32,000 nt of DNA from Candidatus Saccharimonadota bacterium (GTDB taxonomy: Archaea; Nanohalarchaeota; Nanosalinia; Nanosalinales; Nanosalinaceae): contig NZ_CP107255.1 of NCBI RefSeq assembly GCF_029232205.1, positions 390,001-422,000 of the forward strand, read 5' to 3'. Position numbers and translations under genes: made by a program. This document shows, piece after piece, positions 1 to 32,000 of the stretch. Below the pieces are notes generated by a model. The model searched no databases. It was not told the DNA's origin and saw only the letters and a program-made list of their open reading frames with translations. Position 1 is the first letter of the stretch. Each line of letters begins with the position of its first letter.

Positions 1-662
1 TATGCTTTGGACCAGTTCCAGTAGCTTGCTCTTCTGTCTCCTGTGTCAAACTTCACGCTTTCAAGTGCTCTATCGGCAGGAATAACTGCTTCTCCTACTA
101 TGAATGTTTCTGCAATTTTACCTTTTTTCTTTTTCACTATATCTCTTATAGGTGCGTCTACCGCCTCCTTGACTTGTTCTGGATAAGATTCTCTTGGCTG
201 ATGGACAATTGCATGTAGCAGGCCTTCCTTTAGATTGTTTCCATTCATTTCGTAGTCAAGAGTATTTTCGTTGTAGCTCCCGCCTGCAAGCCTTGCCATG
301 GCAGGCCCTTTCATGTATATACCTCCATCGGAAATATAGTTACCTCTGCTTGCTACACGGATAGCGCATTTAGATTGAACTGGTATTCCTTCAAAAACTC
401 CATCAGTTACCACGAGATCAACTTCACCATCATCTACTATTTCCATGTTGTAGGTATCCTGAAGATATTCTTCTCCCATTCTTCCTATGGCCTCGGTATG
501 CGGGGAAAAATCCATTCTATCAGAGACATCATTCTCTCTTTCTAGCTGTGTGTGGCCGGGATGCCATGTTCTGGAGCTACCTCCTAGCGCCTCAAAAATA
601 TCGTTAAATGTGAGGTTGTCTGCCTCTTCAGTTCTAAAGGATTTTTCTCTCACTTGGCTCAT
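1..662 (-). CDS. hypothetical protein; the gene start is in the window and the C-terminus runs off the left edge
   Basis: The minus-strand frame is open from the ATG at 662-660 (MSQVREKSFRTEEADNLTFNDIFEALGG...) to base 1 with no stop. It is absent from the ORF track because it is unterminated. The + ORF 487..684 is its antisense shadow. I recognise no family. Confidence 0.5.
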   Translation of the reverse strand, partial: MSQVREKSFRTEEADNLTFNDIFEALGGSSRTWHPGHTQLERENDVSDRMDFSPHTEAIGRMGEEYLQDTYNMEIVDDGEVDLVVTDGVFEGIPVQSKCAIRVASRGNYISDGGIYMKGPAMARLAGGSYNENTLDYEMNGNNLKEGLLHAIVHQPRESYPEQVKEAVDAPIRDIVKKKKGKIAETFIVGEAVIPADRALESVKFDTGDRRASYWNWSKA

Positions 663-706
663 TAAGACAGTTCTTTGGACCTAAAGATTAAGTTTCCGAA
701 CATAGA

Positions 707-1156
707 TTAGTAAATTTTCTCTTTTTCCAGGTACTCCTGCAAGTACATCATTGGAACTATATCGTAGCCTGCATCGCTGTGCCAGTCCATGTTGAGAAAT
801 TCTTCCCCGGTTACCCATTTGAACTCGCTGTGATGGCCTTTCTCTTTGATTTCAGGTTCGCCCTCGTATTCTTTGAAGTGGACGATGTAGCAGGATACAA
901 GGTGGTCGGATTCTACCTCTATCCTGACAACGTCTTCACCATCTGAAACATCAAGGCCTGTCTCCTCCCTGAGCTCTCTTTTAGCTGCCTCAAATCGGTC
1001 TTCTCCAACCTTTACACGGCCTCCAGGCAGCTCCCATTTCCCAGCTGTATCTTTATCTCTATCTTCGGATTCTCTGACCGCCAAGAATTTTCCTTCCTCG
1101 TTCTGGATCAGGGCCTTGCTGACCACTATTTTCTGGCCTGAAATATCATCTGTCAT
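707..1156 (-). CDS. NUDIX hydrolase
   Basis: Nudix box GGRVKVGEDRFEAAKRELREETGL. ATGA start/stop overlap with the upstream SDR gene. Confidence 0.85.
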   Translation of the reverse strand: MTDDISGQKIVVSKALIQNEEGKFLAVRESEDRDKDTAGKWELPGGRVKVGEDRFEAAKRELREETGLDVSDGEDVVRIEVESDHLVSCYIVHFKEYEGEPEIKEKGHHSEFKWVTGEEFLNMDWHSDAGYDIVPMMYLQEYLEKEKIY

Positions 1157-2079
1157 AGATCGTATTCCACACCTGTAAGTTCCTCTGAAAGATTCCAGAG
1201 ATCTTCTGCAAGCTCTTCATCTAAGGCCTTTTCTGAAGGATTTTGAACTTCTGGATATCCTCTGATAGATCTGAATCCTCCAGGCCCTACATATTCACCT
1301 CCTTCAATTTCTTCTGAGGTAGCTGCGTACAGCATTGGAAGACAGGCACTTTTTGGAGAATGTCCGAATACTTTGAGGCCTAGACTCATTAGCTTACTTA
1401 CTATAACGTTGTGCTGGCTTTCATCAGCGTTGAAAAGATTAGTTTTAGAGACTCCAGGATGGGAGACGACCGAGGTTATGTCAGTATTGTTTTCATCAAG
1501 TTTTCTGTCAAGCTCTTTTCCGAAAAGCACGTTGGCCAGCTTTGAATCCGAATAGGCCTGCCATCTATCGTATTCCTCTTCATGGTTTATGTCTTCAAGA
1601 TCTATGTCGCCGCTGGTATGTGCTATACTGCTCTGGGTCACTATTCTGGCCTCTCCATCACTTGCTTCCAGTTTTTCAAGTATCTGTCCTGTTAGTGCAA
1701 AGTGGCCGAAGTGGTTGACTCCTATCTGGTATTCTAGGCTGTCTTCAGTCTCTCTTCTTGGGATAGCCATTATTCCTGCGTTGTTGAACAGCATATCAAT
1801 TTTTTCGTATTCAGAGTTTACTTCTTCAGCAAATTCTTTTACAGAGTTGAGTGAGGCCAGGTCTACCTGCTTTACTTCGAGATCTGCGTTCTCTACTTCT
1901 TTCTCTATTTCTTCCTGTGCATCGAGGCCTTTTTCTCTTATTCTGCAGGCCATTATTACTTTTGCGTTGTGTTCTACCAGTTTTTTGGTGGCTTCGAATC
2001 CTATGCCTGAGTTTGCGCCTGTTACAAGTGCTGTTTTTCCTTCCATGTCCGGAAGGTTTTTGGCTGTCCAGTTGCTCAT
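1153..2079 (-). CDS. short-chain dehydrogenase/reductase (SDR) family oxidoreductase
   Basis: N-terminal Rossmann motif TGANSGIGFEATKKL. Catalytic YSDSKLAN (YxxxK). 308 aa. Confidence 0.85.
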   Translation of the reverse strand: MSNWTAKNLPDMEGKTALVTGANSGIGFEATKKLVEHNAKVIMACRIREKGLDAQEEIEKEVENADLEVKQVDLASLNSVKEFAEEVNSEYEKIDMLFNNAGIMAIPRRETEDSLEYQIGVNHFGHFALTGQILEKLEASDGEARIVTQSSIAHTSGDIDLEDINHEEEYDRWQAYSDSKLANVLFGKELDRKLDENNTDITSVVSHPGVSKTNLFNADESQHNVIVSKLMSLGLKVFGHSPKSACLPMLYAATSEEIEGGEYVGPGGFRSIRGYPEVQNPSEKALDEELAEDLWNLSEELTGVEYDL

Positions 2080-2104
2080 AACGATTTAATTGTTTGAGAA
2101 AAGT

Positions 2105-2353
2105 TTAATCTCTAGGGTAGATCTGTTCTCCTTCAAGTGTAATCTTTGAGTCCTCGTGCAGGTGCACTGCGAACTCATCGGTGAAAATTGCTGTAATCGA
2201 TGCATTTTTCATTTTCAGGCCTTCTTCTTTCTCCATTCTTTCCCGAAGTTCCTCCGGTCTCTCTACTTCCGCCAGGTCTTCGGTGTTGATATCTGTCTTG
2301 ATGAATACTATGTCGCTGTCTCCGCGGTCGAACACTATGTCGTCCTTATTCAT
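2105..2353 (-). CDS. small acidic hypothetical protein (82 aa)
   Basis: Its ATG overlaps the ABCE1 stop by 8 nt (ATGAATAAG). Acidic composition matches the neighbours. No recognisable motif. Confidence 0.5.
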   Translation of the reverse strand: MNKDDIVFDRGDSDIVFIKTDINTEDLAEVERPEELRERMEKEEGLKMKNASITAIFTDEFAVHLHEDSKITLEGEQIYPRD

Positions 2354-4157
2354 CTTTCTTCACTGCTCTCTGCTCGTAGAACTCGTCCTTCTTCCTTTGC
2401 TGCTTGTCTTTCTGACTCTCCGGTTTGTTGGCTCGAGGCCTTCCTGTTTCAGGGTCTTTTCTGAAGGTCAGGTCTACAAGTTTCAGGAACTTGTTCATGG
2501 CCTTTCCAATTTTAACTGGTTCTTCGGCGTATCCTTTAACCCCTGGTTCTCCTTCGAATACAAGGCCTCTGTCGGAGATGTAGTCTAATAGGATGAGGTC
2601 GTGGTCGATCACCATTACTGGTTTCTCGGTTTTCCGTGCGAACCTCTTGATTACTCTTCCCAGCTCCACTCTTGATTCGACGTCCAGGTAGGCTGATGGC
2701 TCGTCCAGTACGTATACATCTGCGTTCCGTGATAGGCAGATTGCTACTCCAACTTTCTGTAGCTCTCCTCCTGACAGGTCCTGAAGATTCTGTTCGTAAA
2801 GGTTATCTACTCCCAGTGGTTCAGCGATTCTGTTCTTGAATTTCTTGTTTTCTGGATTGACGTGCTGAGATATTGCGGCCTCTACATTGGCATCCTGGGC
2901 CTCTAGGTACTGTGGTTTGAAGGAAAGATCGACTTCAGGTGATTCTCCCTGATCTGGCTCAAGTGCACCGGCCAGCATCTTTGCGAATGTGGTCTTTCCC
3001 AGGCCGTTCTCTCCGAATATGCCCAGTACTTCTTCCTCATGTAGTATTCCTTTTTCCATTTCAAGTGAGAACTCTCCTTCTCCGAAACTTTTCGCTAGTT
3101 CCGGGTATTCGAATACTGAAGCCTTTTTCTCCACCTGGCTTCTTTTTGTCCGTTTGAAGTCGATGGATTCTCCTCTGATCTGCAGGTTGTGTGTTTTCAG
3201 GTATCCGTCGAGGTACTGATTGATTCCTTCACGAGTTGAGAATGCGTTGGATACCATTCCGTATGCGCCGGCCTCTCCGTGGAATACGTGTACTGCATCG
3301 GATACAAGGTCAAGTGTGGCCAGGTCGTGTTCTACTACCAGGACTGCTGCATTGTCTGAGAGAGATCTGATGGCCTCTCCAATATTCAGTCTTTGCTTGA
3401 CATCTAGGAAGGAGGATGGTTCGTCAAACATGTACAGGTCTGCGTCTTTGACCATTGTGGCTGCGATTGCAACTCTCTGTAGCTCTCCACCGGAAAGCTC
3501 GTCAAGTTTTCTATCCATCAAATGCTGGATATCAGTCTTCTCCGCAACTTCTTCTACTGAGTCTCTCTCATCTTCTTTTTCCAGTAAATCTTCAACTGTT
3601 CCCTCGTGAAACTCAGGTATTTTATCTACTTGCTGGGGTTTGAATGCAGAGGTTACTTCTCCTTCAGCAAGCTTGTTGAAATGATTCTGAAGGCCTGTTC
3701 CACGGTATTCCTTCTTGATCTTGCTCCATGAAGGCTCTTCGTCGAACTGGCCCAGGTTTGGTTTGATATCTCCTGAGAGAATTTTCAGGGCTGTGGATTT
3801 TCCGATTCCGTTTCTTCCGAGTATTCCTGTTACCCGACCTTCTTTTGGCTCTGGCAGGCCGTAAAGTCTGAATGAGTTTTCCCCGTACTGGTGGATTTTT
3901 TCCCCGAACTCTCTGTCCAGTCGGACCAGCTGGATTGCGCCATCGTATGGGTATTTGTTGATAGCCATTTTGTGGGCCTCCATGACGTTTTCGTTGTCGA
4001 TGTGGAGGTGGCCTTCTTCGTCGAGATGGAATCCGCCTTCTTTCCCTGACCTGTTCAGAGGGTCGTATTTGATTACTGTTTCTTTGGCCAGGTCTGGTTC
4101 TATTTTTTCCTGGTCGATTACTACGATGAAGTTCTTTGCGTTTTTTCCTGTGCTCAT
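2346..4157 (-). CDS. abce1: ABCE1/RLI ribosome-recycling ATPase with a cysteine-free N-terminal domain
   Basis: Twin ABC cassettes: Walker A GRNGIGKST and GENGLGKTT, signatures LSGGELQRV and LSGGELQKV, Walker B LYMFDEPSS and VYVLDEPSA. The ABCE1-type N-terminal ~80 aa domain is present but contains no Cys. TATA-like TTAATTAAAA lies at 4180-4189. Confidence 0.9.
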   Translation of the reverse strand: MSTGKNAKNFIVVIDQEKIEPDLAKETVIKYDPLNRSGKEGGFHLDEEGHLHIDNENVMEAHKMAINKYPYDGAIQLVRLDREFGEKIHQYGENSFRLYGLPEPKEGRVTGILGRNGIGKSTALKILSGDIKPNLGQFDEEPSWSKIKKEYRGTGLQNHFNKLAEGEVTSAFKPQQVDKIPEFHEGTVEDLLEKEDERDSVEEVAEKTDIQHLMDRKLDELSGGELQRVAIAATMVKDADLYMFDEPSSFLDVKQRLNIGEAIRSLSDNAAVLVVEHDLATLDLVSDAVHVFHGEAGAYGMVSNAFSTREGINQYLDGYLKTHNLQIRGESIDFKRTKRSQVEKKASVFEYPELAKSFGEGEFSLEMEKGILHEEEVLGIFGENGLGKTTFAKMLAGALEPDQGESPEVDLSFKPQYLEAQDANVEAAISQHVNPENKKFKNRIAEPLGVDNLYEQNLQDLSGGELQKVGVAICLSRNADVYVLDEPSAYLDVESRVELGRVIKRFARKTEKPVMVIDHDLILLDYISDRGLVFEGEPGVKGYAEEPVKIGKAMNKFLKLVDLTFRKDPETGRPRANKPESQKDKQQRKKDEFYEQRAVKKDE

Positions 4158-4246
4158 AGAGTTGGTTTAAACCGTGAAGTTAATTAAAACAATCCGTTTT
4201 GACTAGTCTCTGAGAAAAAATTAGGAAGAAAAATATGTGAGTGAGT

Positions 4247-4750
4247 TTACTCGAAGGAGAGTTCGTATTTCTCTCCTGTGATCTGTTCGATTAGGTCTTC
4301 GAACTCTGAGTTGGAGAGGTTGATCTTTCCTTCGTAGTCTTCGTCGACGACGATCTTCTTGTACTGGCCGTCAGGGCTGAATACTGTGTTGATGGATTCA
4401 ATTTCAGCTGGGCTGAGCAGGCCTTTGATGACTTCTTTGTCGTCCTGGCTTTTTTCGACTACTCGGATTGATTTTCCGATTTCTTCTGCGAGTTTCTTGA
4501 CGATGTCTCCACTTCTTCCAACTACTTTGGCTCCGTCTCCTTCTGCTGTGACTATTACTACGACGTTTGCTGTGTCGTATGCGTGTTTGATTTCTGAGTC
4601 TCTTAGTGAGCCGTATTCGTTGCTTAAGTCCTGTAGAGTTCTTGAAATTTCAATTTCGAGATCGGATATCTCACCGTTCTCGTATTTCTCCTTGCAACTG
4701 CTGCAGAGCACATCGCTCTTCAAGCAGACGTTACATATTGGTGCCTTCAT
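4247..4750 (-). CDS. zinc-ribbon plus KH-domain RNA-binding protein (NusA-like/KH family)
   Basis: N-terminal CNVC...CSSC zinc ribbon. KH GXXG loop VGRSGDIVKKLAEEIG. 167 aa. Confidence 0.6.
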   Translation of the reverse strand: MKAPICNVCLKSDVLCSSCKEKYENGEISDLEIEISRTLQDLSNEYGSLRDSEIKHAYDTANVVVIVTAEGDGAKVVGRSGDIVKKLAEEIGKSIRVVEKSQDDKEVIKGLLSPAEIESINTVFSPDGQYKKIVVDEDYEGKINLSNSEFEDLIEQITGEKYELSFE

Positions 4751-4827
4751 AATTAATGAAGGAGCAGTGAAAAATTAAATACCTGAGGCAGTATACCTAT
4801 TTTAAAACCAGTTTTCTTCCTTCGCTC

Positions 4828-5331
4828 TCAGAGTGTTGCAAGGCTTGTTCTCAGGGTTCTGGTTATCTCGTAAAGTGTAAGCACTGCTACAAGCACAAGA
4901 CTGTAGAAAAGACTGTAAGCAGCAACCGTTTGACCTAGAAGGCCTATTCCAATAACTAAAGTTCTCAGCTCGAATCCTGCATAAGGAGTGATCACTGTTT
5001 TGGAAACTGCCTCGGCCTCATCCCGAATTGTTTCGCCCAGGAAGATCAAAAGAAGTGTCGCCACTGCCAGCGGCTTGCTAACTGAAGGAGCAGTTACAGC
5101 GGTCAGCAGTAGAAGTGTTTCGATTGATTTCTGAGAGTAAACCAGTTTCAACTCATCAAGATCTGTGAGACTGGTTTTAGAACTCTCTCCTTCTGCGTAA
5201 CGGTAAGCTATCAGTGAGCCTACAGCTGTAAGGCCTGCGAGAACTGGCTGTTTGAATGCGAAAAATGCTACAGGAGTTAGAATAGCCAGTACAAGAGATG
5301 AGATTAGCAGGCCTTCGTTACGAGTATCCAT
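4828..5331 (-). CDS. hypothetical integral membrane protein
   Basis: 167 aa with about 5 hydrophobic segments. A TATA-like element lies about 23 nt upstream of the ATG. Confidence 0.6.
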   Translation of the reverse strand: MDTRNEGLLISSLVLAILTPVAFFAFKQPVLAGLTAVGSLIAYRYAEGESSKTSLTDLDELKLVYSQKSIETLLLLTAVTAPSVSKPLAVATLLLIFLGETIRDEAEAVSKTVITPYAGFELRTLVIGIGLLGQTVAAYSLFYSLVLVAVLTLYEITRTLRTSLATL

Positions 5332-5409
5332 AGAAACAGTATTTGAGGCCCAGTGTAAATAGTTTTTTGGTTTAGAGCTCTGAAAAAGAAAAATTTGAGT
5401 AATAAAGGA

Positions 5410-5485
5410 GAAGGCTAGGCCCTCAGACCGAACAAAAAGGGGGGGGGAGGGGTTTTTTGTTGTGGTCCGAGGGTGTGTTGCCTTC
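5410..5485. other. long imperfect hairpin A capped by a G9-A-G4 loop
   Basis: Arms 5420-5438 and 5454-5473 pair with one bulge, one mismatch and one G-T. Outer GAAGGC (5410-5415) pairs with GCCTTC (5480-5485). The loop is GGGGGGGGGAGGGG at 5439-5452. Confidence 0.5.
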
Positions 5486-5509
5486 GCCTGTTGAAATATA
5501 GGTTTTTAG

Positions 5510-5567
5510 GGAGGAAAGGCCTGATTCGAAGGGGGGGGAGGGGTTTTTCGAGTAGAGGCCTTCCTCC
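5510..5567. other. long imperfect hairpin B capped by a G8-A-G4 loop
   Basis: GGAGGAA (5510-5516) pairs with TTCCTCC (5561-5567). GGCC (5518-5521) pairs with GGCC (5557-5560). TTCGAA (5525-5530) pairs with TTCGAG (5547-5552). The loop is GGGGGGGGAGGGG at 5531-5543. Confidence 0.5.
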
Positions 5568-5606
5568 GTAATATTTTTTTGGTGAGGTCGTGAGACCTCC
5601 TTTCCG

Positions 5607-5644
5607 AAAATCAGAGATTTTTCTTTGAAGTGGTAGATCTCTGA
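5607..5644 (-). terminator. candidate ftsZ terminator hairpin followed by a U-run
   Basis: An 8-bp stem TCAGAGAT (5611-5618) / ATCTCTGA (5637-5644) begins 10 nt after the ftsZ stop. On the minus strand it is followed by TTTT (5610-5607). Confidence 0.4.
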
Positions 5645-5653
5645 TCTCCGGCT

Positions 5654-6733
5654 TTATTTCATGACTTCGAGGCCGAGGTCGTTTACGTCTCCTTTTACCT
5701 CGGTTTCTTCCTCTTCTTCGAGTTCTCCGAGGACGTAAGGTGATTTCACGCCTGTGATGATGGAGATGACTTGAAGCTTTCCTTTGAGGTCGTCTCTGAT
5801 TCTTGCACCCCAGATGACTTGTGCGGAGCGGTCGAGTTTTTCTGTGACTAGTTGTCCTACGTCGTTGATTTCGTTGAGTGTGAGGTCTTCGCCTCCTGCT
5901 ACATGCAGTAGTGCTCCGTTTGCTCCGTCGAACTCCACGTCGAGTAGCGGGTTGGATAGTGCTTCGTGGATTGCTTCCTTTCCTTTGTTGTTTGTGTCTG
6001 ACTCTCCGTATCCTACTACTGCTACTCCTCCTTCGTTCATCACTGCCTGGACGTCTGCGTAGTCAAGGTTGACTAGTGACGGCTTGGAGATTGTTTCTGT
6101 GATTCCCTTGATCATCGTGGTGATCAGTTCGTCGGCTACCCCGAATGCCTGATCGAGAGGCATATCGCCTGCAATATCAAGCAGTTTGTCGTTTTCAATT
6201 ACGATTGCTGTGTCTACGTGCTGTCTTAGTTTGTAGAGGCCGTCTTCTGCCTTGCTCATTCTTGCGCCTTCGATTGAGAATGGCATTGTGACGGTTCCTA
6301 TTACTATGCAGTCTTCTTTCTTTGCGATCTCTGCAAGAACTGGTGCTGCGCCTGTACCTGTTCCTCCTCCCATTCCTGCGGTGAGGAAGACCATGTCAGC
6401 TTCTTTGAATAGTGATCTTAGTTCGGCCCTGTTCTCTTCTGCTGAACGGGCGCCTTTTTCAGGTTTTCCGCCAGCTCCGAGTCCACGTGTTAGATCTTTT
6501 CCTACAAGTATTTTTCTATCTGCGGAGGCCATTTCTAGGTGCTGTTTGTCGGTGTTGATGGCAACTGTATCGGCTCCCTCTACTTCCTTGTTCTGGATTC
6601 GAGTTACCTGATTGTTGCCAGCTCCTCCTACTCCTACAACTAGAATTCTAGCATCTTTTACATCATCAAGATTTTCAGTGGCATTCTGGCCTTCATTCTG
6701 AGAGTCTGGCGTGTTGTCGATTATAGATTCCAT
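5654..6733 (-). CDS. ftsZ: cell division GTPase FtsZ
   Basis: GVGGAGNN and the tubulin signature GMGGGTGTGAAPV. 359 aa with an acidic C-terminal tail. Confidence 0.95.
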   Translation of the reverse strand: MESIIDNTPDSQNEGQNATENLDDVKDARILVVGVGGAGNNQVTRIQNKEVEGADTVAINTDKQHLEMASADRKILVGKDLTRGLGAGGKPEKGARSAEENRAELRSLFKEADMVFLTAGMGGGTGTGAAPVLAEIAKKEDCIVIGTVTMPFSIEGARMSKAEDGLYKLRQHVDTAIVIENDKLLDIAGDMPLDQAFGVADELITTMIKGITETISKPSLVNLDYADVQAVMNEGGVAVVGYGESDTNNKGKEAIHEALSNPLLDVEFDGANGALLHVAGGEDLTLNEINDVGQLVTEKLDRSAQVIWGARIRDDLKGKLQVISIITGVKSPYVLGELEEEEETEVKGDVNDLGLEVMK

Positions 6734-6769
6734 TGTGTTGACCCGCCCCCGGCAAGGATTAACCTAACC

Positions 6770-6777
6770 TTTTTAAA
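6770..6777 (-). promoter_or_regulatory. putative ftsZ TATA box
   Basis: The minus strand reads TTTAAAAA, 36-44 nt upstream of the ftsZ ATG. Confidence 0.4.
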
Positions 6778-6833
6778 GCGGCAAAGCTAATTCTACGATA
6801 GAACTAATTGAACAAAATTCCCAACTTATTTCG

Positions 6834-6957
6834 ATAATACGTTTCCCGACTTGAACTCCCAATTCAAGTCTGATTCAAGCTCGCTCCCAACGAGTTTGAA
6901 CCGATCGATCAAAGTTCGTGTCCCACCACGAACAGCGATCAAGTCTTATAATACGTT
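6834..6957. repeat. 10-nt direct repeat ATAATACGTT flanking the hairpin array
   Basis: Exact copies lie at 6834-6843 and 6948-6957. Confidence 0.6.
6849..6933 (+). other. array of three stem-loops with conserved C-rich loops (candidate structured RNA or protein-binding array)
   Basis: HP1 6849-6869 has stem ACTTGAA/TTCAAGT and loop CTCCCAA. HP2 6875-6899 has a 9-bp stem with one G-T and loop CTCCCAA. HP3 6914-6933 has stem GTTCGTG/CACGAAC and loop TCCCAC. The stems differ while the loops are conserved. Confidence 0.4.
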
Positions 6958-7097
6958 CTTTTCTAAGCTTGTTTATAAATCTTCGGCCGTTTTTGGGCAA
7001 TAACACTGTTCATTCTGTATCAACACCGATCGTTCACGACTGTTCATACTATCGCTAAACCTGCTACAGAAGGCCTAACTATTTTGAAAAAACAAAA

Positions 7098-7123
7098 CTC
7101 CACTGGAAACAAGGGTTGTGAGG
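7098..7123 (+). promoter_or_regulatory. ORB-like (origin recognition box-like) motif with a G-rich tail
   Basis: CTCCACTGGAAAC (7098-7110) followed by AAGGGTTGTGAGG. It resembles the archaeal Orc1/Cdc6 ORB core (TCCA-N-TGGAAAC plus a G-string) as I remember it. Only one copy is seen. Confidence 0.25.
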
Positions 7124-7169
7124 TGTAATGACAGTATTCTTCTAAAAGTTTCAGACACAGAAAGTAACT

Positions 7170-7448
7170 ATGGTTGACGTTGAAACTGTAAAGAAGGTCG
7201 CAAAGAACGCAAGGATCAAACTTGAGGAAGGAGAAGCAGAAGAATTCAAGGAGGACTTCGACAACATTCTAGAGAAATTCTCATCTCTTGACGAAGTAGA
7301 TACCGAAGATGTAGAACCTGCATTCCATCCAGTAGAAGTTGAATCAAAGACCAGGCCTGACGAAAAAGAAGAAACACTGGACAGAGAAGAAGTATTCCAG
7401 AACACTGACAACGAGGAAGAAGGATTCTTCAAAGGCCCAAGCGCATAA
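7170..7448 (+). CDS. gatC: Asp/Glu-tRNA amidotransferase subunit C
   Basis: 92 aa. Typical GatC N-terminus VKKVAKNARIKLEEGEAEEF and ...VEPAFHPV...R.DE. Confidence 0.85.
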   Translation: MVDVETVKKVAKNARIKLEEGEAEEFKEDFDNILEKFSSLDEVDTEDVEPAFHPVEVESKTRPDEKEETLDREEVFQNTDNEEEGFFKGPSA

Positions 7449-7455
7449 TAACACA

Positions 7456-7944
7456 ATGAAAATAGGAATAGTCTCCGACACCCACGACAACATAGAAAAA
7501 GCGGAGAAAGCCGCAGACTTCTTCGAAGGCCGTGTAGAAAAAGTATTCCACTGCGGCGACATGGTTGCGCCATTCACAGCAGAAGTATTCGACAGAGACT
7601 TCGAGTTCTACTCAGTAAGAGGAAACAATGATGGGGAATGGAACCTCAAACAGGCAGTACAGAAATTCGGAGATTTCCACAATAATATGATGGAGGTCGA
7701 AGTTGACAGCCTGAAAATCGCGGTATACCACGGAACTGAGGAAGAGATAGTTAACGGCTTGGTAGAGAAAGATTACGATTATGTATTCAGAGGCCACACT
7801 CATGAGAGAAAACTTGAGGAAAAAGGAGATACAGTAGAGGTTAATCCTGGCGGGATAAAGTTGCCAGGCCAGGAAGAAGGTTTTTCGGTCGCGGTTCTTT
7901 ATACGGAGCAGCAGGAGATAGAGTTCCATCTAATGGAGGAGTGA
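7456..7944 (+). CDS. YfcE/MJ0936-family metallophosphoesterase
   Basis: Motifs GIVSDTHDN, HCGD, GNND and GHTH. I start it at ATG 7456 (MKIGIVSD). The track ORF from 7339 would overlap gatC. Confidence 0.85.
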   Translation: MKIGIVSDTHDNIEKAEKAADFFEGRVEKVFHCGDMVAPFTAEVFDRDFEFYSVRGNNDGEWNLKQAVQKFGDFHNNMMEVEVDSLKIAVYHGTEEEIVNGLVEKDYDYVFRGHTHERKLEEKGDTVEVNPGGIKLPGQEEGFSVAVLYTEQQEIEFHLMEE

Positions 7945-7948
7945 ATTA

Positions 7949-8071
7949 ATGGATTTGAAGTGTCCGGAGTGTGGTGGAGAAATGAGTTTTCAGGGGTACA
8001 GGCCTTTATTCCCTAAATGCACTTCCTGCGAGAAGAATTTTCATGTTGATGATTGTGTTAGAGAAGAGTAG
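7949..8071 (+). CDS. small zinc-ribbon protein (40 aa), not in the ORF track
   Basis: MDLKCPECGGEMSFQGYRPLFPKCTSCEKNFHVDDCVREE. It has CPxC...CxxC, and its ATG lies 4 nt after the upstream stop. Confidence 0.5.
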   Translation: MDLKCPECGGEMSFQGYRPLFPKCTSCEKNFHVDDCVREE

Positions 8072-8096
8072 GTTGGTAGCAGAATTTTGTTGCTAT

Positions 8097-9089
8097 TTAT
8101 CTGTCGCTCTGACGAAGCATAACATTGTATCCAAGATCGGAGCGGCCATCGTGGTTTCCGAGTCTCTCTAGGGCGTCTAGTACTACTTTGATTTCGTCTA
8201 CCTTTCTCTCGACTTGTTCGCTAACATGGCCGAAATTTCTCATTGTTTTCTGGAGGTTTCTTCTCTGCTCTTCTGCTGAAGTGGCAAGTATCTCTGTAGT
8301 ATTGTCTAATCTGCCGCTGTAGGTAAGCTCTTCTGGCCTCTCACTAAAGGCTGTGAAATCGTCTCTGGATTGTGGTTTAAGATCGCTTATGGCGTAGGGG
8401 TGTTCGTGGATATGCTCTGGTCCGAACTCACTTGCGTACTCTGGCTTCGAAGTCTTAAGAAGTGAAGAGTGTACACTCATGTCGTTTGATATGTGAGAAT
8501 GCCCTGAGAATAGAACAGTAGTATCGAATTCTGACGCCAGTTTTTCTGCATTATCTGCCATTCCGACAGACCTCTTCTGTATTGAAAGTGGAACACCTGA
8601 GTCCTCATAGAAAGGACCTTTCTCAGGTTCAAGTCCATGAACTTCTGTATCATTCTCCTCTAGAGCTTCAAAGAACTCATTATACATTTCTTCATCTCTA
8701 ACGTATCCTGTAACTGTGTTCAGGTGATCGATAACTTCCTGAGAAGAAACTTTTCCTTGATTGTATTCTGATACTAGCTCATCATCTTCATAGATAAATT
8801 CTAGGCCTACAACGTCTGGAGAGGTTTCTTCTACAATCTCTGTTAGTGCAGGAAGCCCATCTCCTCTTGTCATGTGTCTCTCGCCAACAAGAATATTGTT
8901 ATCATATTCTATCTCTTCTGAATCTTTCCAGCTGTATAGCTCTGATTCAAAGGCCTCTAGCATCTGAGCAGAATCATCTGTGTAACTTTCTTCCTGGCCT
9001 GAGAAAAGCCCTCCGGAAAGGCCGGTAAGTCCAGCGAGAGCTCCTTTAGCAAAATCTCTTCTCCCCAGTGAAAAACCACTCCTACTCAT
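8097..9089 (-). CDS. Tat-signal secreted protein, possibly ChaN/TIKI-superfamily-like
   Basis: Twin-arginine signal SLGRRDFAKGALAGLTGL. Motifs ILVGERH, VGLEF and LFSGHSH are reminiscent of the ChaN/erythromycin-esterase/TIKI fold. Confidence 0.4.
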   Translation of the reverse strand: MSRSGFSLGRRDFAKGALAGLTGLSGGLFSGQEESYTDDSAQMLEAFESELYSWKDSEEIEYDNNILVGERHMTRGDGLPALTEIVEETSPDVVGLEFIYEDDELVSEYNQGKVSSQEVIDHLNTVTGYVRDEEMYNEFFEALEENDTEVHGLEPEKGPFYEDSGVPLSIQKRSVGMADNAEKLASEFDTTVLFSGHSHISNDMSVHSSLLKTSKPEYASEFGPEHIHEHPYAISDLKPQSRDDFTAFSERPEELTYSGRLDNTTEILATSAEEQRRNLQKTMRNFGHVSEQVERKVDEIKVVLDALERLGNHDGRSDLGYNVMLRQSDR

Positions 9090-9172
9090 ATGTTGTTACT
9101 GTTCAGTTACAGTTATATTGTTTTTGTGTGGTGGCAGAGATTTTTTTAAGAGTCGCCTGTGAAATCGGTTTC

Positions 9173-10534
9173 ATGGGCCTTAAAGAAGTAGTTGAATCGG
9201 ACGAAGAAGTAAACCATGAAGAATTCCTGCAGGAACTGAAAGATAAGAATGAAGAGCTAAACTTCATGAGAGAGATCGAGCAGGGAGAAACAAAGGAAGG
9301 CCCTCTGAATAATGTGCCGTTTGTTGTAAAAGACGCAATCTGTACGGAAGGAACAACAACTTCTGCAGGATCAAAAATACTAGAAAACTACACTCCGGTA
9401 TTCGACGCAACAGTAGTGGAAAGACTGAAAGAGGCCGGAGCACGTTTCTACGGCAAAACAAACCAGGACGAGTTCGGATTCGGTACCTTCTCCACGAACT
9501 GCGCATTTGAAACACCGAGAAATCCTCACGATGAGGAAAGAGTGGTCGGAGGATCTTCAGGTGGAGCAGGAGCAATCGTTGCAGCAATGGACCAACCTCT
9601 AATCTCAATAGGAGAGTCCACAGGAGGATCCATCACAAATCCTGCAGCATACAACGGAGTAGTGGGAATCACACCAACATATGGAAGAGTATCAAGATAC
9701 GGCCTTGTAGACTACGCAAACTCACTTGACAAAATAGGAGTTCTCGCAGAAACAGTATTTGGAGTAGCGAAAGGCCTGGAAGTAATAGCGGGAGAAGACG
9801 AAAGAGATCAGACAACATCAGAAAAAGAAGTACCAGAATACTCCACCAATCTTTCAGAGACAGAAGGAAAACTTGCAGTACCTGTACAGTACCTGGAACT
9901 TGAGGGAGTAGAGGAAGGAGTAATGGAGAACTTCAAGGCCTCCATCGAAGAACTTGAGGAAAAAGGATTTACAGTAGAAGAAGTTGACATGCCACTTCTC
10001 TCAGCAGATGTAGCTGTGCCAGCATACTACGTTCTCGCGATGAGCGAGGCCTCTACCAACCTGGCAAAAATGTCAGGAATCAGATACGGAATGGAAATGG
10101 ATCCTGAGGACTTCGACGACTTCAATGAATACTTCTCAGAGGTCAGATCCGAAGGATTCGGTGAAGAGGCCAAGAGAAGAATTCTTCTTGGAACATATAC
10201 ACGCCAGGCAGGATACAGAGATGAATACTACATTAAGGCCGCAAAGGTAAGGCAGAAGATCATCAACCAGTACCAGGAGATCTTTGAGGAATACGATGCA
10301 GTAATCAGTCCTTCAATGCCGAACATTGCTCCGAAGATTGAAGAGGCAGAATCCATGGCTCCGGAGGAAATCTATGCGATGGATACTCTCACCGTAGGCC
10401 CTAACCTGGCTGGTATGCCGATGATCTCAGTACCTAACGGAGAAAGCAAAGGAATGCCGACAGGCCTTCACATAGTAGGAGACCACTTTGAGGAGCAGAA
10501 AATACTGGATCTGGCCTATAACTATTCGAATTAA
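9173..10534 (+). CDS. gatA: Asp/Glu-tRNA amidotransferase subunit A
   Basis: Amidase signature GGSSGGAGAIVAA and KDAICTEGTTTSAGSKIL. I start it at ATG 9173. TATA-like TTTTTTTAAG lies at 9141-9150. The track start at 9068 would overlap the divergent gene. Confidence 0.9.
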   Translation: MGLKEVVESDEEVNHEEFLQELKDKNEELNFMREIEQGETKEGPLNNVPFVVKDAICTEGTTTSAGSKILENYTPVFDATVVERLKEAGARFYGKTNQDEFGFGTFSTNCAFETPRNPHDEERVVGGSSGGAGAIVAAMDQPLISIGESTGGSITNPAAYNGVVGITPTYGRVSRYGLVDYANSLDKIGVLAETVFGVAKGLEVIAGEDERDQTTSEKEVPEYSTNLSETEGKLAVPVQYLELEGVEEGVMENFKASIEELEEKGFTVEEVDMPLLSADVAVPAYYVLAMSEASTNLAKMSGIRYGMEMDPEDFDDFNEYFSEVRSEGFGEEAKRRILLGTYTRQAGYRDEYYIKAAKVRQKIINQYQEIFEEYDAVISPSMPNIAPKIEEAESMAPEEIYAMDTLTVGPNLAGMPMISVPNGESKGMPTGLHIVGDHFEEQKILDLAYNYSN

Positions 10535-10560
10535 AATATTTTTCTCTTCAACTGAGGATT

Positions 10561-12096
10561 ATGGCTACTGAAGAAGGGGGTTTTCAGAGTTCGGTAGATC
10601 AAATACTTGAGGAGAGTAAAGGCCGTGTAGTGGATGATGTTTCGGGAGAGCTCGAATCAAGTCTTGAACTTAACTCTGAAGGTTACGAGGGTCTTACTGA
10701 ATATGCGGAAGAAGCTATCAGCGAAGTTGAATCAACAGAAAATCCATATGATATAGTTGGGCTTTCAAAGGATCTAAAGGAGAATGTAACAGATCTAGTT
10801 GCCTATGGAGAACTTTTCAGCCAGAAACTCGGGTTTCTCAGCGAATTTCAGGAAGAACTGGTTGATGAAGAAGATATAGAATATGCAGAGCAGTACCTCC
10901 AGGAAAATGAGCATCTTGAAGATACTAGAATTGATGCAGAAGATATTGCAACTGTAAAGGCCCTTAGAGATGGCAGACTTTACGATGAGCTCATGTCTAT
11001 GGGCGATGAAAGGGAATGGGATACAGCTACGATTGGAGATTCCTTGCTATTTGACAACGTCAACGATGTGGCCGATGCAGTTATTGCAGATTACTACTTT
11101 AGAGGTGGAAAAGGCCTTAGAAGCACTATGGGCCAGATAACGCAGTATGGTTTCGAGGATTCTGTCGACTACCAGACTGTAATGATGGGGGCCATGGCAG
11201 AGACGTTCCACTCATCGACACTTGTGCAGGATGACCTGATGGATGGAGATACGGAGAGAAGAGGTAGAGATTCAGCAAACATGATTATGGATCATGTATT
11301 CGGTGAGACCGGAGAAGATATTCCGATTACAACAGGCAACGTTATGGAATCATGGACTAATGATCTCAACGTACATGAGCAGCTGGATATACCTCAGAAA
11401 TCCAAAGAGACATTTGTCAGGGTACAGGATGTTGTTAACAGAGGCCAGAATGAAGATATTTTGATGGGTCACGACCTGGACAGCCTCGATATAGATGATT
11501 ACAAGCACATGAGTATGGGTAAGACAGGATTCCTCTACGGTGGAATACTGAAGATGGTTGCAGAGCACTCCATGGAGAATCTTGACTACACCGAGGAGGA
11601 ACGTCAGGAAGTCAACGAACTTCTGGGAGATTATACAGCTAACTTCAACTTCGCATTCCAGTCAAGCGACGACCTGATAGAAGTACTGGGTGGAGAGACA
11701 GGAAAGTCCGACAGCGACATACCGAACAGAAAAAGAACAGCAACAGTTCTAACTACAGACAGGGCCATGCAACTTCAGGACGAAGATATCAACGGCATGC
11801 CTGCTGAAGAATACTTCAGAGCATTCTTCTCCACAGATCCTGAGAACGACCCAACAGAGAATATAGAGGCCGCAGAAGGCGTGGAGTTCCCTGAAAACAT
11901 CTACGACAACCAGATCCGACGCATAATGGAGGAAAAAGAAGATATTCACAGAGCCCAGCTTGAAGAATGGGCCACGGAAGCCTCAAAAGCTGCTGAAAAC
12001 ATGCAGGAAGTACGAGGATCAGAAGACGGGTTAAACGCTGGAGCTGCAAACCTTCTAAGCAAGGCCGCAGAAGCCATGAACCAGAGAACTCACTAA
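10561..12096 (+). CDS. atypical long trans-polyprenyl diphosphate synthase homologue (511 aa)
   Basis: GGKGLRS. First Asp-rich motif HSSTLVQDDLMDGDTERRG. GKTGFLYGG. Second motif FAFQSSDDLIE followed by GKSDSDIPNRKRT. It also has an acidic N-terminal extension of about 190 aa and internal insertions. Confidence 0.6.
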   Translation: MATEEGGFQSSVDQILEESKGRVVDDVSGELESSLELNSEGYEGLTEYAEEAISEVESTENPYDIVGLSKDLKENVTDLVAYGELFSQKLGFLSEFQEELVDEEDIEYAEQYLQENEHLEDTRIDAEDIATVKALRDGRLYDELMSMGDEREWDTATIGDSLLFDNVNDVADAVIADYYFRGGKGLRSTMGQITQYGFEDSVDYQTVMMGAMAETFHSSTLVQDDLMDGDTERRGRDSANMIMDHVFGETGEDIPITTGNVMESWTNDLNVHEQLDIPQKSKETFVRVQDVVNRGQNEDILMGHDLDSLDIDDYKHMSMGKTGFLYGGILKMVAEHSMENLDYTEEERQEVNELLGDYTANFNFAFQSSDDLIEVLGGETGKSDSDIPNRKRTATVLTTDRAMQLQDEDINGMPAEEYFRAFFSTDPENDPTENIEAAEGVEFPENIYDNQIRRIMEEKEDIHRAQLEEWATEASKAAENMQEVRGSEDGLNAGAANLLSKAAEAMNQRTH

Positions 12097-12135
12097 AAAA
12101 TAAACTTAAAAGGATTCCATGGAGAACTCTAACAC

Positions 12136-13545
12136 ATGACCGACGTAAAAATAGGCCTAGAGACCCACGTGCAACTTGATACAGAAACAAAACTTTTCTG
12201 CGGATGCCCAAATCAGGAAGCAGAAGAACCAAACACGCACGTCTGTGAAACCTGCCTGGGCCACCCAGGAAGCAAGCCAAGACTCAACGATGAAGCACTG
12301 GCCAGAGGAGTAAAAACAGCACAGGCCCTCCAATGCGACATCAATCAGGATATCTTCTTCTCAAGAAAGACATACTTCTACCCTGACATGTCCAAAAACT
12401 ACCAGATCACACAGTACGAAGTACCTGTAGGAGAAGAGGGCAGCTTCGAGGTCAAGGTCGGCGATGAGAAAAAAGACATCGGCATAACAAGACTGCATAT
12501 TGAAGAAGACCCGGCAAAACTTGTACACGAAGGAGGCCAGATCGGAAGATCAAAATACACAAAAGTAGACTACAACAGAGCAGGAACACCACTACTGGAA
12601 ATAGTAACAGACCCAGACTTCAGAAGCCCTGAAGAGGCCCGTGCATACCTCCAGCAACTCGCACAGATGCTTGAATACCTGGAAGTATACTTCCCGGAAT
12701 CAGACTTCGCAATCAAATCAGATGCAAACATCTCCATCGAAGGAGGCCAGCGTGTAGAAGTCAAAAACATTACAGGAACCAAAGGAATCGAACAGGCCCT
12801 CAGCTACGAAATCACGAGACAGAAACAGCTCAAAAAGAGAGGCCGCGAAGTCGAACAGGAAACCAGAAACTACGACGCCAACCAGGAAATAACAGAAAAA
12901 CTCAGGGAAAAAGAAACAGAAGAAGACTACGGCTACATCTTCGACCCTGACCTGACAAGACAGGAACTATCAGAAAACTACAGAAAAGCACTGAGAGAGA
13001 CAATTCCGGAACTACCGCACGAAAAATTCAAGAGATTCAAGGAAGAGTATGGCCTGAAAGAAAAGATAGTTGAATCGCTGATCTCAGACCCGGAAATCGC
13101 AGAGCACTTTGAGGAGCTGGCCAAACAGTACGATGCACAGCTAGTGGCCTCATGGATGACAGGAGACCTGAAAAAAGTCCTTAACTACAACGACCTAACA
13201 TACTCAGAGTCTCCACTGAAAATCCACTGGCTAAACACGATCATAGGCCTACTTGATGAGGACCAGATCTCAGACAGAAACGCAGAGAAACTTCTCAGAG
13301 AACTGGTAGAAGATCCAAGAGAGCCAGATGACATTATCGACGAACAGGACCTGCTCAAAGCAGAGGACTCGGAAATCAGAGAATTCGTAGAGGAAGCAGT
13401 AGAGGAAAACCCTGACGCAGTCGACGACTATGAATCAGGAGAGGAAGAAGCACTCAACTTCCTCGTAGGCCAGGTAATGCAGAAATCTCAGGGCAAGGCA
13501 GATCCAAAAACCGCCCGTGAAAAACTGAAGGAACAGCTGGAATAG
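12136..13545 (+). CDS. gatB: Asp/Glu-tRNA amidotransferase subunit B
   Basis: N-terminus KIGLETHVQLDTETKLFCGCPN. C-terminal YqeY-like tail ALNFLVGQVMQKSQGKADPK. 469 aa. Confidence 0.92.
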   Translation: MTDVKIGLETHVQLDTETKLFCGCPNQEAEEPNTHVCETCLGHPGSKPRLNDEALARGVKTAQALQCDINQDIFFSRKTYFYPDMSKNYQITQYEVPVGEEGSFEVKVGDEKKDIGITRLHIEEDPAKLVHEGGQIGRSKYTKVDYNRAGTPLLEIVTDPDFRSPEEARAYLQQLAQMLEYLEVYFPESDFAIKSDANISIEGGQRVEVKNITGTKGIEQALSYEITRQKQLKKRGREVEQETRNYDANQEITEKLREKETEEDYGYIFDPDLTRQELSENYRKALRETIPELPHEKFKRFKEEYGLKEKIVESLISDPEIAEHFEELAKQYDAQLVASWMTGDLKKVLNYNDLTYSESPLKIHWLNTIIGLLDEDQISDRNAEKLLRELVEDPREPDDIIDEQDLLKAEDSEIREFVEEAVEENPDAVDDYESGEEEALNFLVGQVMQKSQGKADPKTAREKLKEQLE

Positions 13546-13547
13546 AA

Positions 13548-14447
13548 ATGAAGGCCGACGAGTTCCTCGAAGAAAAAGGCCTCGACTTTGAAGTAGTAGA
13601 ACAGGATAATCCTACCCTCGACTGCGACGACGCAGCCCGCGAAAGAGGAGTAAAAACATCTCAGATAGCGAAAAGCCTGATCGTAGACAGAGATGGAGAC
13701 AAAATACACTGCGTACTGCCAGGCGATCGAAAACTCTCAGCAGGAAAATTCGGAGAACACAGACTAGTAGACCCTGAAGAATCCCTTGAAATCACGGGAC
13801 AGGAATCAGGTACAGTACACCCATTCTCATCACAACTTGAACACAGAATCGACAGAAAACTTCTAGAAAGAGACAGAATCTCGTTCACTACGGGAGACAG
13901 CCAGAAAGGAGTAATAATAGATACAGAAAAATTCAGGCAGGGCCTGGAAAAAGCAGACTTCACCTACCAGATAAAAGACATCGTCGACTTCAACGAAAAA
14001 GATATTGAAGAACTGGAAGAGAAAGGCCTTGACGAGGAAGAAGCAAGATTTGTCCTTTCAAGAGGCCTCGAAAAACAGTTTGAAGAACTCAACAGTACTC
14101 ATGAAACCAGTCTGGTGATAGGCCTCCTCGAAGAGTTCGGCCGCCACGACCTTGAATACAGCAGCAAAGTATCAGAAGAAATACTCTCCCGGGCTGAAAG
14201 AGAAACCCACATGCAGAAACTGGTACAGGCCTACGACCGTGAAGGAGAACTACCGGAAGAAAAAGACTTCTCACTTGAGAAGGCTGTTGAAAAAGTAATG
14301 TCGGAAAACTCTGATGCTGTAGAGGACTACAGAGAGGGAAAGGATTCTGCACTGAACTATCTACTGGGACAGGTAATGAAGGAGACCAATGGAAAAGCCG
14401 ATGGCGGAAAGGCCCGAAAAACTTTGATGGACAAACTGGAGGCCTAA
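13548..14447 (+). CDS. YbaK/ProX-type aminoacyl-tRNA deacylase domain fused to a GatB C-terminal (GatB_Yqey-like) domain
   Basis: Residues 1 to about 150 carry YbaK/INS-superfamily motifs: QIAKSLIV (conserved Lys), GTVHPF and RISFTTGD. Residues about 150-299 parallel the GatB C-terminal domain, from EKGLDEEEARFVLSRGLEKQFEEL to SALNYLLGQVMKETNGKADGGKARK. The start lies 2 nt after the gatB stop. Confidence 0.7.
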   Translation: MKADEFLEEKGLDFEVVEQDNPTLDCDDAARERGVKTSQIAKSLIVDRDGDKIHCVLPGDRKLSAGKFGEHRLVDPEESLEITGQESGTVHPFSSQLEHRIDRKLLERDRISFTTGDSQKGVIIDTEKFRQGLEKADFTYQIKDIVDFNEKDIEELEEKGLDEEEARFVLSRGLEKQFEELNSTHETSLVIGLLEEFGRHDLEYSSKVSEEILSRAERETHMQKLVQAYDREGELPEEKDFSLEKAVEKVMSENSDAVEDYREGKDSALNYLLGQVMKETNGKADGGKARKTLMDKLEA

Positions 14448-14453
14448 AAATCC

Positions 14454-14753
14454 TTGACTGAAAAAGAAGAAGATGATTTCGCTGCAGAAATCCAGGAAAT
14501 GATGGATTCTATAGAAGGAAGAGATGTAGGCCAGAAAAGATTCCAGATGTACGAAGTTCTGAGAAAAGCAGTAGAGAAGGAGTACGAAATCGCTGACAAA
14601 GAGCTGCCAGGCCCAGAATCCAGAGTAACGGAGTTAAAAGATGTAAACGGCTATTCTTACAAGCTGGTGCAGGATTTTCTGACTTCAAGCAGCACGCTTG
14701 AAAAAGAGAGAAAGCTTGAGAAACTGATCGAACATTTGAAGTCCCGAATCTGA
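14454..14753 (+). CDS. small acidic hypothetical protein
   Basis: 99-aa ORF with a TTG start 6 nt after the upstream stop. An alternative ATG lies at 14499. I recognise no family. Confidence 0.45.
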   Translation: MTEKEEDDFAAEIQEMMDSIEGRDVGQKRFQMYEVLRKAVEKEYEIADKELPGPESRVTELKDVNGYSYKLVQDFLTSSSTLEKERKLEKLIEHLKSRI

Positions 14754-14761
14754 GGCCTATA

Positions 14762-14803
14762 TTTAATAACCGGTATCGGGTTGAATTCCGTTTGGTTATT
14801 AAA
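14762..14803. other. perfect 10-bp inverted repeat whose 3' arm doubles as the GT2 TATA box
   Basis: TTTAATAACC (14762-14771) pairs with GGTTATTAAA (14794-14803) across a 22-nt loop. The 3' arm lies 24-33 nt upstream of ATG 14827. Confidence 0.5.
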
Positions 14804-14826
14804 CTTCTTTGCTGAAAAAATGTGAT

Positions 14827-16164
14827 ATGGAAGTAAAGCCAGCAGAAGACATGGGATTCTCGCTATCCAAGTTTTTCAAGTACTCGGCAATCTCCGTTGC
14901 TTTGATTACTCTTGTTCTAGTTCCCAGCTTCATTACAAACACATACATCAGAACACTCAATACACTACTTCTCATCGCACTGATGGGTCTAGTAGGCAGA
15001 ACCTACTTCTCAGCAATATTCTCATTCAAAAACATAGAACCACCAGAGCTCAAAGACGAGCTACCATCAGTAAGCGTAGTAATACCTGCATACAACGAGG
15101 CCCAGGTACTGGAAGACACAATTGAGGCCTGCGCAGAAGTAGACTACCCAAGAGACAAATATGAAGTAGTGCTGTGCTATGAAGCGGCCTCAACGGACGG
15201 TACAGAAGAAATAGCAGAAAAAGCTGGCGAAAAATACGACTTCCTGAAAGCAGTAAAAAGAGATGAACCTGGCGGAGGAAAAGCCAAGGCCACAAATTAC
15301 GCTCTTGAATACGCTGAAAACGATATAATTGCAAGCATCGACGCTGATCACTGCTTCAAGCCAAATGCTATCAAGAGAGCAGTTAGATGGTTTGATGACG
15401 AAGATGTGTGGTGTATCAAAGGCCGCTGCTTCGGATATAACCCTACAGACTCGCTTCTATCGCTTCACGCAACAGTTGAAAGACACATTGCAGAGAAGAT
15501 CGATATATACGCAAGACAGATCTTTGGAGGATTCACTTTCTTCGGTGGAGGACAGGCCTTCTTCCGGAGCGAAGTATTCGAAGAAATAGGCTCGTTCGAC
15601 GAAGATATACTTGTAGAGGACATTGACATGTCCACAAAGATTCACCACAAAGGGAAGAAGATTGTTGTAGATCCGAAAGTTATCACGTATGAGGAGAACC
15701 CTGATACGTTACAGGCCTGGTGGAGCCAGAGAAAGAGATGGGCCCGTGGATGGATGCAGGTTGCTGTAAAACACACGATGGGCCTGACAGGAGACTCAGA
15801 TCTTTCAGTCACGAAGAGAATCGATGGAGCATACACACTGCTCTACGCAGTAGTCCCTACGTTCCTCATCCTTCTAATGCCGATGATGGTCCTCTCATAC
15901 CTGGGAGTCAACACAACAACCTACCTGCCTAATTCAGACATATTGTGGACTCTTGCAGGAATAGCTCCGGTAACACTATCCTACGTGGTGTTCTTCCAGG
16001 ACTTCATGCAGGGAGAAAAACATCACAAAGTAGAGTACTTCGCAGCAATCACCCTATGGGCCTACTTCTTCTTCCAGGCCTTCGTACACCTGACAGCATT
16101 CATAGAAGAGTTTATCTTCGACAAGAAAAGCGTGTACGTCACAACTTCAAGAGCAGAAGGATAA
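14827..16164 (+). CDS. membrane-embedded processive family-2 glycosyltransferase (polysaccharide synthase-like)
   Basis: VSVVIPAYNEA, SIDADH and QRKRWARGW (QxxRW). Transmembrane segments flank the catalytic domain. I prefer ATG 14827 over the TTG at 14809 because of the TATA spacing. Confidence 0.8.
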   Translation: MEVKPAEDMGFSLSKFFKYSAISVALITLVLVPSFITNTYIRTLNTLLLIALMGLVGRTYFSAIFSFKNIEPPELKDELPSVSVVIPAYNEAQVLEDTIEACAEVDYPRDKYEVVLCYEAASTDGTEEIAEKAGEKYDFLKAVKRDEPGGGKAKATNYALEYAENDIIASIDADHCFKPNAIKRAVRWFDDEDVWCIKGRCFGYNPTDSLLSLHATVERHIAEKIDIYARQIFGGFTFFGGGQAFFRSEVFEEIGSFDEDILVEDIDMSTKIHHKGKKIVVDPKVITYEENPDTLQAWWSQRKRWARGWMQVAVKHTMGLTGDSDLSVTKRIDGAYTLLYAVVPTFLILLMPMMVLSYLGVNTTTYLPNSDILWTLAGIAPVTLSYVVFFQDFMQGEKHHKVEYFAAITLWAYFFFQAFVHLTAFIEEFIFDKKSVYVTTSRAEG

Positions 16165-16181
16165 AAAAGAGAGGAGAACTT

Positions 16182-16415
16182 TTACTCCTCTGCTTCCTCC
16201 TCTTCTTTTGCTTCTCCCTGAACCTTGAACATTACCTCCATACCTTCTTCATCCGAGTAAATTCTTACAGGAACCTGATCGCCAATAGGCTGCGAGACCT
16301 TCCAATTCTCGGCCTCAAGCCTGACCGCGTCCTTTTCTCGTAATGCATCAATTATATCCTGCAGGAAATCTGCAGCTCCTTCTTTGCCAAGTACAAACTG
16401 TTTGTCAACACTCAT
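16182..16415 (-). CDS. small acidic protein, amphi-Trp-domain-like
   Basis: About 77 aa from MSVDKQF. It has a central Trp (EAENWKV) and an acidic tail EEEEAEE. ATG 16415 lies downstream of the predicted TSS, while the TTG at 16433 would lie upstream of it. Confidence 0.4.
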   Translation of the reverse strand: MSVDKQFVLGKEGAADFLQDIIDALREKDAVRLEAENWKVSQPIGDQVPVRIYSDEEGMEVMFKVQGEAKEEEEAEE

Positions 16416-16462
16416 GTTATCACAGAAAAACAATAGAAACTGGAAAAGTTAAAATAAAGGTC

Positions 16463-16482
16463 GAAAACCTGGAAAGGTTTTC
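16463..16482 (-). terminator. candidate terminator hairpin after the PAN-like gene
   Basis: GAAAACC/GGTTTTC 7-bp stem. On the minus strand it is followed by the T-rich CCTTTATTTT. Confidence 0.35.
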
Positions 16483-16511
16483 CTGTAAAAGCAAACTTGA
16501 AACAAGTTCGC

Positions 16512-17762
16512 TTATGCGAACATCTCGTTTGGATGAACTTTGCCATCTGACAGGAAGTCCTTCTCAACTCCCATGTTGCCCTCCTTCAGATCCTTGATAG
16601 CTGACTCGAAGTCATCCATATCGATCTCGACACCGGAAACATCCTCGTGTCTCTCAAGAGCATTTACAGCGGCCTGCTTGGCAATCTGCTTGATATCACG
16701 GCCTGTAAAGTCTTCCTCAAACTGCTCTGCAATAGCTGTATAGTTAACAGCATCTGCAACACTCATTCTGCGAGTATGGATTCTGAGAATCTCTTCCTTG
16801 GCATCTGTATCAGGTACAGGGACTTCGATCGCACTACATCTGTTCAGTAGGGCTGGATCCATTATGTCAGGAGTGTTGGTTGCGAAAATGCTGATTACAC
16901 CGGAATCCTTCTCAGTATCCAGGCCATCAAGCTCGGAAAGTAGCTGAGACATCGTACGCTCAACTTCCTCGCCACCGTGTCTCCTGTCATCAAGCCTCTT
17001 CTTTGCAATAGCATCAATTTCATCGATAAACACAATCGCAGGCTTATCGGATGCACGGGCCTGATCGTAGAGCCTCTTAACCTTCTTGGCGCCCTCTCCG
17101 ATGAACTTCTCGACCATCTGAGGGCCGTTAATCATGAACATATCTGCGTCGTATTCATTGGAAAGTGCCTTAACTAGGTGTGTCTTACCTGTTCCTGGCT
17201 TTCCGACTAGTAGCATTGATTTGTCCATCTCGATGCCCCATTCCTGCATCTTCTTGCTCTTATCCTCGTTAAGCTGTGCGCCGACATTGGATTTAAGCGA
17301 CTTGACAACGTGATCAAGGCCTCCAATGTCCTGGAATGTTACATCTGTCTCAATAGCATCGAACTCTGCGTCTTTTCCTTTTTCAACAATATCTGTTACC
17401 TTGAAAGTATTCGGGTCGAGAGCGACCTCGGTACCAGGTGTGAAATCCTCTGGATTGTATCCATTAGGAACTTCAACTCCGTAGCGGCCTTTCATGTTTC
17501 CTGAGGCCTCTACCCAGATTCTATCCCCGTCAAATTCGGATACAACAACTCCTCTCATTACAGGAGTCTTTAAGTTTGTAGAATTAGGGTTATCGTTCTT
17601 TTTCTGCTGGAAGTATTGCGGGAACTGAACTTTCTGCTCCTTACCAGCTTCTTGATCTTTTCCTTCGTCATTATTTTCCTGATTAACGTCTTTATCGCTC
17701 ATTTCGATCACCCAGTAACGAATCCGGTCCAGAAAACCTCTGATAATTTTCACAGGCCGCAT
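16512..17762 (-). CDS. pan: proteasome-activating nucleotidase (PAN)-like AAA+ ATPase, divergent
   Basis: OB-like segment RGVVVSEFDGDRIWVEASG...GTEVALD. Walker A GKPGTGKT. Pore loop KFIGEG. Walker B IVFIDEIDA. Sensor-1 ATN. I chose ATG 17762 because the palindromic TATA TTTATAAA (17791-17798) lies 29 nt upstream. An alternative ATG lies at 17702. Confidence 0.8.
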   Translation of the reverse strand: MRPVKIIRGFLDRIRYWVIEMSDKDVNQENNDEGKDQEAGKEQKVQFPQYFQQKKNDNPNSTNLKTPVMRGVVVSEFDGDRIWVEASGNMKGRYGVEVPNGYNPEDFTPGTEVALDPNTFKVTDIVEKGKDAEFDAIETDVTFQDIGGLDHVVKSLKSNVGAQLNEDKSKKMQEWGIEMDKSMLLVGKPGTGKTHLVKALSNEYDADMFMINGPQMVEKFIGEGAKKVKRLYDQARASDKPAIVFIDEIDAIAKKRLDDRRHGGEEVERTMSQLLSELDGLDTEKDSGVISIFATNTPDIMDPALLNRCSAIEVPVPDTDAKEEILRIHTRRMSVADAVNYTAIAEQFEEDFTGRDIKQIAKQAAVNALERHEDVSGVEIDMDDFESAIKDLKEGNMGVEKDFLSDGKVHPNEMFA

Positions 17763-17891
17763 TCGCACACCCAAAAATGACTGTCTTATCTTTATAAATC
17801 AAATTAGCTGGGCCCAAAGATTAGTTAAAAACCTTCCTGAAATCTCTTCCCGATCGCCTTTTAACTCTTCGGTTCTAATCTGGATAAGGTT

Positions 17892-19295
17892 ATGAAAAAT
17901 ACAAAAATTGTATCAACTATAGGGCCGGCAACGGACACAAAAGAAAAGCTCGCAGAAATAATAGACTCTGGAGTCGACGTAGTCAGACAGAACTTCTCAC
18001 ACGTCGACCACGAGCAGCACGGTAAAATATTTGACAGAATCCGAGATGTATCGGAGAAAACCGCAGTAATGATCGACACCAAAGGCCCTGAAATCAGGCT
18101 GGGCGAAGTAGAAGAAGGCACAGAACTGGAAACAGGCCACAACGTAGAAATAACAACAGAAGAAATCACAGGAAACAAGGAAAAACTATCGGTAAACTAC
18201 AAGGACTTCATCAATCACATCGAGGCCGGTGACGAAGTAAGAATAGATGACGGAAAAATCGAACTCGAAGTAGAAAAAGTCGGCGAAACAGCAGAATGCA
18301 CAGTAGTATATGGAGGCGAAGTATCCAGCAGAAAGGCAGTAAACGTGCCAGGAGAAGACATTGGACTACAGGCCCCAACAAAGAAAGACGTTGAAGACAT
18401 CGAATTCGCAGCAGAAAAAGGATACGACTTCGTATCGCTCAGCTTCGTAAAAGAGGCCTCAGATGTCGAAGAAGTCAGAGAAATCCTGGAAGAACACGAC
18501 TCCGACATGCACATCATCTCCAAGATCGAACACAAGAAAGCAGTTGAAAACTTTGATGAAATTCTCGAGGCCTCCGATGCCATCATGGTTGCAAGAGGAG
18601 ATCTCGGAGTAGAGCTTCCGGCAGCACAGCTTCCTATGATGCAGAAAGAAATGATCGAGAAATGCAACAAGGCCGGCAAACCTGTAATTACTGCTACACA
18701 GATGCTTGAATCCATGACAGAAAACCCTACTGCTACGAGAGCAGAAATCTCTGACGTAGCAAACGCAGTTCTGGATGGTACTGATGCAGTCATGCTTTCA
18801 GGGGAAACAGCAATTGGAGAATATCCTGTCAAGACAGTAGATTTCATGGCTAATGTAGTTGAACAGGCAGAAAATTCTCTGAAGGATATCACTCATCACA
18901 CTGTCAAACAGCCGCCGGAATCCACACGCGAAATCATCTGTAAAAACGTATGGCAGGCCGGAAGAGACTCCGACGCAGAATACCTGGTGGCCCACACATC
19001 ATCAGGATCAACAGCGAGAAACATTGCAAAATACAGGCCTGAAAAACCGATTATCGCATTCACGGACTCCGAAAAAGTAGAGAGACAGCTGCAGCTGGCC
19101 TGGGGAGTACAGCCTTACTATGAGGAGTTCCCTTCCGATGTTGAAGGCATGCTAAAGGCCTCAGCTGAGAGAATGAAGACTCTCGACCTTGCAGAAGGAG
19201 ATGACGAGCTGGTCTTCTCAGCAGGAATTCCTACCTGTGTCACAGGAACCACCAACATGATGCAGATAAGGACTGTGGGCGATATACTGAACTAG
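17892..19295 (+). CDS. pyk: pyruvate kinase
   Basis: TKIVSTIGPA, TKGPEIR and MVARGDLGVE. 467 aa. Confidence 0.92.
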   Translation: MKNTKIVSTIGPATDTKEKLAEIIDSGVDVVRQNFSHVDHEQHGKIFDRIRDVSEKTAVMIDTKGPEIRLGEVEEGTELETGHNVEITTEEITGNKEKLSVNYKDFINHIEAGDEVRIDDGKIELEVEKVGETAECTVVYGGEVSSRKAVNVPGEDIGLQAPTKKDVEDIEFAAEKGYDFVSLSFVKEASDVEEVREILEEHDSDMHIISKIEHKKAVENFDEILEASDAIMVARGDLGVELPAAQLPMMQKEMIEKCNKAGKPVITATQMLESMTENPTATRAEISDVANAVLDGTDAVMLSGETAIGEYPVKTVDFMANVVEQAENSLKDITHHTVKQPPESTREIICKNVWQAGRDSDAEYLVAHTSSGSTARNIAKYRPEKPIIAFTDSEKVERQLQLAWGVQPYYEEFPSDVEGMLKASAERMKTLDLAEGDDELVFSAGIPTCVTGTTNMMQIRTVGDILN

Positions 19296-19346
19296 TAGTT
19301 CTTTGCCACTCCCAAGTAATAAATTATTTCTCTTCTTATTTTTTCT

Positions 19347-20147
19347 ATGAGCTGGGAAACTCTTTCAGAGCTTCAGGAATACGATGAAGTAACGAACTCG
19401 TACACCAATCAGGTCTATGAAACTGATGGCTCATTTGTTAAGGTGTTCGATCAGGTATCTTCTACTACAGTCGCCAGAGCTCTAAAAACTGCGGTGAAAG
19501 GGGACTTTGACTGGGTTTCTGCAGAGGAAAGAAGTGTAAAAGAGAGGAATGCCGGCCAGATCCTAGAACCATACGGAATACCAGTTCCAGAAGTAATAGA
19601 CTATGGAACATTAGATGGTGGGAAACAGTATGTCGAACTAGACTCTATTGAAGGCCCTGATGCATTCAGCTTTCTATACAACGATGCTGACACGGAGCAG
19701 GCAGAAAAATTCGGGAGAATCGAAGGCCACAGACTCAACGCTCTCCACCAGGATGGGATTTCTCCAGTTGACAGCGGATGGGCAAACAGGATAGTAACTG
19801 ACAACAATGTCTGGTGGATAGACAACGAATTTCTGACAACAGAAGCCACTGCAGCAGAAATGCAGGGAGATCTTGAAAAATTCTACAGAGCGGCCTTGAG
19901 ACTTCCAGAAGAAAAATTCGATGCAGTGACCGAAGGATTCGAACAGAGCTACGGAGACTCTTTCTCAGAAAGAGATACTGTAGAGGCCACAATTTACGAC
20001 ACGGTCGTAGGCGGCCTGCTAAACCCAAGAGAGGAAACAGCAAACACCTTGAGAAACGTAAGTTCCGAACTTTTCCAGCAGGAAGAAGAGGAAGAGCTAG
20101 AAATTCCAGAACACGAAGACGTACTGGAAATGCTAGAGAAGGCCTGA
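19347..20147 (+). CDS. hypothetical protein with an atypical protein-kinase-like/phosphotransferase fold
   Basis: VKVF (Lys), LHQDGISPVDSGWANRIV (D....N) and WWIDNEF (DFG-equivalent Asp) lie in the order and spacing of small RIO/Bud32/APH-like kinases. There is no Gly-rich loop. Confidence 0.35.
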   Translation: MSWETLSELQEYDEVTNSYTNQVYETDGSFVKVFDQVSSTTVARALKTAVKGDFDWVSAEERSVKERNAGQILEPYGIPVPEVIDYGTLDGGKQYVELDSIEGPDAFSFLYNDADTEQAEKFGRIEGHRLNALHQDGISPVDSGWANRIVTDNNVWWIDNEFLTTEATAAEMQGDLEKFYRAALRLPEEKFDAVTEGFEQSYGDSFSERDTVEATIYDTVVGGLLNPREETANTLRNVSSELFQQEEEEELEIPEHEDVLEMLEKA

Positions 20148-20175
20148 AAAATTAATTCAGAAAAACTGCAGAAAA

Positions 20176-20250
20176 CGAGCCCGTAGGGATTTGAACCCTA
20201 GACCTAGCGGTCCGAAGCCGCTCGCTCTGTCCAAGCTGAGCTACGGGCCC
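20176..20250 (-). tRNA. tRNA-Arg (anticodon UCG)
   Basis: Cloverleaf folded by hand: acceptor GGGCCCG/CGGGCTC, D stem GCTC/GAGC, anticodon stem AGCGG/CCGCT with loop CTTCGGA, T arm TAGGG-TTCAAAT-CCCTA. No encoded CCA. Confidence 0.9.
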
Positions 20251-20401
20251 TTCTACGTAAAACATACTTCGGGTGGAAAAGTTAAATAACACGGCAGGAG
20301 GATTCAAAGAATCCCATATAACCGCTGACGTATGCGATAACATGTATTTTCGCATCTCTCCTACCAAGATATTTTATTTAGGGGAGGCCCAATACCAGTT
20401 A

Positions 20402-20980
20402 ATGGGCTTTGGCTCTGACATAGTATATGAAGAGAAGGGCAGGAATTTCATACTTTCAATGGCTATCTCAGTGATTTTTCTGGGAGTGGCCGCAGATGCA
20501 TTCTTCAGTGCAAGCTACACCTGGCTGATTCTTTCAAGCATGGTATTTTTACTTTCGGTAACGCCGGCTCTGGTCAAAAGAGATACGGTGGCAGCGCCAT
20601 GGGAACTTTTGCTACTGGTATCGCTGCCTTTTATGCATCGGGCCTTTGATCTGGCAGTTCTGAGCAGTATCGCAGTAAGCTACATTTCCGTAGCAGGGGC
20701 CTCGCTCCTGATAGTAGTTGAGATAGATGAATTCACATCTCTAAGAACTAACTCTTTCTTTGCCACGTTCCTCACGGCCACAGTAACTGTGGCAATGGCA
20801 GGTTTCTGGTCGCTGATCAGATGGTTCTCCGATATCTACCTCGGAACAGCGCTGATAACTTCTGAAGAACATCTCATGTGGGAGTTCACGGCAGCTACAG
20901 TCACAGGAGTATTATTCGGACTGCTCTTCCACTTCTACTTCAAGAGAAGACTTCCAGCAGTCGGAGGTGAAACAAAATGA
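20402..20980 (+). CDS. hypothetical integral membrane protein
   Basis: Start at ATG 20402, with TATA-like ATTTTATTTA at 20371-20380. The track start at 20273 is GTG and abuts the tRNA. Multiple transmembrane segments. Confidence 0.55.
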   Translation: MGFGSDIVYEEKGRNFILSMAISVIFLGVAADAFFSASYTWLILSSMVFLLSVTPALVKRDTVAAPWELLLLVSLPFMHRAFDLAVLSSIAVSYISVAGASLLIVVEIDEFTSLRTNSFFATFLTATVTVAMAGFWSLIRWFSDIYLGTALITSEEHLMWEFTAATVTGVLFGLLFHFYFKRRLPAVGGETK

Positions 20981-21639
20981 GATTGCTGAGGAGAATAGGC
21001 CTTAACTCAAAAAGACAACGCCAGTTAACAAGAATACTTCAGACCTCACTTGTGCTTATAGCAGCTGTCGGAGTAATTGAAGGGGTTTTCAGCATAACTA
21101 TCAACGCCCTTATCTCGCTGGCAGTAACTTTTGCACCAACATATCTTGAAAGAGACTTCAACATAACACTGGATCCAGCACTCGCACTGTGGATCACACT
21201 GGCAGTATTCCTCCACAGCTTTGGAGCACTGGGCCCATACAAGAATATCTGGTGGTGGGATCACATGACACATGCGCTTTCATCATCAATTGTAGCGGCC
21301 TCTGGTTACATCGCTGTGAGAGCCCTCGACCAGCACTCAGAAGAGATTCACTTCCCTTCAAAGTTCATGCCGGTATTCCTGGTGGCCTTTGTCATGGCCT
21401 TCGGTGTAATATGGGAGGTTATCGAGTTCATGACTGGCCTGATGGCACAGTATACTGGAACCAAGGTACTCACACAGTACGGCCTGGAAGACACGATGAA
21501 GGATCTACTTTTTGACTCGGCCGGAGCACTACTCATCGCACTGTTCGGAGAGGCCTATCTCTCAGGACTAATCGATCAGGCTGTGGAAAAACTTGAGGAG
21601 AAAGTCCCTGGCGTCGAGCAACTTCTTCCTGACCAGTGA
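20977..21639 (+). CDS. hypothetical integral membrane protein
   Basis: ATGA overlap with the upstream gene. Conserved-looking WWWDHMTHALSSS and WEVIEF motifs. 220 aa. Confidence 0.55.
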   Translation: MRLLRRIGLNSKRQRQLTRILQTSLVLIAAVGVIEGVFSITINALISLAVTFAPTYLERDFNITLDPALALWITLAVFLHSFGALGPYKNIWWWDHMTHALSSSIVAASGYIAVRALDQHSEEIHFPSKFMPVFLVAFVMAFGVIWEVIEFMTGLMAQYTGTKVLTQYGLEDTMKDLLFDSAGALLIALFGEAYLSGLIDQAVEKLEEKVPGVEQLLPDQ

Positions 21640-22149
21640 ATAAAACCCGCCGATAATAACTGAAGCCACAACAACTTTCTGGGCCTCAGGATAGCCATTC
21701 AGCAGAGGATAGAGAGAAGCTCCAAGAAAAACAGTTAGTAGAAAATCCTCCGGGGCACCATCGTATCTGATAATCTGAAGAGGCGGAAACCACTTATCCA
21801 GAGAATGAGAGTAGACTCCCTTGTCAGTAGTACCTTCCCACGGCCTCTCCTCAAGGCCTCCACCAAGAATATCAATCCATGAATGAAGCCAGGCAGAAGC
21901 CGTAAAGTAAGAGGCCAGAACAACGTAGTAGTTTCCTGTAGCTGCAGCCGCACCAATCAATACCGATGAAAGAACAGTATAACCTACTGGAAAATGCAGA
22001 CTCTCGCGGTGCTTCCACGCCAGATCAAGATCGGGGAAAAGGCCTCCAAGAAAACCTGCTGCAACTGCTGCCAGAAAAAGTTCTGGCGTGAAAAACATGC
22101 TTGAAGCACCCAGAAGGCCTCCCATCAGTGCGTGTGTAACTCCCATCAT
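21568..22149 (-). CDS. membrane-bound metal-dependent hydrolase (YdjM/DUF457-like)
   Basis: N-terminus MMGVTHALMGGLLG is typical of the family. Hydrophobic throughout. The 3' end overlaps the convergent gene by 72 nt. Confidence 0.5.
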   Translation of the reverse strand: MMGVTHALMGGLLGASSMFFTPELFLAAVAAGFLGGLFPDLDLAWKHRESLHFPVGYTVLSSVLIGAAAATGNYYVVLASYFTASAWLHSWIDILGGGLEERPWEGTTDKGVYSHSLDKWFPPLQIIRYDGAPEDFLLTVFLGASLYPLLNGYPEAQKVVVASVIIGGFYSLVRKKLLDARDFLLKFFHSLID

Positions 22150-22226
22150 TTTCAGTAAAACCTCGCTTCAGCTTTCATACAGTATTTCAGCAAATCTTTT
22201 TCAATCTAGGCCTTTCTCTCCTGTTT

Positions 22227-22658
22227 ATGTGGAAAAAAGTACTGATAGCAAGTATTCTGGTTGTCGCATCTGGCTGTGCACAGTTAACCGGCGAAGGCCC
22301 TTCCGAGGAACCTTCAGCAGCTGAAGATGCTATTAATCAGCAGGTAATTCAGGACACGGAAGTTGAGATTGTTTCAGTCTACGGTGAGAGTTCTCAGATG
22401 AATGTTGTAGCCTCCAATCAGGGTTCGACAGTTATCAAAGAAGGAGAGCTCGAGTTCACTCTGGACAGAAACGGCCAGGAAACGGTTCTTGAATGTGAGA
22501 ACCCGGAACTGGATGCAGGAGACACTTTCACCTGTCAGACAACTCAACAATTTCCGGATCAACAATCATCTTTCGAGATCAGCGTTGAATTCAAAGACAC
22601 AGTTCTGACAACTGCAGAGTGTACTGTAGAATCAGAGGTAGCAGCAACCTGTCAGTAG
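22227..22658 (+). CDS. secreted lipoprotein with a beta-rich (CARDB/Ig-like) domain
   Basis: Signal peptide plus lipobox VASGC. The pattern NVVASNQGSTV...LDAGDTFT resembles CARDB-type domains. Four further Cys residues. Confidence 0.5.
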   Translation: MWKKVLIASILVVASGCAQLTGEGPSEEPSAAEDAINQQVIQDTEVEIVSVYGESSQMNVVASNQGSTVIKEGELEFTLDRNGQETVLECENPELDAGDTFTCQTTQQFPDQQSSFEISVEFKDTVLTTAECTVESEVAATCQ

Positions 22659-22707
22659 TTGTCACTGAAAAAACATAAAAAATTCTGCTTTCCTTTTTTC
22701 TTTCTAT

Positions 22708-23148
22708 ATGACTGACAAACTCTACCACGGAAGAGGCGATGAAGGCCTTAGAGATATTGCTGAAACAGGTATTATCCAGGGCCATCCGATTGATGACGAC
22801 GATGTTTTCCCGAGGATGGGTCTTGAAAGAGACTCCTATGACAAGGATCAGGCTATCTGGGTAACTGATAGCAGAGCATGCGCGAAGGCCTATGCATGGG
22901 GAGGAGGATACCTGGAAATTAATCCTGAAAATGTAAAAGTGATAGAGGACTCTGACTCGTGCTACGATGTAATAATGAGGGAGGAACTTCCTCTGCATCA
23001 TGTAGAGAGAATAATGGTGGAGAACAGGGAAGGGCCTAGAGATGAACCTCAGAGAGATCTGGATATAGAAATAGCGAATCTACTGGATGAAGAACACCAG
23101 GACATAAAGATCGGATCTTACGAACCGAACGATCTAACTATAGAATAA
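22708..23148 (+). CDS. hypothetical protein, possibly ADP-ribosyltransferase-fold-like
   Basis: LYHGRGDEGLRDIAETGI, then AIWVTDSRACAKAYA, then CYDVIMREELP. This recalls the H/Y/E strand order of ART-fold proteins (the Tpt1/KptA C-lobe or PARP-like). The match is weak and made by eye only. Confidence 0.25.
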   Translation: MTDKLYHGRGDEGLRDIAETGIIQGHPIDDDDVFPRMGLERDSYDKDQAIWVTDSRACAKAYAWGGGYLEINPENVKVIEDSDSCYDVIMREELPLHHVERIMVENREGPRDEPQRDLDIEIANLLDEEHQDIKIGSYEPNDLTIE

Positions 23149-23153
23149 CTTTT

Positions 23154-23405
23154 CTACTCCTCTTCTTCATCTTCCACTAAGGCATCGATCTGGTAAGTCT
23201 TCTGACACTGTGGATAGCCCTCGCATCCCCAGAAATAGCCGTAACGGCCCTCCTTAATTTTCATAGGCATTCCGCACTCTGGACAGGCCACATCTCTTGG
23301 CTCATCTTCCTTATGCTTCTTGCATACCGGCTGTCCCGCGGAATTTTTTGTAGTAGCGCTCTTCCCGCAGAACACGCATTTCGTCATTGCTGTTTCCTGT
23401 GGCAT
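23154..23405 (-). CDS. stand-alone topoisomerase-type C4 zinc-finger protein
   Basis: CPECGMPMKIKEGRYGYFWGCEGYPQCQKT matches the zf-C4_Topoisom pattern. An additional N-terminal CVFCG...CKKH knuckle is present. Confidence 0.7.
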   Translation of the reverse strand: MPQETAMTKCVFCGKSATTKNSAGQPVCKKHKEDEPRDVACPECGMPMKIKEGRYGYFWGCEGYPQCQKTYQIDALVEDEEEE

Positions 23406-23441
23406 AATCAGTTGTTTCCTCGCAAAGATTATAACACCGAT

Positions 23442-24365
23442 TTACTCCTTCATCTGCTTCACATACTCGGAGGCATTCAGGCCGGCCTGACAACCCTGAC
23501 CAGCCGAAACCTGCAATTGCTGAACTCCAATATTGTTGACGTCGCCAGCTGCGTAAAGGCCTTCAACACCGGTCTCCATCTCTCCGTTAACCTTGATCTT
23601 TCGGGCCTCATTCTTCTCAACGAGATCTGTGATATCTGAGTTAGGCACTGTACCGATCTCCACGAAAGCACCTGTAACTTCAAGATCCTTGATCTCTCCA
23701 TCCTGCTCATACTTCAGGCCTTCAAGAAGATTCTCTCCGTAGAACTCAGTGGCCTCAGCACCTCTAATAACTTCAACGTTCTCGTCATTCTCTACCTTGT
23801 CAATAGTAATCTGCTCTCCCTTCAGTACTCCTGAACGGCTCAGAACATATACTTTCTCAGCAATATCAGAAAGATAGTCAGCGGCCTCCGTTCCAGCGTA
23901 TCCACCGCCTATCACAGCTACCTCTTCGCCCTGATAGAGAGGCCCGTCGCATACAGCACAGTATCCAACTCCTTTGTTTGCAAACTCTTCCTCTCCCTTG
24001 ATTCCAAGCTTTCTGCGGTGACCGCCAGTAGCAATAATCACGGAACGGCCTCTGAAGACTTCTTCATCCTCTCTTTCAACCTCGAAAATATCATCAGGTT
24101 TCCTGATGTCAGTAACTTTGTAGCCGGTTTCCTCATCTATATCGTAATCTCTCATGTGCTCAAGATATTCCTGAGCAAGATCCGGGCCTGAAATATGTTT
24201 GAAGCCTAGGTAGTTCTCAACTACATCTGTATTGTTTATCTGGCCTCCGTACTCGTCAGCTATAACTAGAACACTTCTGCCAGCTCTTTTGGCATAGATT
24301 GCGGAAGACTGAGCTGCTGAGGCCCCGCCTACAACTATTACATCGTAAATTTTATCCTCTGACAT
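23442..24365 (-). CDS. trxB: thioredoxin-disulfide reductase
   Basis: FAD motif VIVVGGASAAQSSAIYA. Redox-active CAVCDG. Second dinucleotide fold VAVIGGGYAG. I start it at ATG 24365, which has TATTTTGA 24 nt upstream. The track start is 24389. Confidence 0.85.
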   Translation of the reverse strand: MSEDKIYDVIVVGGASAAQSSAIYAKRAGRSVLVIADEYGGQINNTDVVENYLGFKHISGPDLAQEYLEHMRDYDIDEETGYKVTDIRKPDDIFEVEREDEEVFRGRSVIIATGGHRRKLGIKGEEEFANKGVGYCAVCDGPLYQGEEVAVIGGGYAGTEAADYLSDIAEKVYVLSRSGVLKGEQITIDKVENDENVEVIRGAEATEFYGENLLEGLKYEQDGEIKDLEVTGAFVEIGTVPNSDITDLVEKNEARKIKVNGEMETGVEGLYAAGDVNNIGVQQLQVSAGQGCQAGLNASEYVKQMKE

Positions 24366-24542
24366 AATGTGTGCATTGCCCCTCAACATTCAAAATACCT
24401 CGGTTTTAGATGAAAAACTCCAGAAATTTCGGCCGACTTATACACTTAAAACTTCTAGGCCACAATTTCTCATACACATCAAAAATGTGCGGCATTGAGG
24501 AAACCCATGTCTGGTTTCTGAGATCCAGCATATCTTCGATAT

Positions 24543-24613
24543 GCGGCATTGGTCCAGTGGTACGACGTCACGTTGCCAACGTGGAGACCCGGGTTCAAGT
24601 CCCGGATGCCGCA
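24543..24613 (+). tRNA. tRNA-Gly (anticodon GCC)
   Basis: Acceptor GCGGCAT/ATGCCGC, anticodon stem TCACG/CGTGG with loop TTGCCAA, T arm CCGGG-TTCAAGT-CCCGG. 71 nt with no encoded CCA. Confidence 0.9.
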
Positions 24614-24670
24614 TCGTGTTACGCTACGATCGCGCAATAGTCCATTCAGGAAATGGCCTCTGATTCTTCA

Positions 24671-25333
24671 TTAATTAAATCTGATCAAAGAGCTCTTCTC
24701 GAAAACTATTTTCTTACCAAACTCCTGGTAGGCCTCTGGTGGTACACCAATATCAGCGACCAAAATTCTTCCTGAATTACCTTCCGACATTTTATCGAAA
24801 GGTGCGGCCAGCGTAACGGTAGTGTCGGGATTAACCGCGGGACGGAAAATATCTCCAGTCTCGGCTGAAAGGCCTGTAGCAATATCAATGCTGAAAACCT
24901 GCTCAAAACTGTTGATCTCGCGGATCATTGAATCAAATGGAGGCCTTGGATCTCCAGAAAGACTGTAACCTATCAGGCCGTCAATAGCAACAGGATAATC
25001 TTTCTCTGACTCCTGAATATTTATCTCGATATCCATTTTCTTCAGTATCTCCAGCTCCTCTTTTCTCTTGCCTTCGAGGTTTTCAGAGGCCAGAACTACT
25101 TCTACCTGGAAATCCCAGTTACTGAGTCTTCGGGCTGTAACCATGCCATCGCCTCCGTTGTCGCCTTTTCCAACGTAGACAGAAACTTTTCTCTCAACTG
25201 CATGATCTCTGACGGCCTCTGCTACCTGAAGGCCTGCGTTCTCCATCAGTCTGCCTGTGGAGATGCCGTATTTTTCAGGTACTATTCTATCTATTTCCTC
25301 CATTTGGGCCTTCGACACCGCTTCCATTCTCAT
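24671..25333 (-). CDS. nnrE: NAD(P)H-hydrate epimerase (YjeF N-terminal domain only)
   Basis: GKGDNGGDG motif. 220 aa with no C-terminal dehydratase domain. Confidence 0.8.
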   Translation of the reverse strand: MRMEAVSKAQMEEIDRIVPEKYGISTGRLMENAGLQVAEAVRDHAVERKVSVYVGKGDNGGDGMVTARRLSNWDFQVEVVLASENLEGKRKEELEILKKMDIEINIQESEKDYPVAIDGLIGYSLSGDPRPPFDSMIREINSFEQVFSIDIATGLSAETGDIFRPAVNPDTTVTLAAPFDKMSEGNSGRILVADIGVPPEAYQEFGKKIVFEKSSLIRFN

Positions 25334-25370
25334 ATCTGAATTTTAGGACAGAATCAGGTAAACTTTTCCC

Positions 25371-26378
25371 CTAGACGGGTATGAGGTTTGTAGCTCCGAA
25401 GGTTTCGGTTATCATCCAGATCAGGAAGGCTGCATAAATCAGAAGCAGGAAGTAGGCCTCTTTTCTGTAGAGTTCAAGGTCTGTTCTCAGGGTTGTGAAA
25501 AGCGAGATGGTGGCGAATGTCAGGAATCCAAACATTGGAACGGCCACTGCATAGTTGACTGGTGTGGCGCCGGCCAGTAGAACTCCGGCAGGTATGGCAA
25601 TCAGGAGATCGAATACGTTACTTCCCAGGACGTTAGCCATGCTGGTAACTCCTTCTCCATCTTTCGCGGCCTTATAGCTGACTACTGTGTCCGGAAGGCT
25701 GGTTCCCGCAGCGACAATCGTTAGGCCCCAGAGGAATGAAGGCGTATTGAAAATGTTGCCGAACTCTACAGCACTTCTTACAAGGCCTTCAACACCGATA
25801 ACAATCAGTACAAGGCTTGCTGCAAGTAAAGCCCACTGTTTTTTCTCTGCTATGTTTTCTACTCTTTCAGGCCCTCCGTCTTTCGTGTCTTCGTACTGAA
25901 TGAATATGTAAAGGCCGTAGACTGCTACAGGGATAAGTGCCAGCCATCTTGTAACTTCTCCTCTGAGCTGGCCTGGTAGAGGATTGTAGATGACGGCCAT
26001 GGAGAATGTAAGAAGAAGTACTGCTATGGAGAGCATGTAGAACTGGGCTTCCTTGTATACAATGTCTCTGTTGGCGTCAATCATTTTTCCGTTTGCAATC
26101 ACGCTGACTGCGGGTATTAGAAGTATGTTGAATATTGCAGATCCTACGATCGCTCCGATACCGAGCTCGAAGTTTCCGTGAACTATAACAGAGATAACTG
26201 TTGAGGAAAGCTCTGGAAAGCTGGATCCTATTGCCGCGATCACTGCTCCCTGAACCACGGCAGGAAGACCATAGTAGGCCGCTAGTTTCTCGCTGGTTTC
26301 TTCAAGCAGGCTGCTGGATTTCCAGATTAGAACTGTCGAGATAGTTGCCAGCGCTATGTAGTACAGAAGGCCTGCCAT
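25371..26378 (-). CDS. Ca2+/cation antiporter (CaCA, YrbG-like Na+/Ca2+ exchanger)
   Basis: Two alpha-repeats, GSSFPEL and GTSLPD. About 10 transmembrane segments. TATAAAAT on the minus strand (26402-26409) lies 24-31 nt upstream of the ATG. Confidence 0.85.
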   Translation of the reverse strand: MAGLLYYIALATISTVLIWKSSSLLEETSEKLAAYYGLPAVVQGAVIAAIGSSFPELSSTVISVIVHGNFELGIGAIVGSAIFNILLIPAVSVIANGKMIDANRDIVYKEAQFYMLSIAVLLLTFSMAVIYNPLPGQLRGEVTRWLALIPVAVYGLYIFIQYEDTKDGGPERVENIAEKKQWALLAASLVLIVIGVEGLVRSAVEFGNIFNTPSFLWGLTIVAAGTSLPDTVVSYKAAKDGEGVTSMANVLGSNVFDLLIAIPAGVLLAGATPVNYAVAVPMFGFLTFATISLFTTLRTDLELYRKEAYFLLLIYAAFLIWMITETFGATNLIPV

Positions 26379-26704
26379 ACACGTAACTTTTACGGCGGCT
26401 GATTTTATACTGTGAGGTTGAGGGAAGGAAAAATAGAGAGAAAAAATGTGGTGATTATATGTGGTCGGTGTGGTAGGTCTTTAACTTATCACCCTTCAAG
26501 TGGTTATGTCAGGTTTTGATTTCTCCAAGCCTTTCTAAGGCCTTGATTTCATGGCAGCGTTGATTCTAGTTCTTCTAGTGTATTTTAGTTGTTTTATTGT
26601 AGGCAGTTTTGTCCTGTGATGGATGAGGCCTGCTGGTTTCGGTTGAGTCCTTGTGCCCGAGGCCCACTGAGTTGTGAGCCAGGCCAGGTTTCCCCAACCT
26701 ACTA

Positions 26705-26727
26705 ATCCTGTATCAGAAATACAGGAT
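26705..26727. other. perfect 9-bp hairpin in a long spacer
   Basis: ATCCTGTAT-CAGAA-ATACAGGAT. It is immediately preceded by the small hairpin AGGTT-TCCCC-AACCT (26686-26700). Confidence 0.5.
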
Positions 26728-26875
26728 ATTCAGCTTGGAGATATACTTATTAAAGAAGCTCACATTGCCCCTAGATACGGTCGCAATACTGGTGCTCGTT
26801 GGATGGGCTCCGTGAGTCATATCTCTTATTTGTGATCTGGGTTTTATAAAAGTTTGCTGACAATATCTGGTGACT

Positions 26876-27676
26876 TCAGGAAAAATACGGTAATTCCTCT
26901 ACAGCCATGCTGAACCTGCCATTCTGGTAAAGTGCAACACCGAAACCGGCCGCGATCAGCACTGGAACAGGATTCAGGTAGTAGAGGTTGATGAAACCCC
27001 ACAGAAATACGAAACTGACCATGTCATCCAGCATGTAATCGGTCGATCTCAGACGGCTTTCAACATCGATATCGCGGAAAACATACTCCAGTACAAGCAG
27101 ACATATCGAGGCCGAAAGCAACCAGCCTGTAAAGTTGGAAAGCGGAACACCGTAGAAAAGGCCTCCTCCATAACTCCAGATTCCGAGGGCCACGGCCGCA
27201 GGATCAAGAACTGCATCAATCAACAATACAAGGCCCACTCCTGCTAAGAACCTCTCCCAGAAATCTTTCAGATCGTAGAGTCTTACCAATAGGAAGCTGT
27301 TAAGCACCAGGGGCACGAAGAAGACTGGGAGGCCTACAGGAACGCCATGAACCATAGGACCCAGACTGATCAGATACGAGAAATCGCCGTAAGGCCATCC
27401 CGTGCTCAAGCCCACGAACTCGATAAGATATGCATACAGCGAGATTGCCAGAATTCCTATTCCTGCCTTTCTATCAATCAAAGGCCTCAGGCCCGCTATC
27501 AATGGAGTTCTCATTACCAGTGTTCCGAAAAGTATGAAGAAGGGATTGAACTCGAGAAAACCTGGTAGAAGGCCTTCAGCAGATGCCAGAAATGTTGCAG
27601 CTCCGACAATAGGAAAAACCACGGATATTGTAAATCTGTTTTCTGAAACCAGTTCCTCAAGCCTATCCATGAACAA
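26876..27676 (-). CDS. cruF: CruF-like carotenoid biosynthesis membrane protein (bisanhydrobacterioruberin hydratase family)
   Basis: STGWPYGDFSY...GP...GVP and LDPAAVALGIWSY are typical of the Caroten_synth/CruF family. 14-nt overlap with the upstream lyeJ-like gene. Confidence 0.65.
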   Translation of the reverse strand: MFMDRLEELVSENRFTISVVFPIVGAATFLASAEGLLPGFLEFNPFFILFGTLVMRTPLIAGLRPLIDRKAGIGILAISLYAYLIEFVGLSTGWPYGDFSYLISLGPMVHGVPVGLPVFFVPLVLNSFLLVRLYDLKDFWERFLAGVGLVLLIDAVLDPAAVALGIWSYGGGLFYGVPLSNFTGWLLSASICLLVLEYVFRDIDVESRLRSTDYMLDDMVSFVFLWGFINLYYLNPVPVLIAAGFGVALYQNGRFSMAVEELPYFS

Positions 27677-28496
27677 GCACCCACAGACCGGCCAGAGTCA
27701 GAACCATTCCAGCTAGAGAATTGATGTAGGGATAATACCAGTAGGCCTCCGAATCACTGAGATTGGAAAGATAGAAACCAATACAGAGCAGAGGATAAAT
27801 ACTCATCAAAGCTCCTGCATAAAGATTGTAGAGGCCTGCAAGCAATGCGGCTACGGTCCAGAGAACAGTACAGTAGATGAAAGTATTCTTTCTCTCAAGG
27901 AAAGTAGCCGTGGTCGAAACACCGGCCTCCCTATCGGGCTCAATATCTGGAATAGCGGAGAAAGTATGCATCGCCATCGACCAGGCCCAGCCAGCAGCCA
28001 GAACTGTTAAAGGAGGCCAGCTACCGGTAACAGCGCTGTAAGCTACTCCCAACGGCAGGATGTAGAGGCCATTGCTGATAGAGTCCAGGAAAGGCCTTGC
28101 CTTGAACCTGAACGGTGGGGTGCTGTAAGCAACCGACAATGCAAGGAATCCGATCATGAATGGCCATGCAGCTCCTGCAAGAGGTACAGTCACAGGGATT
28201 GAGGTTACTGTTGCTGCCACTATGATTGAATCTGTGAAGCTGCTGGCCCTGTAGGCCTCTTCCTTATCATCCTTCTTCGGGTTTTTCTCGTCGATATCCC
28301 TATCGAAGTAATCGTTGATTCCGTACAGCATGATGTTGGCGGGAATCAAAAAGTAGAGGAATATCAGGAAGTTCTCAACAGTAAATAATTGTTCAACTGA
28401 TTCTGCGCCAAGAACCATTCCAAGGATTGCAGGGCCTGCCAGATAAAGCCAGAAACGAGGCCTTGACATTTTCAGTATGTATTTCAGGTCATTCAA
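27663..28496 (-). CDS. lyeJ: UbiA-family prenyltransferase, lycopene elongase (LyeJ)-like
   Basis: SRPRFWLYLAGPAILG N-terminus and NDYFDRDIDEKN (NDxxDxxxD). It sits between the desaturase and cruF, as in the haloarchaeal bacterioruberin cluster. Confidence 0.7.
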   Translation of the reverse strand: MNDLKYILKMSRPRFWLYLAGPAILGMVLGAESVEQLFTVENFLIFLYFLIPANIMLYGINDYFDRDIDEKNPKKDDKEEAYRASSFTDSIIVAATVTSIPVTVPLAGAAWPFMIGFLALSVAYSTPPFRFKARPFLDSISNGLYILPLGVAYSAVTGSWPPLTVLAAGWAWSMAMHTFSAIPDIEPDREAGVSTTATFLERKNTFIYCTVLWTVAALLAGLYNLYAGALMSIYPLLCIGFYLSNLSDSEAYWYYPYINSLAGMVLTLAGLWVLVHG

Positions 28497-29964
28497 GGTC
28501 TTCTTCCACCTTTTCAGCTACGTGCTCTCCGCTGATCAGGCACATCGGCATTCCGATACCGGGATTGGTGTACTGACCTGTGTAGTAAAGGCCTGGCATC
28601 TTCTTCGATCTCTGTTTAGGCCTGAATACAGATGTCTGTCTCAATGTGTGAGCTATGCCGAGTGCTGTGCCGTTGAAGCTGTTGTAGCGTTTTTTGAACT
28701 CTTCTCCAGCAAAGATTCTTTCGTAATCGATCCTTTCTCTGAGGTCTTCGCCTGTGTTCTCAGCAAGATCATCCAGCACCAGTTCTCTGAACTCTTTTCT
28801 CTGTTCTTCATCAAGTTCCAAGTCCGCTGCGATTGGAACAAGAATAAACAGTGCGGAATGACCTTCTGGAGCCACTGTGTCATCGGTCTCTGAAGGATTG
28901 CAGACGTAGTATGCAGGGTTTTCTGGTAGGGCGGGTTCGTCGAATATTCTGTCAAAGTGATCGTCCCACTCCTCTGGAAGAACCAGTGTGTGATGATCTA
29001 GGTTCTCGAGATCTCCTTCAACACCTAGATACATCAGGAATGCTGAAGGAGCATAGGTCCTGGACTCCCAGTAATCTCTGTCATAAGTTGTGTATTCGTC
29101 CGGAAGAAGCTCTGTCTCGGCAAATGCATAGTCGGCGTTCGAAACTACAGCATCGCACTCGACTGTTCTAGTATCTGTTACAACTGTATTCTTTCCTTCG
29201 ACTCTGTTAATCTTCCTGACCTCTTCGTTTGTCGATATCTCTACGCCTTTCTCCTCTGCCAGCTCTTCCATGGCCTCGATAACGGAGTAAATACCTCCTT
29301 CAGGATAGTAAACTCCCATGTTAAAGTCAACGTGACTCATCAGGTTGTAAAGCGCTGGTGTGTTTTCAGGTGACCCTCCAAGAAATACAAGAGTGTACTG
29401 CATAACCTGCTGAAGCTTTGGATTATCGAAGTACTCCTCAACGTGATCCTGCATCTTCTTGATCAACGAAATCCCACGAGCATTCCGCAGAACATCCAGA
29501 GACACGTAGTCCCGGAAATTGTTTCTGTCTTTCAGAACAAACTCGTTCATACCGATCTCATAAGTCTCCTCGGACTTCTCAAGATATCTCTGGAACTGCT
29601 CTGCAGCACCGTCCTCGTACTCCTCAAAGAGCTCTCCGGCCTCATCAGGATCAGCAGGCACATCCATCAAGTCGCCATCCTTGAAGAAAATCCTGTAGTT
29701 AGGATCCAGGCGGTGAAGCTCGTAGAACTCCTCAGGATCACGATCAAACTTGTTGAAAAATCTCTCGAAAATATCAGGCATCAGGTACCATGAAGGCCCC
29801 ATATCAAACCTGTAGTCATCTTCCTCAAGCACAGAGGCTCTCCCACCAACCTCGTGATTTTTCTCTATTAATTCAACGTTGAAACCGCTGTCAGCGAGGA
29901 AACAGGCCGCTGATAGGCCTCCAAATCCTCCACCAACTACTATAATATCTTTTTCCGTGCCCAC
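28489..29964 (-). CDS. crtI: phytoene-desaturase-family carotenoid desaturase (CrtI or CrtD type)
   Basis: FAD fold IIVVGGGFGGLSAA, EVGGRAS and FDMGPSWYLMPD. GTG start. 8-nt overlap with lyeJ. CrtI and CrtD cannot be distinguished by eye. Confidence 0.8.
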   Translation of the reverse strand: MGTEKDIIVVGGGFGGLSAACFLADSGFNVELIEKNHEVGGRASVLEEDDYRFDMGPSWYLMPDIFERFFNKFDRDPEEFYELHRLDPNYRIFFKDGDLMDVPADPDEAGELFEEYEDGAAEQFQRYLEKSEETYEIGMNEFVLKDRNNFRDYVSLDVLRNARGISLIKKMQDHVEEYFDNPKLQQVMQYTLVFLGGSPENTPALYNLMSHVDFNMGVYYPEGGIYSVIEAMEELAEEKGVEISTNEEVRKINRVEGKNTVVTDTRTVECDAVVSNADYAFAETELLPDEYTTYDRDYWESRTYAPSAFLMYLGVEGDLENLDHHTLVLPEEWDDHFDRIFDEPALPENPAYYVCNPSETDDTVAPEGHSALFILVPIAADLELDEEQRKEFRELVLDDLAENTGEDLRERIDYERIFAGEEFKKRYNSFNGTALGIAHTLRQTSVFRPKQRSKKMPGLYYTGQYTNPGIGMPMCLISGEHVAEKVEEDLE

Positions 29965-29982
29965 ACGCTAGTTGTGAGCTAC

Positions 29983-29993
29983 TTATTTTAAAT
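29983..29993. promoter_or_regulatory. single AT-rich TATA-like element shared by the divergent crt operons
   Basis: TTATTTTAAAT lies 25-35 nt upstream of the crtB ATG (30018) and 19-29 nt upstream of the desaturase GTG (29964). The spacer is only 53 nt long. Confidence 0.4.
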
Positions 29994-30017
29994 CGGTTTT
30001 CGATAAAAATATTTGAT

Positions 30018-30836
30018 ATGGATTCTGAACTTCAGGAGGTCTTCAAAAACAACTCAACCTCCTACTACTACAGCAGCCTCTTTTTCCCAGAAAAAGTCAA
30101 AGAGGACGTATTCAAACTTTATGCATACGTAAGAACAGCCGATGACTTCGTAGATGAGGAACCGCAGGACGAGGAAGGCCTGAAAGAGTTCAGAGAAAAA
30201 ACAATGAACAACTGGGACTCAGGAAAGTCAGGGGACAAAATAGTTGACAGCTTCCTGGAAGTAGCCCGGAAAAAAGATTTCCACAGAGAATGGGTAGAGG
30301 CCTTCCTGGACTCAATGGAGGCCGACCTGCACAAATCAAACTACGTAACAATACAGGAAACCTTGGAGTACATCCACGGATCCGCTGAAGTCATCGGACT
30401 AATGATGGCTGCACTTCTGGAACTTGACGAAGACTCTTACCAGTACGCAGAAATGCTCGGAAGATCAATGCAGTACTGCAACTTCCTCCGCGACATCAAG
30501 GAAGACAACGAACTCGGAAGAGAGTATCTGCCGGACGAAGAACTGGAGAAATATGGTCTCGACGGCCTGGACGAAGCTGATATCGATGACGAAGACTTCA
30601 AGGAATTCATGAGAGACCAGATCCAGCTTTACAGAGAATGGCAGAAAGAAGCCGAAAAAGGCCTGAAATACATTCCTTACAGAGTCAGAATCCCGGTAAT
30701 TCTCTCATCCAGACTGTACAAATGGACTGCGAAAAAGATTGAAAAGAACCCGATGAAGGTTTACAGGAAAAAAGTAAGGCCTTCAAAGCCGAGAATTCTA
30801 TTCGAACTACTGAAATCTTTGAGAGGTCGAAACTAG
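30018..30836 (+). CDS. crtB: phytoene synthase
   Basis: YVRTADDFVDE and FLRDIKEDNELGREYLP Asp-rich motifs. 272 aa. Confidence 0.9.
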   Translation: MDSELQEVFKNNSTSYYYSSLFFPEKVKEDVFKLYAYVRTADDFVDEEPQDEEGLKEFREKTMNNWDSGKSGDKIVDSFLEVARKKDFHREWVEAFLDSMEADLHKSNYVTIQETLEYIHGSAEVIGLMMAALLELDEDSYQYAEMLGRSMQYCNFLRDIKEDNELGREYLPDEELEKYGLDGLDEADIDDEDFKEFMRDQIQLYREWQKEAEKGLKYIPYRVRIPVILSSRLYKWTAKKIEKNPMKVYRKKVRPSKPRILFELLKSLRGRN

Positions 30837-31816
30837 TGTACGATACTTCGGAGAATAAAGAAAAGATAATATCTCGCCTGGAAGACTGCAAGAAAAACTG
30901 TGAACTATCAAAATACGGCTGGGGAGAGGAAACAATTGAAATACTGTACGATCTCTCCACAAGAGGAAAAATGGTGAGAGGAAGCCTCCTCATGGATGCA
31001 ACAGAAATAATGGGCGGTGAAGAAGACAGCATACACTATGCAGCAGCCACAGAACTTATACACACCGGCCTTCTTGTCCACGACGACATAATAGACAGAG
31101 ATGAGAAAAGAAGAGGTGTAGACTCTGTACACGTCCAGTTCAGATCAGAAGAAATAACCGACAGACAGACAGAAAACCTTGCAATCTGCGCCGGCGATAT
31201 ATCATACTTCACAGCATACGAAATAATTTCACAGGCCTCCAATCTCGACTCAGAGGCCCTTTCAGAGTTCTCATCCACGTTTGCAAGAGTAGGAGTGGGA
31301 GAAATGTCGGACATAGTTCTCTCAGGAAGACTTGAAACAGTAGAGGACGAAGTACTGGAAATCCACAGAAACAAGACCGCATGCTACACCTTTGCAATGC
31401 CGCTGAAGATAGCATCAATACTTGCAGAAGGCCCGGAACTTGAGAAACTGCACGAGATAGGAATGAAAATGGGAGTACTCTACCAGATAAGAGACGATCA
31501 CCTGGACATCTTCTCAAATGAAGACGACACAGGAAAACCTGTGGCCTCCGACATACAGGAAGGAAAGAAAACACTTCACACAGAAATCCTCAGAGAAAAA
31601 ACCTCTGCAGGAGAAGAACTCTACGAGGAAAAAACAGTAGAAGAGGCCCGCGAAGTAGTCCGGAAAATGGAAGAATCCAGCGTACGGAAAGAAGTTGAGA
31701 AAAGAATCGAGGCCCGAAGAGCAGAAGTTATAGAGCTGATAGAGGGTCTGGAGAATCCTGAGCTCCGCGAACTGCTGAAAGACGTCCTCCAACTTGTAAT
31801 ACAGAGAGAAAAATGA
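30836..31816 (+). CDS. idsA: short-chain trans-polyprenyl diphosphate synthase (GGPP synthase-like)
   Basis: LVHDDIIDRDEKRRG and YQIRDDHLDIF followed by GKPVASDIQEGKKT. The GTG start overlaps the crtB stop (TAGTG). Confidence 0.8.
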   Translation: MYDTSENKEKIISRLEDCKKNCELSKYGWGEETIEILYDLSTRGKMVRGSLLMDATEIMGGEEDSIHYAAATELIHTGLLVHDDIIDRDEKRRGVDSVHVQFRSEEITDRQTENLAICAGDISYFTAYEIISQASNLDSEALSEFSSTFARVGVGEMSDIVLSGRLETVEDEVLEIHRNKTACYTFAMPLKIASILAEGPELEKLHEIGMKMGVLYQIRDDHLDIFSNEDDTGKPVASDIQEGKKTLHTEILREKTSAGEELYEEKTVEEAREVVRKMEESSVRKEVEKRIEARRAEVIELIEGLENPELRELLKDVLQLVIQREK

Positions 31817-32000
31817 AAGACAGAGTAAACCGGAAAAATATTTTTCTATCAGTACTTACATCAACAGCCATACTACTGGCAATAGTATCGCTCACAGGCC
31901 TTGAAAGAACTCTGAGCTTTCTCTCACATACCCGGCCTCTACCCCTTACAGCAGCATTCATCTCCGCCAATCTAGCGATCGTAATAAACTCTCATATCTG
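31813..32000 (+). CDS. hypothetical membrane protein, N-terminal part (runs off the right edge)
   Basis: ATGA overlap with the idsA stop. The frame MKDRVNRKNIFLSVLTSTAILLAIVSLTG... stays open to base 32000. Confidence 0.45.
   Translation, partial: MKDRVNRKNIFLSVLTSTAILLAIVSLTGLERTLSFLSHTRPLPLTAAFISANLAIVINSHI

Follow-up and report, generated by a model that had tools for sequence, protein, structure and literature searches.

A conserved ABCE1 of nanohaloarchaea with a cysteine-free homologue of the iron-sulfur domain

The window analysed here, a DNA stretch of 32,000 nucleotides in total, carries a complete ABCE1 (RLI) gene on the minus strand (2346–4157; 603 codons and a stop codon). Its N-terminal domain (N-domain; residues 1–80, 3918–4157, minus strand) is a homologue of the ferredoxin-like domain which in canonical ABCE1 binds two [4Fe-4S] clusters, with all eight cluster ligands replaced by other residues, and purifying selection acts strongly on it despite the missing Cys. 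The protein probably represents a functional, cofactor-free ABCE1, in which the N-domain has become a protein-only module of canonical length and fold through stepwise loss of the clusters.

Results

The assignment of the gene rests on its open reading frame, on the NCBIfam equivalog NF009945, on P. abyssi ABCE1 (3bk7), and on identity with the GenBank entry WEL23285.1. The translated ORF reached 729.3 bits with NF009945 (cut-off 469), with residues 11–596 covering positions 4–590 of the 592 in the model, and matched 3bk7 over residues 9–594 with an E-value of 5e-163. All 603 residues are identical to WEL23285.1, which is annotated as RLI and derives from the closed 1.05-Mb genome of the cultivated Ca. 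Nanohalovita haloferacivicina. PF00005 (Pfam) matched the protein in two stretches, and both ABC cassettes display a Walker A motif, a Q-loop region, an LSGGE signature, the D-E of Walker B, and an H-loop. Located by the 3bk7 alignment and by column invariance, the motifs of NBD1 are Walker A (G114–S121, GRNGIGKS; 3795–3818), the ABC signature (L221–E225, LSGGE; 3483–3497), and Walker B with the catalytic Glu (residues 241–246, LYMFDE; 3420–3437), while those of NBD2 are Walker A (G382–T389, GENGLGKT; 2991–3014), the ABC signature (L461–E465, LSGGE; 2763–2777), and Walker B with the catalytic Glu (residues 481–486, VYVLDE; 2700–2717), all on the minus strand. In 67 nanohaloarchaeal sequences, the columns G114/K120, L221–E225, D245–E246, H277, G382/K388, S462–E465, D485–E486, and H519 are invariant. 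NF009945, the 3bk7 alignment, and these motif columns bear out the preliminary description, made from the sequence alone, which had named the gene an ABCE1 with both ABC cassettes apparently intact; a count of Cys residues likewise upheld its statement that the only Cys of the 603 residues lies in NBD2. This residue, C474 (VAICLS; 2736–2738, minus strand), is not conserved, and several orthologues, e.g., P0037, P0042, P0079, P0085, and P0088, contain no Cys at all.

Codons 1–80 translate exactly to the peptide quoted in the preliminary description, where it was regarded as an FeS domain retained in length and flanks with every Cys position substituted. Both hhalign and the residue mapping support that view. 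The canonical eight-Cys pattern of ABCE1, CX4CX3CX3CP ... CX2CX2CX3CP, is unmet, as residues 1–95 are devoid of Cys; neither of the two CX2CX2CX3CP-type cluster-binding motifs of a bacterial-type 2x[4Fe-4S] ferredoxin-like domain is present in the N-domain, and the Pfam families Fer4_RLI (PF04068) and Fer4 (PF00037) gave no match in the protein even at E ≤ 1. In 32 diverse canonical N-domains, none of the eight Cys columns varies (32/32). Against a profile of the canonical FeS domain, hhalign aligned the N-domain over 77 columns with a probability of 95.7% and an E-value of 1e-8; the possibility that the domain is unrelated to the FeS domain was checked in this way, and the profile–profile comparison speaks for homology. 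Together with the AlphaFold and pN results given below, this supports the reading of the domain as a homologue of the canonical FeS domain lacking all eight ligands. Among the 120 closest database homologues, all of them nanohaloarchaeal, 119 have an N-domain without Cys, and PF04068 is absent from 119 of the 120. Since the 32 canonical domains show no variation at the eight Cys positions, which are all substituted both here and in 119 of the 120 homologues, the loss cannot be attributed to chance.

According to the profile and residue alignments, the ligands of cluster II are replaced by I19 at Cys1 (4101–4103), A24 at Cys2 (4086–4088), V28 at Cys3 (4074–4076), and Y69 at Cys8 (3951–3953), the latter being followed by the conserved Pro70; A24 and V28 are invariant in the type-1 Cys-free clade. 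The ligands of cluster I are replaced by D32 at Cys4 (4062–4064), followed by the conserved Pro33, M59 at Cys5 (3981–3983), H62 at Cys6 (3972–3974), and A65 at Cys7 (3963–3965), with all these codons on the minus strand. D32 and H62 are invariant in the 18 aligned N-domains (18/18), which comprise the Cys-free lineages and three forms retaining one cluster. Asp also occupies Cys4 in Halorutilales, Met is found at Cys5 in every Cys-free type and in Halorutilales, and His at Cys6 in Halorutilales and in two one-cluster forms of Nanoarchaeia.

Such conservation could mean that the former cluster I site is now a mononuclear metal site (e.g., for Zn2+, Fe2+, or Cu+), with Asp32, His62, Met59, and perhaps water or a nearby Glu or His as ligands, serving as a new structural cross-link. 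Asp, His, and Met often serve as metal ligands, the three residues sit exactly at the ligand positions C4, C6, and C5, and D32 and H62 are invariant, M59 nearly so, throughout the Cys-free lineages and the one-cluster forms of Halorutilales. However, conservation extends to just two or three possible ligands: H52 varies (Lys in P0122 and P0137), as does E60 (Arg in P0122, Lys in P0137), and C7, the fourth ligand position, holds Ala or Ile. Moreover, a hydrogen bond between Asp and His combined with packing of Met, a geometry that was left unchecked, would account equally well for the conservation. A metal site of this kind is considered unlikely, though it cannot be dismissed; the absence of any metal from the domain is itself an inference from sequence, without metal analysis.

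The N-domain showed pN values of 0.09–0.11 versus 0.16–0.23 in the NBDs, with amino acids changing half as fast as in the ATPase body, and a mean column identity of 78%. Values of pN instead of dN/dS are reported because synonymous sites were saturated. The lower pN of the N-domain, together with the Cys-free state of 119 of the 120 closest homologues, argues that the sequence is neither an error nor a pseudogene.

A structure prediction of the N-domain had been called for in the preliminary description. The full-length AlphaFold model was confident, with a pLDDT of 88.9, a pTM of 0.85, and pLDDT values of 85–95 in the N-domain, which is placed as in solved ABCE1. The model superimposed on ribosome-bound ABCE1 7o80 (7o80_Bz) with a TM-score of 0.92 and an rmsd of 2.4 Å over 599 columns, N-domain included, and on 3bk7 with a TM-score of 0.84. 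As far as a prediction can tell, the overall ABCE1 fold matches the solved structures, and so do the packing of the N-domain against NBD1, the inserted HLH, and the hinges. The N-domain was also compared with the (beta-alpha-beta)2 fold of bacterial-type 2x[4Fe-4S] ferredoxin-like domains; its predicted secondary structure is beta-alpha-beta-beta-alpha-beta, with strands at residues 10–14, 42–45, 51–54, and 75–79 and helices at 21–31 and 58–67. Modelled in isolation from Cys-free sequences only, the domain reached low confidence (pLDDT 62.5), and the best PDB match of this model, the FeS domain of 6tmf_d, was weak (E = 0.024, TM-score 0.47). The confidence assigned to the N-domain within the full-length model may in part reflect a memory of ABCE1 in AlphaFold.

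In S. solfataricus ABCE1, P25, R28, and S29 contact the ribosomal protein uS12 in the post-splitting complex, and Y291, N316, and S580, from the two hinges and the cantilever region, bind the ribosome (PMC7196836). The three uS12 contacts map to the motif P33-L-N-R36-S37-G38 (P-x-x-R-S-G; 4044–4061, minus strand), in which P33, N35, R36, and G38 are invariant among the 67 nanohaloarchaeal sequences, while Ser or Ala prevails at position 37, with Pro or Thr in a few of them. In the same set, and as judged from the alignment only, the corresponding residues Y299, N324, and S581 of the hinges and the cantilever are invariant. The rRNA contacts R2 and K15 of S. solfataricus ABCE1 correspond to F10 and L23 and are not conserved. 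For the N-domain, this mapping relies on an S. solfataricus N-terminal sequence that we presume to be correct. Its numbering agrees with every residue named in PMC7196836. With this proviso, the uS12-contact motif is kept in the window ABCE1.

The two changed rRNA contacts (R2 to F10 and K15 to L23, by the same presumptive mapping), as well as the reduced genomes and unusual biology of nanohaloarchaea, would fit an N-domain that has been repurposed. The protein would then bind the ribosome via its hinges and HLH without driving its splitting, its part being limited, e.g., to anti-association or initiation, or the splitting being left to another factor. By pN, however, no other part of the protein is as conserved as the N-domain, and its length, predicted fold, docking on NBD1, and uS12-contact motif are all kept; in addition, we know of no alternative ribosome-splitting factor in archaea. 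Repurposing thus seems quite improbable.

Upstream and downstream genes were also compared. The conserved order of the locus is FtsZ – (membrane protein) – KH protein – ABCE1, and the neighbourhood of GatA, FtsZ, KH protein, and ABCE1 is kept in L001 and L002, which supports the orthology of the Cys-free ABCE1. A complete gene table is available for Ca. Nanohalococcus occultus, a member of the sister genus; it contains one RLI, which is Cys-free, lies beside FtsZ, and is transcribed at an RPKM of 2361.

The window gene might still be a decaying or accessory copy, with a canonical eight-Cys ABCE1 elsewhere in the genome being the essential one. A second copy is excluded only by proxy, in the sister genus, and not through a scan of the whole genome from which the window originates, and a nanohaloarchaeal MAG, P0060, does encode an N-domain with five Cys. 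Against this, the gene of P0060 is situated at the same syntenic locus and is, therefore, an orthologue and no extra copy; the RLI of Ca. Nanohalococcus occultus is the sole one in its gene table, is next to FtsZ as in the window, and is transcribed; and the window gene itself has all ATPase motifs intact and a low pN. A hidden canonical copy is accordingly very hard to sustain. An artefact of sequencing, assembly, or reading frame at the 5' end of the gene, a concern already raised with the preliminary description, was checked and can be excluded, as nothing was found in its favour, the independent record WEL23285.1 from a closed genome carries the identical protein, dozens of independent assemblies, more than 119 altogether, share the Cys-free N-domain, and the frame is unbroken with a conserved N-terminus.

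Two general explanations for the missing Cys were tried and rejected. Loss of Fe-S assembly is ruled out as a cause, since the SUF system is kept and expressed in two cultivated relatives: Ca. Nanohalococcus occultus has and transcribes genes for SufB, a second protein annotated as SufB, SufS, a NifU-like protein, and SufC, and SufB, SufD, and SufC proteins were detected in Ca. Nanohaloarchaeum antarcticus. With other Fe-S enzymes also annotated in cultivated nanohaloarchaea, the earlier idea of tying the loss to the Fe-S economy of the lineage turned out to be weak. Genome-wide avoidance of cysteine is ruled out as well, as the predicted proteins of the window contain 0.68% Cys and the KH protein adjacent to ABCE1 has a zinc ribbon with four Cys.

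Discussion

The clusters of ABCE1 are often cited as a reason why Fe-S assembly is indispensable in eukaryotes, and, to our knowledge, the prevailing view has been that they are essential and occur universally. As to what else the clusters do apart from keeping the domain intact, proposals range from redox sensing to a role that is structural only. The Fe-S domain is described as essential, and its structural and mechanical role is established (PMC7196836, PMC3442406). According to a review of experiments with engineered variants, ribosome splitting and Pelota binding depend on this domain and most of the ligand cysteines are essential in yeast; the domain has also been called an “Achilles' heel” of aerobic cells under oxidative stress (PMC3442406). 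A full-text literature search revealed no published description of a Cys-less or one-cluster ABCE1.

In comparison with canonical ABCE1/Rli1 (P. abyssi 3BK7, the archaeal post-splitting complex 6TMF, and mammalian 7O80), the window protein has the same arrangement of N-domain, NBD1 with HLH, hinge 1, NBD2, and hinge 2, all ATPase motifs, 39–44% identity, a predicted TM-score of 0.84–0.92, and a homologous N-domain of equal length with the uS12-contact motif conserved. It differs in the lack of all eight ligand Cys, so that two [4Fe-4S] clusters cannot be bound in the known way. One or both clusters are also missing from the ABCE1 constructs without FeS domain (1YQT, 3OZX) and from Cys mutants of yeast Rli1 (e.g., C58A); in these engineered variants, however, the domain is deleted or destabilised, whereas the window protein keeps a complete, conserved, and compensated domain. 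A parallel is subunit D/Rpo3 of archaeal RNA polymerase, which carries an Fe-S domain in some lineages and is cluster-free in others, the structural cluster being replaced there by protein packing. This is a different protein family, and the ABCE1 clusters, by contrast, have been thought universal and essential.

A functional, cofactor-free ABCE1 could work as follows. The protein would be the single ribosome-recycling ATPase of Ca. Nanohalovita haloferacivicina, a single copy having been demonstrated only in the sister genus. The mostly aliphatic or aromatic replacements, namely I19, A24, V28, and Y69 for cluster II and the Asp32-Met59-His62 triad with A65 for cluster I, would presumably occupy the two cavities left by the clusters and link one half of the fold to the other, a packing that is inferred. 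As the N-domain would still dock on NBD1 and keep its P-x-x-R-S-G surface for uS12, it would still act as a rigid wedge. Closure of the NBDs would swing this wedge into the intersubunit space and split the ribosome, after which the N-domain would park at h44/uS12 of the small subunit. That splitting activity is retained is inferred, in the absence of an activity assay or genetics. What drove the change is likewise a matter of inference: relief from an oxygen-sensitive and iron-requiring supply of clusters in tiny aerobic brine cells is conceivable, yet a driver based on reactive oxygen species or iron limitation remains speculation, given that SUF and other Fe-S proteins have been retained.

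These data suggest that the clusters of ABCE1 are only structural props, as would follow if the protein splits ribosomes without metal. For the more far-reaching claim, that the clusters are purely structural and fully dispensable, with cluster I lost once (leaving the Asp-Met-His scar), cluster II lost at least twice independently, and the cofactor-free wedge still splitting ribosomes, we see the balance tipped only slightly in favour. That a natural, strongly conserved Cys-free ABCE1 occurs in an organism that can be cultivated and has a closed genome makes the role of the clusters directly testable, and so do the graded one-cluster forms of Halorutilales and DPANN. If the reading is true, the Asp/Met/His and Ile/Ala/Val/Tyr substitutions would amount to a recipe for engineering a cluster-free, oxygen-insensitive ABCE1, and the protein would itself be a recycling factor independent of oxidation and iron, with an N-domain that could be moved into model ABCE1s. 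It would also be a reason not to list ABCE1 automatically among Fe-S clients when metalloproteomes are predicted.

The one-cluster forms of Halorutilales and DPANN come from a scan of genome contigs; two nanohaloarchaeal genomes were among the matches listed. In Halorutilales (Halorutilus salinus WP_266088491.1 and Halorutilales archaeon Cl-col2-1), C1, C2, C3, and C8 are kept, with Asp, Met, and His at C4, C5, and C6, and related one-cluster patterns were seen at least in Nanoarchaeia MAGs, a Woesearchaeota MAG, and the nanohaloarchaeon P0060; some DPANN and the nanohaloarchaeon, too, retain cluster II alone and carry Asp and His at C4 and C6. Judged by the ligand pattern, the four kept Cys would be enough for one [4Fe-4S] cluster (cluster II). 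These one-cluster proteins of Halorutilales and DPANN are the closest non-nanohaloarchaeal relatives among the matches listed (52–58% identity), and in a rough NJ tree they group with the nanohaloarchaeal sequences at 72% bootstrap. The one-cluster forms of Halorutilales and DPANN share the Asp, Met, and His at C4, C5, and C6 and the FDPLNRS motif with the window protein; they differ in keeping C1, C2, C3, and C8, sometimes also C7, of which the window protein has lost C1–C3 and C8 too, and they still match PF04068, whereas the window protein does not.

The loss was probably stepwise, in that cluster I (C4–C7) disappeared first, a state still present in Halorutilales and some DPANN, and cluster II (C1–C3, C8) later, probably at least twice within Nanohaloarchaeota. 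Besides type 1, two more divergent types of Cys-free N-domain exist. A profile search with the divergent forms P0122, P0124, P0137, and P0060 retrieved no further relatives of these forms. P0060 as a basal intermediate in a simple vertical history is unsupported: by its NBDs and neighbouring genes it nests within the Cys-free clade, while its N-domain shows 47–48% identity to that clade versus 63% to the halobacterial-type fragment P0206. Recombination or repeated loss may lie behind this mosaic pattern. The one- and zero-cluster states, together with the mosaic N-domain of this one nanohaloarchaeon, may be useful markers in the debate on how nanohaloarchaea are related to haloarchaea and exchange genes with them.

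Identity of the window ABCE1 and loss of its cluster ligands

The ABCE1 ORF of the window (2346..4157, minus strand) encodes a protein of 603 aa which, judged by its sequence, is beyond doubt ABCE1/RLI. It aligned end-to-end with the NCBIfam equivalog NF009945 (729 bits, cut-off 469) and matched P. abyssi ABCE1 (3bk7; E=5e-163, residues 9-594), with mammalian, yeast, and Sulfolobus ABCE1 as next matches. Pfam revealed two ABC_tran domains, while Fer4_RLI and Fer4 were not found by Pfam, even at E<=1. Both cassettes are intact, as the preliminary description had suggested, each displaying Walker A, LSGGE, the D-E of Walker B, and the H-loop. It had also placed the only cysteine in NBD2, where we identified it as C474 in the string VAICLS, and the peptide it quoted is the exact translation of codons 1-80 (3918-4157).

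Its central claim was that the FeS domain has been kept in length without any cysteine. Alignment of a profile of 37 Cys-free N-domains with one of 32 diverse canonical N-domains, in which the only invariant columns are the eight ligand cysteines (C1-C8) and two prolines, covered 77 columns with a probability of 95.7% (E=1e-8), and confirmed that the N-terminus is homologous to the canonical domain, all ligands being replaced. In the work of Barthelme in 2007 and Karcher in 2008, the ferredoxin-like cluster I is said to be held by C4-C7 and cluster II by C1, C2, C3, and C8. In the window protein, C1, C2, C3, and C4 correspond to I19, A24, V28, and D32, and C5, C6, C7, and C8 to M59, H62, A65, and Y69, a mapping reproduced by multiple alignment; the prolines following C4 and C8 are kept as P33 and P70.

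A full-text literature search, which was not exhaustive, found no description of a Cys-less or single-cluster ABCE1, nor a paper linking ABCE1/Rli1 with nanohaloarchaea beyond a taxon abbreviation. Such a protein should strongly interest those who study translation or Fe-S biology.

Conservation, predicted structure, and possible mechanism

Across nanohaloarchaea, the N-domain is the most conserved part of ABCE1, with a mean column identity of 78%. Comparison of the window with the loci of two relatives (L005 and L006) gave a pN of 0.09-0.11 in the N-domain and 0.16-0.23 in the NBDs, synonymous sites being saturated (pS at least 0.75). The full-length AlphaFold2 model, built on an alignment of 67 sequences, reached a pLDDT of 88.9 (85-95 for residues 11-70) and a pTM of 0.85. 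Because it superposes on the ribosome-bound mammalian ABCE1 7o80 (TM 0.92, rmsd 2.4 A, 599 columns), the N-domain is predicted to sit on NBD1 as in pre-splitting ABCE1. A model of the isolated N-domain from Cys-free sequences only was weaker (pLDDT 62.5); it has a beta-alpha-beta-beta-alpha-beta order, and its top PDB match, itself weak (E=0.024, TM 0.47), was the FeS domain of the archaeal post-splitting complex 6tmf.

N-terminal residues were mapped to S. solfataricus ABCE1 by our own alignment. There, the FeS domain contacts uS12 via P25, R28, and S29, and rRNA via R2, K15, N17, E19, and K59, while coupling to the ATPase involves the K12-P13-D14 loop, the cantilever residues I68 and N70, Y291, and N316 (PMC7196836). 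In the window protein, P33, R36, and S37 occupy the positions of the uS12-contacting residues, and the x-P-D loop is kept as E20-P21-D22, whereas R2 and K15 are not kept, being F10 and L23. In the nanohaloarchaeal alignment, P33, N35, R36, and G38 are invariant, as are Y299, N324, and S581.

The clusters of canonical ABCE1 are diamagnetic, buried, and regarded as structural, and its N-domain acts mechanically, being pushed out by NBD closure (PMC7196836, PMC3442406). The simplest reading, which is an inference, is that side chains take over the structural job of the clusters: I19, A24, V28, and Y69 would fill the cavity of cluster II and D32, M59, H62, and A65 that of cluster I, an Asp-His bond perhaps forming a cross-link, with the predicted helices 21-31 and 58-67 packing together. 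Otherwise the cycle would run as usual: the protein would bind beside aRF1 or aPelota, both ATP sites would close, the wedge would swing, and the ribosome would split; ABCE1 would then park at h44/uS12 and depart after hydrolysing ATP. This whole cycle, including ribosome splitting by a Cys-free ABCE1, is inferred. The finding is open to direct test, since the organism can be cultured: Ca. Nanohalovita haloferacivicina strain BNXNv is among the cultivated nanohaloarchaea (PMC10266531, PMC10443357). A plausible driver, for which there are no test data, is freedom from a cofactor needing an oxygen-sensitive, iron-requiring cluster supply; the cells are tiny aerobes, and the brines they inhabit are brightly lit and poor in iron. 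In yeast, the supply of clusters to Rli1 is the ROS-sensitive step (PMC3442406).

Instead of side-chain packing, D32, M59, and H62 might hold a mononuclear metal in place of cluster I, a possibility to which we give only a small chance and which cannot be excluded. That the N-domain has been repurposed is distinctly unlikely because of the conservation pattern. A second, canonical ABCE1 copy is very unlikely, on evidence from the sister genus and not from this genome: Ca. Nanohalococcus occultus SVXNc likewise has a Cys-free ABCE1 (P0075/P0089), and its complete RPKM gene table contains a single RLI (SVXNc_0634, RPKM 2361), two genes after FtsZ. Least room of all is left for a sequencing or assembly artefact, excluded in essence because the window protein is identical over 603/603 residues to WEL23285.1 / WP_347721197.1, which is annotated as RLI in Candidatus Nanohalovita haloferacivicina and encoded on a contig of 1,046,959 bp.

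Fe-S assembly in relatives

The loss had been linked to Fe-S economy in this lineage, a link that the SUF data weaken. SVXNc transcribes a full SUF set (SufB 0350, a second SufB-annotated gene 0355, SufS 0361, NifU-like 0362, and SufC 0363), and its annotations include Dph2, the primase large subunit, endonuclease III, and Rad3/XPD, all normally Fe-S proteins. In the proteome of Ca. Nanohaloarchaeum antarcticus, SufB, SufD, and SufC were detected (Hamm 2019, SI Table S4). With SUF thus transcribed in one relative and detected as protein in another, Fe-S clusters have not been abandoned by the lineage; the ligands of the other annotated Fe-S proteins are unchecked. Public annotation still labels Cys-free RLI proteins 'contains Fe-S'.

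Distribution and possible order of loss

The best 120 matches to the window ABCE1 among 5.8 billion proteins were all nanohaloarchaeal (65-92% identity), originating from Nanosalina, Nanohalobium, Nanohalococcus, SG9, and many MAGs. The first 95 residues lack cysteine in 119 of these 120, several of which have none in the whole protein. When 50%-identity representatives were searched, 8-11 N-terminal cysteines were found in nearly all other ABCE1s of full length. That search also uncovered the divergent P0122, with a Cys-free N-domain and the GatCAB/FtsZ/KH/ABCE1 neighbourhood of the window on its contig; of two further divergent ABCE1s, P0124 has a single Cys, at C7, and P0137 none. A second Cys-free type was found by a further search in other nanohaloarchaeal MAGs (P0299-P0305 and P0307). 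It shares Asp/Met/His at cluster I positions with the window protein but differs at those of cluster II, having Val at C1, Ala at C3, and Ile at C8, with C2 within a realigned loop, instead of Ile/Ala/Val/Tyr.

One-cluster forms also exist. In Halorutilus salinus, Halorutilales archaeon Cl-col2-1, and some 20 related halobacterial clusters, C1, C2, C3, C8, and sometimes C7 remain, while the C4, C5, and C6 positions are occupied by Asp, Met, and His; similar patterns were seen in one Woesearchaeota MAG and in two MAGs of soil Nanoarchaeia. The nanohaloarchaeal MAG protein P0060 keeps C1, C2, C3, C7, and C8. P0147, of unknown taxon (586 aa, from a Logan/ENA contig of 5.7 kb), has the opposite pattern, with C4-C7 and one extra Cys kept and C1-3 and C8 lost; judging by this pattern, loss can apparently begin with either cluster. 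The core nanohaloarchaeal ABCE1s form one clade (100% bootstrap) in a rough neighbour-joining tree restricted to the ATPase part, with P0122 as sister (62-91%), and a wider halophile clade (72%) also takes in the type-2 Cys-free and Halorutilales sequences. Since the Asp/Met/His scar is shared and cluster II residues differ, the sequences tentatively suggest that cluster I was lost once and cluster II at least twice; this order remains tentative because it rests on a neighbour-joining tree only, the proteomes are compositionally biased, and deep-node support is modest.

P0060 (5116-6897 of L001, GCA_042217695.1 contig JBDGSE010000027.1) is encoded at a syntenic locus, whose FtsZ, KH protein, and GatA are 88%, 81%, and 76% identical to those of the window. 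Its NBDs, 73-75% identical to core members, and these neighbours place it inside the Cys-free clade; its one-cluster N-domain with five Cys is only 47-48% identical to core members, which are 81-88% identical among themselves there, and 63% identical to the halobacterial-type fragment P0206. Window versus P0060 gave a pN of 0.35 in the N-domain and 0.16 in the NBDs, the reverse of the order in Cys-free pairs, while G+C is uniform along the gene. The N-domain may have been swapped between lineages by recombination, or cluster II lost repeatedly; we cannot decide between the two.

The ABCE1s of Halorutilales (class Halobacteria), of which L007 2989-4761 (Cl-col2-1, CP169074.1) and P0278-P0297 have four or five of the eight cysteines left, are nearer to nanohaloarchaeal ABCE1 (52-58% identity) than to the other archaeal sequences met in the searches and group with a nanohaloarchaeal subclade in the rough tree. 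This affinity could bear on nanohaloarchaea-haloarchaea relationships, gene transfer, or compositional attraction. The representative search also returned longer, apparently eukaryote-like ABCE homologues (P0165, P0174, P0175, P0184, P0198, P0200, P0236, and P0253) with only 3-8 N-terminal cysteines and a rewritten first motif, e.g. 'KCKPKSAAFVYLQKHAGGCGNACI' then 'ACAACMLRASHCP', which may represent a diverged family of ABCE paralogues whose cluster binding has changed.

Neighbouring and other window genes

Upstream of ABCE1 lie FtsZ (5654-6733), a membrane protein (4828-5331), and a 167-aa protein (4247-4750, minus strand) that combines a NusA-like KH domain with a four-Cys zinc ribbon at its N-terminus (CNVC...CSSC). 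The relatives' loci L001 and L002 keep this order, L002 lacking the membrane protein. In nanohaloarchaea, the gene directly upstream of ABCE1 is always that of the KH protein, which is annotated 'transcription elongation factor' in Ca. Nanohalococcus occultus; this protein is 81% identical in L001 and 70% in L002, and its tight linkage to ABCE1 and FtsZ is without explanation. The gene directly upstream of the one-Cys P0124 (this neighbour lies at L003 7428-8474) encodes a protein with HTH, ScdA_N, and hemerythrin domains, a combination known from di-iron proteins for 'repair of iron centres', which may be coincidence.

The window has a G+C content of about 45%, and its predicted proteins are strongly acidic (pI 4-5). 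Two plus-strand genes have unusual architectures: directly after gatB, a 299-aa fusion of aminoacyl-tRNA editing (YbaK/ProX-like) and GatB/YqeY C-terminal domains (13548-14447), and a 511-aa polyprenyl synthetase (10561-12096) whose N-terminal extension of about 170 aa had no domain match. A 330-aa ChaN/Tiki-like haem-binding family protein (8097-9089, minus strand) rests on a weak Pfam match just above the cut-off. The divergent GatA ORF (9068-10534, plus strand), for which a GTG start is given, shares 22 bases with this ORF, so GatA translation probably begins further downstream. Finally, a compact carotenoid (bacterioruberin-type) gene cluster spans 26876-31816 of this reduced DPANN genome, comprising a CruF-like carotenoid biosynthesis protein (26876-27676), a LyeJ-like UbiA prenyltransferase (27663-28496), and a phytoene desaturase-like amine oxidase (28489-29964) on the minus strand, and phytoene synthase (30018-30836) and a polyprenyl synthetase (30836-31816) on the plus strand; pigment synthesis by a host-dependent nanohaloarchaeon may merit attention.
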